Assembly (NCBI GenBank): GCA_963737365.1
Contig: CAVTSD010000008.1
Coordinates: forward strand, 23,504 to 87,503
Length of the DNA: 64,000 nt
DNA from: an uncultured Alphaproteobacteria bacterium
GTDB taxonomy: Bacteria; Pseudomonadota; Alphaproteobacteria; Rhizobiales; Beijerinckiaceae
Reading direction: 5' to 3'
The first letter of the stretch is position 1; every line of letters begins with the position of its first letter. The notes below the pieces were generated by a model. It was given only the letters and a program-made list of their open reading frames with translations. It had not been told where the DNA came from and ran no database searches. A program made the position numbers and the translations under genes. Below are positions 1 through 64,000 of the stretch, one piece after another.

Positions 1-651
1 TCGCCGAGCTTTGCGCGCGAGGACTTTTTGCCGGCGGCTTCCAACCTCGACGCGCTGACCGCGATCGAATTCTGGCCGAACTGGGCAGCTCGAATGCTGA
101 TGCTGGTCGGGCCCGAGGGTGCGGGAAAAAGCCACCTCGGCGCGATCTGGGCGCGTGCTGCGGGCGCCGTCAGCCTCGCCGGGGAGGCGTTGAACGAACA
201 GAGCCTCGAAGTCTGTGCCCCCGCTCATGCGGTATTGATCGAAGACGCCGACCGCGCGACCTGTGCAGAAGCGCTTTTGTTTCACCTGATTAACAACGCG
301 ATACAGAACAACGCGTGGCTTCTGCTGACCTGCCGGACGGCGCCAGACGCTTGGGGCCTCACCACACCCGACCTTTTATCGCGACTGCGACTAGCGCCTG
401 CCGTAGGCCTCTCGGCGCCTGACACTGAATTAACCGAGGCGGTTCTCTTCAAGTTGTTCAGCGATCGTCAGCTTCAGGTCGAGCCGCATGTGATCGCCTA
501 CATCGCGCTGCGAATCGAGCGCTCGCTCGGGGCCGCGCGAGAACTTGTGGCCATGCTCGACCATGAGGCTTTGACGCAAAGTCGACGTATAACTCGAACA
601 ATGGCGAGCGAGGCGTTGCGCGAAATCGCCTCGAAGAGCGAATCGCCCTAG
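1..651 (+). CDS. hdaA: DnaA regulatory inactivator HdaA/Hda-like AAA+ protein (5' partial)
   Basis: Frame is open from base 1 (SPSFAREDFLPAASN). Walker A GPEGAGKSHL, then IEDAD and PDLLSRLR; resembles the DnaA ATPase core without the DNA-binding domain. Confidence 0.85.
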   Translation, partial: SPSFAREDFLPAASNLDALTAIEFWPNWAARMLMLVGPEGAGKSHLGAIWARAAGAVSLAGEALNEQSLEVCAPAHAVLIEDADRATCAEALLFHLINNAIQNNAWLLLTCRTAPDAWGLTTPDLLSRLRLAPAVGLSAPDTELTEAVLFKLFSDRQLQVEPHVIAYIALRIERSLGAARELVAMLDHEALTQSRRITRTMASEALREIASKSESP

Positions 652-757
652 CCTGGCCACAAATTCGTGTTTACACTCTTTTAATCATCGCTGGCCGACT
701 GGCAGATTTGAGGCCCGCACGGCGACGAAAATAACAGCCAAGATCCCGGAGGAGACA

Positions 758-1018
758 ATGCGTAAGTCCCTCATTCTTGCTCTCACAGCAATCGGCGGCG
801 GCGCCGGCTACGCGGCAGGCGTGACTGAGGTCGCTACCGGTTCCGCCATGGACGACCCGACCACCTGGCGCTGGCACGTGTCATCAATTCTAGCCGCGCA
901 AAGCGACACAGCCTCGCGGCGCATGGAAGTCGGCATCCTCGGCGCTGAAGCGTTCAACCAACGCTACGAACGTTACACACCATTGGGCTTGCCGCAGCAA
1001 CGCAGCGAGTCGCGGTAA
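758..1018 (+). CDS. Small hypothetical protein with hydrophobic/signal-like N-terminus
   Basis: Strong SD GGAGGAG 5 nt before ATG; N-terminus MRKSLILALTAIGGGAGYAAG; fills the gap between hdaA and the PLD gene. Confidence 0.6.
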   Translation: MRKSLILALTAIGGGAGYAAGVTEVATGSAMDDPTTWRWHVSSILAAQSDTASRRMEVGILGAEAFNQRYERYTPLGLPQQRSESR

Positions 1019-1050
1019 AACGCGTTCGGTCGGGCTCGGATCCCGCCGCG

Positions 1051-1620
1051 TCATCGAGTCTCATCAAGCGCTCCGATGTTTTGCGCGCGCGCCCAAATGC
1101 GTTCGAAATTGCTCTCAAACGCGTCAACGATGGCGGGATCCATAACAAAGATGGCGTCGTTGTCCTGGCTGGCGAGCCCGGACCGAGAAAAGTTGCCAGA
1201 GCCTGTGCGCAACACTGCGCCATCGATGGCGTAGGCCTTCAGATGCATAAGAACCCCCTCGCCTTTGACCCGCGCCACAACATTGGGATGGGCCAGCAAC
1301 GCCTCCACCGGCCCGCCGCTTGTGGCTCCGTGCTCGGCGAACTGGGACTTGTCCAAATAAAGCCGGATCAGGACGCCGCGTTCCGCCGCGTCCGTCAACG
1401 CCTCTATGATTCGCAAATCCGACAGAACGTACGCCGCCATGTCGATCGACAATTCAGCGCGGCCAATCGTGCGAGCATCGAGGCTCTCGAGGTTCTCGCG
1501 TGGCGCATAATGGATCTCAGGCCGGGATCTTTCAGCCTCGGGCTTGTTCTCCGCCCAAGCAGCTCCAAGCGCGGCCACGGCTACACAGGCGCTGAGGAAT
1601 AAACGAATTGCCAAGGCCAA
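1051..1620 (-). CDS. Exported phospholipase D-like (single HKD, Nuc-type) protein
   Basis: HLKAYAID (HxKxxxxD) followed by TGSGNFS; SIDMAAYVL and RLYLD strands typical of the PLD fold; signal peptide ending AAWA. Confidence 0.85.
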   Translation of the reverse strand: MALAIRLFLSACVAVAALGAAWAENKPEAERSRPEIHYAPRENLESLDARTIGRAELSIDMAAYVLSDLRIIEALTDAAERGVLIRLYLDKSQFAEHGATSGGPVEALLAHPNVVARVKGEGVLMHLKAYAIDGAVLRTGSGNFSRSGLASQDNDAIFVMDPAIVDAFESNFERIWARAQNIGALDETR

Positions 1621-1639
1621 CTCAAAGCGATCGAATGTC

Positions 1640-1657
1640 TACAACTTAATAGTTGTA
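1640..1657. promoter_or_regulatory. Palindromic candidate operator TACAACT-N4-AGTTGTA
   Basis: Perfect 7-bp inverted repeat, AT-rich, in the divergent PLD / molybdo-oxidoreductase intergenic region. Confidence 0.4.
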
Positions 1658-1776
1658 TTCGGTTGCAAATGCAAGGGGAGCTTGCAGACCGAGAGGGAGC
1701 GCTTCACTCCGAGGTTAAAGCGCTATAGGATAGCACCGGCGCGGGTGGCTTGAAACGTAACGATTGTAAGAGGCTC

Positions 1777-3864
1777 ATGAACGCGATCGCCGAGGTTACG
1801 CGGCGTCCTTCAGTCTGCCCGCACGACTGCCCCTCGGTTTGCGCTCTTGACGTCGAGGTCATTGGAGGCAAGCGCATCGGCCGTATCCATGGCGCGCGCG
1901 ACCAGACCTACACGTCCGGCGTCGTCTGCGCCAAAGTCGCTCGTTACCACGAGCGCATCCATCATCCGGATCGGCTCACTCAACCGTTTCGACGCGTAGG
2001 CCCCAAGGGTAGCGGCCAATTTGCGCCGATCAGTTGGGACGAAGCGCTCGACCGCGTCGCTGACAATTTCCTCTCGATCGAGCGCGAACTCGGACCCGAG
2101 GGCGTTTGGCCATACTTCTACGCTGGCACGATGGGCCTCGTGATGCGCGATGGAATCGAGCGCCTCACGCATGGCAAGCGTTACTCCCGCTTCCACGGGA
2201 CGATCTGCGTAGGGATCGCCTGGCCAGGATATGTTGCCGGGACCGGTCGACTGATCGGCGCCGATCCCAGGGAAATGGCGAAATCGGATTGCGTCGTCAT
2301 TTGGGGCACCAACGCCGTCGCGACCCAAGTCAATGTGATGACCCACGCAATTCGCGCACGGAAGGAACGCGGCGCGAAACTCGTCGTCATCGACATCTAT
2401 GAAAACGAAACAATGCGGCAGGCCGATCTTGCTTTGTGCCTGAGGCCGGGCACCGACGGGGCGCTTGCCTGCGCGGTGATGCACATCCTGTTTCGCGACG
2501 GGTGCGCCGATTGGGACTATCTCGAGCGGTACACGGACACGCCGCGCGAACTTGAGGCGCATGTGAAGACCCGCGATCCCGCATGGGCGAGCGCGATCAC
2601 CGGCCTCGCTATCACGCAAATTGAGGAGTTCGCTGCCCTCATTGGGCGGTCGAAACGCAGTTTTTTCCGGCTCGGTTACGGTTTCTCCCGCCAACGCAAC
2701 GGCGCGGCGAACATGCATGCGGCGCTCTGCATTCCAGCGGTCACAGGCGCTTGGGCGCACGAGGGCGGCGGCGCCTTTCACAGCAACAGCGGCGTATTCA
2801 AACTGCAAAGGACAATGATCGAGGGACTCGACGTCCGCGATTTAAGCGTTCGTCGGCTGGACCAGTCGCGGGTCGGCGCCATCCTGACAGGCGAAACCGA
2901 CGCACTGAAAGGCGGCCCGCCCGTGCGAGCCATGCTCATTCAGAACACAAACCCGCTCGCTGTCGCTCCCCACCAGGAAAAAGTGCGTCGCGGGTTTTCG
3001 CGCGAGGATCTCTTCACTTGCGTCCACGAACAGTTCATGACCGACACCGCGCGCTATGCCGATATCGTGTTGCCTGCGACCATGTTTCTGGAACACGATG
3101 ATCTTTACACCGCTGGCGGCCATCAGCATCTGCAATTCGCCGCGAAGGCAATCGACCCGCCCGAGGGCTGCCGATCGAATCACGAGGTGATCGCTGCGCT
3201 CGCAAAGCGAGTCGGCGCAGAACACCCTGCATTCTCCATGTCGCCGCGAGAAATCATCGACTGGACATTGCGGGAATCGGGCTACGGCGATCTTACGACC
3301 CTCGAAAGAGAGCGCTGGTTTGACTTGCAACCCCCGTTCGAACAGTCCCATTTCCTCGGCGGCTTTGGCTTCCCGGACGGAAAATTCCGCTTCAAGGCGA
3401 ATTGGGAAGACGTACCGGTTGCCAACGACGGAATGCGCGGTCCGTGGCGCGCGATGCCAAGTCTGCCTGACTATTGGCCGATCAACGAGGCCGCGGATGA
3501 GGATCACCCGTTCAAACTCGCGACGTCGCCGGCCCGAAACTTCCTCAACTCCTCCTTTACTCAGACCCGGACGTCATTGTCTCGGGAACAGCGGCCGGAA
3601 GTGTTGATCAATCCGTCCGACGCGCTGAGGTTGGGGCTCTCACAAGGCGACGTCGTGCAACTGGGGAACGAGCGTGGGCGGACGCGCTTGCATACCCGCA
3701 TCGTCGAGAGCGTGAAACCGGGCACTCTCGTCAGCGAAGGCATCTGGCCGCCTTCGGCCTTTCTCGATGGCTGGGGGATCAACGTCCTCGTCGGCGACGA
3801 CAGCGTCGCTCCGTACGGCGGCGTGGCGTTTCACGATGTGAGCGTTTGGGCGCGCCGGGCATGA
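1777..3864 (+). CDS. Molybdopterin-dependent oxidoreductase (DMSO reductase superfamily, cytoplasmic)
   Basis: N-terminal CPHDCPSVC...CAKV Fe-S motif, RLTQP, VVIWGTN, TARYADIVLPAT, C-terminal molybdopterin dinucleotide-binding domain. ATG 1777 chosen within ORF 1750-3864. Confidence 0.9.
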   Translation: MNAIAEVTRRPSVCPHDCPSVCALDVEVIGGKRIGRIHGARDQTYTSGVVCAKVARYHERIHHPDRLTQPFRRVGPKGSGQFAPISWDEALDRVADNFLSIERELGPEGVWPYFYAGTMGLVMRDGIERLTHGKRYSRFHGTICVGIAWPGYVAGTGRLIGADPREMAKSDCVVIWGTNAVATQVNVMTHAIRARKERGAKLVVIDIYENETMRQADLALCLRPGTDGALACAVMHILFRDGCADWDYLERYTDTPRELEAHVKTRDPAWASAITGLAITQIEEFAALIGRSKRSFFRLGYGFSRQRNGAANMHAALCIPAVTGAWAHEGGGAFHSNSGVFKLQRTMIEGLDVRDLSVRRLDQSRVGAILTGETDALKGGPPVRAMLIQNTNPLAVAPHQEKVRRGFSREDLFTCVHEQFMTDTARYADIVLPATMFLEHDDLYTAGGHQHLQFAAKAIDPPEGCRSNHEVIAALAKRVGAEHPAFSMSPREIIDWTLRESGYGDLTTLERERWFDLQPPFEQSHFLGGFGFPDGKFRFKANWEDVPVANDGMRGPWRAMPSLPDYWPINEAADEDHPFKLATSPARNFLNSSFTQTRTSLSREQRPEVLINPSDALRLGLSQGDVVQLGNERGRTRLHTRIVESVKPGTLVSEGIWPPSAFLDGWGINVLVGDDSVAPYGGVAFHDVSVWARRA

Positions 3865-3963
3865 AGCGCTATGCCTCGGCGCACTTTCTTTGCGCGGATC
3901 GGCGGGATATACGACACCCGGATTGCTGACCGGCGCGTCGGTTCCTGTTCGCGAGCAAATGAA

Positions 3964-4470
3964 ATGAAGAAGCCGTCCGGCGTGCAAACCGACGGGTCTG
4001 CGCAAAGTCTTGTCGACGTAGCTGCGATCGACCAACTCGCGAGGATCGTGTCGCAATATGATCTCAGTGAGATCGAGGTCAGTCTCGGCGACCTACAGGT
4101 GCGCCTGGCGCGCGAGCGGCCCCCAGCAGTGCAGGCAAGCACACCGGCTGTTTCTCAACCGGCGCCAATCGCGGCCGATCCCACGCGAAGCTCGGCCGCC
4201 GCTTCTGCTGGAATAGCGCGGCCCGCGGCCGAACTGGCCGGCGCGGTGAAGTCGCCGATGGTCGGAACGGCCTATTTGCGGTCCAGTCCCGAATCCAAGC
4301 CGTTCGTCGAAGTCGGTTCGATCGTAAAGGTCGGAGACAAGTTGCTGCTGGTTGAGGCGATGAAGACGTTCAACGATATTGTTGCGCCGCAGGCCGGCAG
4401 GATCGTCCGCATCCTGGTCGAGGATGGCTCGCCGGTCGAGTACGACCAGCCGTTGATGATTGTTGAATGA
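3964..4470 (+). CDS. accB: Acetyl-CoA carboxylase biotin carboxyl carrier protein
   Basis: VKSPMVGTAY and EAMKTFN biotinylation motif; Pro/Ala-rich linker; start ATG 3964 inferred. Confidence 0.95.
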   Translation: MKKPSGVQTDGSAQSLVDVAAIDQLARIVSQYDLSEIEVSLGDLQVRLARERPPAVQASTPAVSQPAPIAADPTRSSAAASAGIARPAAELAGAVKSPMVGTAYLRSSPESKPFVEVGSIVKVGDKLLLVEAMKTFNDIVAPQAGRIVRILVEDGSPVEYDQPLMIVE

Positions 4471-4524
4471 CCACCACACAGAGTCGAGCTGCGAAGGTTG
4501 CGAGCGATCAGGGAGCTCGCCTCG

Positions 4525-5880
4525 ATGTTCGATAAAATCCTTATCGCCAACCGAGGCGAGATTGCGCTCAGGGTTCTGCGTGCGGCCAAGGAGCTCGGCA
4601 TCGCGACCGTTGCGGTCTATTCGACCGCCGACAAGGATGCGATGCATGTCAAGCTGGCGGATGAAAGCGTGTGTATCGGACCGCCGCCAGCGCGCGACAG
4701 CTATCTGAACATTCCCGCAATTGTCGCTGCATGCGAGATTACTGGCGCGGATGCTGTTCATCCAGGCTACGGTTTTCTCGCCGAGAATGCGCGTTTCGCG
4801 GATATTCTAGACGAGCACGACATCACATTCATCGGCCCGAAAGCTGAACATATCCGGTTGATGGGCGACAAGATCGAGGCCAAGCGCACCGCCGAGCAGC
4901 TCGGGCTCCCGTGTGTGCCTGGGTCCGAAGGCGGCGTGCAGGATGAAGTCGAAGCGCGCGAGATCGCCGACAAGATCGGCTATCCGGTGATCATAAAGGC
5001 TGCGGCGGGCGGCGGAGGCCGCGGCATGAAGGTCGCGCGCGGACCCGACGACCTCGCCGAAGCGCTTAGCGCGGCCAAGATCGAAGCGCGGACCGCGTTC
5101 GGAGACGATTCCGTCTATCTGGAGAAATACCTCGCCCGGCCTCGCCACATCGAAGTTCAGGTGCTCGGCGACACGCAGGGGCACGCCATTCATCTCGGCG
5201 AGCGCGATTGCTCGCTGCAGCGGCGCCACCAGAAAGTATGGGAGGAAGGCCCATCACCAGCTCTGAACCCGGAACAACGCGAAAGCATCGGGGGAATTGT
5301 CGCGAAGGCCATGGCTGAACTGGGCTACGTCGGCGCCGGGACAGTCGAGTTCCTTTACGAGGATGGGAACTTCTTCTTCATCGAGATGAATACGCGCGTG
5401 CAGGTCGAGCATCCGGTCACCGAGATGATCACCGGAATCGACATTATCAATGAGCAAATCAAGATTGCGGCCGGTTCCCCGCTTTCCATTGCGCAAGATG
5501 ACGTTCGCTTCCTCGGCGCCGCGATCGAATGCCGGATCAACGCTGAGCATGCGCGCACATTCGCGCCGTCGCCGGGACGAATCACCTACTTTCATCCGCC
5601 GGGCGGCCTTGGCATTCGCGTCGATTCCGCAGCCTATCAGGGTTACGTGATCCCGCCCTATTACAATTCCTTGGTCGGCAAGCTGATCGTCCACGGACGA
5701 ACGCGCACTGAAGCTCTCATGCGGCTGCGGAGAGCGCTGGATGAATTCGTCGTCGAGGGCGTCGAGACAACGCTGCCCTTGTTTCGCGCCCTGGTGCGAA
5801 ACTCGGACGTTCAGAACGGCCAGTACGATATCCACTGGCTTGAGGATTTTCTGAAAAACGAGCCCAAGGCGGATTTGTAA
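4525..5880 (+). CDS. accC: Acetyl-CoA carboxylase biotin carboxylase subunit
   Basis: [59 protein letters not shown]. Confidence 0.97.
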
Positions 5881-6094
5881 GGGGCGGCGGCTTGTGTATG
5901 CCGCATTGGGTCAAAGCGAAGCCGTCCTCCTCTTGAACCGGCGTCGCCGTGCCCCTCCAGAGCGAGACCTGCCATGCGGCCTTTCACATCCCAACTTGCT
6001 CCGACCGACCAAGGGTCCATACCAAATGAACATAAAATATTTGTTTATATGAGTGAGACGTCCTTCAAGCGATTCGCGTTGCAGAAAAATCACG

Positions 6095-6115
6095 GTAAGC
6101 TATTGAAAAGGCTCG
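6095..6115 (-). repeat. Dispersed element copy C (IHF-like core CGAGCCTTTTCAATAGCTTAC)
   Basis: 17/21 identical to the corresponding part of copy A at 52849-52869; contains TTTCAA-TAGC-TTA, one mismatch to the IHF consensus WATCAANNNNTTR. Confidence 0.45.
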
Positions 6116-6183
6116 GGCGCGTGCAAAGCCGTACACTGGGCTGCATCGTACATTTCGGTCGGCTGCTCAGGCCCCGCGAGGTC

Positions 6184-7071
6184 TCAGCTCAACCGCTGTA
6201 AGGCTGCGCGCGCTTCGCTATCGTTGGGATTAACCGTCACCGCGCGCTGATAAGATTCTACGGCCTTCGCGTGATTGTTCAGCTTCTCGTAGCAGACTCC
6301 GAGGCCCGTCCAGGCTTCCGAGTTGTTGGCGTTGACGTTCAGCGCCGCGTTGAAGTCCTCGACTGCCGCGTCATACTTGCCGGTCGCCATCAAGCTCTGG
6401 CCACGCGCCTGGTATGGCGCGCCAGCGAACGGGTCGCGGTCAATTGCATTGTTGAAGTCGGTAATGGCCTGCGCGTTGTCGCCCTGGCGCTGATAGATGA
6501 GGCCACGCGCGTGATAGGCTTGGGCTCCTTCCGGATTCAGCCGAATCGCCTGGTTCAGGTCCTTGAGCGCGCCAGTGTAATCACCGTGCGAGCGTTCGAG
6601 GTTGCCGCGACCGAGATAGGCAGCCGCGTCGTTCGGATTGACGGCGATCGCCTGGTTAAAGTCCTGCATCGCCAGATCGTCGTTTTTGGTCTGACGATAG
6701 GCGAGCGCCCGGTTTGTGTAGGCGCCGGAGAAATGCGGATCGACCTCAATCGTATGGCTGAAATCCTCAATGGCGTTCGAATATTTGCCTAGCTTAGCGT
6801 AGACGACGCCGCGGGTGTTGTAAGCGGCGGCGTCCTGCGGATTGCGCTGAATGACCTCAGTAAGGGAGTCGATATTGCCGACGTTCGAGGCCTGAGCCCC
6901 GGGTCCGGCGTCGATTTCAGCCACGTGTGTTGTCGCGCCAAAACCGCCCAACGTCTCGCTGCAGGCGGCAAGCATGAGCGCGAGCGCGGCGACTGAGACT
7001 CCCGCCGAAATACTCGTGGGTATTGATCGTCCCATCATCGAGCGCCGAAACCAGAGCTCCACGCGAAACAT
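6184..7071 (-). CDS. Tetratricopeptide-repeat lipoprotein
   Basis: About six 34-aa repeats of type AYxxRG...A..DF..AI..DP; lipobox LAAC; start codon uncertain. Confidence 0.9.
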   Translation of the reverse strand: MFRVELWFRRSMMGRSIPTSISAGVSVAALALMLAACSETLGGFGATTHVAEIDAGPGAQASNVGNIDSLTEVIQRNPQDAAAYNTRGVVYAKLGKYSNAIEDFSHTIEVDPHFSGAYTNRALAYRQTKNDDLAMQDFNQAIAVNPNDAAAYLGRGNLERSHGDYTGALKDLNQAIRLNPEGAQAYHARGLIYQRQGDNAQAITDFNNAIDRDPFAGAPYQARGQSLMATGKYDAAVEDFNAALNVNANNSEAWTGLGVCYEKLNNHAKAVESYQRAVTVNPNDSEARAALQRLS

Positions 7072-7164
7072 GCGCGTTTATCGACAATACCCAAGGCCAA
7101 TCCGAAAACCCCGCCGCTGAGGGCTAAGGCGCTATATGACGAAGTCCCGCGCAACCGTCGCTAA

Positions 7165-7416
7165 TCAGCTCGCTGACCGCGGCGCGCCAGGAATAGGCTT
7201 AGGCTTCATCGGAAGCAGGCCCTCGCGCTGCAACTTCTTGCGCGCAAGCTTCCGAGCGCGCCGAACCGCCTCGGCCTTTTCGCGCGCTCGCTTCTCAGAT
7301 GGCTTCTCATAATGTCCGCGAAGCTTCATTTCGCGAAAGATTCCTTCGCGCTGCATCTTCTTCTTTAGGGCCTTGAGGGCCTGATCAACATTGTTGTCGC
7401 GAACGAGTACCTGCAC
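7165..7416 (-). CDS. rpsU: 30S ribosomal protein S21
   Basis: [31 protein letters not shown]...YEKPSE. Confidence 0.98.
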
Positions 7417-7607
7417 GGATTATCCTGTATTTTGAGGCTAGCCTCGAAAGATCCGAAAATTGGCGCGCGCATTCGGCTCCCACCGCGATACGCAAGTTGC
7501 GCGGCGTTTAGCAGACGAGCTATTTCTTGTCCAGAGCGCTCGGTGGTTCCCGGCGTGGTTCCCTTGTCGCGCCCATCATGGCATAAGCGGCCAAGTCAGG
7601 ATTCCTT

Positions 7608-7826
7608 GTGATGAACAGATTCGAGCGCCGTCCCGTGGACACGGGCGAAGCGAAGATTGAATTTCTTGACGGCGATTTTCGCATCCTACGGCCAGGCGCC
7701 TACGTGCGCTGCGCCGTAACCGGCGAGCCGATCCCCCTCGACGAGCTACGCTACTGGAGCGTGGATCGCCAGGAAGCCTATGTCGCTCCCACCGCTTCTA
7801 TGAAGCGAGAGTGCGAGCGCCTCTAG
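7608..7826 (+). CDS. DUF2093-family small alphaproteobacterial protein
   Basis: GDFRILRPGAYVRCAVTGEPIPLDELRYWSVDRQEAY matches the family as recalled. Confidence 0.8.
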   Translation: MMNRFERRPVDTGEAKIEFLDGDFRILRPGAYVRCAVTGEPIPLDELRYWSVDRQEAYVAPTASMKRECERL

Positions 7827-7854
7827 CTAATGACCCTTGTCGCGCGCGGCATTC

Positions 7855-8910
7855 TCATCGGATGGGCGGGGCATATTGAATGCCGCCAGCGTTCCACAAT
7901 TGATTGAGACCACGCGGAATGGCGAGAGGGCTTGTCGCGCCTAGGTTGCGCTCAAACACCTCACCGTAATTGCCGACATATCGGATGACGTTCGCCGCCC
8001 AGGCGTTGGTCAGTCCGATCTCTATGCCAAAATCTCCGCTCTCACCTACCAGGCGCTTGACCTCTGGCTTCTGCGACCTCAGCGCCTGATCGATGGTGTG
8101 CGAACTCACCCCAAGCTCCTCGGCGTTGATCATGGCGAAATAGACCCATCTGACGATATTAATCCATTGCAGGTCATTGTCGCGCACCACCGGGCCGAGG
8201 GGCTCTTTCGAGATGACATCTGGCAAAATCAGCTGATCTCGCGGCTTCGCGAGACGGAGACGCAAGGCATAAAGCTGAGAGAGATCGCTTGTCAGGACCG
8301 AGCAAAGACCCGCATCATAATTCTTGATCAACTCGTCGGTCGATGAAGATACGACCTCCTGCAAAGTCATGTTGTTGCTGCTGAAGAAGTCGGCAAGATT
8401 GTCGATCGTCGTAGTGCCGCTTTGCACGCACACCTTTGCCCCGTCGAGCTGGAGCGCGGAATTCACCCTCAGCGCCCGCGGGACCATGAATCCCTGACCG
8501 TCATAATAGGTGGCGCCTACGAAGGTCAGGCCGAACTCTAGCTCGCGCCCCATGGTCCAGGTGGAGTTGCGCGCAAGAACGTCGATTTTTCCATCCCGAA
8601 GCACCTGAAAGCGGGCGTCCGCCGTAAGCGGCTCGAGCTTAACCTTCTTCGGATCGCCGAAGACTGCGGCTGCGATCGCACGACAGAAATCGACGTCAAA
8701 TCCGGTCCAGATCCCCCGTTCGTCCATGTTCGAGAATCCGGGCAATCCCTCGTTAACCCCGCAGACCAACGTTCCGCGCGCCTTGACCGCCGTCAAGGTC
8801 GGCGAGGAACCGGCCGAACAAGCAGAGACGGTTATCGCAAAGACAAAAAGCGCGACGGCCCATTGCCGCGTCTGCCGTCCCAGCCTTTCAAGTCGGCGCG
8901 GTCGATCCAT
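7855..8910 (-). CDS. aapJ: General L-amino acid ABC transporter substrate-binding protein (AapJ/BztA type)
   Basis: RGTLVCGVNEGLPGFS, GFDVDFCRAIAAAV, YYDGQGFMV, ISKEPLGPVVR, GNYGEVFERNLG, YAPPIR; start uncertain. Confidence 0.9.
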   Translation of the reverse strand: MDRPRRLERLGRQTRQWAVALFVFAITVSACSAGSSPTLTAVKARGTLVCGVNEGLPGFSNMDERGIWTGFDVDFCRAIAAAVFGDPKKVKLEPLTADARFQVLRDGKIDVLARNSTWTMGRELEFGLTFVGATYYDGQGFMVPRALRVNSALQLDGAKVCVQSGTTTIDNLADFFSSNNMTLQEVVSSSTDELIKNYDAGLCSVLTSDLSQLYALRLRLAKPRDQLILPDVISKEPLGPVVRDNDLQWINIVRWVYFAMINAEELGVSSHTIDQALRSQKPEVKRLVGESGDFGIEIGLTNAWAANVIRYVGNYGEVFERNLGATSPLAIPRGLNQLWNAGGIQYAPPIR

Positions 8911-9188
8911 TCGGAAGCTCACCCTTAGCGCTTCCTTCGACCATAACCGAGGATGAGGCTTGAGAAAACCGCGGGCGGATGGATTCGCGAGCTTGCCCCG
9001 TCGGCGAGACTGGTACACCCGCCGCTCCTTCGACGTGACAGGAGATGGTCCGCCGTGGCGCGGTGGTCAGTTTTGCGCGCGACTCAACGTTTTCAGCCTC
9101 TTAAGCTCATTTTTCTGCAACTCTAAGCGATTGAGCCGGTACCCGCGCGACCGCGCCCTCGGTTGCCCTTGCAATCGCGCCCAAGATA

Positions 9189-9202
9189 GTTCATATGTGA
9201 AC
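9189..9202. promoter_or_regulatory. Candidate operator GTTCA-N4-TGAAC upstream of beta-oxidation operon
   Basis: Inverted repeat GTTCATATGTGAAC about 65 nt upstream of the acyl-CoA dehydrogenase ATG. Confidence 0.3.
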
Positions 9203-9267
9203 CTTATTTCCACGAATGTGCTTTGCAGCCGCTGTGCGAGCGGCTTCGCTTTCTCTTGGAGACGACG

Positions 9268-11058
9268 ATGCCGACGTACAAAGCCCCGGTGAGCGATACC
9301 GTCTTTTTACTGACCGACGTCTTCGACTACGCCAAATATACGAACAGCCCCGGCTTCTCCGAGGCGCCAATCGATGTCGTTGAAGCCGTCCTCAGCGAAG
9401 GCGCGAAATTTGTCGAAGAGGTCATTCAGCCGCTCAACCGCATTGGCGACATCGAAGGCTGCAAGCGGCATGACAACGGCGAGGTAACCACCCCCAAGGG
9501 TTTCAAGCACGCTTATCAGGCCCTGGTCGAAGGCGGCTGGGTTGGCCTGGCAGGCGATCCCAACTTTGGCGGTCAGGGCCTGCCGATGTTCCTGGCGGCG
9601 CTGTTCGGCGAATACGAGTGCTCCGCCAATATGGCCTTCTCGATGTATCCGGGCCTCACTCGCGGCGCCGTGGCAGCGTTATCGGTCCATGGCGGCGACG
9701 ATCTCAAGTCCCGCTACTTGCCGAAAATGACGACCGGCGAGTGGGCGGGGACGATGAACCTGACTGAACCGCAATGTGGGACTGACCTCGGGCTCATCAA
9801 GACGAAGGCCATCCCGCAAGCAGACGGCTCCTACGCGATCACCGGCCAGAAGATCTTCATCTCGGCCGGCGAGCATGATCTGACGGATAACATCGTTCAT
9901 CTCGTGCTCGCGCGCATTGAAGGCGCGCCAGCAGGCACGAAGGGCATTTCGCTGTTCCTCGTGCCGAAGTTCCTCCCCGACGCCGACGGCGCCCCGGGCG
10001 AACGGAACGGCGTCGTCTGCGGCTCGATCGAGCACAAGATGGGCATTCACGGCAATTCGACTGCGGTCCTCAACTATGACGGCGCCAAGGGATGGTTGGT
10101 CGGCGAGGAGAACCGAGGCTTGCCGGCGATGTTCGTGATGATGAACGGCGCCCGGCTTGGGGTCGCCGTCCAGGGTCTTGGGATTTCCGAGGTCGCCTAT
10201 CAGAACGCGGCAGCCTACGCCAAGGAGCGTCGTCAGGGCCGCTCGCTAAAGGGCGCGGCCGAGCCCGACACAGCCGCCGACCCCCTGTTGGTCCATCCTG
10301 ACGTGCGGCGCATGCTGCTCGAAATCCGCGCCTTCAACGAGGCCGCGCGCGCGCTTCTGGTATGGACCGCTCTCGCCGAGGACGAGTCGCGCAAAGCTCC
10401 GGACGCGAAGACAAAGCAGATGGCCGAAGATCGGCTCGGCTTGATCACGCCCGTGCTCAAAGGCGTATTCACCGATTATGGATTCGCCAACGCGGTCAAG
10501 GCGCAGCAGGTGCTCGGGGGCCACGGCTATATCGCGGAATGGGGCATGGAGCAGTTCGTGCGCGACGCGCGCATAGCCATGATCTACGAAGGCGCGAATG
10601 GCGTGCAGGCGCTTGATCTCGTCGGCCGCAAGCTGGCTAAGGACGGCGGCCGCGCATTGATGGCGTTCTTCGGCGAAATCAACGGCTTCCTCGCCGCCAA
10701 TAAGGATGACGCGGCGCTCGCGCCATACGTGAGCGCCCTCAAGTCCTCGCTTGGTCACCTTCAGCAAGCCACGATGTGGCTCTCGGCCAATGGCCTCAAG
10801 AATCCCAATGACGCCGGGGCCGGCTCCTATGATTATATGCACCTCATGGGCCTGACCGCGCTCGGCTACATGTGGGCGCGGATCGTCAAGGCGGTGCTCG
10901 GTCGACAAGCAAGGTCGGAGAGCACGCCCGCCCTTGACGCGAAATTGACCCTCGCCAAGTTCTTCAACGAGCGTATGCTCCCGGAAACGGCAGCGCATCT
11001 GACGCGGCTCAGCGCCGGCGCCGAAGCCCTCATGGCGCTTCCGGCAGAAGCGTTCTGA
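9268..11058 (+). CDS. Acyl-CoA dehydrogenase (long ~600 aa type)
   Basis: GTMNLTEPQCGTDLG, GQKIFIS, EHKMGIHG, GGHGYIAEW, IYEGANGVQA; SD GGAG before ATG 9268. Confidence 0.95.
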   Translation: MPTYKAPVSDTVFLLTDVFDYAKYTNSPGFSEAPIDVVEAVLSEGAKFVEEVIQPLNRIGDIEGCKRHDNGEVTTPKGFKHAYQALVEGGWVGLAGDPNFGGQGLPMFLAALFGEYECSANMAFSMYPGLTRGAVAALSVHGGDDLKSRYLPKMTTGEWAGTMNLTEPQCGTDLGLIKTKAIPQADGSYAITGQKIFISAGEHDLTDNIVHLVLARIEGAPAGTKGISLFLVPKFLPDADGAPGERNGVVCGSIEHKMGIHGNSTAVLNYDGAKGWLVGEENRGLPAMFVMMNGARLGVAVQGLGISEVAYQNAAAYAKERRQGRSLKGAAEPDTAADPLLVHPDVRRMLLEIRAFNEAARALLVWTALAEDESRKAPDAKTKQMAEDRLGLITPVLKGVFTDYGFANAVKAQQVLGGHGYIAEWGMEQFVRDARIAMIYEGANGVQALDLVGRKLAKDGGRALMAFFGEINGFLAANKDDAALAPYVSALKSSLGHLQQATMWLSANGLKNPNDAGAGSYDYMHLMGLTALGYMWARIVKAVLGRQARSESTPALDAKLTLAKFFNERMLPETAAHLTRLSAGAEALMALPAEAF

Positions 11059-11085
11059 GAGCGCGTTTCAGGGAGGTTTAGAGCG

Positions 11086-11553
11086 ATGGCGATCGATGCG
11101 GCGGCTGGCTTGGCGGGAGGTTGCCAGTGCGGCGCCGTGCGCTATCGCCTGACCGGCGAGCCGATCGGCGCCAACATCTGCCATTGCCGAATGTGCCAGA
11201 AGGCAAGCGGAGGTCCGTTCATGGCCTTCGCCGGCGTGCGGGTTTCTGAGTTTATCGTCACCAGCGGCGCGATCGCAACCTTCTCAAGTTCGGACATCGC
11301 CAAGCGCGGCTTCTGCGCGCGATGCGGCACACCCCTGACCTATGAAGGCTTGGGCGGCGATCACGTCAGCGTCACCCTCGGCAGCCTCGATGATCCCGGC
11401 GCAATTGAGCCTAGGACGCAGCTTGGTGTCGAGTCGAGGGTCGGCTGGCTTGATCATTCCCTGGGCCTTCCCGAGATTCGCACGGAACAATGGCTGGCGA
11501 AGAAAAAGATCGCGGCCGTTAGTAATCACCAACACCCAGATCACCAGACCTGA
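11086..11553 (+). CDS. GFA-family (glutathione-dependent formaldehyde-activating-like) Zn-binding protein
   Basis: GGCQCGAVRY, CHCRMCQK, RGFCARCGTPL. Confidence 0.9.
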   Translation: MAIDAAAGLAGGCQCGAVRYRLTGEPIGANICHCRMCQKASGGPFMAFAGVRVSEFIVTSGAIATFSSSDIAKRGFCARCGTPLTYEGLGGDHVSVTLGSLDDPGAIEPRTQLGVESRVGWLDHSLGLPEIRTEQWLAKKKIAAVSNHQHPDHQT

Positions 11554-11591
11554 CGAAGCATCGCGGCCCGCGAGCCGCATGGAGAGACACG

Positions 11592-12800
11592 ATGACCGAA
11601 GCCATCATCTACGACCACGTGCGAACGCCGCGCGGGCGTGGCAAACCCGACGGCTCGCTGCATACCGCGTCCACGCTGCATTTGGCTGCGACCGCGCTGA
11701 GAGCGATCAAGGAGCGCAACCATCTCGACCCCACCGAGGTCGACGACGTGGTGATGGGCTGCGTCGATCCGGTCGGCGAAGCGGGCGGCGACATCGCGCG
11801 GATGGGCGCACTCGCCGCGGGCTTTGGCGACACGGTGCCTGGGGTGCAGATCAACCGCTTCTGCGCATCGGGTCTCGATTCCGTCAATTTCGCCGCCGCG
11901 CAAGTGATGAGCGGCCAGCACGAGCTCACAATCGGCGGCGGCGTCGAATCGATGAGCCGCGTTGGCATCGGCGCCTCGGGCGGCGCATGGCCGGCTGATC
12001 CGTCGCTGGCGATCCCCGCTTATTTCATGCCTCAGGGCGTCTCGGCCGATCTCATCGCGACAAAATACGGCTTCTCGCGCGACGACGTCGACGCTTATGC
12101 GGTCGAGTTGCAGAAGCGCGCTGCGGCGGCCTGGAAGGAGGGCCGGTTCAAGAACTCCATCGCGCCGGTCCTCGACGTCAACGGCCTGCCGATGCTGGAG
12201 CACGACGAGCACATGCGTCCTGATACGAATATGCAGTCGTTAGCGTCCCTCAAGCCTTCGTTTGTCATTCCAGGCGAGCAAGGCGGCTTCGACGCGGTCG
12301 CTGTCCAAGCGCATCCTGATGTCGAGCGCATCATCCATGTTCATCATGCCGGCAATTCGTCGGGCATCGTCGACGGCGCCGCGGCGGTCCTGTTGGGCTC
12401 ACGCGAGGCCGGCGCCAAAGCGGGCCTTAAACCGCGCGCCAGAATCCGTGCGTTCGCCAACATCGGCTCCGAGCCTGCGATTATGCTGACGGGGCCGGTC
12501 GATGTGACCAAGAAGGTGTTGGCACGCTCGGGCATGTCGATCGACGACATTGACCTCTTCGAAATCAACGAGGCTTTCGCCTCGGTCGTTCTGCGCTTTC
12601 GACAGGCGTTCGACCTCGACGACAGCAAGGTCAACGTGAACGGCGGCGCGATCGCCATGGGGCATCCGCTCGGCGCAACCGGCGCGATGATCCTCGGCAC
12701 CGCGCTCGACGAGCTCGAGCGCACCGGCAAGGGCACGGCCCTCGTCACCTTGTGCATCGGCGGCGGTATGGGCACCGCGACGATCATCGAGCGCGTCTGA
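11592..12800 (+). CDS. fadA: Acetyl-CoA acyltransferase (thiolase)
   Basis: NRFCASG catalytic Cys, NEAFA, GGAIAMGHPLGATG, LCIGGGMG. Confidence 0.93.
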   Translation: MTEAIIYDHVRTPRGRGKPDGSLHTASTLHLAATALRAIKERNHLDPTEVDDVVMGCVDPVGEAGGDIARMGALAAGFGDTVPGVQINRFCASGLDSVNFAAAQVMSGQHELTIGGGVESMSRVGIGASGGAWPADPSLAIPAYFMPQGVSADLIATKYGFSRDDVDAYAVELQKRAAAAWKEGRFKNSIAPVLDVNGLPMLEHDEHMRPDTNMQSLASLKPSFVIPGEQGGFDAVAVQAHPDVERIIHVHHAGNSSGIVDGAAAVLLGSREAGAKAGLKPRARIRAFANIGSEPAIMLTGPVDVTKKVLARSGMSIDDIDLFEINEAFASVVLRFRQAFDLDDSKVNVNGGAIAMGHPLGATGAMILGTALDELERTGKGTALVTLCIGGGMGTATIIERV

Positions 12801-12822
12801 TCGCGAGACGGAGTTTCTCCTA

Positions 12823-15030
12823 ATGAACCTGACCAACTTTCGTTTCGAAACCGACGCCGACGGGATCGCGCTTGTCACCTGGGACATGCCGGGCCGATCG
12901 ATGAACGTGATCAACGCCGACGTCGTTGGCGACCTCGGCCAGATCACTGACAAGATCGCAAGCGATCCAGCGATCAAGGGGGCCGTCTTCACCTCCGGCA
13001 AAGATGGCTTCGCGGCGGGAGCCGACCTGACCATGCTCGAGACGGCGGGCAAGGAGTATGCGCGCCGCGCCAAAGCCGAAGGCAAGGAGGCCGCGATGCG
13101 CGCCTTTGTCGACGGGACCAAACAATTGTCGCTCGTCTACCGTCGGCTCGAAACCTGCGGCAAGCCGATCGCCGCCGCGATCAACGGTGTCTGCATGGGC
13201 GGCGGTTTCGAACTGGCGCTGGCGTGCCACTACCGCGTCGTTGCGGAAACGGACAAGGCGCGCGTCGGACTGCCGGAGATCAAGGTCGGCCTCTTTCCCG
13301 GCGCCGGCGGCACACAGCGCGTCGCGCGGCTGATGCCAACGCCAGACGCTCTGCAGATGCTGCTCAAAGGCGATCAGATTCGCCCCGCGGCCGCGAAGAA
13401 GATGGGCCTCGTGCATGAGGTCGCGCCTGCCGATCAGATCGTTGCGCTCGCCAAGGCTTGGGTGAAGGCGAACCCGAGCGCCAAGGCCCCCTGGGACGAT
13501 CCGAAATTCAAGCTTCCGTCCGGCAAGGTGTTCTCGCCTCAGGGCATGATGATCTGGCCGCCGGCCAACGCCATCTATCGCCGCGAGACCTATGACAATT
13601 ACCCTGCGGCCAAGGCGGTTCTGACCTGCGTGTTCGAAGGGCTGCAGCTGCCTATGGACTTGGCGCTCGCCGGCGAGGCGAAGCACTTCGCCAACATCCT
13701 CCTGTCGAAGGAAGCGGCGGCGATGATCCGTTCGCTGTTCCTTTCGATGGGCGAACTGAACAAGGGCGCGCGCCGCCCAGCGGGCGTAGCGGCGACAAGC
13801 GTTCGCAAGGTAGGCGTCCTCGGCGCGGGTTTGATGGGCGCCGGAATCGCCTACGTTTCGGCGAACGCCGGACTCGATGTTGTCCTCATCGACCGCGACC
13901 AAGCGTCGGCCGACAAGGGCAAGGCCTATTCCGACAAGCTCATCAGCTCCCAGATCGCTAAGGGTCGCGCGAAGACTGCGGACAAGGAGGCGCTGCTCGC
14001 CCGCATCAAGCCGACGGGGGATTATGCCGAGCTCAAGGGCTGCGATCTGATCGTCGAGGCGGTGTTCGAGGATCGCGCAGTCAAAGAAGAAGCAACGAAG
14101 AAGGCGCAGGCCGTTGTCGGACCCGACGTCGTCTTCGCCAGCAACACCTCGACCCTGCCGATCAGCTCGCTTGCCGGCACATCGCTGAAGCCGGAGGATT
14201 TCATCGGCGTGCATTTCTTCTCGCCCGTCGAGAAAATGATGCTGACCGAAATCATCATGGGCGAGAAAACCGGCGCGAAGGCGCTCGCCACGGCGATGGA
14301 TTTCGTCCGAGCGATCAAAAAGACACCGATCGTGGTCAACGATTGCCGCGGTTTCTACGTCAATCGCTGCGTCGGCGCCTACATGGTGGAAGCGCACGCG
14401 ATGGTGATGGAAGGCGTGCCGGCGGCGATGATCGAGAACGCCGCCAAGATGGCCGGCATGCCCGTTGGGCCGCTCGCGCTCAATGACGAAGTCGGCGTCG
14501 ACCTCAGCTGGCGGATCCTCCAGGCCGCGAAGACGGACCTTGGCGCGAACGCCATTAATCCTGCCCAAGAAAAGCTCATTGAGGCCATGGCGGTTAAGGA
14601 AGGTCGCTCGGGCCGTAAGAACGGCAAGGGGTTTTACGACTATCCGGCGAATGGGCCGAAGAGCCTCTGGCCTGGGCTGGCCAAGATCGTCGGCAAGCGG
14701 CTCGATCCAGACACCATCAGCGTCAAGGATGTGAAGGATCGCTTCCTCTTCAGCGTGGCGCTCGAGGCCGCCCGATGCATGGAAGAGGGGATCATCACCG
14801 ATCCGCGCGAGGCCGATGTCGGCTCGATCCTGGGCTTTGGCTTTGCGCCCTATTCGGGCGGCGCGCTGTCGTTCATCGACGGCATGGGTCTGAAGGTTTT
14901 CGTCGCGCGCGCTAAGGGTCTCGCGGCTGAATATGGGCCCCAATTTGAGCCAGGGGCTAAGCTCGCCGAGATGGCGGAGCGCGGCGAAACGTTCTATAGC
15001 GCCTATGGCGGGAGCCGGAAGGCGGCCTGA
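12823..15030 (+). CDS. fadB: Multifunctional enoyl-CoA hydratase / 3-hydroxyacyl-CoA dehydrogenase (FadB/FadJ type)
   Basis: Crotonase domain (GGGFELALAC, GLPEIKVGLFPGAGG) plus HAD domain (VLGAGLMGAGIA, SNTSTLPI, HFFSPV). Confidence 0.95.
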   Translation: MNLTNFRFETDADGIALVTWDMPGRSMNVINADVVGDLGQITDKIASDPAIKGAVFTSGKDGFAAGADLTMLETAGKEYARRAKAEGKEAAMRAFVDGTKQLSLVYRRLETCGKPIAAAINGVCMGGGFELALACHYRVVAETDKARVGLPEIKVGLFPGAGGTQRVARLMPTPDALQMLLKGDQIRPAAAKKMGLVHEVAPADQIVALAKAWVKANPSAKAPWDDPKFKLPSGKVFSPQGMMIWPPANAIYRRETYDNYPAAKAVLTCVFEGLQLPMDLALAGEAKHFANILLSKEAAAMIRSLFLSMGELNKGARRPAGVAATSVRKVGVLGAGLMGAGIAYVSANAGLDVVLIDRDQASADKGKAYSDKLISSQIAKGRAKTADKEALLARIKPTGDYAELKGCDLIVEAVFEDRAVKEEATKKAQAVVGPDVVFASNTSTLPISSLAGTSLKPEDFIGVHFFSPVEKMMLTEIIMGEKTGAKALATAMDFVRAIKKTPIVVNDCRGFYVNRCVGAYMVEAHAMVMEGVPAAMIENAAKMAGMPVGPLALNDEVGVDLSWRILQAAKTDLGANAINPAQEKLIEAMAVKEGRSGRKNGKGFYDYPANGPKSLWPGLAKIVGKRLDPDTISVKDVKDRFLFSVALEAARCMEEGIITDPREADVGSILGFGFAPYSGGALSFIDGMGLKVFVARAKGLAAEYGPQFEPGAKLAEMAERGETFYSAYGGSRKAA

Positions 15031-15119
15031 ACTTTAGCTGCACGTCTTCCCTGGTTGTTTTGCCAGGCTTCTAAAGGATAGCGGCCCACACTCAATTGGT
15101 ACTCACTGGCTTCGGCTGC

Positions 15120-15132
15120 TAACAAGCTGATT
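15120..15132 (-). promoter_or_regulatory. Possible IHF site adjacent to the sigma-54 promoter
   Basis: Minus strand AATCAG-CTTG-TTA, one mismatch to WATCAANNNNTTR, immediately upstream of the -24 element. Confidence 0.35.
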
Positions 15133-15147
15133 TGGCACACTTTTTGC
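15133..15147 (+). promoter_or_regulatory. Sigma-54 (RpoN) -24/-12 promoter
   Basis: TGGCAC-ACTTT-TTGC, exact match to TGGCAC-N5-TTGC, about 65 nt upstream of the usg ATG. Confidence 0.7.
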
Positions 15148-15213
15148 GGAACCAATGGTTGTCGGACTGCGTTGCAACTGTCACCATCGCAGTCTGGGAA
15201 TCAGGAGACCCGC

Positions 15214-15483
15214 ATGGCCAGCGCCGAGTTCCGCCGTCAGCTCGAGGGGTTTGGGTTGACGACCGCCAACATTCTCTACCGCATGCCTGATCACCCGGAT
15301 ATTTTGCAGAATTTCATCTGGCAGCAGCACGACCTTCACCCGCATTTTCCCGAACTCAAGAAATTCCTCGACTTCTGGACGCGCGAGTTAGACGGCCTGC
15401 TTCATTCCGTAACGGTGGCGCATTCTCGGCTCATCAAGCCGGCCGAATTCAAAGCCATCGGCGCGGAATTCCGATTGCACTAA
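15214..15483 (+). CDS. usg: Usg-family protein
   Basis: FRRQLEGFGLTTANILYRMPDHPDILQNFIWQQHDLHPHFPELKKFLDFW; SD AGGAG before ATG 15214. Confidence 0.88.
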   Translation: MASAEFRRQLEGFGLTTANILYRMPDHPDILQNFIWQQHDLHPHFPELKKFLDFWTRELDGLLHSVTVAHSRLIKPAEFKAIGAEFRLH

Positions 15484-15798
15484 GCCTTTCGATCGGGGCG
15501 ATTCATCGCGACGGTGTCTCGGACGATTAGCACCGTCTTGAGGACTAAAATGCTTTGGCCACGCGCACGCGTACCTATACTTTAATTTATTGTACTTCAC
15601 AGGTTGAAGGCCAGTGGGGAGACGCCTGCGGCGCGCAGGTGCCCTTGTTTCTCACACAAAGGCGGGACGATCCGCCAACTTCTTCGCCGTGAAGTTAAAG
15701 CGCGTTAGGCTCAGTTTCTATAGAACCCTTGAGAGGTCGCGTCCGCGCGTCTAAAATCATATCACTGCAACAATTTCAGAACGTGCTGGAGCCCATGA

Positions 15799-16803
15799 AT
15801 GGAGCTGACAATTGCCGCGATTATTCCACTTTACAATGGTGCTGAGTTTATTGAGGAAGCAGTCCGAAGTGTTCTTAGGCAAACAGTTGCAGTAGACGAG
15901 ATCATTGTTGTCGATGATGGGTCCGTAGACGATGGACCATCAATCGTCGAAGATTTGGCCAAATATAACAAAATTACCCTTCTTCGCAAATCAAATGGCG
16001 GTCAATCATCTGCTCGCAATCTTGCGATCAGACATACCAAATGCTCTCATACGGCCCTGCTTGACCAAGACGACGTCTGGTATGACAACCATATCGATTT
16101 ACTTCGCAGACCGTTTTTAAAAAACAGCTGCCAAAACTTGGGCTTGGTATACGGGAATTTGGACCATGTAGACAAACTTGGCCAAATGATCAGCTACTGC
16201 TGTCTCGACAAGGTGCCGACAAAACATCCGAAGACATCGCTTCAACAATGCCTTGAGTATGATTTGTTTATTTTACCCAGCGCCTCACTCATATTTAACA
16301 AAGCAATGAATGCTGTTGGTCTATTTGATGAGAATTTATCAGGCTATGAAGACGATGATCTTTTTACTCGCATGTTCTTTGCCGGATATCGCAGTATTTA
16401 TCTAAACGTTGCTGTAACTAAATGGAGAATTTATCATTCGTCCTCATCCTTCAGTCCAAGAATGGCGCAATCTCGTTTGACTTATTTCAAAAAGCAGCTC
16501 GAATTATTTTCTGACGATCCAGGCGTTGGATTGAACTGGAGCCAAGACGTCATTGGTCCGCGGTTCATGCGTACCGTCTACACCCAATTCGAGCACGCGG
16601 CTCAAAATGGCAATCTCCCGATGCTTGAACGTTCGTGGTCAGATATCAAAGAGATTGCGCCCGCAATGAGATCCAAAACCCGCCAAAACATCGAGCACAT
16701 CTCACCAATTATCCCCTTCCTTTATCGCAATCGTTTCAATAGATTAGCGACAGTTTTGGTTCGCCGCGCGATCGGTCGTTCGCTGCTCAAACGACACTCA
16801 TAG
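15799..16803 (+). CDS. Family 2 glycosyltransferase (low GC)
   Basis: IIPLYNGAEFIEEAVRSVL, IIVVDDGS, ARNLAI, LLDQDD (DxD), GYEDDDL. Confidence 0.9.
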   Translation: MELTIAAIIPLYNGAEFIEEAVRSVLRQTVAVDEIIVVDDGSVDDGPSIVEDLAKYNKITLLRKSNGGQSSARNLAIRHTKCSHTALLDQDDVWYDNHIDLLRRPFLKNSCQNLGLVYGNLDHVDKLGQMISYCCLDKVPTKHPKTSLQQCLEYDLFILPSASLIFNKAMNAVGLFDENLSGYEDDDLFTRMFFAGYRSIYLNVAVTKWRIYHSSSSFSPRMAQSRLTYFKKQLELFSDDPGVGLNWSQDVIGPRFMRTVYTQFEHAAQNGNLPMLERSWSDIKEIAPAMRSKTRQNIEHISPIIPFLYRNRFNRLATVLVRRAIGRSLLKRHS

Positions 16804-16851
16804 AAGAGGCCGAAGACAAGAGATCAAGCCGGGTGACGGATAGGAGAACCT

Positions 16852-17193
16852 TTAGCAGGCTGTTGAAGAAGTATCCCGTTTCGCTTTGAGGACGGCTTCG
16901 TCGCCGTTTCGGTATGCGAACTCGATCTCGAGAGTGCCATCGTCGAGGAGTTCGGCGGTCCCTTCGCCCTCGACCTCGTCGCCTTCCTCGCAACCGGCCC
17001 AGCGAAAGCCAATCGAGTCCCGAGCATATTCGACCTCGAGGCCAGCCTCCAGAGCGCCGAAGGCGATTTCGTCGCCTTGCGCGGTGATCGTCAGCGCCGC
17101 CGGGCCGCAGAGATCGAGGTGAGCACCATCCCAGAGGTCGGCCTCGACGATCCGCCAGCGGCCGATCAGTCGGCAGTTCGCCGGGCTCTTCAC
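16852..17193 (-). CDS. IS passenger hypothetical protein (acidic, beta-rich, 113 aa)
   Basis: GGAGG SD and GTG start overlapping the transposase TGA (GTGA); GRWRIVEADLWD...; reads through the left IR. Confidence 0.75.
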   Translation of the reverse strand: MKSPANCRLIGRWRIVEADLWDGAHLDLCGPAALTITAQGDEIAFGALEAGLEVEYARDSIGFRWAGCEEGDEVEGEGTAELLDDGTLEIEFAYRNGDEAVLKAKRDTSSTAC

Positions 17194-18358
17194 GCGCAGG
17201 CCTCCAAGAGCTTCTGCAACCGCAACAGATTGTAGGCGGCGGCCGCGAAGGTAAAGGCCCAACCGACGCGATCGCGGCCGCGGAACTTGGCCTTCTCCTG
17301 CCCGCCAATCGTCTTCATCCAGCCGAAGGCTTCCTCGATCCGTTTGCGGATGCGTTGGCTGACTGCATAGCCTGCATGCCGCGTTGTGCGGCTGTCGATC
17401 GCCGACGAGCGGCCATTCGCATTCTGCGCCACGTGGGGCGTCGCGTTCATCGAGCGCAGTTCATTGACGAAGTCCTCGGCGTCGTAAGCTTTGTCGGCGC
17501 CGAGCGTGATCGGCCTCGGCCGATCGGCGCGCGGCTCGATCATGTGCAGCGCCGCGATCCGCTCGGCGTGGCCATTCGCCTCGGTCAAGCAGGCGTCGAC
17601 GACGAGGCCGTTGCGGTTCTCCATCAGCGCGTGGCCCATGAAGCAGAGCTTCGCCTCCTTGCCCGGCCCTTTGCGATAGAGACGCGCGTCCGGATCGGTC
17701 GTCGAAGCGTGCGTCGCGTTCGAGCGCTTCTGGCCGTGAAAATCCGCCTCGCGGTTCCTCCTGCCGCCTGCCGTCGGAGGATCGCCCGAGCCGTCCTTCG
17801 GCCGAAAACTCTTCATCGAAGCCCACGCCTCGATCAGCGTGCCGTCGACCGAGAAATGATCCGCGCTGAGCAGTCGGTTCACACGCGGCTGCGAAAGCAC
17901 CGCGCCCAAGAGCTTGGCTGCGATGTCGCCCTCCAGAAGGCGCTCGCGGTTCTTGGAAAACGTCGAGTGGTCCCACGCCGCATCGTCAACGCCGAGGCCG
18001 ACGAACCAGCGAAAAAGCAGGTCGAACTCCAGCCGATCCATCAACTGCCGTTCCGAGCGGATCGAATAGAACGCCTGCAACAGCATCGCCCGAAGGAGCT
18101 TCTCCGGTGGGATCGAGGGACGGCCGCTCCGCGAATAAAGCGCCGAGAACGCGCCTGAAAGGGTCGAAAGCGCCTCGTTCACAATCCCGCGGATGGCCCG
18201 CAGCGGATGGTCCTTGCCGACCCGCGCTTCAAGATCGACGTAACTGAACAGCGACCCCGACCGCTCGTCCCCGCCTCGCATCCACTCGCCTCCGCCTAAG
18301 CGCAAGACGACAGAATCACATCACAATTCCCCCGGCCAGAGACTTTTTCAACGGCCTG
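16856..18358 (-). mobile_element. IS5-family insertion sequence, 1503 bp, with passenger ORF
   Basis: 17-bp terminal IRs CAGGCTGTTGAAGAAGT (16856-16872) and ACTTTTTCAACGGCCTG (18342-18358), 15/17 complementary; flanked by a TTAG direct repeat (16852-16855, 18359-18362), matching the YTAR target of IS5. Confidence 0.93.
17190..18281 (-). CDS. IS5-family DDE transposase
   Basis: MRGGDERSGSLFSY, GRPSIPPEKLLRAMLLQAFYSIRSER, WDHSTFSKNR, SVDGTLIEA, GADKAYD, RKRIEEAFGW. Confidence 0.95.
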   Translation of the reverse strand: MRGGDERSGSLFSYVDLEARVGKDHPLRAIRGIVNEALSTLSGAFSALYSRSGRPSIPPEKLLRAMLLQAFYSIRSERQLMDRLEFDLLFRWFVGLGVDDAAWDHSTFSKNRERLLEGDIAAKLLGAVLSQPRVNRLLSADHFSVDGTLIEAWASMKSFRPKDGSGDPPTAGGRRNREADFHGQKRSNATHASTTDPDARLYRKGPGKEAKLCFMGHALMENRNGLVVDACLTEANGHAERIAALHMIEPRADRPRPITLGADKAYDAEDFVNELRSMNATPHVAQNANGRSSAIDSRTTRHAGYAVSQRIRKRIEEAFGWMKTIGGQEKAKFRGRDRVGWAFTFAAAAYNLLRLQKLLEACA

Positions 18359-19627
18359 TTAGTCCTCTGGCCGTTCTGCTCCTGAAACCGCAGACTCCTT
18401 GTTATGGAGTAAGGAACCCTCATTTGCCGACCGGTCTTTCGGAAGCTGGAGCCCGTCCGTATCGGCGAGCCTAAACCCCGCCACCAAGATCGCAGTCGGG
18501 AGCACGCGCTCAATTGCGTGAGGGAGATTCCCGTCGACCTGTCCACTTTCGTAAGGGATATCTGCAGCAAGACGCAAATCCGCCAGAGGTTTCAACGCCC
18601 GTGGGCGAACCCAAAACATGGTTCCTCCAAAGAAATCGAGTTGGAATTTGTCGGACGGCACACCCATCCTTTTGGCGATGTTCAAGGTCATGGAGCGATT
18701 GGCCAACCAAAATAGGTCCTCGGGATAACCAGCTTTAGGCAGTCGAAAAACACGCGAACCGATCATTCCGATAGACGGATCGCGCTCGAACATGTCGATG
18801 GCGGCGTTCGCAGCGCCCGGCGCGCCTAAAAGATCGAACAGCAGCCGCCGTCGCCACATGTCGCCTGTGTACATTTTTCGACCGCCGTCGATCGATTTTT
18901 TCCCGTGGATCTTGCAAATATAGCGGTAGCCATCGAGCCGACCTCGTTCAAGCAGCGTCAGGAACGGGCCAACATCGCGGCCGCGATTCGGCATAATCTC
19001 TATTTCGGCGGCAGGATAACTGCGCAGGATCGCTTCGACTAAATGTTCGCGACCCGCCACAGTGGTGACAATCAGATCGAAAGGAACCGTTAGGCCCCGC
19101 AGGGCCCCGGCAATGTCAGGCCAAGTGTCCTCGTAGTAGATGTGCGCAACGACCGCCACCGGCCCGACCGCGGGGTTCTCCGTTACTTGAGGCGGAGCCA
19201 CCCCTGCCGGCCACCCATAAAGAAGTTCCGGATACTTGGCGGCAAGGTCGCTGTCGGCCCTAAGCCCAATGTTTATCCAATCCTGGTTATACCGGGTGAA
19301 GCGTTTTCGTTCACTTTTCGGCCCAACACAGAAGAGCGAGAACTCATCGTATTTCAGGTACTTCTTTTTCCTGAAGAAAAGCGACAAACGTAGCCGCGCC
19401 CATAGCGACGGCAACGCCCCGAGCCTCTCAACGCAAAAGTCGCGGCTCTCGATCGGAAGCGCCCCGACCCCGCTAGCGGCCACGACATAGTCCAGATTCC
19501 GCGAATAGGGGACCAAAACGCTTTGGTTTCGGTCGCCGATTGTAACCAGCGAGAGCGCGTTTTCCTCTCGCTCAGCGACAGGCCTTAATCGGTAGGCGCG
19601 CGGCAACCGCAAACGAAACTGGCTCAT
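18359..19627 (-). CDS. Rhamnan synthesis protein F (RgpF)-like glycosyltransferase
   Basis: VVAHIYYEDTW, NRGRDVGPFL, CKIHGKKS, FFGGTMFWVR, HAIER are typical of RgpF-family domains. Confidence 0.85.
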   Translation of the reverse strand: MSQFRLRLPRAYRLRPVAEREENALSLVTIGDRNQSVLVPYSRNLDYVVAASGVGALPIESRDFCVERLGALPSLWARLRLSLFFRKKKYLKYDEFSLFCVGPKSERKRFTRYNQDWINIGLRADSDLAAKYPELLYGWPAGVAPPQVTENPAVGPVAVVAHIYYEDTWPDIAGALRGLTVPFDLIVTTVAGREHLVEAILRSYPAAEIEIMPNRGRDVGPFLTLLERGRLDGYRYICKIHGKKSIDGGRKMYTGDMWRRRLLFDLLGAPGAANAAIDMFERDPSIGMIGSRVFRLPKAGYPEDLFWLANRSMTLNIAKRMGVPSDKFQLDFFGGTMFWVRPRALKPLADLRLAADIPYESGQVDGNLPHAIERVLPTAILVAGFRLADTDGLQLPKDRSANEGSLLHNKESAVSGAERPED

Positions 19628-19713
19628 CGATCTCTTGCCGGAAGTTTCCTGTGCTGGAGAGCAGCGCCGGCCCTCCTCTAGCGAGGACGTCCTCTTGGCG
19701 CAATCGACGCCTG

Positions 19714-21198
19714 TCAGCCGTTCGCACCCAATCGCAACGACCGGCTTTCATCCGCCTGTGGGCCGTCATGAGCGAGGACAGCTGCTTGCCTAAGGTCGTT
19801 GGCGAAGGCCCGGGTCTCCGCCGCCTTCGCAGTCGGGTCTGGCAGCCGAAGCAAATAGGCGGGATGGATTGTTGGCAGCAATATGCGGTCGCCGAAAGCG
19901 ACTGAGCGTCCCCGCATCTGTGCTAGCCGCACCGATGGTCCCGCCACAGCGCATAGCGCGCTCGCGCCGAGCGTGACGACGAGCGGCGAACTGACCAAAG
20001 CGAGTTCACGGTCCAGCCACCAGCGGCAGTGATCGATTTCGCGCGCGCTAGGAGTTTTATGGATACGCCGCTTTCCACGCGGAACGAATTTGAAATGCTT
20101 GACCGCATTCGTAAGGTAGCACTCGGCTTCTGAGAAGCCCGCTTCGCGGAGCGCCGAGCGCAGCAGCAGGCCAGCCGGCCCGACAAAGGGATGGCCTTGA
20201 AGATCCTCTTGATCCCCAGGCTGCTCGCCGACGAAAATCGCGCGCGCCTGCATTGGACCATCACCGAACACGATTTGCGTCGCACAATCGCCAAGGGGAC
20301 AGCGGCGACAAGTTTTCGCCTCGCTCCTAAGCGCCTCGTGGGCGTCCGCGGGCATCGCTAACTTTGTGGCCTCGGCGAAGCGAGCGGCGACCCTAGCGGC
20401 CCCAGGGTCCACCCTTGACGGCGGCGCAGCGACCATCTGCGCTTCGCGAGATCGAGCTGCCGACGACATCGTTGGGATCGAACGTGTTTCCGGCAGATTG
20501 ACCCAATATTTCTTTGGCATCTCCTTCAGCATGGCCCGCTCCATAAGCCGAGCGGGATTGAAGATAGCACGGTAATAGACGTCCCAGGCTCCAGCGAAAT
20601 CATCGAGCGGCGGCGCGTCCTCTCGATGGGCGCCTGGACCGAAGCGCAACTTTCCGTCCCAAAGGATTGAGGTCCGCGGCGTCAAGATCGCAAAATTCAT
20701 GGACGCGAACCGGTCGATGAAGAAAGTCGCCGTCAGCTCTTCGATGTAATGCTCAGGTTCGAACCAGGCGACGAAGCGCGCCCCGTCCGACGTCTCGATC
20801 TCGCGAAAGCGCACGAAGGCAGTCATCTTGTGACGATCGCGGCGCACAGCGCGCTCCATGTTCTCAAGCCGACGAACGAGCGGATCGCTGGCGATCTCCA
20901 GAAGGCGCGGCGTTTCTCGAAGTCGGAGGAGGGCTGCGTAAAGCAGGTCATAGCGGGTTGGTTCTTTGTGGCGGCAAACCAGATCGGCCAGCCCAAGAAA
21001 ACGGGAAGGCACGCGCACACGCGAGCTGGTCGGCGAGAGGTCTTGCGTTTCCTTCTCGGTGAAAAGGTCGCTCTCTCCCTCCGCGCTGTGAGACTCAAAA
21101 CGGATTGCGTCGGCGCCCAGGCCTCTCGCGACCGCCGCACGCGCTTCGCGGCGAAAACCTTCAAAATCGATCTCGCTCTCCAGGTGAACGATCTTCAC
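19714..21198 (-). CDS. DUF4130 (TIGR03915-type) domain fused to UdgX-type uracil-DNA glycosylase
   Basis: N-half: RDRHKMTAFVRFR, WFEPEHYI, WDVYYRAIFNPAR, MPKKYWVNLPE. C-half: CRRC...C, VGEQPGDQED, NAVKHFKF, KRRIHKTP (UdgX signature), HPAYLLR. GTG start inferred. Confidence 0.9.
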   Translation of the reverse strand: MKIVHLESEIDFEGFRREARAAVARGLGADAIRFESHSAEGESDLFTEKETQDLSPTSSRVRVPSRFLGLADLVCRHKEPTRYDLLYAALLRLRETPRLLEIASDPLVRRLENMERAVRRDRHKMTAFVRFREIETSDGARFVAWFEPEHYIEELTATFFIDRFASMNFAILTPRTSILWDGKLRFGPGAHREDAPPLDDFAGAWDVYYRAIFNPARLMERAMLKEMPKKYWVNLPETRSIPTMSSAARSREAQMVAAPPSRVDPGAARVAARFAEATKLAMPADAHEALRSEAKTCRRCPLGDCATQIVFGDGPMQARAIFVGEQPGDQEDLQGHPFVGPAGLLLRSALREAGFSEAECYLTNAVKHFKFVPRGKRRIHKTPSAREIDHCRWWLDRELALVSSPLVVTLGASALCAVAGPSVRLAQMRGRSVAFGDRILLPTIHPAYLLRLPDPTAKAAETRAFANDLRQAAVLAHDGPQADESRSLRLGANG

Positions 21199-21212
21199 GG
21201 GCCCTGCCCCGC

Positions 21213-22463
21213 TCACGCGAAAAGATCGAGCTGGCGCGGGCCGGGACGCGCAAGCCTGCCTGCAAGGGTAGCGGAATCGAGGAGGCCAGTCGGGCGCCAA
21301 TCGGGCGTGACGACAAAAGGGCGGACCGCGTCAAGGGAGCGGATGAGACGAGCGAGATCATCGATCCGCAGCGTGACATGCCGTCGCGCAGTCAGGATCC
21401 GCTTGACGACACGAGCCCCTATGCCGGGGACACGAAGAAGCGTCTCGCGCGGAGCTCGGTTGACGTCGATTGGAAAGAGAGCCCGGTTGCGCAGAGCCCA
21501 GGCGAGCTTGGGGTCGCGCTCGAGATCGAGCATGCCGTCGCTCCCTTCGTCGAGAATTTCCTCCGCCGCAAAGCCATAGTACCGCATTAGCCAATCGGCT
21601 TGATAGAGTCGGTGCTCACGCATCAGCGGAGGGCGGCGCAGCGGCAGGCTTTGCGAAGCATGCGGGATCGGGCTGAAGGCGGAATAGTAGACGCGCCGCA
21701 GGCCGTATGACGCATAGAGCGAGGCCGAGCGCGCAATGATGTCGCGATCCTTCGCCTCGTCTGCGCCAACAATCATTTGCGTACACTGGCCCGCGGGAGC
21801 GAACCGCGGAGAGCGCAGCGTTTTCCGCTTTTCTTCCTTCGCTTTGTCGAGTCGAAGCCGAAGGCCGCCCATCGCCTTGCGGATGACAAGCGCGTCCTTC
21901 TGCGGGGCGAGCCGAGTCAGCGATTCATCAACCGGCAGTTCGACATTGACCGAAAGCCTGTCCGCCGCGCGGCCGGCGCGCTCCATCAGATCCTGCGACG
22001 CTCCGGCGATCGCCTTGAGATGAATATAGCCCCTGAAGTCGTGGTCACGCCGCAGCGTCTCGGCAACGCGGACCATCTCCTCCATCGTATGGTCTTCTGA
22101 TTTCGCGATTCCAGATGAGAGGAACAATCCCTCGATCATGTTGCGGCGATAGAAGCCAAGCGTGAGGGCGACGATTTCCTCGACTTTAAAACGGGCGCGC
22201 GGCGTGTCGCTGGACAAGCGATTGACGCAAAAAGCGCAATCATAGACGCAGAAATTCGTGAGAAGGACTTTAAGGAGCGAAACACATCGTCCGTCCGGCG
22301 TGTACGCATGGCAGATGCCCGATCCAGTCGTCGATCCGAGCCCCTTACCGTCCCGCGAGTTTCGGCCGCTCGCCCCCGAGGACGCGCAGGAAGCGTCGTA
22401 TTTCGCGGCGTCTGCGAGGATAGCGAGCTTGCGGTGAAGGCTGGGCTCGATTTGTATGTTCAT
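21213..22463 (-). CDS. Putative DNA modification/repair radical SAM protein with C-terminal helix-hairpin-helix (TIGR03916 type)
   Basis: KLAILADAAKYDASCASSG, GICHAYTPDGRCVSLLKVLLTNFCVYDCAFC (CxxxCxxC), REHRLYQADWL, LLRVPGIG. Confidence 0.93.
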   Translation of the reverse strand: MNIQIEPSLHRKLAILADAAKYDASCASSGASGRNSRDGKGLGSTTGSGICHAYTPDGRCVSLLKVLLTNFCVYDCAFCVNRLSSDTPRARFKVEEIVALTLGFYRRNMIEGLFLSSGIAKSEDHTMEEMVRVAETLRRDHDFRGYIHLKAIAGASQDLMERAGRAADRLSVNVELPVDESLTRLAPQKDALVIRKAMGGLRLRLDKAKEEKRKTLRSPRFAPAGQCTQMIVGADEAKDRDIIARSASLYASYGLRRVYYSAFSPIPHASQSLPLRRPPLMREHRLYQADWLMRYYGFAAEEILDEGSDGMLDLERDPKLAWALRNRALFPIDVNRAPRETLLRVPGIGARVVKRILTARRHVTLRIDDLARLIRSLDAVRPFVVTPDWRPTGLLDSATLAGRLARPGPRQLDLFA

Positions 22464-22472
22464 TATTTGTTC
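22458..22472. promoter_or_regulatory. Alphaproteobacterial LexA (SOS) box
   Basis: GTTC-ATTATTT-GTTC (coding strand GAAC-AAATAAT-GAAC), exact GTTC-N7-GTTC, overlapping the radical SAM ATG; TATGAT lies just upstream. Confidence 0.85.
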
Positions 22473-22634
22473 CTATCATAGCTTTTGCAACCCGCCAAGA
22501 TGGGTTGCGCCGGAAAGGCACACTGTCGTCCAAGAGGACGGGTTTGGCTCGCCTGCGCGTGATCCCAGGAACCGAAAAAAGGTTGGGCGTCGAGGCCTGG
22601 GCGGCGATAGAGAGAGCGCAGAGGGGACCCCAGC

Positions 22635-24149
22635 ATGACCGCTAAAGCGCCCAACATCCTCATCGTCATGGCGGACCAGATGGCGCCGGCGTTTCTGCCT
22701 ATCTACGGCCACCCCCTCGTCCGCGCGCCGAATATGCAAGCGCTTGCGCGAGACGGGGTCGTGTTCGACAATGCCTATTGCGCGAGCCCCTTATGCGCGC
22801 CGTCGCGGGCCTCGTTCATGTCCGGCCTTTTGCCTTCGCGCACCCGGGTCTATGACAATGCCGCTGAGTTCGCGGCCGATATTCCCACCTTCGCCCACGC
22901 TCTCAGGCTTCGCGGCTACCGGACGATCCTCTCCGGCAAGATGCACTTCTGCGGCCCCGACCAGCTGCATGGGTTCGAGCAGCGGCTGACGACCGACATC
23001 TATCCCGCCGATTTCAACTGGACGCCGGACTGGGACCGCCCCGACCATCGGCCCAGCTGGTACCACAACATGAGCTCGGTTCGAGACGCTGGCCTATGTG
23101 TACGCTCGAACCAGCTCGACTTTGACGATGAGACGGCATTCATGGCCGAGCGCGCGATCTTCGATCTGGCGCGTTCAAAGGATCAACGGCCTTTTCTGCT
23201 CGTTGCCTCTTTCTCTCATCCCCATGACCCGTTCGCCGTACCGCAGCGCTATTGGGACCTGCACCGAGACGAGGACATCGACATGCCGTCGTCGGGAGAA
23301 GCGCTCGATGCGCATTCGCGGCGCCTGCGTCATGTCTGCGCGATGGACGCCGAGCCGGTGACGGAGGTTCAGGTCCGCGCCGCGCGGCGCGCCTATTACG
23401 GCGCAATCGCCTATATCGATGACTTGCTCGGCCGGCTCATGCAGGCTTTGCGTTCATCCGCCTTGGCCGAGGACACAATAATCATCCTGACCAGCGATCA
23501 CGGCGAGATGCTCGGCGAGCGCGGGCTCTGGTACAAGATGAGCTTCCTCGACGGCGCGTCGCGCGTGCCGCTTGTCATCGCCAGTCCCAGCCGCTTCGAG
23601 CCGCGCCGCGTGGCTGCGAGCGTCTCGCTCGTCGATCTCATGCCGACCCTCGTCGAGCTTGCTGGCCGGAATGCGCAATCGTTCGGGATCGACATCGATG
23701 GGCGCAGCCTTGCGCCCCATCTCCGCGGCGCGGGAGGACATGATGAGGCGATCGGCGAATATCTTGCCGAAGGGGCGATCGCGCCGATCGTGATGATCCG
23801 CCGGGGGAAATACAAATTCATTCACTCGCCCGTCGACCCTGACCAATTGTTCGACCTAGGTCGGGATCCGCGCGAGAGCGCTAACCTCGCGAACTATCCC
23901 TCATGCAGTACCATCATCGCCGATCTTCGCGCCGAGGTGGGCAAGCGCTGGGATCTCTTCGAATTGGACTCAAGAGTGCGCGAGAGCCAGCGCCGGCGCC
24001 GCTTCGTCGACAGGGCGCTTAATAAGGGCAGGATCCAGGCCTGGGATTTTCAGCCTTTCCAGAAAGCGTCGCGCCAGTACGTTCGCAATTCCATGGATCT
24101 CGACGACCTCGAAGCAATGGCTCGCTTTCCGCCGATCGCCCGCCGCTAA
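22635..24149 (+). CDS. betC: Choline-sulfatase
   Basis: PNILIVMADQ, CAPSR formylglycine motif, SGKMHF, HGFEQRLTTDIYPAD, WYHNM. Confidence 0.9.
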   Translation: MTAKAPNILIVMADQMAPAFLPIYGHPLVRAPNMQALARDGVVFDNAYCASPLCAPSRASFMSGLLPSRTRVYDNAAEFAADIPTFAHALRLRGYRTILSGKMHFCGPDQLHGFEQRLTTDIYPADFNWTPDWDRPDHRPSWYHNMSSVRDAGLCVRSNQLDFDDETAFMAERAIFDLARSKDQRPFLLVASFSHPHDPFAVPQRYWDLHRDEDIDMPSSGEALDAHSRRLRHVCAMDAEPVTEVQVRAARRAYYGAIAYIDDLLGRLMQALRSSALAEDTIIILTSDHGEMLGERGLWYKMSFLDGASRVPLVIASPSRFEPRRVAASVSLVDLMPTLVELAGRNAQSFGIDIDGRSLAPHLRGAGGHDEAIGEYLAEGAIAPIVMIRRGKYKFIHSPVDPDQLFDLGRDPRESANLANYPSCSTIIADLRAEVGKRWDLFELDSRVRESQRRRRFVDRALNKGRIQAWDFQPFQKASRQYVRNSMDLDDLEAMARFPPIARR

Positions 24150-24257
24150 TTCGGCGGCGGCAACCGAGGATGGCCATACTCCAATCCCGAGCGGCGAAAT
24201 CCCAACTCCCCATTTGGCAAAAATCGCGCTAGCGTCGTGGTCTTGAGGGGGCCTTTG

Positions 24258-24518
24258 ATGGCGACCGGGTCGAGGAAACCGATCGATCTAGCCGAGCGCG
24301 TCGCCCGTCGACGCACCCGGCGTTCTCGCGCAACCGCGGGGGACGAGGCCTGGCGGCACGAGACCTTTTGCCTCCCGCGTGACGAAGCGCGCGCCAAGGC
24401 GCGCGAATGGTTTGAGCGCTTCCCCAAAGCTGCCTATATGACGGAAATCGAGTCCTGGCGCGAGGTCGCTGATGACCGGATCGAGTTTATCATCCGTCGG
24501 TTGCCAACCGCCGATTAA
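24258..24518 (+). CDS. Conserved hypothetical protein
   Basis: SD-like GAGGGG; RDEARAKAREWFERFPKAAYMTEIESWR...IEFIIRRLPTAD looks protein-like and is recalled as a Rhizobiales hypothetical family. Confidence 0.7.
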   Translation: MATGSRKPIDLAERVARRRTRRSRATAGDEAWRHETFCLPRDEARAKAREWFERFPKAAYMTEIESWREVADDRIEFIIRRLPTAD

Positions 24519-24640
24519 GTTGCTTTTCTTTTCGCGTTTGCCTGTGTGCTTCGACACGGATTTTAGCGTTCCGCCGCCGTTGTCGCGGAACTTCTACCCC
24601 CATATAAGGATGACGTCGACGCGACCTGGAAACGGGCTCC

Positions 24641-25642
24641 TTGCGCCGGTCACAACATTCGGGGGTCAAGTTGTCCTCGTCCAGAATTAAGCATGAAAGT
24701 CTTGTTATTATTGGTTCCGGGCCTGCCGCCTACACCGCAGCGATTTATGCCGCGCGCGCCCTCTTGAAGCCCTTGGTTCTGGCCGGGTTCGAGCAAGGGG
24801 GCCAATTGATGACCACCACCGATGTGGAGAATTTTCCCGGATTCGCCGACTCAATCCAGGGTCCCTGGCTGATGGAGCAGATGCGGGCGCAAGCCGATAA
24901 CGTAGGCGCGCGGATCGAGGGCGAGTACGTTGTGGGGTTGGAGCTTGGGCAGCGACCGTTCGTCGTGCGCTGCGACAGCGGGCGAACGATCGCGGCCGAG
25001 GCGATCATTCTGGCGACCGGAGCAAAGGCGAAATGGCTGGGCCTTGCGACCGAAGAGCCGTTCAAAGGCTTTGGCCTTTCGGCGTGTGCGACCTGCGACG
25101 GATTCTTTTTCCGCGGCAAGACGGTCGCCGTGATCGGAGGCGGCAATACCGCGGTTGAAGAAGCGCTCCATCTCTCCAACCTCGCCGCCCATGTGACTGT
25201 CGTCCATCGTCGCAACTCGTTCCGAGCGGAGAAAATTCTGAGCGAACGTTTGGCCTCCCGTCACAACGTGTCCATCCGCTGGAACAGCGCTGTTGACTCC
25301 ATTATGGGGGAAGCGCCGCCCCGCGGGGTGACAGCGATCCGGCTGCGGAACGTGGTGACGGGTGCGCTAGACGATCTCACGGTCGACGGCGTCTTTGTCG
25401 CCATTGGGCACGAACCGGCGACCGAATTGGTGCGCGGCCAGCTCGCTCTCAAGACCAACGGCTACGTGCAGACTTCGCCCGGTTCGACCGCGACCAGCGT
25501 CGCGGGCGTGTTCGCAGCCGGCGACGTCGCAGACGACGTCTTCCGGCAGGCGGTCACGGCCGCGGGTCTCGGCTGTATGGCGGCGCTCGAGGCGGAGCGG
25601 TGGCTCGCCGCACAAGAACCAAAGCGGGCGGCGGCTGAATAA
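24641..25642 (+). CDS. trxB: Thioredoxin-disulfide reductase
   Basis: IIGSGPAAYTAAIY, GGQL, CATCDG active site, VIGGGNTAVEEA, FAAGDV; true start probably slightly downstream. Confidence 0.96.
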   Translation: MRRSQHSGVKLSSSRIKHESLVIIGSGPAAYTAAIYAARALLKPLVLAGFEQGGQLMTTTDVENFPGFADSIQGPWLMEQMRAQADNVGARIEGEYVVGLELGQRPFVVRCDSGRTIAAEAIILATGAKAKWLGLATEEPFKGFGLSACATCDGFFFRGKTVAVIGGGNTAVEEALHLSNLAAHVTVVHRRNSFRAEKILSERLASRHNVSIRWNSAVDSIMGEAPPRGVTAIRLRNVVTGALDDLTVDGVFVAIGHEPATELVRGQLALKTNGYVQTSPGSTATSVAGVFAAGDVADDVFRQAVTAAGLGCMAALEAERWLAAQEPKRAAAE

Positions 25643-25714
25643 AAAAAGCCGGCGACGGCGTCAGCAGAATAAGCCGATGAATGCCAATGGGCCTCGCTGG
25701 GCCAAGGGAACGTC

Positions 25715-26608
25715 ATGGACTGGGATAAGCTGCGCGTCTTCCAGGCGGCCGCCGACGCTGGGTCGTTCACCCATGCGGGTGAGACGCTGGGCCTCAGTCA
25801 ATCGGCGATTAGCCGTCAGGTCGGCTCGTTAGAGGCTGACCTCGGCGCGCCATTGTTTCATCGCCACGCCCGCGGCCTCATACTGACCGAACAGGGCGAA
25901 ATGCTGCTCGGCGCCGTGCGCGACGTGGTTCTCAAGCTCGACGCGGTGCGCAGCCGGCTGATTGACAGCCGAGAGAAGCCGCACGGTGAACTGCGCGTCA
26001 CGACGACGCTGGGGCTCGGCGCCAATTGGCTAGCCCCGCGGCTCGGGGAGTTCGTCGATCTCTACCCGGAGATCAAGCTCCAGTTGCTGTTATCTGACGA
26101 CGAACTCGACCTCGGGATGCGGGAAGCGGACGTTGCACTGAGACTGCGCGAGCCGAGCCAGCCGGACCTCATTCGGCGCCGGCTGTTCACCGTGCATTTC
26201 CACGCTTATGCATCAGCCGACTACCTAAAACGGCACTCGCAGCCGCGTAAGGTCGAGGATCTCGATCAACACCATCTGGTTGCTTTCGGCGCGCCGACGG
26301 CAACTCATTTCCTATACGATCTCAACTCGCTTCTGAACGTCGGACGCGACCCGAAGAGCCCACGCACGGCGCAGATCACGGTCAACAATCTGGCCGCGAT
26401 GACCCATGCGGTTGAACACGGCGTCGGCATCGCGGTCTTGCCGGACTATTGCGTGCAGCCGGAATCTGGCCTTGTCCGCCTTCTGCCGCAGGCGGACATG
26501 CCGGAGATGGACTGCTTCCTTGTCTATACGGAGGAACTCAAAAATGTCGCGAGGGTCCACGCCTTTCGCGACTTTCTCGTCAGTACGGCGCAGCGCTGGC
26601 GCTACTGA
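25715..26608 (+). CDS. LysR-family regulator, probable LsrB/VtlR ortholog
   Basis: MDWDKLRVF...SQSAISRQV...LFHRHARGLILTEQGE; position directly after trxB matches the recalled lsrB/vtlR context. Confidence 0.85.
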   Translation: MDWDKLRVFQAAADAGSFTHAGETLGLSQSAISRQVGSLEADLGAPLFHRHARGLILTEQGEMLLGAVRDVVLKLDAVRSRLIDSREKPHGELRVTTTLGLGANWLAPRLGEFVDLYPEIKLQLLLSDDELDLGMREADVALRLREPSQPDLIRRRLFTVHFHAYASADYLKRHSQPRKVEDLDQHHLVAFGAPTATHFLYDLNSLLNVGRDPKSPRTAQITVNNLAAMTHAVEHGVGIAVLPDYCVQPESGLVRLLPQADMPEMDCFLVYTEELKNVARVHAFRDFLVSTAQRWRY

Positions 26609-26641
26609 GACGCGGCGAGACGCGGGGCTCAGCCCGCCCGG

Positions 26642-27643
26642 TTAGAACAACCGGTCCTTCCAGGTCTTCGGCGTCTTCTCGTTTATGATCTCAAGATCGA
26701 TATGATACTTGAAATCACGAGTGCCGCGCCTCCTGATCGCCTCGACCATACTCGCCAAACCGGTGTCGAGATCGACCGATGTCTTGTATTGCAGCATCTT
26801 TCTCGCCTTATCGGAAGAGCACGATGCGTGCTCGACTTCCTGCGGCCGCCCGGTCATGAAGATGGGATCGAGATTGAATTGAATCTGGTTGGCGATCCGT
26901 TCGGCGAGCTCGATGATCGTGATCGTCTCCTCGTCGGGACCGATATTGATGATCTCGCCAACGACGTTGTCGCGAAACGCCATTTCCTTCAAGCAGTAGA
27001 GACAGTCGTCGATGAACGAAAAGCACCGCTTCTGCTTGCCGTTCCCATAGATAATGGGCTGGCGTCCCTGGAGCATCAGATTGATCATAATTGACGCTAC
27101 GTTGCGGAAGGGATCGTCCCATTTTTGTCGGGGACCGATGATGTTGTGGGGCACCGCGATCACGTATTCGACGCCATGGACCGTGCATAGATTGCGCAGA
27201 ATGTCCTCAGCGGCAAGTTTGCCGATGCCGTAGGGGTCCTGCGGCTTCGGCTTCTGGTCTTCGGTGAACGGCGGCTTAAGCGCCCCATAGCGCGCCATCG
27301 AAGAGCAGAAGACAACGCGCTTCGCACGATTGGCGACGGCGGCGGAGAAGATCGCCACCGACGCGCCGACTATGTTCTGCGTAACGAAATGGGGCGAAAA
27401 CACCGATAGGCCTTCGTAGGCTGTCGCGGCGCAATGATAATAGATGTCGCAACCTTCTGACACCTTTTGGATGTGGTTGAAGTCGTTGCAGTCGAACTGA
27501 TGAAAATCAACTTTCGAGGGGACATTGTCGAGTTCACCGCCGATGAGGTTATCAACCCCCACAACCTGATGCCCATCGGCAATCATTGCGTCAGCCAAAT
27601 GGCTGCCGAGAAAGCCCGCAACGCCCGTAACGAACACCCTCAT
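26642..27643 (-). CDS. NAD-dependent nucleotide-sugar epimerase/dehydratase (extended SDR)
   Basis: VTGVAGFLGSH, SSMARYG, YGIGK (YxxxK), HNIIGP, RCFSFIDD. Confidence 0.92.
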   Translation of the reverse strand: MRVFVTGVAGFLGSHLADAMIADGHQVVGVDNLIGGELDNVPSKVDFHQFDCNDFNHIQKVSEGCDIYYHCAATAYEGLSVFSPHFVTQNIVGASVAIFSAAVANRAKRVVFCSSMARYGALKPPFTEDQKPKPQDPYGIGKLAAEDILRNLCTVHGVEYVIAVPHNIIGPRQKWDDPFRNVASIMINLMLQGRQPIIYGNGKQKRCFSFIDDCLYCLKEMAFRDNVVGEIINIGPDEETITIIELAERIANQIQFNLDPIFMTGRPQEVEHASCSSDKARKMLQYKTSVDLDTGLASMVEAIRRRGTRDFKYHIDLEIINEKTPKTWKDRLF

Positions 27644-27804
27644 GGTTGACCCTTTTCTCGTTTTAGCGCTGTTTCAAACCGCAAATTAAACCATTCCGAA
27701 CCTGGTTTTGGCTAGAAAGATCCTTCGTTTTCGTCATAACGACCGAAAAGCATCCACCTTTCGGCGCTTCGACGCTCTCCCGCCAGCCGGGGGAAATGCG
27801 CCGC

Positions 27805-28875
27805 TTAATCGGCGCGTTGTAAAAAGACTTTCGTAGCCGGTCCCTGCGTGGCTCGCATGAATCCGGGCATTCCCGTTTCCCCGCTCACGCCGGCCCACCA
27901 TCCGCTGAGGCCGATCGTGAACGAGCGCCATGAGTGAAAGCGAAGCAGAAGCTCCGAGGTCTGCAATAGCGCAACGCCCGCGAACAGAGGCCAAGCGGCG
28001 GGATATCGCTTTTTGGCGATGATCACCCGATTCCTCTCGGAAAGGTAAATGCTGAACCGCGACCGCTTTGGCCGCGGTCCCCCCGAACCTGACGTAGACC
28101 CGGCGACATGGTGAACAACCAATTCATGCGCATAGCCGAGCCGGAACTTTCCGCGACGGAGCGACCACTCGCTATCTTCGTGATAGACGAAGAAATCCTC
28201 ATCCATCACGCCGATCGTCTTGATGTAAGCTTTGGACACGAACATTGCCGTGCCTGCGACAATGTCCAGGTCAGCCTCCACTTCTCTTAAGTCGGGGGTC
28301 ATTTCGGCCGGCTGTCCATGCCCCAGCGACCGAGCCCGCCCAAGCAAAGGCCGAAACTTGAGTCCGCCCCACAGCTGGACCCGCCCATTCGCCACGAAGA
28401 CAATTTTGCTCCCTACAATTCCGTAGCCGCCTTCCGCCTGCCGGCGCACCAAAGCGCCGAGCGCGTCCGGTTCCGGGAACGTGTCCGGGTTCAGGACCCA
28501 GATGAAATCCCAGTCCGCGCCGGCGGCGGCGATGCAGAAGTTGACGCCGCCGCTGTATCCGCGGTTCTCGCGCGATCTGAGAACCCTCACCACGCGCTGG
28601 TCCGCGCCCAGACGGAAGCGCTGACCTTCCGCAGCGTCCAGCCAATCATTGGCTTCAGAGTCAGCCGCTACGATCCCCTCGACTTCGGTCAATTCCCGGA
28701 CGTCGCGCTCGAAGGCCTCATGGCCGCCGTTCTCGCAGATGACGACGCTGAACTCTCGGTAGATCGACGCCCTGAGCGACCCGAGGCAGCCGACAAGGTT
28801 CTTAGCTTCGTCTGTCGCGACGATTGCAATGACAACGCGCGGGGTGGTGCTGATTGCGTTCGCGACTTCCGACAC
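27805..28875 (-). CDS. Family 2 glycosyltransferase
   Basis: VVICENGG, NRGYSGGVN, WVLNPDT, EDFFVYHEDSEW. Confidence 0.88.
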   Translation of the reverse strand: MSEVANAISTTPRVVIAIVATDEAKNLVGCLGSLRASIYREFSVVICENGGHEAFERDVRELTEVEGIVAADSEANDWLDAAEGQRFRLGADQRVVRVLRSRENRGYSGGVNFCIAAAGADWDFIWVLNPDTFPEPDALGALVRRQAEGGYGIVGSKIVFVANGRVQLWGGLKFRPLLGRARSLGHGQPAEMTPDLREVEADLDIVAGTAMFVSKAYIKTIGVMDEDFFVYHEDSEWSLRRGKFRLGYAHELVVHHVAGSTSGSGGPRPKRSRFSIYLSERNRVIIAKKRYPAAWPLFAGVALLQTSELLLRFHSWRSFTIGLSGWWAGVSGETGMPGFMRATQGPATKVFLQRAD

Positions 28876-29202
28876 TCGACACCCCTAACGATGACCAACC
28901 TCGCACGGCTTGCGAAACGCTATTCGCAAAACGCTGACGGGATCTTGCGTCAGCGCTACGACCCGCGGCTAGAATGCCACTCCTTGCCTAAGCCCGCCCT
29001 GGTGTTTTTGGTTGAAACGGCCGCAACGGCTCTGAGCGACCTTTTGCGGCCAAACCTCGGGCCGAATGGATGCGCCTGCCTTCCAAGCCTTGCCGGAATA
29101 GGAGACGCCACGGGAAGATCGAGAGGTACCGGACCCACAAAGCAGTGTCAATCGCGAGGCCGTAGCGCTCGGGATGCAAATGGAAACCAAGCAACGCGCG
29201 CT

Positions 29203-30135
29203 TCACTTCTCATCCCGACGCGTGAGCGCTCGATAGGCAACTGAAAAGCGATACGCTCGAATTTGGGCGAGCCCGACAATTGCCATGAGGCGGTTTCGAG
29301 GCCCGTTCAAACGTTTGGAGGCAAGCGGCAAGAAGGCATGCGGCGCGACCGCGAGCAACGCTGCCGATTGACGCAACAAGGCGAGGATCGGTCCCCTCCC
29401 CTCGCGCCGGGCGCCTTCTGAGGATTCGAGCGTCAGCCGTCGCCATTTGCGCTTCAACTCATCCATTGTCCGGCGAGCGGGGTGGCCAACGACCGACTTT
29501 GGAGCAAACCGAATGCGATAACCCTGCCGCCACGCCCTCTCACACCAATCCTTGTCCTCCGGGACGCTGTTTATGAAGTCGCCGACCGCGTCGAACACCG
29601 AGCGCCATACGAACATCGATGCGGTGACGGTGAATTTTAGCTCTTTCACGTAGCGCTCGTTGCGGAAGGCGAACACGCTCTCAAAGGCCTCCGCCGCTGT
29701 CATCCGCACAGGATCCTCAACCAAGACGTCGACGTGGCCGCCAGCGATATCGGCGTGACGCAATTCCGCTAGACCCTCCTCGAGCCACCGCTCATCCGGC
29801 CGACAATCGCTGTCGATAAAAGCGAGCGCATCGCCCCGCGAAGCGCGAACCCCCGCATTGCGAGCGGGGCCCGCTCCGCGCTCTGCGGCTTGGATCACCT
29901 GGCCCCGCGACCCCACGAGGCGGCACACGGCGTCAAAACCGCGCCAGCTGCCATTGTCGACTATGATGATTTCCGTCTTATCGCTTGGAAAGCTTTGCGC
30001 TTGCAGCAGTCTCAGACATCTATCCAAATTGTCGTAGTCGTCGAGGTGCGGCACGATCACCGAGACGAGACCGACGCCAAGCGGGCTGCCAGTCGCCCTG
30101 AGCGGCGCGGCTTGTTCGGTCTCACCGACCGTCAT
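29203..30135 (-). CDS. Family 2 glycosyltransferase
   Basis: VSVIVPHLDD, IIIVDNGS, GAGPARNAG, AFIDSDC, EDKDWC. Confidence 0.9.
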   Translation of the reverse strand: MTVGETEQAAPLRATGSPLGVGLVSVIVPHLDDYDNLDRCLRLLQAQSFPSDKTEIIIVDNGSWRGFDAVCRLVGSRGQVIQAAERGAGPARNAGVRASRGDALAFIDSDCRPDERWLEEGLAELRHADIAGGHVDVLVEDPVRMTAAEAFESVFAFRNERYVKELKFTVTASMFVWRSVFDAVGDFINSVPEDKDWCERAWRQGYRIRFAPKSVVGHPARRTMDELKRKWRRLTLESSEGARREGRGPILALLRQSAALLAVAPHAFLPLASKRLNGPRNRLMAIVGLAQIRAYRFSVAYRALTRRDEK

Positions 30136-30151
30136 AGCCTGCCTTTAAGCC

Positions 30152-30385
30152 TCATTTGGCGTATTTGCTCATGATTGATACGGATTTGTCGAAATTGCTC
30201 ATCTCTAAAATATCGTCCGTCTCCAGCATCGTATCGAATTCCGATTCTAGCGCGGCGACGAGGATCATATGGCCAATCGACGTCCACGCCGGGTATTCCT
30301 GATAGACGAGCTTTGACGTATCGACGTCGTCGTCAAGGTCAAAGCTTTCTTTAAAAGCGTCAAATACCCGCTCCCTTACCGTCAT
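30152..30385 (-). CDS. Stand-alone acyl carrier protein
   Basis: 77 aa, acidic; WTSIGHMILVAALESEFD resembles the WDSLGH phosphopantetheine site; SD GGAG before ATG 30385. Confidence 0.85.
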   Translation of the reverse strand: MTVRERVFDAFKESFDLDDDVDTSKLVYQEYPAWTSIGHMILVAALESEFDTMLETDDILEMSNFDKSVSIMSKYAK

Positions 30386-30464
30386 TGGCCTGGTCTCCAA
30401 AATCGTAAGGTTAGGCCCCGGAACGAAGGCCATCCGGTTCCCGGACCGACCCGGTCAATGCCGC

Positions 30465-31202
30465 TCACCCGACTCGTGTGCAAAGGAAAACCCGTTCCCC
30501 GCGCTTTAGACCGTGCTTGAGGACGTAAGGCTCTTTCGACACCCACTCTCGGAGCGAGAACCCAGCCTCGCGCAGCCGATCCCGAAGGTCGCGACCGTAA
30601 TAGCGAGCGTGATCCTCCTGCCCGAAATGGATCAATCGGTCGGCAGGGGACACAACCGACGGGTTTTCGTAAGTCTCGTCGAGTCCCTCTTCCAACGGAA
30701 CCATAATGATCGCCATGCCGGACGGGCGCAAAATGCGCCTCAGCTCCGACATCGCTTTGCGGTCGTCCGGGACGTGCTCCAAAACATGAAGGCATAAGAC
30801 GAGATCAAACGACTGATCCGGAAGAGCGATGTTGCAGATGTCGATGCGTAGGTCGACATCGGTCTTAAAGAGGTCGCACGTCTTATAACTCTTGACCCCT
30901 TTACTTCGGATGAACGCAGTTAGGGTCGGCTCAGGCGCGAAATGGAGAAGGTCCTTGCCCTCAAACAGCGGTTCCTGACCGGCGCAGATCGCAAGCGCCC
31001 GATGGCGCTCATACGAAAGACAAGCGGGACACAATACATCAGCGGCGAGAGGAAATCCGTAAGAAAAAAATCGGCCTGTATAACCACAGATCGTGCAGTT
31101 TCTGGGATAGTGGGCACCGAATAATCTTAAGCCCGATTTACGGGCGAATTTGAGCGCCCGGACAGACGCCCGGACTGGCATCGGCACTTTATTATACTGC
31201 AT
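30465..31202 (-). CDS. Class I SAM-dependent methyltransferase with N-terminal Cys motifs
   Basis: CTIC...CPAC-SYERHR, LLHFAPE, FDLVLCLHVLEHVPDD...LRRILRPSG. Confidence 0.88.
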   Translation of the reverse strand: MQYNKVPMPVRASVRALKFARKSGLRLFGAHYPRNCTICGYTGRFFSYGFPLAADVLCPACLSYERHRALAICAGQEPLFEGKDLLHFAPEPTLTAFIRSKGVKSYKTCDLFKTDVDLRIDICNIALPDQSFDLVLCLHVLEHVPDDRKAMSELRRILRPSGMAIIMVPLEEGLDETYENPSVVSPADRLIHFGQEDHARYYGRDLRDRLREAGFSLREWVSKEPYVLKHGLKRGERVFLCTRVG

Positions 31203-31433
31203 CGAAACTTGGCTCTCAAACGAAGAAAGCGGCGCTCATGAGAAAACCAAATGGTCTTTTCTTGGCACCGCTTGAGTAGCAGCATTCTATATCGTCGGAG
31301 CGCGGCAATGGCAATCCCCAAATCGGTCGAGATCCCGCGCCGCCCGCGCGGATTGATCGCGTTTCGCCTCAGGGCAGCCTGCTATATATTATAAATGGTG
31401 TCAGGCTGCGCGCCCATTCGAGCCGGCGGTTCG

Positions 31434-31964
31434 TTATTGTTTTTCGACCTGCCCGAATTCCAGGTCCACCGGAGTGGCGCGACCGAAGATGGACACAGCA
31501 ACTTTGACGCGAGATCGGGATTCGTCGACTTCCTCGACCACGCCGTTGAAGGAGGCGAAAGGGCCGTCAGCCACTCGCACGTTTTCGCCGATTTCAAATC
31601 GGATCGCCGCTTTCGGCCGCTCGACGCCGTCGGCCACCTGGCCCTTAATCCGATCCGCTTCGATATCGGGAATCGGCATCGGTTTCTTGTCCGCGCCCAG
31701 AAATCCGGTAACCTTGGGCGTGTTCTTGATCAAATGGTAGGCCTCATCGGTGAGGTCGCATTTGACGAGGACATAGCCGGGAAAGAACTTCCGCTCTGAA
31801 TTGATCTTGCGCCCGCGGCGCATCTCGACGACCTGCTCGGTCGGTACGAGGATCTCCTCAAATTTGTCGGAGAGGCCGCGCTGACTCGCCTGCTCGCGAA
31901 TGGATTCAGCGACCTTCTTTTCAAAGTTGGAATAAGCGTGAACGATGTACCAGCGCATAGTCAT
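31434..31964 (-). CDS. nusG: Transcription termination/antitermination factor NusG
   Basis: RWYIVHAYSNFEKKV, FFPGYVLV, TPKVTGF, KOW motif GPFASFNGVVEE, SIFGRATPV. Confidence 0.98.
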   Translation of the reverse strand: MTMRWYIVHAYSNFEKKVAESIREQASQRGLSDKFEEILVPTEQVVEMRRGRKINSERKFFPGYVLVKCDLTDEAYHLIKNTPKVTGFLGADKKPMPIPDIEADRIKGQVADGVERPKAAIRFEIGENVRVADGPFASFNGVVEEVDESRSRVKVAVSIFGRATPVDLEFGQVEKQ

Positions 31965-31992
31965 ATTTGGGCGATCCGGATCATAGCCGAGG

Positions 31993-32190
31993 TTAGCCGC
32001 CGCGCCCGAAGCCAAGGACGAGAGAAACGATTGTTCGCAAAACCTCGTCGACGACGAGGAAGAACAGGCTCGTGAACACGACCAGCATCAGCACGAGTCC
32101 GGTGGTGATCAAGGTTTCGCGCCGGGTCGGCCAAATGACCTTTGCACCCTCGGCGCGCACTTGCTGAATGAACTCGAATGGATTGGCCAT
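31993..32190 (-). CDS. secE: Preprotein translocase subunit SecE
   Basis: FIQQVRAEGAKVIWPTRRET plus a single TM helix, directly upstream of nusG. Confidence 0.95.
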   Translation of the reverse strand: MANPFEFIQQVRAEGAKVIWPTRRETLITTGLVLMLVVFTSLFFLVVDEVLRTIVSLVLGFGRGG

Positions 32191-32377
32191 TGCCTCGGCT
32201 TGGGTTTGAAATCAGCGCGGCGGGCGATGCCGCCCAGCCAAAAAGCTCGCGGCGCGGAGCCTTCCAGCGCCGCGCCACCTAGACCTCATATAGGAAAGGG
32301 AGCCCTCTCGCCAAGCGAAATGTGACGGGCAGAGATAAAACGGTCACAATGACATAACTGAGCGCCTCTTCCCGCCT

Positions 32378-33505
32378 CTAGCGGCGGAAATGCTTCGATA
32401 GCTTGAGGCCTTGGTGCTGATAGCTTGAGGTCGCGTCGGCGCCATAGAGCGCGTCCGGCGCTCCGGCGAGCTTTTCATACACCAGCCTTCCAACGGGTTG
32501 GCCGTCCTCCAACAGGAACGGCACATCGCGGCTGCGCACTTCCAGGACCGCCCGCGCGGACGGGCGCCCATCTTCTCCCTGCCCGAATCCTGGATCAAAG
32601 AACCCCGCGTAATGGACGCGAAACTCCCCAATCGCCGGATCGATCGGCGCCATTTCCGCCGCGAGATCAGGGGGGATCTGAACTCTCTCCCGAGAGGCCA
32701 GAATGTAGAACTGGTCCGGATCGAGGATCAGCCGCCGATCCTCTCGGGCGCGTATGGGCTCCCAGAAGTCTTCGACGGCGTAGGCGCGCAAGCGGTTAAC
32801 ATCGATGACGTCACTATTCTTGATCGCCTGATAGCCGACAACGGACTCCCCCAGGCCTCCAAGATCGACCCGCAACACCATGCCCTCGCGCAAGTCGAGA
32901 GGGCTGTCGATCAGCGGGCAGGCGAGGTGCCGCTTGCGGATCTCAGCATCTTCGAGGGTAAAGGTGTGTCGGTCGCGTTGCTGAGGATGACGGCTGCGAA
33001 ATCGAATCTGGCTCAGCTTGGACCCTGCTTTGACGCGGACACTGAAGCTGCGGGGCGAAATCTCCAACCAAAGCTCGCCTTGGTAGTCGAGCGGAACATC
33101 GTCGAACGCCTCTCCGCGATCGACGATGAGGCGGGTGAAAATGTCGATGCGTCCGGTCGAGCTCTTTGGGTTTGCGGCGCCTGATAGATTTGGCCTCAGT
33201 TCCAGCCGCTCCATCAGCCGGGCGACATAAACGATCCCCTTCTCCAGCACCGCGCCCTTGCCCGCGAGCGAGACAGGCTCGGCATTCAGGCTTTTGAGCC
33301 GCTCGCGAACGGTGTGCTCGCGCCCCGGCAGGAAGCTTGAGCGGACGCGATAGGCTTCTTTGCTGAGCCTGAGGTCGAGACTTGCAGGCTGGAGCTGGGA
33401 TGCTTCCAACGGCATCTCCGCCTTGATCAGTTTTCGGCCAATCATCGCGCGAATCTTCTGGCGCCCCATAAGCCCAAATGGAGCGGTGAACAGGGCATCC
33501 GCCAC
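32378..33505 (-). CDS. dcd: dCTP deaminase (alphaproteobacterial long form)
   Basis: LQPASLDLRL, NPKSSTGRIDIFTR, GEFRVHYAGFFDPGFG, YQHQGLKLSKHF; start uncertain (GTG 33505 chosen). Confidence 0.9.
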   Translation of the reverse strand: MADALFTAPFGLMGRQKIRAMIGRKLIKAEMPLEASQLQPASLDLRLSKEAYRVRSSFLPGREHTVRERLKSLNAEPVSLAGKGAVLEKGIVYVARLMERLELRPNLSGAANPKSSTGRIDIFTRLIVDRGEAFDDVPLDYQGELWLEISPRSFSVRVKAGSKLSQIRFRSRHPQQRDRHTFTLEDAEIRKRHLACPLIDSPLDLREGMVLRVDLGGLGESVVGYQAIKNSDVIDVNRLRAYAVEDFWEPIRAREDRRLILDPDQFYILASRERVQIPPDLAAEMAPIDPAIGEFRVHYAGFFDPGFGQGEDGRPSARAVLEVRSRDVPFLLEDGQPVGRLVYEKLAGAPDALYGADATSSYQHQGLKLSKHFRR

Positions 33506-33674
33506 GCTGGGCTCACCTGTGTCTAGGATATGGGGAAGCAGGGTTCGGGGCGGCGTCAACGGCGTTAGCCTCAAGGGGCGGTTGGCTTTGTTAGCGTCCC
33601 CTCACCTCTAAGCCAAGACAAGCCGCGCGGGACTTGGCCTTGACGTCAGAGCTTTGTTGGGGTTATCTGGAACA

Positions 33675-33735
33675 CTCTCGTGGTCATTTGAGCCGATCGG
33701 CTTGCCGCCACGTTAAACAACGGGCTAAAAGATCG
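33675..33735 (+). ncRNA. SAM-II (SAM-alpha) riboswitch
   Basis: CGTGGTCATTTGAGCCGATCGGCTTGCCGCCACGTTAAACAACGGGCTAAAA: P1 CGTGG/CCACG, inner AGCCG/CGGCT hairpin, TTTG...GCTAAA pseudoknot; upstream of metZ. Confidence 0.92.
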
Positions 33736-33800
33736 GGGCGCATCCAACCCGTCGCCTCGTTTCAAGCCCGTCAGGCGCCGTTGGCGCAGAGGTCTTGAAG

Positions 33801-35027
33801 ATGACGAGCCCACGCAAATCCCGCGATCCGAAGACACTCAGGCCGGCGACGCAATTGATCCATGGCGGAACGTTGCGTTCAAGATTTGATGAAACATCGG
33901 AAGCGCTTTTTCTCACCCAAGGCTATCTCTACGACACGATGGAGCTGGCGGAGGCCCGCTTCAAGGGCGACGATCCGGGCTTCATCTATTCGCGCTTCGC
34001 CAACCCGACGGTTTCGATGTTCGAGAGGCGGATGGCGCTCCTCGAGGGTGCCGAGGCGGCGCGCGCGACGGCGAGCGGGATGGCCGCCGTTACGGCTTCA
34101 CTCATGGGACAGCTCAAGGCCGGCGACCACATCGTGGCCGCTCGGGCCTTGTTCGGCTCCTGCCTCTATGTCGTGGAAGAGCTGTTGCCGCGTTTCGGAG
34201 TCGAATCGACACTCGTCGACGGCGCCGATCTCGAAGCCTGGCGCGCGGCTCTGCGCCCGAACACCAAGACGGCTTTCCTCGAATCGCCCACCAATCCGAC
34301 GCTCGAACTTGTCGACATCGCCGCGGTCGCCGAGATCATGCATGGGGCGCGCGCGACGTTGGTGGTCGACAACGTGTTCGCGACGCCCTTGCTGCAGCAT
34401 CCGATGAAACTTGGCGCCGATTGCGTGGTCTACTCGGCCACCAAGCACATTGACGGCCAGGGGCGCGTGCTTGGCGGCGTGATCCTCGCGAGCGAGAAGT
34501 TCATCGCCGACCACATCCACAATTTCCTGCGCCAGACCGGTCCCTGTCTCTCCCCGTTCAACGCGTGGACGCTTCTGAAGTCTCTGGAGACTTTGACCGT
34601 GCGCGTCGCGGCCCAAACGAGCAGCGCGGGCAGAATTGCGGATTTTCTCAGCCAGCACCCCGCGGTTCAGCGCACGCTCTACCCCGGCCGCGCCGATCAT
34701 CCGCAGGCGGCGCTTGCCCAGCGGCAGATGAAAGGCGGCGGCACGATAGTGGCGTTCGAGGTCGCTGGCGGCAAAGCCGCGGCTTTCCGGGTCGCCAACG
34801 CGCTCTCGATCGTCGGCATCTCCAACAATCTCGGCGACGCCAAAAGCCTCATCACCCATCCGGAGACAACGACCCACCAGCGGCTCAAGCCCGAGCAACG
34901 AGCGGCGCTCGGCATTGCACCTGGTCTACTCAGATTGTCGGTCGGGCTCGAGGACGTGGAGGACCTGATTGAGGACTTAGGCCAGGCGCTCGACAAGGCG
35001 TCGCTGCCGCGCCAAGCTGCTGAATAG
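33801..35027 (+). CDS. metZ: O-succinylhomoserine sulfhydrylase
   Basis: ETSEALFLTQGY, YSRFANPT, ASGMAAV, YSATKHIDGQGR (PLP Lys), SNNLGDAKSL. Confidence 0.95.
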   Translation: MTSPRKSRDPKTLRPATQLIHGGTLRSRFDETSEALFLTQGYLYDTMELAEARFKGDDPGFIYSRFANPTVSMFERRMALLEGAEAARATASGMAAVTASLMGQLKAGDHIVAARALFGSCLYVVEELLPRFGVESTLVDGADLEAWRAALRPNTKTAFLESPTNPTLELVDIAAVAEIMHGARATLVVDNVFATPLLQHPMKLGADCVVYSATKHIDGQGRVLGGVILASEKFIADHIHNFLRQTGPCLSPFNAWTLLKSLETLTVRVAAQTSSAGRIADFLSQHPAVQRTLYPGRADHPQAALAQRQMKGGGTIVAFEVAGGKAAAFRVANALSIVGISNNLGDAKSLITHPETTTHQRLKPEQRAALGIAPGLLRLSVGLEDVEDLIEDLGQALDKASLPRQAAE

Positions 35028-35230
35028 AAACGCCGCGCTCGGCCTCAGACGAGGGTTAAGCCAGCCGGGCTCGCTGCGCGCAGAAAGTTACGCGAGCAAA
35101 CAATTCCAAGAGCTTAAATGCGCTTTTGTGCAACTATGAAGCGGACTGTCGCGTTAGCTCAAGACCTTCCGCCTCGCTATTAAGTTTGTCTATAAACAGA
35201 ATAGACTATTGGGTGCGCAATTTATGAAGA

Positions 35231-35910
35231 TCATGGCGGGTTTTCGAAGGAGGGCCTGGGAGCTGCGATAGCTTCGTTTATCTTTTGTATCAAGTCCTCG
35301 TCTGTGGCGTCGTGTGAAGAATCCCCGGTTCGCAGTTTTGGCAGAATGTCTCGCGCATATTTGCACGGTTCCAGAAAGGCATCGCCTGCCCCCCAGACGA
35401 CAACTGGGCTGATATTGTCCGGCGGCCTGTAGGTTGTCATCAGCCGGTTCACGGCATCCCTCGCGAGCTCGAGCTGCGTGTAAATGATGACCACGTTCAT
35501 CGCGTCGCGTCCTAGCCGATTTTACCAGCGTTTGCTGAATAAAGGATCGGAGAGGGCGTTCGCGATAAGCTTTCCACAATCGTGTTTGTGATCGGCACGC
35601 CTGACTTAGACGTAGCCCGTTCTCTGAGGCGATTACAGACGCCGAGCGCGTTGGGAATTTGCTGTCGGAGTTCGACGGCAAGGGATTTGCGGAGCGCCTC
35701 CAACTCGTGATCGGCTTTTCTTCGCTCGGTCCGCAACGTGAAAAACACCGTGATCAACGTTGCCACTATCGCGAAGCAGCCCGCGATCAGGGTCTGCCAG
35801 CGCTCGAAAAAACCGGGTGGCGGGGGCGTAGGCGCCTCACCCGCGAAAACGGCCGCGAGCCAGTGGTTGAAACGGTCGAGCAAGATCGTGAAGTGCGACG
35901 ATGGGGGCAT
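35231..35910 (-). pseudogene. Probable frameshifted hypothetical membrane protein (ORFs 35512-35910 and 35231-35500)
   Basis: First ORF ends GKIG-TAG and the second starts 11 nt later in another frame; one added base gives a continuous ...GKIG-LGRDA-MNVVIIY... reading. Confidence 0.45.
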
Positions 35911-36085
35911 GACCGCCTCTTAGCCCGTCACCCGCATACTGAACCAACAGCGCCACAGCGACCAGCGCGGCTCGGGCGCTGAAATCGGGTCCATCGCGGA
36001 CGCGTTTAAGGCGCGGAACGACCCCGTCTCTCGACGGGTTATGAACCGCGTCACCAAACTCCGATTTGGCGAAGCTGCAATCTGC

Positions 36086-37282
36086 TTAAGCCGCGACGTC
36101 GGCGACCACGGTGTCGAGCAGCGGCGCGCCCATCGCGGTCACCCGAATACGCCCGCGCTCGTCGAGCTCCAGGAAGCCGTCTTCGACGAGGCTCCGAATC
36201 CGCTCGGGATCGATGAGGCGCCCGCTGACCTTCTCAAACGCCCGCGGATCGACGCCCTCGCTTAGACGCAAGCCCATCAGCAGGAACTCGTCGCCCTGCT
36301 CCTCGCGACTGAGTGGCGTGCTCTCGACCAAACCGTTGCCCTCGCTCTCGACCAGCGTCAGCCACATTTCCGGGTGCCGCTCGGTCTCCTGCGCGAGCCG
36401 CCCCTTCGCCGTCACGAGGCGGCCATGCGCCCCGGGCCCAACGCCCGCATATTCGCCGTAACGCCAATAGATGAGATTGTGGCGGCTCTCGCCGCCGGGA
36501 CGCGCATGGTTCGACACCTCATAAGCCGGCAACCCGCGCGCGTAGGTCAATTCGCGCGTTGCCTGGAACAAGGCGAGGCCCAGCTCCTCGTCAGGCAGCT
36601 CGAGCTTGCCCGTGTCACGCAAGCGCTCGAACATCGTGTCCGGCTCGATGGTCAGTTGATAGAGCGAAATGTGGTCGCCGACATAATTGAGTCCCTCGGC
36701 GAGCTCGCGCCGCCAAGCAGCCTCGTTCTGTCCGGGCCGTCCGTAAATGAGATCAAAGGTGAAGCGTGGAAACAGCGACGCCGCGAGCCTCACCGCGGCC
36801 AAAGCCTCGACGACTGTGTGCTTGCGGCCAAGAGCCTTGAGGTCAAAGTCGTTCAGCGCCTGCACGCCAATCGACAGGCGGTTGACGCCAGCCGACCGAT
36901 AGCCGCGAAATCGCTCGGCTTCGACGCTGGTCGGATTGGCTTCGAGCGTGATCTCCGCGTCCTTATCGAGGCGCCAGGCGGATGAGATTGCGTCGATGAC
37001 GCCTTGCACCGTCTCGGGGCGCATCAGCGAGGGCGTTCCGCCGCCAAAGAACACCGAGCGCACCGTCCGGCGTGGTGCAAGCTGCGCCCGGTGGGCGATC
37101 TCCGCCTTAAAGGCGGCTAGATAGCGCGCCTCGTCGATGGCCGCGCCGCGCACGTGGCTGTTGAAGTCGCAATAAGGACATTTCGACAGGCAGAACGGCC
37201 AATGCACGTAGACCCCGAATCCCGGGTCGGCGGGAGGGGTCCGGTCGGCGCTCGCGGCGGGCGCGATCACGCTACGAATCAT
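36086..37282 (-). CDS. hemW: Radical SAM heme chaperone HemW (HemN-like)
   Basis: GVYVHWPFCLSKCPYCDFNSH, FFGGGTPSL, TLEANP, DLIYGRP, YEVSNHA, HNLIYW. Confidence 0.93.
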   Translation of the reverse strand: MIRSVIAPAASADRTPPADPGFGVYVHWPFCLSKCPYCDFNSHVRGAAIDEARYLAAFKAEIAHRAQLAPRRTVRSVFFGGGTPSLMRPETVQGVIDAISSAWRLDKDAEITLEANPTSVEAERFRGYRSAGVNRLSIGVQALNDFDLKALGRKHTVVEALAAVRLAASLFPRFTFDLIYGRPGQNEAAWRRELAEGLNYVGDHISLYQLTIEPDTMFERLRDTGKLELPDEELGLALFQATRELTYARGLPAYEVSNHARPGGESRHNLIYWRYGEYAGVGPGAHGRLVTAKGRLAQETERHPEMWLTLVESEGNGLVESTPLSREEQGDEFLLMGLRLSEGVDPRAFEKVSGRLIDPERIRSLVEDGFLELDERGRIRVTAMGAPLLDTVVADVAA

Positions 37283-37340
37283 CGTGTCGTTATGCCAGCG
37301 AACCAGGGCGCGCGCCAGCCCAGCGCGTTACCTTCTGGCG

Positions 37341-37679
37341 TCACAACGCCTCGTCGCCGGTTTCGGCCGTGCGGATGCGCATCGCCCGCTCGATCGGAAG
37401 GACGAAAATCTTGCCGTCGCCGATCTGGCCGGTGCGCGCGGACGCCCGGATCGCCTCCATCGTCGACTCGACCTCATTGTCGCTGACGGCGATCTCGAGG
37501 CGCACTTTTGGCATGAAGGCGACGTTGTACTCGGAGCCACGATAGATTTCAGTGTGTCCCTTCTGCCGACCGTAGCCATTGGCTTCGCTAACCGTCATTC
37601 CCTTCACGCCCAGCCGATCGAGCGCCGTTCGCACTTCATCCAGTTTGAACGGCTTGATGACCGCCACGATAATCTTCAT
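37341..37679 (-). CDS. P-II family nitrogen regulatory protein (GlnK/GlnB-like)
   Basis: 112 aa; IKPFKLDEVR, GRQKGHTEIYRG (Tyr51 retained), TGQIGDGKIFV. Confidence 0.95.
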   Translation of the reverse strand: MKIIVAVIKPFKLDEVRTALDRLGVKGMTVSEANGYGRQKGHTEIYRGSEYNVAFMPKVRLEIAVSDNEVESTMEAIRASARTGQIGDGKIFVLPIERAMRIRTAETGDEAL

Positions 37680-38032
37680 GACCGCACGCCCTCGAAAGAC
37701 CAAGTCTCAGGTCTTTCGCTATGCTGGCAAAGTCGCTCACGCAAGCGCGCATTACACGCAGGCCCATGTTTACAGTCGAGCGAAGACCACGTGTCGCCAA
37801 GCGGCAGGGGTCGCGTCCATTAGCCGCACGACCTCCAATCGCCGTCGTTGGATATCTTGTCACCAGCTCACGCGGCTGGCCAGACCCAGTCTCTCCGCGC
37901 GCTCAGCCCGAGCCGCTCGAGGCCCGTTTCGACAGCCGGCGCATGTCACGTTACTACCGCCTGCGTACCCCTTCCGCTACAAGGGTGGGAACCTAGGTTG
38001 AGCGTTTGCGCTCAGCCTTCAGCGCTGGCCGC

Positions 38033-38494
38033 TTATCTTTCGAGATCAGCGACCGTCGGCATCCGGCCGTTCGGCGTCAGATGATTGATGATCTGCGGCA
38101 ACACAGTCGAAAGCTGGCTGAGCAGTTCTTGCTGGCTCATGCCGGTGCGCTGCGAAAGCTCGGCAAGCACATTTTGGCCGAGCGCCGAACCGAGCTGTCC
38201 GGGCTGAACGGGCTCATTCGGCCCGTGGCCGACCCAGGAATTGACTTGCGGCGCCACGCCCCCCGCGCTGAGCTTGCCGATAAGATCCGAAAGGCCGCCC
38301 AGAATGCTGCCAGCGGGCGCGTTTGTCGGAATGGGTTGCCCTGGCTGCGGCATCGGCGCGGCCGGCGGCGACGCTGGCGCGGAGCTGCCCCCGAATATCT
38401 TGCCAAGGATCAGCGCGCCGACGGCGACAGCGATCGGCGTCGCCAGATTGCCGCCTGGAACCGCATTTTTCATCGCCTCGTCAAATGAAGCCAT
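38033..38494 (-). CDS. YidB / DUF937-family protein
   Basis: GGLSDLIGKLSAGG...NSWVGHGPNEPV...LSTVLPQIINHLTPNG. Confidence 0.85.
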   Translation of the reverse strand: MASFDEAMKNAVPGGNLATPIAVAVGALILGKIFGGSSAPASPPAAPMPQPGQPIPTNAPAGSILGGLSDLIGKLSAGGVAPQVNSWVGHGPNEPVQPGQLGSALGQNVLAELSQRTGMSQQELLSQLSTVLPQIINHLTPNGRMPTVADLER

Positions 38495-38650
38495 TGTTGT
38501 TTCCTCCACTTCAATCCAAATCGCAAAACACGTGCTTCGACCGCAGCCTAGCGCCGCAATCCGAAGATATGACAACCAAGACTATCGGCTTGCGTTTTCC
38601 ACGTCCATACCGCAAAGTTCCATCTTCAAATCAAACGGGAGGGTCTCGCA

Positions 38651-38902
38651 ATGGGCGTTATCGCATGGATCATTTTTGGTCTGATCGCCGGTTTCATCGC
38701 CAGCAAGATCGTCAATAAGTCTGGTTCCGGACTCGTGATGGATATCGTGCTTGGCATCGTCGGCGCAATCGTCGGTGGCTTCATCGCCGCTGAGCTCGTG
38801 GGCGCGGGCATTACCGGTTTCAACATCTGGAGTCTCGTGGTCGCTGTGCTCGGCGCCATCGTTGTGCTTTGGCTCTACCACACGGTCGTCCGGCGAGCCT
38901 GA
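38651..38902 (+). CDS. GlsB/YeaQ/YmgE (transglycosylase-associated) membrane protein
   Basis: WIIFGLIAGFIASKIV...DIVLGIVGAIVGG...AVLGAIVVL; SD GGGAGG. Confidence 0.92.
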   Translation: MGVIAWIIFGLIAGFIASKIVNKSGSGLVMDIVLGIVGAIVGGFIAAELVGAGITGFNIWSLVVAVLGAIVVLWLYHTVVRRA

Positions 38903-38911
38903 CGCAAACCC

Positions 38912-39373
38912 TCAACCGGCACCGCTCCACCGCGCCGCCGAACGGTCGTCCTCCGCTTTGGATTCGATCCATCCTTCGACCGCGCCATCGTTGCGTATCG
39001 CGCGCTTCCAGAAAGGCGCCCGGGTTTTAAGATAATCCATCAGCATCTCCGCCGCCGCGAACGCGGCGCCGCGATGCTCGGCGGCGACCGCGACGAACAC
39101 GATCCGCTCGCCAGGCGCGATGCGGCCATAGCGATGGATGAGGGTTAAGCCCAGAAGCGGCCATCGCGCTTCGGCCTCCGCCGCCGCGCGGCCAATCTCC
39201 GCCTCGGCCATGCCGGGATAATGCTCGAGCTCGAGGGCGGCCAGCGATCCGCCTTCGTCGCGGCAATGGCCGACAAAGCTCACAACGGCGCCGACGTCAG
39301 TGCGCCCGCGCGCAAGCGCTTCGGCCTCCGCGCCTGGGTCAAAATTGTCTCGCTGGACGCGAATCGTCGCCAT
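38912..39373 (-). CDS. moaE: Molybdopterin synthase catalytic subunit
   Basis: GAVVSFVG, LELEHYPGMA, IHRYG, DYLKTRAPFWK. Confidence 0.95.
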   Translation of the reverse strand: MATIRVQRDNFDPGAEAEALARGRTDVGAVVSFVGHCRDEGGSLAALELEHYPGMAEAEIGRAAAEAEARWPLLGLTLIHRYGRIAPGERIVFVAVAAEHRGAAFAAAEMLMDYLKTRAPFWKRAIRNDGAVEGWIESKAEDDRSAARWSGAG

Positions 39374-39378
39374 TGCTT

Positions 39379-39630
39379 TCAGCCGCCTGTCATCGGTGGA
39401 AAGAAAGCAACTTCCCTCACCCCCATGATCAACGTGTCGCTCCGGGCATGAACCCGATCGAGCGCGGCGCGAACAGTCGCAGGCTTCTCGAACGCGAGGG
39501 CATACCCCTCCCCGCGCTCACGGAGCCAGGCGACCAGGTCGCCGACGGTCTTGACCGTCGGAGGCGGATCGAGCTCTTCTTCGGCCCTGCCGACGCGTTC
39601 GCGGACCCAGGCGAAGTAAAGCGCCTTCAT
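39379..39630 (-). CDS. moaD: Molybdopterin synthase sulfur carrier
   Basis: LYFAWVRE...[11 protein letters not shown]-terminal Gly-Gly. Confidence 0.95.
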
Positions 39631-39637
39631 GATCGTC

Positions 39638-40249
39638 TCAGTCGTGGCCTACGTTGTCGTAGCTCGCCTTCATATAGTCCCAGCCGGTGTAAAGCGTAAC
39701 CAACGCGGCGATCCACAAAAGAACAATTCCGGTCGTGACGGCCTCCGGCAGCACGGCTTCACCGGCTGGACCGGCGATCAGGAAGCCAAGGGCGATGAAC
39801 TGGACGACAGTCTTCCACTTGGCGAGCGCAGTAACCGGCAGCGGGACCCTAAGCTCGGCCAGATGCTCGCGCAGACCCGAGACCAGGATTTCCCGGCAGA
39901 GGATGACGATCGCGGCCGAAAGGGTCGGGCCGGAAATGGTCTGATTGGCGGCCAACACCAGGATCACCGCCGAAACGAGAAGCTTGTCGGCGATCGGGTC
40001 CAGCATTCTCCCAAGCGAGGACTGCTGCGACCAGGCGCGCGCCAGATAGCCATCGAAGAAATCGCTGATTCCAGCGGCGATGAAGATCGCGAGCGCCGTC
40101 CATCGCGCCCACGGCACTTGCGGCCAGAACAGGAATCCGGCGACAAGCGGAACCGCCGCGACCCGCGCATAAGTCAGGATGTTGGGCAAAGACCAATTGC
40201 GGCTTGGCTGACGGGCTGTAGAGGAAACCATTTGCGGCGCAGCAGACAT
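39638..40249 (-). CDS. pgsA: CDP-diacylglycerol--glycerol-3-phosphate 3-phosphatidyltransferase
   Basis: [19 protein letters not shown]...[24 protein letters not shown]. Confidence 0.95.
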
Positions 40250-40411
40250 CGTGCCTCTTCGCCCGTCAATAGCGAGAACAGGCGCGGGCCGCTACGAGGC
40301 GTCGGTTCGTCGCCGCAGACAAAACTGGGGACGGTGGCGACACTCTCGTCTCGGCGAGCGCAACTTCGTTTAACGTCAATCCCTTCACCGTCTGCCCAGG
40401 ACCCGCGCCCC

Positions 40412-41041
40412 ATGTCCAATGTTCACGTCGTCGCCCATCCGCTGGTGCAGCATAAGCTGACGCTGATGCGTGACAAGACCGTGTCGACCAAGGGCTTCCG
40501 GCAACTCATGAACGAGATCGGCATGCTGCTCGCCTACGAGGTGACGCGCGATTTGCCGCTCGAGATGGTCAGTGTCGAAACCCCGATCACCCAAACAATG
40601 GCGCCGACAATATCGGGTAAAAAGCTGGTGTTCGCTCCGATTTTGCGCGCAGGCGTTGGCTTTCTAGATGGAATGCTCGATCTCGTACCGAGCGCGCGGG
40701 TCGCTCACATCGGGCTCTATCGCGACCCGCAAACGCTCGAGGCGGTGGAATATTATTTCAAAGCCCCGGCGGACGTAGCGGACCGGTTGGTCATCGTGAT
40801 GGACCCGATGCTTGCGACCGCCAATTCAGCAGTCGCCGCAATCGACCGCCTCAAGCGGCGGGGGGTGAAGGACATCCGTTTCGTCTGCCTCCTCGCCGCC
40901 CCTGAGGGGATCGGACGGCTGACCAACGCGCATCCCGATGTTCAGATCTGGACCGCGGCCATCGATGAGCGGCTGAACGAGCACGGCTACATCGTTCCTG
41001 GCCTGGGCGACGCGGGCGACCGGATGTTCGGCACGAAGTAG
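40412..41041 (+). CDS. upp: Uracil phosphoribosyltransferase
   Basis: [36 protein letters not shown]. Confidence 0.97.
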
Positions 41042-41138
41042 AAGCGCCGGGTTCCGATCGCCTCGCCCGGCTTCCGTGCGGCTCGGCCTTGGCGAGCGAC
41101 CAGTCCAAACCCGAGATTACCAAACGCTGTACAGCGGT

Positions 41139-41546
41139 TTACTTGCGGCGGCGGCGTTGCTGGCCAAGGCCCATCTGCTTCGCGAGGGCGGACCGGGCCT
41201 TGGCGTAAGCCGGAGCGACCATGGGATAATCGGACGGCAGGCCCCACTTCTCACGATATTCTTCTGGAGACAAGTTATATTGGGTCCGCAAATGCCGCTT
41301 CAACGACTTAAATTTTCGACCGTCCTCTAAACAGATGATGTAGTCGCTGGTAATCGACTTCTTCGGCGGGACGGCGGGTTTGGCTGCTTCGACTACGACC
41401 GGTTGTGCGCCAGTCGAGACACGCACCAGTGCTGCGTGAACGTCGCTGAGAAGCGACGGCAACTCGCTCGACGGCACAGAATTGTTCGACACATAGGCCG
41501 ATACAATTTCCGCGGCGAGTTCAATGTGGTTGGTGGAATCGCTCAT
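41139..41546 (-). CDS. mucR: MucR/Ros family zinc-finger nucleoid-associated regulator
   Basis: [47 protein letters not shown]. Confidence 0.95.
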
Positions 41547-42097
41547 TGTTGACGTTACTCCAATAATTTGCCTGCGGGGAGAGCGCCCAAGTGACGATCA
41601 TCTTCAGGCCCTTCTTTGCTCATCCGACTACGACAGGCATTCTCTTTTTAGTCGCCTGTTGCGACTTGGGGCGGAAGCGACATAGCGCAAAACAAAGCAT
41701 ACCACAAGACAAGATATGAAGACTTCAACTACGGCGATCGATGGAGAGCGGGTGAATACTCACAATGAGCTGCAGGAAAGACGATGAATTTATATAAAAA
41801 AACAACTCGGTTCGCTTGACAGGCGAAAATTATCGTGCAGCGAGCGCTTTGCCCGAATCATAGTAGGCCGTTCTCAGGATCGTCGGACGTCCAGTCAAAA
41901 GTTTACGCTTGTCCATAACTGCAAGCAAAGAAGAAGCGGGGGATTAATTCGCCGCAGCACATGGCCCTTCATTTGCGTCGCTGCTTTGCGAACCGGGATC
42001 GATCCTGGGAATATGGCGGCTGTGAGGATGTCATCGGCGCTCAAAGCGATTATATGCGGCTTGCCGATGCAGTTGGTCGGCCTCTGCGTGAGCTCCA

Positions 42098-44071
42098 ATG
42101 CAGCATCAAAAGACGTCAGCGTTCATCGCGGCGCGCAACAAGGCGGCGCGGCCAGATACGCTGTTGGGAACGGTCGAGCTTCTATGGCCTTACATCTGGC
42201 CCGCAGAACGCGCTGATCTCAAGCTGCGCGTATTTCTCGCCGTCGCGCTGATGCTGCTCTCGAAACTGTTCACGATTGCCATCCCCTATTCTTATAAATG
42301 GGCGACTGACGCGGTCGCCAACAAGCTCGCGCTCGATGCGATCCCGCTGCCCGGCGTTCTGCTCGGGGCGGCGGCGATGACGGCTCTTTATGGGGTTTTG
42401 CGTATCCTGATGGCCTTCACCCAGCAGGGGCGCGACGCCCTCTTCGCGGCCGTCGCCATGAACGCGGTGAGAAGGTTGGCGATCGAAGTCTTCGACCATT
42501 TGCATCGGCTATCGCTGCGTTTCCATCTAGAGCGCAAGACCGGAGGACTGACACGCGTTCTCGAACGCGGACGCAACGCGATCGAGACCATAATTCGGAC
42601 CTCGATGCTGACCGCCGTCCCGACGGCAGTCGAATTCGTCCTGGTCGTCGCGGCGATGCTGATCTCGTTCGACTGGCGCTATGTCGTAGTGATCAGCGTG
42701 ACGGTGGTCGCGTATCTGATCTTCACGACGATAGCCACCAATTGGCGCATCGGGATTCGGCGTTCGATGAACGAGAGCGACACCGACGCCAACACGAAGG
42801 CGATCGACAGCCTGCTCAACTTCGAGACGGTGAAATACTTTGGCGCCGAGGACCGCGAGTCGGGGCGATACGATAAAGCGATGGCGCGGTACGAGCACAC
42901 GAGCGTGCGAACCTATGTTTCGCTCGCGGTTCTCAATGCTGGTCAGGCGTTTATTTTTACCCTCGGTCTGGTTGTGGTCCTTCTGATGTGCGTCGCCGAG
43001 GTTAGAAGCGGCGCCAAGACTGTCGGCGCATTTGTGCTCGTCAACCTGATCATGCTGCAACTCTATCAGCCTCTCAATTTCATGGGGATGGTCTATCGGG
43101 ACATCAAGCAAGCGATTATCGACGTCGAGGCTATGTTCACCATTCTGGCGCAGAATCCCGAGATCGAAGACGTTCCCGGCGCTCAGCCTTTGAAGGTGAC
43201 CACCGGCGCGGTCCGGTTCGATAATGTCGACTTCGCTTATGATCCCGTCAGACCTATTCTGCGCGGAGTTTCGTTCGAAGCGCCCGCGGGGCATACGATC
43301 GCCATCGTTGGCCCATCGGGGGCCGGCAAGTCGACGATATCGCGACTCCTGTTCCGGTTCTATGAGCCGAATGCAGGGCGCATATTGATCGATGGACAAG
43401 ATATTCGCGCCGTCACCCAGAGTTCGCTGCGCGCGGCGATCGGCATGGTGCCGCAGGACACGGTGCTCTTCAATGACACGATCCTCTACAACATCCAGTA
43501 CGGGCGCGACGGTGCGAGCGAACGCGAAGTAGCGGCCGCGGCCGAGAATGCGCAGATCGACCGGTTCATCCGCTCGCTTCCCCAAGGATACGAGTCGGCA
43601 GTCGGAGAGCGGGGTCTCAAGCTGTCGGGCGGTGAGAAGCAGCGGGTGGCGATTGCGCGCACAATGCTCAAGGCGCCTCCGATTCTGGTGCTCGACGAGG
43701 CGACGTCGGCGCTCGACAGTTTTACCGAGCGCGACATTCAGTCGGCGCTTGAGCGCGTCTCCAGCGGCCGCACGACGATTGTGATCGCCCATCGCCTGTC
43801 GACCGTGGTCAACGCTGACGAGATTCTGGTCCTCGACAAGGGCGTTATCGCCGAGCGCGGTTCTCATCAGGAGCTTCTGGCGCGAGGCGGAACCTATGCT
43901 GCGCTGTGGAGTCGCCAGAGGCAGGTCGACGCGGCGCAGGAATTATTGCGGCAAGCTGGCCGTGAAGAAGACTTGGCCGAAGAAGACTTGGCTGAAGAAG
44001 ACTTGGGCGGAGAGGACCTGGGCGAAGCAGATCCGGGAGCCTCTGGTTTCGTCCCTCAGCCAGCGCCGTGA
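42098..44071 (+). CDS. Atm1/ABCB7-type ABC exporter (fused permease and ATPase)
   Basis: [67 protein letters not shown]. Confidence 0.93.
43964..44038 (+). repeat. 15-bp in-frame tandem repeat (EEDLA x5, degenerating)
   Basis: GAAGAAGACTTGGCC, GAAGAAGACTTGGCT, GAAGAAGACTTGGGC, GGAGAGGACCTGGGC, GAAGCAGATCCGGGA. Confidence 0.9.
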
Positions 44072-44126
44072 CATCGCAGTCGAATGGCGCCATGAGTGCG
44101 CCCGGATTGTCCTCGAGCCCCAATCA

Positions 44127-44825
44127 ATGAGCATCGTCAAATCGCTCCGAAGTCAACTCGCGCCGATCCATCCTGAAGGCTATAAGTTCGTGTTCGGCTT
44201 CGCCGTCGCGACGCTGTTCCTGTGGTGGGTATGGGCGCCGCTCGGCTGGCTCGGCCTCATCGCGACGCTTTGGTGCGCTTATTTCTTTCGCGATCCTCCG
44301 CGCGTGACCCCGGTCCGGAACGACCTCGTCATCGCGCCTGCTGACGGCGTGGTCAGCTTCGCCGGCCTTGCCGCGCCCCCGCCAGAGCTTGGCCTCGGCA
44401 TGGCGCCGTTGCAGCGGGTGTCGATCTTTATGTCTGTCTTCGATTGCCACGTGAACCGCGCGCCCGTCCAAGGACGGGTGGCTCAGATCGTTTATCACCC
44501 AGGGCTCTTCCTCAGCGCCGACCTCGATAAGGCGAGCGAGGACAACGAGCGCAACAGCCTTGTGATCGATGCGCCGTCTGGACGGTTCGGCATGGTGCAG
44601 ATCGCGGGGCTCGTCGCTCGGCGTATCGTGTGCTTCACGCGTGAAGGCGCGCTTGTCGGAGCTGGCGAGCGCGTCGGCCTGATCCGCTTCGGCTCGCGCG
44701 TCGATGTCTATCTGCCGCCGGGCGCGCAGGTCGTGGTGGGCGTGAGTTCGCGCGCGATAGCCGGCGAGACCGTGATTGCGCAGGTCGCGGCCGAGGTCGG
44801 GCCGCCGCCCTTTCAGCGGAGCTGA
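44127..44825 (+). CDS. psd: Phosphatidylserine decarboxylase proenzyme
   Basis: [13 protein letters not shown]-like [36 protein letters not shown] autocleavage site. Confidence 0.95.
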
Positions 44826-44826
44826 C

Positions 44827-45630
44827 GTGGGCGGCACGGGTCTTCCGCCCAACGCTCCGATCGCCGACGCGATGTTGGCGCGTCGTCGCGGGCTCCGGGC
44901 CGTCCCTCTCAGGCTTCTGATTCCCAATCTCATTACATTGTTTGCGCTCGGCCTAGGCTTGACCGCGATCCGTCTGGCCATGGAGGGGTCGATCGACTGG
45001 GCGGTCAGCGCGATCGCCGGCGCCGCGGTGCTCGATGGCCTCGACGGGCGAATCGCGCGTGCTTTGAAGGGCACCTCGCGTTTCGGCGCCGAACTCGATT
45101 CTCTGGCCGACTTCGTCGACTTCGGCGTCGCGCCCGCCCTGGTCCTATACGTCGCTGACCTGCATGCAGCCAAAAGCTTCGGCTGGGTTGCGGCGCTCGT
45201 TTTCGCCATGGCCTGCGCACTGCGGCTTGCCCGCTTCAACGTCATGATCGACGAAGATCACCCGGCGTGGCGCAAGCTCTTTTTCGTGGGCATGCCAGCG
45301 CCAGCTGGCGCAATCGTCGGCCTTCTGCCGATCTACTTCCATTACGCCTTCGATCTTGGCCAGCCGACCCGACAATTCGCAGTGGTCGAGAGCCTGTACG
45401 TGCTGGCTGTGGCTTTGTTGATGGCGAGCCGAGTGCCGCATTTCTCTGGCAAAACGATCGGCCGAGTGCCCCGCGAATATGTGTCGGTGGTGCTGGTCGG
45501 CGTCGCCGCGGCGCTTCTCATCCTGTTCAATTTTCCCATGCAAGCGCTGGTCGCCGTCACGCTCGCCTATCTTGCGTCGATTCCCTTCGCGGTCAGGCGT
45601 TATCGGGCGCTCGAGCGTTTGCCGCCATAG
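44827..45630 (+). CDS. pssA: CDP-diacylglycerol--serine O-phosphatidyltransferase
   Basis: IPNLITL, DGLDGRIAR...GAELDSLADFVDFGVAPA, LRLARFN, FFVGMPAPAG; follows psd; start uncertain. Confidence 0.92.
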   Translation: MGGTGLPPNAPIADAMLARRRGLRAVPLRLLIPNLITLFALGLGLTAIRLAMEGSIDWAVSAIAGAAVLDGLDGRIARALKGTSRFGAELDSLADFVDFGVAPALVLYVADLHAAKSFGWVAALVFAMACALRLARFNVMIDEDHPAWRKLFFVGMPAPAGAIVGLLPIYFHYAFDLGQPTRQFAVVESLYVLAVALLMASRVPHFSGKTIGRVPREYVSVVLVGVAAALLILFNFPMQALVAVTLAYLASIPFAVRRYRALERLPP

Positions 45631-45773
45631 CCGTCCAGTCCCGCGCGCCATTCGCACTTGCGCTCGATCGGGAGTCAGGCATCATAGGCTAGCGTTGGCG
45701 CGGCTAGGGGGCGCCGTGCTACCGGGTTCCGCCCGCGGCTCTTGTTTTGTTGCTTCCGAGGATCGGCGCTCGC

Positions 45774-47048
45774 ATGCTGACGCGAAACCTTTGTTCATTG
45801 ACGAGCTCGCGCCGGCGCGTCTTTCGCGCCGCTTGTGTTTTCGCCGCCACGGTCGCGCTCGCGGGCTGCAACGGCTCGAACAACGCCTACGCGCCCCCGC
45901 CGCCGCCAAAGGTCGCGGTCGCGCAGCCGTTGGTGAAGCCTGTCACGCTTTATCTCAATTTGACCGGCAACACGTCGCCCTTCAATTCGGTCGATCTCGT
46001 CGCTCGCGTGCAGGGCTTCCTCACCGACATCGACTATACCGACGGCTCCGCGGTCAAAGCGGGCGATAAGCTATTCGGCATCGAGCGCGATCAATACCAG
46101 GCTCAACTCGACCAGGCGAACGCGACCCTCGCGTCCAATCAGGCGACGCTCGCCTACAACCAAGCCGAATACCAGCGCCAGGCAACGTTGGGTAAGCAAG
46201 ATTTCGCCAGCCAAGCGACGGTGCAGGAATGGAAGTCGAAACAGGATGAAGCAGCCGCGCAAGTGCTGAACGCCAAGGCCGCCATCGAGACGGCCCAAAT
46301 CAACTTGAACTACACAACTGTGACCGCGCCCTTCAATGGAGTCGTGACCCGGCATCTTGTCGACTTGGGCGCGCTTGTCGGCGTGGGGTCGCCAACCAAA
46401 CTCGCGACCATCATCCAGCTCGATCCGCTCTACGTCTATTTCACGATAAGCGAGCCTCAAATTCTGCGGATCAAGGTGAATAACGCCAAGGCCGGCATCG
46501 AGTTTCGAACGACGGATCTCTCCGCAATTCCAGTCGAGATCGGGCTACAGGGCGAGGAAGGCTTTCCGCACCGAGGCCACATGGACTACGCGGCCCCTCA
46601 GGTCGACCAATCGACCGGCACGCTCGAAGTCCGCGCGATCTTCGACAATAAGGACCGCGGTCTGCTGCCTGGACTGTTCGTTCGCGTTCGGACGCCGGTG
46701 GAGAAACTGGACAAGGCGATTCTCGTGCCCGATGTGGCGCTCGGAACCAGCCAAGAAGGCCGGTATCTCCTGGTGGTCGGGCAGGACAATGTCGTCCAAC
46801 GCAAGCTCGTCAAAACAGGCGACCGCGAAGGACCCTACCGGATTATCGAGTCCGGGATCGATCCGGCCGACTGGGTCGTGACGGAAGGCGTCCAGCGCGC
46901 GATCCCCGGCGCGAAGGTTACGCCACAGCAGACGAAGCTCAACGAGGCCGCCGCGGATCAAGACAGCGCGCCTGCCGCGGCATCGGAACCACCGAAGCCG
47001 GCCCCGACGGATCCCACAAAGCCTGCTCCGACGGATCCGGCAAAGTGA
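45774..47048 (+). CDS. RND efflux periplasmic adaptor (MFP)
   Basis: Lipobox LAGC, VDLVARVQGFL, YTTVTAPFNG, VDQSTGT, LLPGLFVRV. Confidence 0.93.
   Translation: MLTRNLCSLTSSRRRVFRAACVFAATVALAGCNGSNNAYAPPPPPKVAVAQPLVKPVTLYLNLTGNTSPFNSVDLVARVQGFLTDIDYTDGSAVKAGDKLFGIERDQYQAQLDQANATLASNQATLAYNQAEYQRQATLGKQDFASQATVQEWKSKQDEAAAQVLNAKAAIETAQINLNYTTVTAPFNGVVTRHLVDLGALVGVGSPTKLATIIQLDPLYVYFTISEPQILRIKVNNAKAGIEFRTTDLSAIPVEIGLQGEEGFPHRGHMDYAAPQVDQSTGTLEVRAIFDNKDRGLLPGLFVRVRTPVEKLDKAILVPDVALGTSQEGRYLLVVGQDNVVQRKLVKTGDREGPYRIIESGIDPADWVVTEGVQRAIPGAKVTPQQTKLNEAAADQDSAPAAASEPPKPAPTDPTKPAPTDPAK
46995..47045 (+). repeat. 24-bp in-frame duplication (KPAPTDPT / KPAPTDPA)
   Basis: AAGCCGGCCCCGACGGATCCCACA followed by AAGCCTGCTCCGACGGATCCGGCA. 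Confidence 0.8.
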
Positions 47049-47067
47049 TGACGGGGGAAAAAGGCTC

Positions 47068-50000
47068 ATGATCTCCCGCTTCTTTATCGACCGACCGGTT
47101 CTCGCCAACGTTCTGGCGCTCTTCTTCGTCGTTATCGGCCTCGTTTCTCTCGTCAACCTGCCGACCTCGCAATACCCGAACGTCGTCCCACCGACCGTCC
47201 AGGTGACGACGCGCTATCCGGGCGCGAGCGCTTCCACGCTTGTCAACACCGTCGCCCTGCCGATCGAGCAGAACGTCAACGGCGTTGAGAACATGCTCTA
47301 CATGCAGTCCACGAGCGCCAGCGACGGCACCTATAATCTGACCGTCACTTTCGCGATCGGCACCAGCGCCGATGAGGACGAGATTCTGGTGCAGAATCGG
47401 GTTTCGGCGGCTCTCTCGTCGCTACCCGCCGAAGTGCAGCTCCAGGGCGTTACAACCAAGAAGCAGTCGACGTCGATCCTCGAATTCGTCGGGCTTGTGT
47501 CTCCCGACAGTCGCTTCGACAGCCTCTTCCTGTCGAACTACGCCGTCATCAATGTCGTGAACGAACTCGAGCGCCTCAACGGGGTGGGCGACGTATCGGT
47601 GCTCGGCGCTGGGCAATACGCGATGCGGGTCTGGCTGGACCCGAATCTTATGCAGGCGCGTGGGCTCACGCCGCAAGACGTCATCTCCATCATCCAGCAG
47701 CAAAGTCAGGAAGTCGCAGCCGGCCAAATCGGAGCGCCGCCGGCGGTGAAGGGTCAAAACTTCCAGTACACCCTGAACCTCAATGGTCGAATCAACGACG
47801 CGCCCGACTACGAGAATCTTATCGTCAAGGTTGAGCCTGGCGCCGGAGGTCGAATCACACGGATCCGCGATGTCGGTCACGTCGACCTCGGCGCACAGAC
47901 CTATAGTGAAGCGTTCGATCTCGATGGAAGGCCGGCCGCCGGCATCGCCATTTCGCTTCTGCCCGAAGCGAATGCGGTCGCCGTCTCCAAAGAGGTCCGC
48001 GACAAGATGGAGGAGCTAAAGAAGAGCTTCCCCGAAGGGCTCCAATATGTCGTCCCCTACGACACGACGAAATTCGTCAATGCTGCGATCTCCGAGGTTT
48101 ACCGCACGCTGATCGAAGCGGGCATTCTCGTGCTTATCGTCATCCTCGTTTTCCTGCAGGACTGGCGGGCGATGCTGGTGCCGGCGACGACGGTGCCGGT
48201 CACGATTATCGGCGCTTTCGCCGCGATGGCGGCGCTCGGGTTCTCGATCAACCTCCCAACCTTGTTCGCCATCGTGTTGGTGATCGGCATCGTCGTGGAC
48301 GACGCCATCGTGATTGTCGAGGGCGTCTCGCGCCATGTCGAGGAGGGGATGCCCGGACGCGAGGCGGCGATTAAAGCCATGGAGGAGCTGACCGGACCGG
48401 TCATCGGCATCACGCTTGTGCTCCTGTCGGTCTTCCTTCCGGCCGCTTTTTTACCTGGCCTCACGGGGCAGCTCTACCGCCAATTCGCCCTCGTCATTGC
48501 GGCGACCGCGCTTATCAGCGCGATCAACGCGATGACACTGAAGCCGACGCAATCGGCTTTGTGGTTAAGACCCCTGAAGCCGCCCAATCAACGCAACTTT
48601 TTCTACCGAGGCTTTAACAGGGTCTACGACGCGGCGGAGCACGGCTACGTTCGGCTCATGAGCGGCATGACAAACCACGCGCTGCTAATGGTGGCCGTGG
48701 CGCTCGCCCTCGTCGCTTTCGCCGTTTGGTCGCTGACCCGCGTGCCGACCGGATTCCTTCCGACCGAAGATCAAGGTTATATGATCGTTGTCACACAATT
48801 GCCGGACGGAGCCTCGAAGGAACGCACCGACGCGGTCCTGGAGAAGATACAGAAGCTCGTCCAGCCGATGCCGGGCATCGAGCATGTCGTGACCGTTAGT
48901 GGCATCTCGATTCTCGACAATCGCGCCAGTCTCGCCAACGCCGGCGTCGCCTTCGTGGTGATGAAGGACTGGGACGCGCGGCTCAAGGAACAAGGTCAGG
49001 ATCAGGAAACGATCCAGCGGAAGATCAACGGCGCTCTGCAATCGATCCCTGAAGCGTTTTCTTTCGCCGTGCTACCGCCTCCGATTCAGGGCGTCGGCAA
49101 TGTGGGCGGCTTCACGATGCAGGTCGAGATCCGCAACGGCGATTTCGACTATGACCTGCTTCAGAGTCTCGCGAACACAGTCGTCGCGGATGGCAATGCC
49201 CAATCCGGTCTCTCGCGGCTCGCGACCACTTTCCGCGCCGGCGCGCCCCAATACTCGGTTGTGGTCGACCGGACGAAGGCGGAGGCGCTTGGCATTACTG
49301 TCGGCCAGGTGTTCTCCGCGCTAGCCGGTTATGTCGGCTCGAACTATGTCACGCAGTTCAACAAGTTCGGCCACGTCTTCCAAGTTTACACTCAAGCGGA
49401 CGCCGACAAGCGCGCCACGGTCGAGGACATCCGCAATCTCAAAGTCAGGGCCGGCAATGGAACGATGACGCCAATCGGAACCGCGATCGTAGTCAGCCAA
49501 GTGACGGGGCCGCCGCTGATCAGCCTCTACAATCTCTATCCGACCGCGACGGTCGTCGGCTCGCCCGCCCCGGGGTTCAGCTCGGGCCAGGCGCTTAACC
49601 TCATGGAGCAGGTCGGCGCTCAGGCGCTCCCCACAGGCACCGGCTTCGACTGGACCGCGATGTCTTATCAGGAGAAGACCGTCGGCAACTCAACCTATTA
49701 CATTTTCGGCTTCGCGATCCTGCTCGTCTATCTTGTGCTGGCCGGGCAGTACGAGAGCTGGATCCTGCCGTTTGCCGTGATCCTCGCGGTCCCGCTGGCT
49801 CTCTTGGGAACCGTCGCCGGCCTCAATATCGAAGGCGCGGACAATAACCTCTACACGCAGATTGGCATCATCCTGCTCATTGCGCTTGGCAGCAAAAACG
49901 GCATTCTAATCGTCGAATATGCGCGCCAGCAACATGAGGCAGGTAAGCCGATTCTTGATGCTGCTGTCGAAGCGGCGCGGCTTCGGTTCCGCCCGATCGT

Positions 50001-50256
50001 CATGACCTCATTCGCCTTCATTCTCGGGGTTCTGCCGCTGGTCCTGGCGACGGGCGCGGGCGCGGCGGCGCGGCGTTCGATCGGCATTGCTGTGTTCGGC
50101 GGCATGATCGCCTCGACCTGCCTCGTGGTCGTGTTTGTGCCTTCGTTCTATGTGATCATGCAGTCGCTCGAGGAACGCAGAAAGCGCAAGCCCGCGCCGC
50201 AGGCCGCGCAGCCTCCTCAAACGGACGGGGCCGCTCCCTCTTCGACGGCTGCCTGA
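47068..50256 (+). CDS. RND efflux permease (HAE1, AcrB/MexB-like)
   Basis: MISRFFIDRPV, YPGASA, GIVVDDAIVIVE, SKNGILIVE, RFRPIVMTS; proton-relay residues intact. Confidence 0.96.
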   Translation: MISRFFIDRPVLANVLALFFVVIGLVSLVNLPTSQYPNVVPPTVQVTTRYPGASASTLVNTVALPIEQNVNGVENMLYMQSTSASDGTYNLTVTFAIGTSADEDEILVQNRVSAALSSLPAEVQLQGVTTKKQSTSILEFVGLVSPDSRFDSLFLSNYAVINVVNELERLNGVGDVSVLGAGQYAMRVWLDPNLMQARGLTPQDVISIIQQQSQEVAAGQIGAPPAVKGQNFQYTLNLNGRINDAPDYENLIVKVEPGAGGRITRIRDVGHVDLGAQTYSEAFDLDGRPAAGIAISLLPEANAVAVSKEVRDKMEELKKSFPEGLQYVVPYDTTKFVNAAISEVYRTLIEAGILVLIVILVFLQDWRAMLVPATTVPVTIIGAFAAMAALGFSINLPTLFAIVLVIGIVVDDAIVIVEGVSRHVEEGMPGREAAIKAMEELTGPVIGITLVLLSVFLPAAFLPGLTGQLYRQFALVIAATALISAINAMTLKPTQSALWLRPLKPPNQRNFFYRGFNRVYDAAEHGYVRLMSGMTNHALLMVAVALALVAFAVWSLTRVPTGFLPTEDQGYMIVVTQLPDGASKERTDAVLEKIQKLVQPMPGIEHVVTVSGISILDNRASLANAGVAFVVMKDWDARLKEQGQDQETIQRKINGALQSIPEAFSFAVLPPPIQGVGNVGGFTMQVEIRNGDFDYDLLQSLANTVVADGNAQSGLSRLATTFRAGAPQYSVVVDRTKAEALGITVGQVFSALAGYVGSNYVTQFNKFGHVFQVYTQADADKRATVEDIRNLKVRAGNGTMTPIGTAIVVSQVTGPPLISLYNLYPTATVVGSPAPGFSSGQALNLMEQVGAQALPTGTGFDWTAMSYQEKTVGNSTYYIFGFAILLVYLVLAGQYESWILPFAVILAVPLALLGTVAGLNIEGADNNLYTQIGIILLIALGSKNGILIVEYARQQHEAGKPILDAAVEAARLRFRPIVMTSFAFILGVLPLVLATGAGAAARRSIGIAVFGGMIASTCLVVVFVPSFYVIMQSLEERRKRKPAPQAAQPPQTDGAAPSSTAA

Positions 50257-50266
50257 CCAACATTGC

Positions 50267-50306
50267 TTCTTGCCGAGCGAGGCTTCGTTTCTTGCCGAGC
50301 GAGGCT
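50267..50306. repeat. Intergenic tandem duplication (18 bp identical, period 22)
   Basis: TTCTTGCCGAGCGAGGCT at 50267-50284 and 50289-50306. Confidence 0.85.
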
Positions 50307-50389
50307 GCGCCTCTCGATGGCTCTGGTCTTCGCCTGGTGAGCGTCTTATACAAACCCCGCGTTTCGAGCTCCGCCGGGAAGAGTCGTTT

Positions 50390-51433
50390 ATGGGCTTTCG
50401 AGTTGTCGTGTCGGCAATGGTGATGTGTTCGGCTTTGTCGGGCGCGGCATTCGCGCAATCGCCGCCGCTGACAACAACGGACGCGATGATCCCGTCATCC
50501 GATCCGAGCATCAAACTCTTCGTTCGCAACAAGCATCCAGCGGGAATGACGTCATTCTCACCGGACAAGACGCTGCTCTTCATTCACGGCGCCACTTACC
50601 CAGCGGAAACGAGCTTCGACCTGCCGATCGATGGGCTGTCGATGATGGATCTGTTCGCTCAGAGCGGCTTCGACGTCTATCTAGTCGACGTGCGGTCGTA
50701 CGGCCTATCCACACGTCCGCCGGAGATGGACCAGCCGCCCGAGGCGAACAAGCCGATTGCGACTTCGGAGGAGGCTGGCGCTGATCTAGGCGCGGCGGTC
50801 GACTATATTCTGGCTCAGCGCGGCATCCCGAAGCTCGATCTCATGGGCTGGTCGTGGGGCACATCGATCGTAGGCGCCTACACGGCAGACCACAACGACA
50901 AGATTAATAGGCTTGTGCTCTACGCCCCAGCCTGGGTGATCCAACCACCGGTCGAGCCGTCGACGAAGCCGATCCCGGCCTATCGCTTGGTCGCCAAGGA
51001 CTCAGCACACGCGCGGTGGCTCCGAGGGGTCCCTGAGGACAAACAGGCGACGCTGATTCCACCTGGCGTCTTCGACGCATGGTGGAACGCCACGCTCGCC
51101 ACCGATCCCGTCGGCAGTAAAATGGAGCCGCCAAGGCTTCGCGCGGCCAGCGGCGTCACGGCCGAATTCACGAACTATTGGGGCGCAGGAAAGCCGTTCT
51201 ATGATCCAAACAAGATCACCGTGCCGACGCTCCTCATTCACGCCGAATGGGACGCCGACCTTCCGACCTATATGGCGGAGGCCTATTTCGCAAAGCTGAC
51301 AAGCGCGCCCTACAAGCGTTTCGTACAGCTCGGCGAGGGCACTCATACGGTAATGCTGGAAAAGAACCGGATGCAGTTCTTCCACGAGATCCTGGGATTT
51401 TTGGACGAGTCGGACGCGACGGCCCTGAAATAG
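50390..51433 (+). CDS. Exported alpha/beta hydrolase
   Basis: Signal peptide ending AAFA; FIHGATYP oxyanion strand, GWSWG nucleophile elbow, PTLLIHAEWD, GTHTVMLE. Confidence 0.88.
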   Translation: MGFRVVVSAMVMCSALSGAAFAQSPPLTTTDAMIPSSDPSIKLFVRNKHPAGMTSFSPDKTLLFIHGATYPAETSFDLPIDGLSMMDLFAQSGFDVYLVDVRSYGLSTRPPEMDQPPEANKPIATSEEAGADLGAAVDYILAQRGIPKLDLMGWSWGTSIVGAYTADHNDKINRLVLYAPAWVIQPPVEPSTKPIPAYRLVAKDSAHARWLRGVPEDKQATLIPPGVFDAWWNATLATDPVGSKMEPPRLRAASGVTAEFTNYWGAGKPFYDPNKITVPTLLIHAEWDADLPTYMAEAYFAKLTSAPYKRFVQLGEGTHTVMLEKNRMQFFHEILGFLDESDATALK

Positions 51434-51619
51434 CTCGGTCTACCCGGCGCGACCATTGAACTGTGCGCCACGCGAGCGCGCCGCGTTCGACGACCCCTGT
51501 GGTATTCGATCTTACACCCTCGCAGTGGTATGACAGCCCGCCTCGGGCGTGCTAGGGGCCGTTCCGGCCGCCCGCCTCCATTCGGCCTTTAATGGCGCGG
51601 CGATACGACAGGGAGCCTT

Positions 51620-51838
51620 ATGTCGAAAGAAGAACTGCTTGAATTCCCCGGATTCGTCGTCGAATTGCTGCCCAATGCGACCTTTCGCGTCAAACTTGAG
51701 AACGACCACGAAATCATCGCGCACACCGCGGGCAAGATGCGCAAGAACCGCATTCGCGTGCTGGCCGGCGATAAGGTGCTCGTGGAGATGACGCCTTACG
51801 ATCTGACCAAGGGGCGCATTACCTACCGCTTCAAATGA
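51620..51838 (+). CDS. infA: Translation initiation factor IF-1
   Basis: [26 protein letters not shown]...[16 protein letters not shown]...GRITYRFK. Confidence 0.98.
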
Positions 51839-52503
51839 CTCTGGCTCTCGAGCGGCGCGACGATTGCTCCGCTTCGCGCTCGGGCCTTCGTCTCGTGCTT
51901 GGGTCCGCTTCGCCGCGCAGGCTCGCGCTGCTTGCGCAAATCGGCGTCAAGCCCGACGCAGTCCTGCCAGCCGAGATCGACGAAACTCCACGTCCTCGCG
52001 AGGCGCCGCAGGCGCTCGCTGAACGGCTGGCGAATGAGAAAGCGCTCGCTTCGGCGGCGATCGCGAGCCAGCGGGCGGATCTTGCGCCTTGCCTGACGCT
52101 CGGAGCTGACACGGTGGTCGGTGTCGGTCTGCGCATCTTGCCGAAGTGCGAAACGCGCGCTGAGGCGGAGACGTGCCTCGATCTCTTGTCCGGCCGCGGC
52201 CATCGCGTGTTCACCGGCCTTGCGCTTGTCACCGGCAGCGGCGCCGTGCGGCGCCGGCTGGTCGAGACCAGGCTCCGGTTCAAGCGCCTTTCGCGCAACG
52301 AGGTCGAGGCCTATTTGGAAAGCGCCGAGTGGCGCGGCAAGGCTGGCGGCTACGCGATTCAGGGCCTCGCCGGCGCCTTCGTCGAGCGGCTGGTCGGCTC
52401 CTACTCCAACGTCGTCGGGCTGCCGCTGGCTGAAACCGCCGCGCTGCTTGGCGGCCAAGGCTATGACGTCCACCGACGCTGGAGCGCGAGCCTCGTTCAA
52501 TGA
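51835..52503 (+). CDS. maf: Maf-family nucleoside triphosphate pyrophosphatase
   Basis: [30 protein letters not shown]. Confidence 0.95.
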
Positions 52504-52712
52504 AACCCGACGACGACAAGCCCGCCGCCAAGCAACCGGACCTCAACAAGACCAATCGGCCCTGCCCGATCTGCGGCAAGCCGCGCAGCGAACGTTACGA
52601 CCCGTTCTGCTCGAAGCGCTGCGCCGATGTCGATCTGCATCGATGGTTGAAGGGGAGCTACGTCATCCCCGGCGCGAACGTCGAGCCCGAGCCAGGCGAC
52701 GAGGAGGAATAG
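52500..52712 (+). CDS. yacG: DNA gyrase inhibitor YacG
   Basis: CPICGKP...PFCSKRCADVDL-RW. Confidence 0.93.
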   Translation: MKPDDDKPAAKQPDLNKTNRPCPICGKPRSERYDPFCSKRCADVDLHRWLKGSYVIPGANVEPEPGDEEE

Positions 52713-52788
52713 ACCATAAATAGATCGTTATTTACCTATCCGAGTTCAATTCATTTGGATTGTCTTGGCCGTTCGCGGTTTGGCTACG

Positions 52789-52898
52789 AAATCCAAGGAA
52801 TATCGCTATTGGATTTCCTTGGATTTCCTTGGATTCTCTCGTGCGAATCGAGACTTATCAATAAGTTACACCCGACTTTCGCGAGAAGAATTTTTCGC
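52789..52898 (+). repeat. Dispersed element copy A (hairpin + IHF-like core + A/T tract)
   Basis: 12-bp IR AAATCCAAGGAA (52789-52800) / TTCCTTGGATTT (52815-52826); tandem GGATTTCCTT; core CGAATCGAGACTTATCAATAAGTTAC (52844-52869) with an exact WATCAANNNNTTR; then AGAAGAATTTTT. Confidence 0.6.
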
Positions 52899-53144
52899 GG
52901 GCGTTTTTGCCCTTTGGGCCTTCGAAAGGCAGGGAGGGAAGGCAGCCGGCGAACCCGGACGGAAGCGCAGAACACTCATAGGGCTAGCTTAACGTAGATT
53001 CTGATTTTCTGCACGTGTTTGTCGTCCGCCAAGTTCCCCGCGCCGCATGGACCACCAATCGCGAATCCTGATGACCAAATCGCGCGTGGTTCAAATCGTT
53101 CGGAGCCGCATACGCTCCCCCGCTCGCTATTGTGCTAGGACGGC

Positions 53145-53812
53145 TTGGGGAACCGGACGGCCGAAAAGCGAAAGCTCGCCGCGATCATGGCCGTCGACGT
53201 CGTCGACTATTCCCTGCCTCATGGGGGAGGATGAGGCAGGGACAGCGTGGGTCGTTCGCGAGCATCGGGACGCGGCGCGACCCTTTGTGTCGGACAGGGG
53301 CGGCCGAATCGTCAAGACGATGGGCGACGGGCTGCTGCTGGAGTTTCCGTCTGTGGTCGACGCCGTAGAATGCGCAGCCGCAATCCAGAGACTAATGGTC
53401 GAGCGAAACGCAGAAACGTATGAGAGCAAGCGCATCGTCTCTCGCGTCGGCGTTCATCTCGGCGACGTGCTGGTCGAAGGCGAAGACATCATTGGCGAGG
53501 GTGTCGATATCGCGTCGCGTTTGGAAGGCGCCTGCGAACCTGGCGGGGCGATAATATCCGCCTCGGTCTATGAGCACGTGCTTGGGCGAGTCGAAGCCAG
53601 CTTCGTTGATATCGGCGAACAACACCTCAAAAACATCGCTCGGCCGGTACGCGCCTATCGTGTGGTTATCGGCGGCTCAGTGGCACGTTATCCGCAAACA
53701 AAGCTGGAGGTCGCGGTCGCAATCCAAGACAGGGCCTCGATTGCGATCTTGCCCTTTCAAAATATGAGCGGCGACCTAGAGCAGGACTATTTCGCCGACG
53801 GCATTTCTGAAG
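53145..53812 (+). pseudogene. Class III adenylate/guanylate cyclase (CyaB-like with TolB-type C-terminal segment), frameshifted and truncated
   Basis: RKLAAIMAVDVVDYS in one frame, LMGEDEAGT...KTMGDGLL...GVHLGDV in the next (one extra base near 53214); similarity stops after ILPFQNMSGDLEQDYFADGISE. Confidence 0.8.
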
Positions 53813-53884
53813 GCTGGCGATACGCTTGGGCATTCGATCTGATCGGAGTGTCGCAAGGCGAAACTGCTGGAAGCGGCCGCCGCG

Positions 53885-54703
53885 TCAACGTTGCGATACA
53901 GCAAATTTAATGGCTGCAACAGTTTGAGAAACGATGGCGTCGACGCCCAACATGCCCAGTTTCGCGCTGGCCTTGGACGGGTCGCCATAAACACCGTCGA
54001 CGGTCCCGAATTTGGATCCGCTCGAGAGCCGATCCTCACGGACAAGGCGCGGGTCAAGCGCGAGCATTAGCGACGTATCGTTCAGACCCGCATGAGTTCC
54101 AATCTCCGATTGCGTGAACCCTTGATCCTTCAGAATGCGAACGAAATCGGTTTGCGCCGCATCGTAATACTGCGTGACCGCATGCGCGCGCACATTCGAC
54201 GAGGCCCATTCGCGGTTGAGTTTGCTAGCCACGGTTTTCTCGTTGGCCTGATATCCGCCGTGATCGCCCAGGAAGACGATATCTTTGAACCCGTTCTGTT
54301 TGAAGCTTCGGGCCGCGGATTCGAGAATCGCTTCAAACGCGGTTTCCGGCACGCTGATCGTTCCAGGAAAACGCATGTGGCCAAAGGGCGGACTGATACT
54401 GCCTTCAGGGACATAGGCGATCACCGGAGCGACGAGCGCGTCGCCTAACGCGACGGCGATACGCTCGGACAGCAGTTTGACGCGCCGATTGTGTTTCCCG
54501 AGCGCCATAGCCGGGCCGTTCTGCTCGGTTCCGCCGATGGGCACGATGATGGTGGTTTTGCCCGCGCTGATGTCGTCCCGGAGCTCGGTCCAGGTGAGAT
54601 CCTCGAGGAAGACCGAGGGGCGCTCGTCGGCATAGGCGAGCGGCGCGAAGTTCAGAATCAGCAACGGCAGAAGCAAGAGACGCGCTGCCCGGCTCATGTT
54701 CAT
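53885..54703 (-). CDS. Creatininase/creatinine amidohydrolase-fold protein with signal peptide
   Basis: LEDLTWTEL, IVPIGGTEQNG, LGDHGG, HAGLNDTS, GVYGDPSKASA; signal peptide ending AYA. Confidence 0.88.
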   Translation of the reverse strand: MNMSRAARLLLLPLLILNFAPLAYADERPSVFLEDLTWTELRDDISAGKTTIIVPIGGTEQNGPAMALGKHNRRVKLLSERIAVALGDALVAPVIAYVPEGSISPPFGHMRFPGTISVPETAFEAILESAARSFKQNGFKDIVFLGDHGGYQANEKTVASKLNREWASSNVRAHAVTQYYDAAQTDFVRILKDQGFTQSEIGTHAGLNDTSLMLALDPRLVREDRLSSGSKFGTVDGVYGDPSKASAKLGMLGVDAIVSQTVAAIKFAVSQR

Positions 54704-54826
54704 TCGCTCGCTCCCGCGCCGAACCTCGAATACAAGATTGCGCTTGTTTGCGGCAAGCGGACCTTCAGTGAGAACGCGCTGTTCGTCCGCTGCGGTCGAA
54801 TCGCTCCAGCGGATCGACCTTCGACC

Positions 54827-56947
54827 CTAAAGGGCGCCCTCAATGCAGGCTATGGCGAAAGCGTACTGGCGGGCGACGTCGTCAAGCCGGTCGTAACGTC
54901 CCGACGCGCCGGCGTGGCCAGCGTCCATGGCGGTGCGCAATAGAATTGGGCCCCCTCCGGTCATGGTCGCGCGGAGGCGGGCCACCCATTTGGCGGGCTC
55001 CCAATAGGTCACGCGGGGATCGGTCAAGCCAGCAAGCGCCAGGATTGCGGGATAAGCTTGAGCCCGCACGTTGTCGACCGGGCTATAGGAGCGGATTGTC
55101 TCGAACGCCGCCTTGTCGTGGATCGGATCGCCCCATTCGAGCCATTCGGGCGGCGTGAGCGGCAGGCTCGCGTCAAGCATTGTCGCCAGCACATCGACGA
55201 ACGGCACGTCGGCGATGATGCCCGCGAACAGGTCTGGCGCGAGGTTCGCGATCGCGCCCATCAACAATCCACCAGCGCTGCCGCCCTGCGCCACGACGCG
55301 ACCAGCGCTAGTGAAGCGCTCGGCGATGAGGAACCGGACGGCGGCGAGAAAATCGTGAAAAGTGTTTGGCTTCTTCGCGAGCTTGCCGTTCTCATACCAA
55401 CGCCAGCCTTTGTCCGTGCCGCCACGCACATGGGCGATCGCGAACACGAAACCACGGTCGACCAGCGAGAACCGGTTGGTCACGAAACTCGCCTCGGACG
55501 CATAGCCGTAGGCGCCGTAGCCGGTGATGAACAGCGGCGCCGATCCGTCGAGCTTGGCGCCGCGCTTGTAAAGCAGCGACACCGGCACGGATTCGCCGTC
55601 CTCGGCTGGGGCGAAGACGAGACGCACGACGTAAGCCTGCGGATCAAAACCCTGCGGCATCGTCTGGCGCTTGACCAGGGTGCGGCGCCGCGTGACGACA
55701 TCGTAGTCATAGGTTTCCTGCGGCGTCGCCGGCGACGCGTAGCTGAAGCGGATCAGGGACGTGTCGAATTCGTAGACCGTCTCGAGCCTCAGGGAATAGG
55801 CCTCCTCGTCAAACGCGATCTCGTGCGTATCCCCGCTTTCCAGGTCGAAGACCACGAGGTGCGGACGGCTCATCTCGCGCATGAGCAACACGAGATGGCC
55901 TCTGAACAGCGTTGCATCGGCGATGAACCGTCCGTCGCGCTCAACGACGAAGTCGCGCCAGTTCGCCTCCTGCGGCGCATCGCGCGGCGCAACGACGATC
56001 TTGAAGTCGGGGGCGTCCGCGTTGGTGCGGATGAAGAAACGATCGCTGTGATCCATGACCTCGTAGCGCAACCCAGAACGGCGCGACGCGACGACCCGGG
56101 GCTGGGCGGTCGGATGATCGAGATCGACGATCCATGCTTCCGATGCGTCGTGACCGTGCACCGAGACAATTGCCGCGCGGCCGAGGCGCGTCGGCTCAAT
56201 GCCGATGAACCAGGCCGGATCGGCCTCGACAAAAATCTCGATATCGTCACTCTGCGCGGTCCCCAGGCGATGCAGCATGACACGGCAAGGGCGATGGCTT
56301 TCGTCCTGCTCGACGTAGAGGAAGGCCTGCGAATCGCGCGTCCACACGACCTCTCCGGTCGCGCCGACAACGCGGTCGGCGAGGTCCGTCTCGCGCTCGA
56401 GATCGCGGACGGCAATTGTCAGCATCTCGGAGCCGAGGTCGTCGGAGGACCAGGCGAATTTGGAATGGTCGGGCGAATGATGGCCGCCAGCGAGATGAAA
56501 AAACGCTTTACCCTCGGCGCGCGCGTCGCCGTCGATCAGCACCGTCTCCGCGCCGCCCTCACGCGGCTTGCGGCAGGTGATACGGCGCTGTCCGCCGGGA
56601 CGAAAACGCGAGTAATAAGCCCAGGGCCCGTCGACTTTCGGCGGCTCGCTATCATCCTCCTTGAGACGCGCGCGCATCTCGCGCTTGAGTTCTGTCTGCA
56701 AGTCGAGTGTCGGCGCCAAGACCGCGTCGGCATAGGCGTTCTCAGACTCCAAGAGCGCGCGGATGTCTGGAGGCAGGCGGCTCGGTTCCCGCAGCACCTC
56801 GCGCCAATTCTCAGCCCGCATCCAGGCGTAGTCGTCCGACCACGAAAGTCGGTGTGCGGAGAGCGTCGCCGGCCGGATCTCGGCCTTAGGCGGCGCCGGA
56901 ATCGAGGTTTGCGAGCCCGGTCCGCGCGACACCCGTTCGCCGGTCAT
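54827..56947 (-). CDS. ptrB: Oligopeptidase B (S9A family)
   Basis: DDYAWMR, beta-propeller region, YGAYG, HVRGG, GGSAGG nucleophile, DPRVTYWEPAKW, AGHAG. Confidence 0.92.
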   Translation of the reverse strand: MTGERVSRGPGSQTSIPAPPKAEIRPATLSAHRLSWSDDYAWMRAENWREVLREPSRLPPDIRALLESENAYADAVLAPTLDLQTELKREMRARLKEDDSEPPKVDGPWAYYSRFRPGGQRRITCRKPREGGAETVLIDGDARAEGKAFFHLAGGHHSPDHSKFAWSSDDLGSEMLTIAVRDLERETDLADRVVGATGEVVWTRDSQAFLYVEQDESHRPCRVMLHRLGTAQSDDIEIFVEADPAWFIGIEPTRLGRAAIVSVHGHDASEAWIVDLDHPTAQPRVVASRRSGLRYEVMDHSDRFFIRTNADAPDFKIVVAPRDAPQEANWRDFVVERDGRFIADATLFRGHLVLLMREMSRPHLVVFDLESGDTHEIAFDEEAYSLRLETVYEFDTSLIRFSYASPATPQETYDYDVVTRRRTLVKRQTMPQGFDPQAYVVRLVFAPAEDGESVPVSLLYKRGAKLDGSAPLFITGYGAYGYASEASFVTNRFSLVDRGFVFAIAHVRGGTDKGWRWYENGKLAKKPNTFHDFLAAVRFLIAERFTSAGRVVAQGGSAGGLLMGAIANLAPDLFAGIIADVPFVDVLATMLDASLPLTPPEWLEWGDPIHDKAAFETIRSYSPVDNVRAQAYPAILALAGLTDPRVTYWEPAKWVARLRATMTGGGPILLRTAMDAGHAGASGRYDRLDDVARQYAFAIACIEGAL

Positions 56948-57681
56948 GACGCTTGCGCGCTGGCCGCGCGGGAGAGCGCCCGGAAAGCAGCGGGAACCTC
57001 GGATGGCAATTGGCAGAGAGCCGCGGCGCCTGCGGCGCGAAGCTCTTCCGCGCCGCCATAGCCCCAGAGCGCGCCTATCGTGGGAATCCCATGCCGGGTC
57101 GCGGCGAGGACGTCATGCTTGCGATCGCCCCACATGCAGCAATCGTCAGCCGCGAGCCTCTCACGCTCGAGAATGTGCGCAATCAGGTCCGCCTTGTCCT
57201 GAAAGCGACCGCCAAGTTCATCGCCATAGGCCGCCTCGAACTGATGCTCAAGGCCGAAGTGGCGAAGGATCCGCTCCGCATAGACAAGGGGTTTCGCCGT
57301 GCAAAGAAAGAGGCGCGTTCCGGCGGCCCGCAGCTCGGCAAGCGCCCCCCTTACGCCGTCATAGACCGTCGCTTGGAAGAGCCCTTCGACCGAATAGCGG
57401 CCACGGTAGATCTTGAGCGCTTCCTCCGGGTCACCCTCGCCGCCGAGAGCCTCGGCGAAACATCCGCGCAGCGGCGGCCCGATGATCCAGTGGAGTTCGG
57501 CGGCAGGCGGGGCGATGCGCCCTAACGTTTCGAGCGCGAGGCGGAAGCAGCCGATGATGCCCTGAGCGGGGTCGGTCAGCGTTCCGTCCAGATCGACCAG
57601 GAGCGCGCTTCGATGATTTACCCGCGCAGATGCAGCACCACGGTCCTCGGCGACGGTTTGTGAAGGCGGTCTTAGCGGCAA
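56944..57681 (-). CDS. HAD-superfamily phosphatase (Gph/5'-nucleotidase-like)
   Basis: DLDGTLTD, CTAKP, MWGDRKHD, GALWGYG. Confidence 0.88.
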   Translation of the reverse strand: MPLRPPSQTVAEDRGAASARVNHRSALLVDLDGTLTDPAQGIIGCFRLALETLGRIAPPAAELHWIIGPPLRGCFAEALGGEGDPEEALKIYRGRYSVEGLFQATVYDGVRGALAELRAAGTRLFLCTAKPLVYAERILRHFGLEHQFEAAYGDELGGRFQDKADLIAHILERERLAADDCCMWGDRKHDVLAATRHGIPTIGALWGYGGAEELRAAGAAALCQLPSEVPAAFRALSRAASAQAS

Positions 57682-57693
57682 GCGCGCGACCGG

Positions 57694-57930
57694 CTAGCCG
57701 CGGATCGGCTCGTGCGCGACCGCCGCGCGCAGAAAATAAAAGAGCCCGGTCAGCGCGGTGAGAATAAGCAGCCCTTCAAGCGAGCGTGTGATCGTCTCGC
57801 CAAGCTGGAACAGGCCCCCGATCGCCCAACCGGCAGCAGCGCCGGCGCCCACGAGTTCGGTGCCCACCAGGATGGCGACGCTGATCAGCGTCATCGCATT
57901 GGTCCAGTTAATCGGCGCGACGTCCGCCAA
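57694..57930 (-). CDS. Small conserved membrane protein
   Basis: Two hydrophobic helices (LISVAILVGTELVGAGAAAGWAIGGLF; LLILTALTGLFYFL); SD AGGAG. Confidence 0.7.
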   Translation of the reverse strand: MADVAPINWTNAMTLISVAILVGTELVGAGAAAGWAIGGLFQLGETITRSLEGLLILTALTGLFYFLRAAVAHEPIRG

Positions 57931-57996
57931 AGCGCGTTCTCCTTCTGATGTTCGCGAAGCGGTCGCGCATATACCAACGCGCCCGCCAGCGCAAGC

Positions 57997-58935
57997 TTAC
58001 GCAGGGGCGGCGACGTCGTGGCCCTTCCGCCCTGCCTCATAGGCTTTCACGTGAAGCGTGGCGATGCGCAGCAGCGAAGCCTCGCCCGGATTGGCGGCGC
58101 GGCGCAAGAGATCGCCTAGGATTTGGTCGCCTTCGACCGGCTTGCCGGCCTCGATATCGCGCAGCATCGAAGCCTTCAGGGGCGAGCCGGCGGCGGTTAG
58201 CGCTGTCCGCGCCCTCTGCAGCGCGGGGTCGCGCAGCGGAAAGCCCTGAGCGGCCGCGACCGAAGCGCACTCGTCGAGAAGCCCGAGCGCGAGATTCGCG
58301 GCGCCGGCTTCGACGTATTCACTAACGGACGCCCGCATGAGGCAGGTTATGCCTGCGGCCGTGGCGATGAACACCCACTTTTCCCACATTTCCTGCCGGA
58401 CCTCGTCGCTCAACCGCGCGTCAAAACCGGCGTTGAGCAGGGCTGAAGCTATGGTTTCGATCCGGTTCGAGCGGGCGCCGTCCAGTTCGCCGAAGCTCAG
58501 CGCGTGCCAATCATTGAGATGCAGGATGGAGCCTTCAGCGCCGAGGGTCACGGAGATCGCGCACTGGCCGCCGAGCACGCGTTCGGCCCCGAAGCGTTCT
58601 GCGAGCCGGTCGATGTGCCGCATACCGTTGAGGAGCGGCAGAATCGCCGTCGCCGGGCCGACGGCTTTCGCGAAGGATGTCATCGCGCCCTCGAGGTCGA
58701 AAGCCTTGCAGCTCAGGACCACAAGGTCGAATGGCTCCGCCAGCTTGTCCTGCAACACAGTCGGCGGCGAAGGGCGATGGAAGTCGCCGACAGGGCTGCG
58801 AATGGTCAGCCCGTACTTCGCAAGTTCGGCCGCGCGGCGCGGTCGAACGAGAAACGTCACGTCGCGACCCGCCTGCATGAGGCGACCGCCGAAATAGCCG
58901 CCGACCGCGCCCGCCCCGACCACAAGAATTCTCAT
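57997..58935 (-). CDS. panE: 2-dehydropantoate 2-reductase
   Basis: MRILVVGAGAVGGYFG, LSCKAFD, PLLNGM, MWEKWVF, SMLRDIEAG--VE. Confidence 0.9.
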   Translation of the reverse strand: MRILVVGAGAVGGYFGGRLMQAGRDVTFLVRPRRAAELAKYGLTIRSPVGDFHRPSPPTVLQDKLAEPFDLVVLSCKAFDLEGAMTSFAKAVGPATAILPLLNGMRHIDRLAERFGAERVLGGQCAISVTLGAEGSILHLNDWHALSFGELDGARSNRIETIASALLNAGFDARLSDEVRQEMWEKWVFIATAAGITCLMRASVSEYVEAGAANLALGLLDECASVAAAQGFPLRDPALQRARTALTAAGSPLKASMLRDIEAGKPVEGDQILGDLLRRAANPGEASLLRIATLHVKAYEAGRKGHDVAAPA

Positions 58936-58998
58936 TTCACTCGATCCTATCAACACAGAGAGGCCGCCCACCTGCCGCCGCCAGGCGCCGGGCGCGGG

Positions 58999-60102
58999 TT
59001 ACGGTACGGCCGAGACCAGCATGAATGCGGCGAAGATCACAAGATGCACGGCGCCTTGCAGCACGGTCGTCCGCCCCGTACCGAGGGTCAGAGCAGCGAT
59101 ATAGAGCGTCAGAATGAGCAGCGTCATGTCGGTCGGCGAAACGCCGAGCGCGATCTGACGGTTGAGCACGATCGAGACGACCGCGACCACCGGAAGAGTC
59201 AGGCCGATGCTGGCGATGGCCGAGCCGAGCGCGAGGTTTATGCTGTTCTGCAGCCGATTGCGAAGGGCTGATTTTATCGCCGCGAGCCCTTCGGGCATAA
59301 GCACGATGAGCGCGATGAAGACGCCGACGAAGGCCTTCGGCAGCCCGGCCGCGCCGATCGCCATGTCGACCGGATAGGATAGGGTCTTGGCCAACAGCAC
59401 GACCGCGGCAAGCGAAACAACCAGGAGGGCAAGGCTCAAGAGCGCGATCAGGGCGCCGGGCGTGTTGTGCGGCGAATCGTCGGAATCGTCGTCGCTTGGC
59501 GCATCGAGGAAATAGTCGCGATGTTTGACGGTCTGCACAAACACGAACACGCACCAGAGAACGAGCGCCATGACGCCGACGCCCTCCAATTGCAGAATGG
59601 AATAGGAGGGGCCGGAAGCCGCCTCGGCGAAATTGGGCAGGATCAGCGCCAGCGTCGCCAAAGTCCCCAGCACCGCGAGCGCGGAGGCCGCCCCCTGAAG
59701 CTGGAAAGTCTGCTCGAAATGCTTGCCCGCTCCTAGCACGAGACAGAGTCCGACAACGCCATTGAGAACGATCATCACCGCCGCGAACACAGTGTCCCGG
59801 GCGACGCGCTCGCTGCCCTCCGCCCCGGCAAGCATGATGGAGACAATGAGCCCGGCTTCGATCACCGTCACCGCGACGGCGAGAAGAATTGAGCCGAAAG
59901 GCTCCCCTAGTTTGAGCGCCAACACCTCGGCGTGGTGAACGGCGGCGAACACGGTCGCGCCCAGGAAGAGTCCCGCGAGCGTAAGGACATACGGGTCATC
60001 GGGAGGGACAATATGATACAGCTTTAACGCCACAAGAGCGCTTGCGAGCAAGGGCACAGCCCAGGCCCAGAACGGAATGGCGACGTGATGAGGCGACGAC
60101 AT
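58999..60102 (-). CDS. Ca2+/H+ antiporter (CaCA family, ChaA/Y4hA-like)
   Basis: AAVHHAEVLA..LGEPFG, ARDTVFAAVM, LMPEG, NRLQNSINLALGS alpha repeats; about 11 TM segments. Confidence 0.9.
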   Translation of the reverse strand: MSSPHHVAIPFWAWAVPLLASALVALKLYHIVPPDDPYVLTLAGLFLGATVFAAVHHAEVLALKLGEPFGSILLAVAVTVIEAGLIVSIMLAGAEGSERVARDTVFAAVMIVLNGVVGLCLVLGAGKHFEQTFQLQGAASALAVLGTLATLALILPNFAEAASGPSYSILQLEGVGVMALVLWCVFVFVQTVKHRDYFLDAPSDDDSDDSPHNTPGALIALLSLALLVVSLAAVVLLAKTLSYPVDMAIGAAGLPKAFVGVFIALIVLMPEGLAAIKSALRNRLQNSINLALGSAIASIGLTLPVVAVVSIVLNRQIALGVSPTDMTLLILTLYIAALTLGTGRTTVLQGAVHLVIFAAFMLVSAVP

Positions 60103-60258
60103 CGATCCATTCCGTTTTCGGGGAGGTTCGAGTGTGCAAGAGAAATGCATCACGCGCAATTCGTGGGCGTTGGGCTAGTTTGACGCCCTCATTTCCGGGG
60201 TTATTCTCGCTTCCCGTCGATCGGCCGGCGCGCCGTGCGCACCTCGTTTTCCGGTGAG

Positions 60259-60801
60259 ATGGTGGAAACCCAAACCATAGACGTCGCCGCGATCGACCCC
60301 CCTGCGCTCGCCAAAGCCACCGACCGGCTCGCTGGAATCCTGCAGGCATGTGTACACGAGGGCGCAAGCATCGGCTTTGTCATGCCGTTCGAGCTGAGCG
60401 ACGCGCGCGCGTACTGGCTGGACAGGGTCGCTGCGCCGCACGCGGCCGGCTCGAAGCTTGTCCTCATCGCGACCCTCGGCGGCGCGATCGCCGGAACGGC
60501 GCAGCTCGATTTCGATTCGATGCCGAGCAAACGTCACCATGCTGAGGTTTCCAAGGTCCTCGTCGATCCCGCCTTTCGCCGCGCCGGCGTTGGGCGAGCG
60601 CTCATGCGGGAGATCGAACGACGCGCGGCGGGAGAGCACCGATGGCTGCTCACGCTCGACACCGCGGGCGACGCGGCCGAAGCCCTCTACCGTTCGCTGG
60701 GTTATACGCTCGCGGGGACGATCCCGAATTACGCACGCAACGCCTTCGAAGACAGCTACGACGCGACGCGGCTTATGTACAAAGATCTGCGGCGCGGATA
60801 G
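60259..60801 (+). CDS. GNAT-family N-acetyltransferase
   Basis: GASIGF, HAEVSKVLVDPAFRRAGVGRALM (motif A), LYRSLGY, GTIPNYA. Confidence 0.92.
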   Translation: MVETQTIDVAAIDPPALAKATDRLAGILQACVHEGASIGFVMPFELSDARAYWLDRVAAPHAAGSKLVLIATLGGAIAGTAQLDFDSMPSKRHHAEVSKVLVDPAFRRAGVGRALMREIERRAAGEHRWLLTLDTAGDAAEALYRSLGYTLAGTIPNYARNAFEDSYDATRLMYKDLRRG

Positions 60802-60861
60802 CCTCCGATCGTCACCGCTCGTGAAGGAGGTCCCTCGTCTTGCCCCGCGGAGCATCGGCTG

Positions 60862-62685
60862 ATGGGTGACCCGAAAGGCGCGATCCTTTTCGGCCGCGTC
60901 GTCCTTTTCCTTTTGACAGCCTATGCGCTGGCGATGATCGCCCCTGACTTGCTTCGCGTGGTTCGCCCTCTGGGGTCGTTCGGTATGGCGATGGACGGCG
61001 ACGGGCGGATTTACGACGTTCAGGGCCCGTTCGACAGCGAACATGATTCGCCTGCCTGGCGTGCTGGCCTACGAGCCGGAGACCGCCTCGATCTCGCAGC
61101 AATGCGCTGCGCACCCGTCGACACCGACGTCTGCGCGAGTTTGCTGTCGCAATGGGGCGGCGTGACCTACGTCACGGCGGGGCGCGAGGCGACACTCATC
61201 TTCGCCCCGTCCCCGGAACACGCACTGCGGGAAGTCAAGCTCACCGCCGAGCCGCGACCGATGAATCGCCTGCTCGACCTCGTCATTGTGCTCGATACGC
61301 TTGCCGGTGTTCTGGTTGTGCTCGGCGCGGCGTGGCTCGTGTGGACGCGCCCGGGCCTCATGACCTGGGGCTTCTTCGTCTATGTGATTCAGTTCAATCC
61401 CGGCCAGGCGTTTCAGTTCTGGGCCTGGCTCCAGCTCTGGCCCGGCGCGCTTCTGGCGCAGAACGTCATTTTCCTGGTGATGCAGGCCGCGGCCTATGCC
61501 GGGCTCCTGCTGTTCGCGCTGCGGGCGCCGGTCGACCGGGCCGAAGGGCGCTGGCGGACGATCGAGCGCGCCCTGCCCGCGCTGGCGATCGTGTTTCTGG
61601 GCGTCGCGCTCGCCAGCATGGCGACCGTGTTCGGCTATCGGGCCGAAATCTGGGCGCGAGGCCTGCTGCTGATCGGCTTTGCGGTCAGCGTCGCCGCGCT
61701 CGTCATCCTGATCGCACGCAGGCGGGATCTCTCGCCCCGCGACTATCAGCGCATTCGCTGGGTGATCTGGGGCTGCCTGATCGGCTTTCCGGCCTATCTG
61801 CTCGCCCAGCTCTTGCAGCAAACCTCGCTGTTCGGCGACCTGCTTGGCAAAGGCCAGGCGCAGGAGGAAGTCGCCGGGGCGCTTTCCCTCGTCAACGGGA
61901 TCCTCTGCCTGTTCGTCGTCGAGGCGGTGCGGCGGCAAACGGTGGTCAACGTCTGGATCCCGCTTCGCCGCGCCACCGCTTTCGGCCTTCTGCTCAGCGT
62001 GCCGGTCCTTTTCCTGCACAAGCAGATCGAGGTGATCGACGAATACATCCACATGCCCGACTGGGCCTGGGTCGTGGTCGCTTCTTGTCTTGTCTACCTG
62101 CTTGCGCGCGGACACGAGTTTGCGACCGAGGTCATGGATCGCCTGTTCAACCGGAAATTCATCCGTGCCGAGCGCCACCTTGCCGACGTCGGCGAGACCA
62201 TTCAGAATTCCGGCAGCCTGGACGAGATCGAGCGCCTCCTGGTGAACGAGCCCATGAAAACCCTCCGCCTTGCGTCGGCGGCGCTGTTTCGCGAGCAGGA
62301 CGGCCTCTTCACCCGCAGCCTCAGCGCCGGGTGGGACGCCGATCACGCCGATGCGCTGACCACCAACCATCCCCTGCTCGCCGCGCGGTTCGATCGAAAG
62401 CCCTACACCGTCGCGTCCGTCGACGCCGCCTTCCATGACGAGCTACCCGACGACCTCGAGCGGCCGGTGCTCGTCGTGCCGGTCGGCAATGCGCGCCGCT
62501 GTTATGCGCTTGTCCTCTATGGCGGCCACGAGGTGGGAACCGATCTCGACACGGGCGAGCGCCACCTGCTCGGCAGCCTCGCCCGCGACGCCGAGATCGC
62601 CTATGCGCAGGTCGAAAGCGATACGTTGCGGCGACGGATCGCCGCGCTCGAGACCGAGCTTGCGAAGACCTTGGAGCCCCGTTGA
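60862..62685 (+). CDS. Multi-pass membrane protein with PDZ-like periplasmic domain and C-terminal GAF-like domain, no output domain
   Basis: N-terminal TM; DSPAWRAGLRAGDRL PDZ-like motif; about 8 further hydrophobic helices; DRLFNR linker; GAF-like LRLASAALF...LVVPV...ALVLYG...ERHLLGSLARDAEIA; ends in a short coiled coil. Confidence 0.75.
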   Translation: MGDPKGAILFGRVVLFLLTAYALAMIAPDLLRVVRPLGSFGMAMDGDGRIYDVQGPFDSEHDSPAWRAGLRAGDRLDLAAMRCAPVDTDVCASLLSQWGGVTYVTAGREATLIFAPSPEHALREVKLTAEPRPMNRLLDLVIVLDTLAGVLVVLGAAWLVWTRPGLMTWGFFVYVIQFNPGQAFQFWAWLQLWPGALLAQNVIFLVMQAAAYAGLLLFALRAPVDRAEGRWRTIERALPALAIVFLGVALASMATVFGYRAEIWARGLLLIGFAVSVAALVILIARRRDLSPRDYQRIRWVIWGCLIGFPAYLLAQLLQQTSLFGDLLGKGQAQEEVAGALSLVNGILCLFVVEAVRRQTVVNVWIPLRRATAFGLLLSVPVLFLHKQIEVIDEYIHMPDWAWVVVASCLVYLLARGHEFATEVMDRLFNRKFIRAERHLADVGETIQNSGSLDEIERLLVNEPMKTLRLASAALFREQDGLFTRSLSAGWDADHADALTTNHPLLAARFDRKPYTVASVDAAFHDELPDDLERPVLVVPVGNARRCYALVLYGGHEVGTDLDTGERHLLGSLARDAEIAYAQVESDTLRRRIAALETELAKTLEPR

Positions 62686-63383
62686 CCCAAAAGCTGCGAT
62701 CCCTGGACGGCGTCCGCGCCTGCGTCTTCGACGCCTACGGCACCCTGTTCGACTTCGCCTCCGCCGCGGCGCGCTGCCCTGACGTGCCGGAGGATCGCCG
62801 CGCCGCGCTAACGACGCTCTGGCGCGACAAGCAGATCCAGTACGCCTGGCTGCGCACGCTTCAGAACCGCTACGCCGACTTTTGGCAGGTCACGGGCGAC
62901 GCGCTCGATTTCGCGCTGGAAAGCCTCGACCTTGAGAGCCGCTCCATGCGCGAGCGGCTGATGGACCTCTATCTCGGCCTCGAGCCGTTTCCCGAGGTCC
63001 CCGCCGTGCTCACGACGTTGCGCGAGGCGGGGTTCAAAACCGCGATCCTCTCCAACGGCTCGCCGACGATGCTCGACGCGCTCGTCGAGCGCGCGGGCCT
63101 CGAGGCGATGTTCGACGCCGTCCTCTCCGTCGACGCGGTCCGCGCCTTCAAGACGCACCCCGACGTCTACCGATACGCGCTCGACTCCCTTGGCCTGAGC
63201 GCGGCCCAAATCGCCTTCCAGTCCTCGAACGCCTGGGACGCGCACGCCGCGTCAGACTTCGGCATGCGGGTCGTCTGGTGCAATCGCTATGGCCAGCGCC
63301 GCGAGCGCCTGCCGGGCGCCCCTGACTTCGAGATCCGGACGCTGGCCGAACTGCCGGCGCTTTTGAGCGCGGGAGCGCCCTGA
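62682..63383 (+). CDS. Haloacid dehalogenase, type II (L-2-haloacid dehalogenase)
   Basis: VFDAYGTLFD, WRDKQIQY, LSNGS, FKTHPDVY, SSNAWDA; TTGA overlap with the upstream gene. Confidence 0.92.
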   Translation: MTQKLRSLDGVRACVFDAYGTLFDFASAAARCPDVPEDRRAALTTLWRDKQIQYAWLRTLQNRYADFWQVTGDALDFALESLDLESRSMRERLMDLYLGLEPFPEVPAVLTTLREAGFKTAILSNGSPTMLDALVERAGLEAMFDAVLSVDAVRAFKTHPDVYRYALDSLGLSAAQIAFQSSNAWDAHAASDFGMRVVWCNRYGQRRERLPGAPDFEIRTLAELPALLSAGAP

Positions 63384-63478
63384 TTGGGGCGGCCAGGGCC
63401 TTTTTGCCCGCTCGTCATGCAACCGGCTGCGCGAGCGCCCGGACCGGCTAAGCGCCAACAAGCGCTCGTAAACGGGCT

Positions 63479-63572
63479 TAAACGCTAGTCAAATTGCTCC
63501 AATTTCTAGCGTTTATTTTTTCGAATCCGGACTTTTCAATGGGTTACGGTCGTTTGGAGCAAAAAAATTTCC
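63479..63572 (+). repeat. Dispersed element copy B (hairpin + IHF-like core + A/T tract)
   Basis: 10-bp IR TAAACGCTAG / CTAGCGTTTA with inner AAATTG/CAATTT; core CGAATCCGGACTTTTCAATGGGTTAC (63522-63547), 21/26 identical to copy A; then AAAAAAATTT. Confidence 0.6.
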
Positions 63573-63850
63573 GCCCCGATTCCCCGGATCGCGCTCGGGT
63601 TGTATCGACCGCCTTTTCCAAGCTCTCTCAAACGGTGCAAGCCCGCCTCGCTAGGATCTGCCAAGGAGAATGTATACCATAGGATTTTGATTTTTGCAAA
63701 GCCTTATGAACGCGAACGATTTTGGCTATCGCGCCAGCCTTACGGGTCGGCGGCGCGCGCCAGTCAACCTGACATCAGACTGCCTGCTTCGCGTGAAATA
63801 GGACAGCCTTTTCAAGGCCGCGCTGGCGCGCATCCGGGGAGGGAACGGCG

Positions 63851-64000
63851 ATGACGATTTAATTCACGAGTGTCGTCCCAATCATTCGCATTTTCGATAT
63901 CGCCAAGGCTGACGAATTCTATTTGGGTTTTCTCGGCTTCAAGGTCGACTGGGATCATCGCTTCGACGACAACGCGCCGCTCTATCGGCAGGTGTCGCGC
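63851..64000 (+). pseudogene. VOC/glyoxalase-superfamily gene (3' partial) with an in-frame stop at codon 4
   Basis: ATG ACG ATT TAA TTC ACG AGT GTC... = MTI*FTSVVPIIRIFDIAKADEFYLGFLGFKVDWDHRFDDNAPLYRQVSR; GGGA SD upstream. Confidence 0.75.

Follow-up and report, generated by a model that had tools for sequence, protein, structure and literature searches.

A predicted LexA-controlled operon encoding a radical SAM/HhH protein and a DUF4130-UdgX fusion in a Beijerinckiaceae genome

The 64,000-nucleotide stretch of DNA analyzed here (the window) carries an ordinary member of the LexA-repressed radical SAM/DUF4130/UdgX DNA damage operon, known as COG4277-COG1573 and, by its NCBIfam models, as TIGR03916 plus TIGR03915/03914. 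We hold the identity of the operon and its SOS control with high confidence. We call the locus ordinary because the family, the linkage of its three modules, and the SOS control are already catalogued in NCBIfam, in COG, and in the SOS regulon literature (Caulobacter, Verrucomicrobia, Bacteroidetes). The best explanation of the operon as a whole, to which we give a probability of roughly 0.5, is an SOS-induced complex that docks on the sliding clamp and would act on uracil and abasic sites in single-stranded DNA (ssDNA) at stalled forks.

Results

Layout and identity of the operon

An open reading frame (ORF) check of the window placed two same-strand ORFs at exactly 19714-22463 on the minus strand, in agreement with the two-gene operon described in an earlier, sequence-only reading.

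21213..22463, minus strand: gene 1, radical SAM/HhH protein (416 aa; TIGR03916; AF2 model, pLDDT 77.5)
19714..21198, minus strand: gene 2, DUF4130-UdgX fusion (494 aa from GTG 21198; HMM matches)

That reading had named TIGR03914, TIGR03915, and TIGR03916 as the models to search with. All three scored above their curated cut-offs, which excludes a chance match, and its identification of a radical SAM/HhH protein followed by a DUF4130-UdgX fusion was right. An alternative, in-frame GTG start for gene 2 lies at 21216 and overlaps the gene 1 stop codon (GTGA). Since this type of overlap between the radical SAM stop and the fusion start is the layout in most orthologs, the exact start of gene 2 is left as two candidates. 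The 14-nt intergenic gap reported earlier therefore holds with the start at GTG 21198, but not with GTG 21216, where the genes overlap. The radical SAM gene and the fusion gene are tightly or translationally coupled.

The locus is flanked by a sulfatase gene, an RgpF-like gene, and an IS5 element, the latter two on the downstream side. A search for a third conserved gene among the neighbors of orthologous loci found no universal neighbor; it yielded only a lineage-specific linkage to imuA, imuB, and dnaE2 and a few insertions. The pair is embedded in, next to, or divergent from imuA-imuB-dnaE2 in about 10 to 11 of 80 loci, and in Sphingomonadales it is embedded in the cassette itself.

The radical SAM protein carries an HhH module and a clamp-type tail

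The gene 1 protein matched TIGR03916 ("linked to UDG"; COG4277) over its full length, with 541.2 bits against a cut-off of 343.5 (E value, 1.7e-162). Three features stand out.

22227..22250, minus strand: CX3CX2C radical SAM [4Fe-4S] motif CVYDCAFC (C72, C76, C79), from the sequence
21342..21485, minus strand: helix-hairpin-helix (HhH) DNA-binding region, LLRVPGIG (residues ~327-374), from HHH_3 and a PDB match
21219..21233, minus strand: QLDLF, a beta-sliding-clamp-binding-type pentapeptide (residues 411-415 of 416), from the sequence

The CVYDCAFC motif was found as the earlier reading had described it, and conservation of its three cysteines in the TIGR03916 family is 90% or higher. Both Pfam models, Radical_SAM and HHH_3, scored below the Pfam cut-offs; the HHH_3 match spans residues 332-361, with a score of 19.9 against 27 (E value, 7.7e-4). 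The C-terminal HhH proposed earlier finds support in relatives, where HHH_3 exceeds the Pfam cut-off, in P346, G347, and G349 of the PGIG hairpin, which are invariant or nearly so in the family, and in a ComEA-like match in the PDB. In the AF2 model this region has a pLDDT above 90.

The AF2 fold of the protein as a whole is a generic radical SAM barrel. The top 50 Foldseek matches comprise HydE, MiaB, RimO, BioB, LipA, and viperin, at TM scores of 0.3 to 0.4 (maximum, 0.42). A comparison of the sequence with solved structures in the PDB gave the ComEA-like HhH match and no match covering the radical SAM identity. As modeled, the fold points to no particular chemistry, and no biochemical data for any TIGR03916 member were found in the literature searched. 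An N-terminal cysteine triad (C26, C51, C60) is invariant in 28 close homologs. We considered it as an auxiliary Fe-S cluster and rejected the idea, since its conservation is lost once more diverse family members are sampled, so that it cannot be a family-wide catalytic feature.

The pattern of the terminal pentapeptide, Q[LIVM]x[LIVM][FLMY], occurs within the last 14 residues of 93 of 108 orthologs, versus 12 of 7863 long ORFs from this genome that served as controls. More distant members of the TIGR03916 family show it less regularly. Judged from these motifs, the radical SAM protein bears an HhH DNA-binding module and a predicted C-terminal clamp-binding-type peptide.

The fusion protein joins DUF4130 to a UdgX domain

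20485..21174, minus strand: DUF4130/TIGR03915 domain (residues 9-238), from HMMs; predicted partner of the radical SAM protein
19786..20478, minus strand: UdgX-type, family-4-like uracil-DNA glycosylase domain (residues 241-471), from TIGR03914 and PDB entries 6ajo/6ail
20215..20229, minus strand: UdgX motif A, GEQPG (residues 324-328), from alignment to GEQPG of 6ajo
20059..20073, minus strand: UdgX R-loop, KRRIH (residues 376-380), from alignment to the Mycobacterium smegmatis UdgX (MsmUdgX) structures
19846..19866, minus strand: UdgX motif B, HPAYLLR (residues 445-451), from alignment to the MsmUdgX structures

The first domain matched TIGR03915 with 179.5 bits (cut-off, 112.25) and PF13566 (DUF4130) with 122.5 bits (cut-off, 27), and its AF2 model has a pLDDT of 89. 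The top Foldseek matches of this model are weak and belong to the DHH family; with a best E value of 0.035, which is not significant, and no DHH metal motifs conserved, a DHH-type phosphoesterase was rejected.

The second domain scored 274.6 bits with TIGR03914 (cut-off, 189.95); the generic family-4 model TIGR00758 gave only 110 bits, under its cut-off of 125.3. The whole family-4-like fold aligned with MsmUdgX (6ajo, 6ail, 8iie), with an E value of 9e-43 for 6ajo/6ail. Both of the elements named in the sequence-only reading, the Fe-S cysteines (CRRC plus a third Cys) and the KRRIH loop, are present in this alignment. Motif A supplies the E-Q pair (E52/Q53 of MsmUdgX) and is invariant among the 26 order-level fusions listed. 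In the R-loop, H380 aligns with the crosslinking H109 of MsmUdgX, and the equivalent of R107 also lies within KRRIH; the Arg and His of the pattern Gxx-R-[ILM]-H are kept in 98 of 98 fused UdgX domains. Motif B reads HPAYLLR here, compared with HPS(S/A)(L/V)(L/V)R in UdgX: the two agree in H, P, LL, and R, with A-Y in place of S-S/A. HPSYLLR is motif B in most alphaproteobacterial fusions, and variants of HP[SA]xx[LIVM]R account for 95 of the 98. By alignment, the UdgX domain appears to retain each residue known to be necessary for excising uracil and capturing the abasic sugar covalently. MsmUdgX has been studied as a stand-alone 209-aa protein, and its adducts are resolved through RecA-dependent routes (PMC4787834), whereas here UdgX is fused behind DUF4130 and accompanied by a radical SAM enzyme under predicted LexA control.

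A predicted LexA box overlaps the start of the operon

22458..22472, minus strand: predicted LexA (SOS) box GAACAAATAATGAAC, of the alphaproteobacterial GAAC-N7-GAAC type, overlapping the radical SAM ATG (22463-22461)
22462..22490, minus strand: sigma-70-like promoter match TTGCAA-17-AATAAT, the sole one in the region, a consensus match only

The bare GAAC-N7-GAAC pattern occurs 3 times in the window against 2.3 expected, which is not significant alone. We dropped this count as evidence and used positional conservation instead, so the LexA assignment rests on position and conservation. Boxes of the same type also precede lexA, uvrA, dnaE2, parE, comM, and rmuC in the same genome, and a version with one mismatch precedes recA. 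Upstream of orthologous alphaproteobacterial loci, a LexA-type box was found in 25 of 28 and 75 of 80 cases, against a background of 0.009 per 240 nt and 0 of 80 control windows. A betaproteobacterial ortholog has a CTGT-N8-ACAG box instead, the type proper to that class. The -10 hexamer of the promoter match falls within the LexA box, and the transcription start that it implies lies at or past the annotated ATG. From its sequence and position, LexA should bind this box over the -10/start-codon region, so that the operon would be switched on together with the SOS regulon.

LexA control of the COG4277-COG1573 operon is reported for Alphaproteobacteria, Verrucomicrobia, and Bacteroidetes in PMC8565304, which documents induction in other species by citation, and both genes fall within the DNA damage regulon of Acinetobacter (PMC12392091). 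The LexA-regulated operon, found for example around Caulobacter crescentus CC2333 and also reported in Verrucomicrobia and Bacteroidetes, shares with the present locus its three modules, their order, their tight coupling, and a class-typical LexA box at the promoter. The locus departs from it in no essential respect: its box lies over the ATG itself, and it lacks the imuA-imuB-dnaE2 linkage, with the RgpF-like gene and IS5 element lying downstream. The earlier description of a poorly described system overstates the novelty, since the modules are named in NCBIfam and LexA control is published.

DUF4130 follows the radical SAM enzyme, and UdgX can be absent

Of 151 genomes of the order, the 28 in which the radical SAM protein scores above cut-off are exactly those in which DUF4130 does, and the UdgX domain is also present in all 28, the co-occurrence that the sequence-only reading had set out to check. 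Single-chain radical SAM-HhH-DUF4130 proteins occur elsewhere. On this distribution, DUF4130 appears to be an obligate partner of the radical SAM enzyme. All three families gave hits in the Caulobacter control genome; the Bacteroides thetaiotaomicron control has the radical SAM/DUF4130 core without UdgX, as has a Lachnospiraceae case (bioRxiv 10.64898/2026.08.19.745780). Because the core is found without UdgX in other phyla, UdgX cannot be its only source of substrate. Solo UdgX genes exist as well, and no LexA box was found at them; by this comparison, SOS control tracks the radical SAM/DUF4130 core, not UdgX.

The Lachnospiraceae case, from bacterium 3-1, is an AF3-predicted DUF4130-radical SAM heterodimer with a narrow nucleic acid channel (bioRxiv 10.64898/2026.08.19.745780). 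Its adjacent genes encode the same radical SAM (CX3CX2C plus HhH) and DUF4130 families, and its DUF4130 shows the same weak DHH-family resemblance as our model. The two systems differ in that the Lachnospiraceae DUF4130 protein has no UdgX, and the preprint discusses no SOS link or clamp motif.

Discussion

What UdgX does in the cell is recognized as an open question (PMC10359453). In much of Alphaproteobacteria, UdgX is fused to DUF4130, the partner of a radical SAM enzyme, and we found no mention of a radical SAM partner in the open-access UdgX literature searched. LexA control of the core, the clamp-type tail, and the ImuA-ImuB-DnaE2 linkage are concrete experimental leads for a tractable model such as Caulobacter. 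The comparative facts are those of the operon at large, and none is specific to the present window.

We propose the following sequence of events for the clamp-docked complex. After damage, the radical SAM-DUF4130 heterodimer would be docked at stalled forks or gaps through the beta clamp, with the ImuA-ImuB-DnaE2 translesion machinery as its neighbor; we regard such clamp-docked action at forks as an even bet. Cytosine deaminates quickly where single strands are exposed and within UV dimers. The tethered UdgX domain would cut out the resulting uracil and cap the abasic site covalently via H380, which would prevent strand breakage. The radical SAM enzyme may then turn its 5'-deoxyadenosyl radical on the sugar, captured or abasic, or on a neighboring lesion in ssDNA, so that gap filling could finish. 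That the radical step acts on a UdgX-capped or abasic site is a more tentative part of the proposal, which we consider less likely than not.

One of the options in the sequence-only reading was that the radical SAM enzyme resolves the UdgX crosslink. This idea is weakened by the existence of the core without UdgX, by solo UdgX without the core, and by SOS control that follows the core. In a broader form, radical SAM-DUF4130 would be recruited by the clamp and would use the 5'-deoxyadenosyl radical to reverse covalent adducts at abasic sugars in ssDNA, its own UdgX His-C1' link included; we consider this distinctly improbable. If adduct reversal were true, UdgX would be a recyclable abasic site shield at stalled forks, and the reaction would be the first enzymatic, nonproteolytic reversal of DNA-protein crosslinks by radical chemistry.

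Of the explanations that compete with the clamp-docked complex, the one that survives best is that the operon coexpresses two independent activities. Radical SAM-DUF4130 would directly reverse a pyrimidine lesion of the UV or oxidation type, in the manner of spore photoproduct lyase, and UdgX would then clear uracils arising from deaminated cytosines in the lesion. The separate occurrence of the core and of UdgX, and the association of SOS control with the core, both favor this explanation, as does the placement of the enzyme with SplB-like photolyases by Aravind and colleagues (PMC3765255). Spore photoproduct lyase and its SplB-like relatives (COG1533, PA0069) are likewise radical SAM enzymes that act on DNA and are SOS regulated in many bacteria. 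A COG1533-type, PA0069-family gene in the same genome adjoins a LexA-type box, and the COG1533-type group is the one named SplB in SOS literature (PMC8565304). However, that gene already provides the genome with an SplB-like enzyme distinct from gene 1. Gene 1 belongs to a distinct family: its sequence matched no SplB-like NCBIfam model and no solved structure for its radical SAM part, spore photoproduct lyase was missing from the top 50 structural matches, and the SplB-like family has neither a DUF4130 partner nor an HhH tail. Membership among spore photoproduct lyase-like photolyases was therefore rejected. A suicide UdgX that anchors a turnover lyase would, moreover, be counterproductive unless both acted at one site. 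Taken together, we judge two separable activities to be rather improbable.

A role in DNA modification or mutagenesis strikes us as very unlikely. The radical SAM enzyme would in that case methylate, thiolate, or in some other way change a base close to the fork and, working with ImuA-ImuB-DnaE2, raise damage-induced mutagenesis rather than repair DNA. The embedding of the pair in imuA-imuB-dnaE2 in Sphingomonadales is consistent with such a role, as is the presence of methylthiotransferases and radical methylases among the nearest folds, and Aravind's note terms DUF4130 "mutagenesis-related" (PMC3765255). The structural likeness is generic, however (TM scores of at most 0.42), and the cysteine triad that might have held an auxiliary cluster is not kept family-wide. 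A cytidine/dCMP-deaminase-family gene is inserted just 5' of the fusion gene in two Aurantimonadaceae loci, which would suit mutagenesis, but the two loci are related and the gene sits beside inserted toxin-antitoxin genes.

Action on RNA is extremely unlikely. Radical SAM-DUF4130 would in that case modify tRNA or rRNA, like RlmN, Cfr, or MiaB, and UdgX alone would touch DNA; the preprint leaves the type of nucleic acid open and likens its complex to MiaB (bioRxiv 10.64898/2026.08.19.745780), and MiaB and RimO are among our top structural matches. LexA control in several phyla, the fusion to a DNA glycosylase, the clamp-type motif, and the linkage to translesion polymerase point to DNA instead. 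An anti-phage role, in which phage DNA that contains uracil would be trapped, was suggested in the earlier reading and is unsupported and hardly credible: UdgX would crosslink to such DNA, and the occurrence in 28 of the order's 151 genomes is patchy, but PADLOC returned 0 families for both proteins, a homolog occurs in just 10 of 50,697 phage records, mostly unannotated fecal fragments, the plasmid matches are mostly large, nonmobilizable replicons, and what is conserved around the pair is membership in the SOS regulon and proximity to translesion genes instead of defense islands, with sulfatase, RgpF, and IS5 sequences flanking the present locus.

The covalent capping proposed for the clamp-docked complex has a parallel in the SRAP/HMCES/YedK abasic site shields, which also crosslink covalently to abasic sites in ssDNA. 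The likeness goes no further than the working principle. The shields have an unrelated fold and an unrelated chemistry, forming a Cys thiazolidine as opposed to the His-C1' link of UdgX, and no homology was found. Comparative genomics ties the SRAP proteins, too, to the SOS response and to translesion genes (PMC3765255).

An SOS operon encoding a radical SAM protein and a DUF4130-UdgX fusion

Two consecutive minus-strand ORFs, proposed at 19714-22463 by the sequence-only reading, are present at exactly those coordinates:

22463..21213, minus strand: radical SAM/HhH gene, an ORF of 416 aa with CVYDCAFC
from GTG 21198, minus strand: DUF4130-UdgX fusion gene, 494 aa

The proposed 14-bp gap holds for a fusion gene starting at GTG 21198; an alternative in-frame GTG at 21216 overlaps the radical SAM stop codon as GTGA, a possible overlap instead, and the usual junction among orthologs is a 4-nt overlap. 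Matches of the radical SAM protein to Pfam Radical_SAM and HHH_3 are weak, and a PDB search gives a ComEA-like helix-hairpin-helix match. In the HMM search suggested with the earlier reading, the fusion protein scored above cut-off for both TIGR03915/DUF4130 (residues 9-238) and TIGR03914, "UdgX family uracil-DNA binding protein" (residues 241-471). The UdgX domain aligns full-length to solved Mycobacterium smegmatis UdgX structures (E 9e-43), an alignment that takes in motif A (GEQPG), the R-loop KRRIH, whose crosslinking histidine is H380 in the fusion protein, motif B (here HPAYLLR), and the CxxC and third cysteine of the Fe-S cluster.

We conclude that these ORFs form an ordinary example of the LexA-controlled radical SAM/DUF4130/UdgX operon, secure in both identity and regulation. 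The sequence-only reading was right about the two ORFs and their radical SAM/HhH and DUF4130-UdgX content, but the system it called uncharacterised is an already known, catalogued SOS module. The point of interest is its radical chemistry, not anything special to this locus.

An RgpF-like (rhamnan synthesis) gene lies 86 nt past the operon stop, with no terminator-like site in the intervening 86 nt, and is followed by an IS5-type transposase (DUF772 plus DDE_Tnp_1; the two genes span 17190-19627, minus strand). Neither is kept beside the operon in other genomes.

LexA box and SOS control

Two regulatory features overlap the start of the radical SAM gene:

22472-22458, minus strand: LexA box GAACAAATAATGAAC, directly upstream of the radical SAM gene and overlapping its ATG
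22454-22490, minus strand: region holding the only promoter-like match, TTGCAA-17-AATAAT

Because the -10 hexamer lies inside the LexA box, transcription would be expected to start no earlier than the annotated ATG (22463); between that ATG and the conserved KLxIL motif the reading frame offers no other start codon. Many orthologs have the box at -17, leaving 2 nt between its end and the ATG, an arrangement that resembles that of a leaderless mRNA.

The bare GAAC-N7-GAAC pattern shows no enrichment across the window (3 observed versus 2.3 expected), so the box was tested in three ways: in its own genome, in an order-level sample, and in named genomes. The genome has 161 matches in 5.29 Mb, 28 of them with an A/T-rich spacer; A/T-spacer boxes front uvrA, dnaE2, parE, comM/yifB, rmuC, and a PA0069-family radical SAM gene, while the lexA box has a GC-richer spacer and the recA box one mismatch. 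These putative targets make up the set of SOS genes expected in an alphaproteobacterium. In the order-level sample of 151 genomes, the radical SAM gene is carried by 28; a perfect box lies ≤100 nt from its start in 25 of them, and 1 more has a box with a single mismatch. Eighty named genomes, including Brevundimonas, Caulobacter, Bosea, Methylocystis, Sphingomonadales, Rhodobacterales, Acetobacteraceae, and others, gave a perfect box within -200..+40 in 75 cases; the background at these loci is 0.009 per 240 nt, and 0/80 control windows had a box. The sole betaproteobacterial locus has instead a box of the betaproteobacterial type, CTGTATATTTGAACAG. A Rhodospirillales ortholog (L092) is without GAAC-N7-GAAC and has, upstream of 2013 and just 5' of the start, the palindrome AGAACAAACGTTCT (GAAC-N4-GTTC), which may be a different LexA motif.

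That the COG1573-COG4277 operon ("UDG base excision") is under SOS control is already known, not new: this has been reported in Alphaproteobacteria (da Rocha 2008, Caulobacter crescentus) and Verrucomicrobia (per Sánchez-Osuna et al., PMC8565304), and Sánchez-Osuna et al. extend the finding to Bacteroidetes (PMC8565304). Radical SAM and TIGR03915 genes of Acinetobacter are members of the DdaA DNA-damage regulon (PMC12392091).

Outside the window, on contig C1 near 505072, the PA0069-family gene (related to Rv2578c; COG1533 "SplB-like" group) adjoins the A/T-spacer LexA-type box GAACAAATCATGAAC, whose sequence is given for the opposite strand from the gene. The genome therefore appears to encode two SOS-linked radical SAM enzymes.

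A radical SAM-DUF4130 core with UdgX as an accessory

TIGR03916 (radical SAM protein) and TIGR03915 exceeded their cut-offs in exactly the same 28 of the 151 same-order genomes, bearing out the co-occurrence of the two proteins that the earlier reading called for. The fusion gene is directly 3' of the radical SAM gene in 26 of the 28; in one genus the radical SAM and DUF4130 genes are unlinked, yet both are present. Searching 1.8 billion cluster representatives gave 867 clusters at E≤1e-30; they include single-chain radical SAM-HhH-DUF4130 proteins of 666-729 aa (representatives P0123, P0126, and P0127). These are Rosetta-stone fusions of the two partners, and they agree with the AF3 heterodimer that others predicted for a Lachnospiraceae pair (bioRxiv 10.64898/2026.08.19.745780).

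UdgX exceeded its cut-off in 36 of the 151 genomes, comprising the 28 core carriers and 8 with a short solo UdgX. A LexA box was found at 0/10 solo UdgX genes examined, and the Bacteroides thetaiotaomicron control gave radical SAM and DUF4130 with no family-4-like UDG at all. From these results and the radical SAM/DUF4130 co-occurrence, we infer that the pair is the core and carries the SOS control, and that UdgX is an accessory fused on by the alphaproteobacterial lineage. One genome with only a solo UdgX keeps a 39-residue radical SAM remnant with an internal TAG (L029, G102:C1:4966150-4966266), apparently a relic of a decayed core.

Candidate mechanism

The C-terminal residues of the radical SAM protein are …RQLDLFA. 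The pattern Q[LIVM]x[LIVM][FLMY] occurs in the last 14 residues of 93/108 orthologs (strict QLxLF in 62/108, mostly at the very end) and, as a control, in 12/7863 long ORFs of the same genome. Tails of this type have the consensus form of a β-clamp-binding peptide, which makes QLDLF a putative one. Ten of the 80 named loci, most of them from Sphingomonadales, have dnaE2 after the pair in the same orientation, and in nearly all of the ten imuA-imuB come ahead of it; the mutasome operon of Henriciella and the pair point away from each other, with the LexA boxes between them. In the source genome dnaE2 is on a different contig and has a box of its own.

We favor an SOS-induced complex that would dock on the clamp where forks have stalled or gaps remain. 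UdgX would excise uracil and then cap the abasic sugar covalently, and the radical SAM-DUF4130 pair would process the capped site, or a neighboring lesion, on single-stranded DNA. A shared site is suggested by the fusion of a suicide, DNA-crosslinking domain to the obligate partner of the radical SAM protein; the main weakness of this model is that the core is found elsewhere without UdgX.

A direct-reversal enzyme of the spore photoproduct lyase (SPL) type, with an independent UDG, ranks lower. The neighbors of the radical SAM AF2 model (pLDDT 77.5) are generic radical-SAM barrels (HydE, MiaB, RimO, BioB, LipA, and viperin; TM 0.3-0.42), and SPL is absent from its top 50 structural matches. 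A DNA-modifying or mutagenic enzyme and an RNA modifier are likewise placed below the clamp-docked complex, as is the anti-phage trap suggested earlier, which finds no support.

No PDB entry is a significant structural neighbor of the DUF4130 AF2 model (pLDDT 89). Its weak top matches are DHH-family proteins, a likeness also in the Lachnospiraceae preprint (bioRxiv 10.64898/2026.08.19.745780), and its conserved residues are aromatic and basic, not metal-binding. An N-terminal Cys triad of the radical SAM protein, C26, C51, and C60 with H52 (residues 26-60; 22284-22388, minus strand), is invariant in 28 close homologs and falls in a low-confidence region of the model. The close homologs suggested an auxiliary cluster, but the triad is present in many, not all, distant ones, and is not family-wide; within one subfamily it may form an auxiliary metal site.

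Variation at the fusion gene

A cytidine/dCMP-deaminase-family gene lies just 5' of DUF4130-UdgX on the same strand in Fulvimarina and Jiella (L044 5850-6488 and L069 5857-6564, both plus strand). It also matches MafB19-like deaminase and adjoins an inserted HigB/HigA pair; the juxtaposition of a uracil-making and a uracil-trapping enzyme may be an accident of insertion. A hemerythrin-domain gene separates the radical SAM and fusion genes in a Sphingomonas MAG (L070 5252-5728, plus strand) and in a MAG labelled only Pseudomonadota (L105 5253-5741, plus strand).

The R-loop R and H are kept in all 98 fused UdgX domains. The CxxC pair is lost in about 10 of the 98 (L013, L014, L017, L020-L022, L024, L077, L089, and L093), all with GEQPG and the R-loop His kept; in 8 of these the third Fe-S cysteine is Tyr. 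They look like a UdgX subgroup without the cluster, and the same-family relative of the source genome belongs to it.
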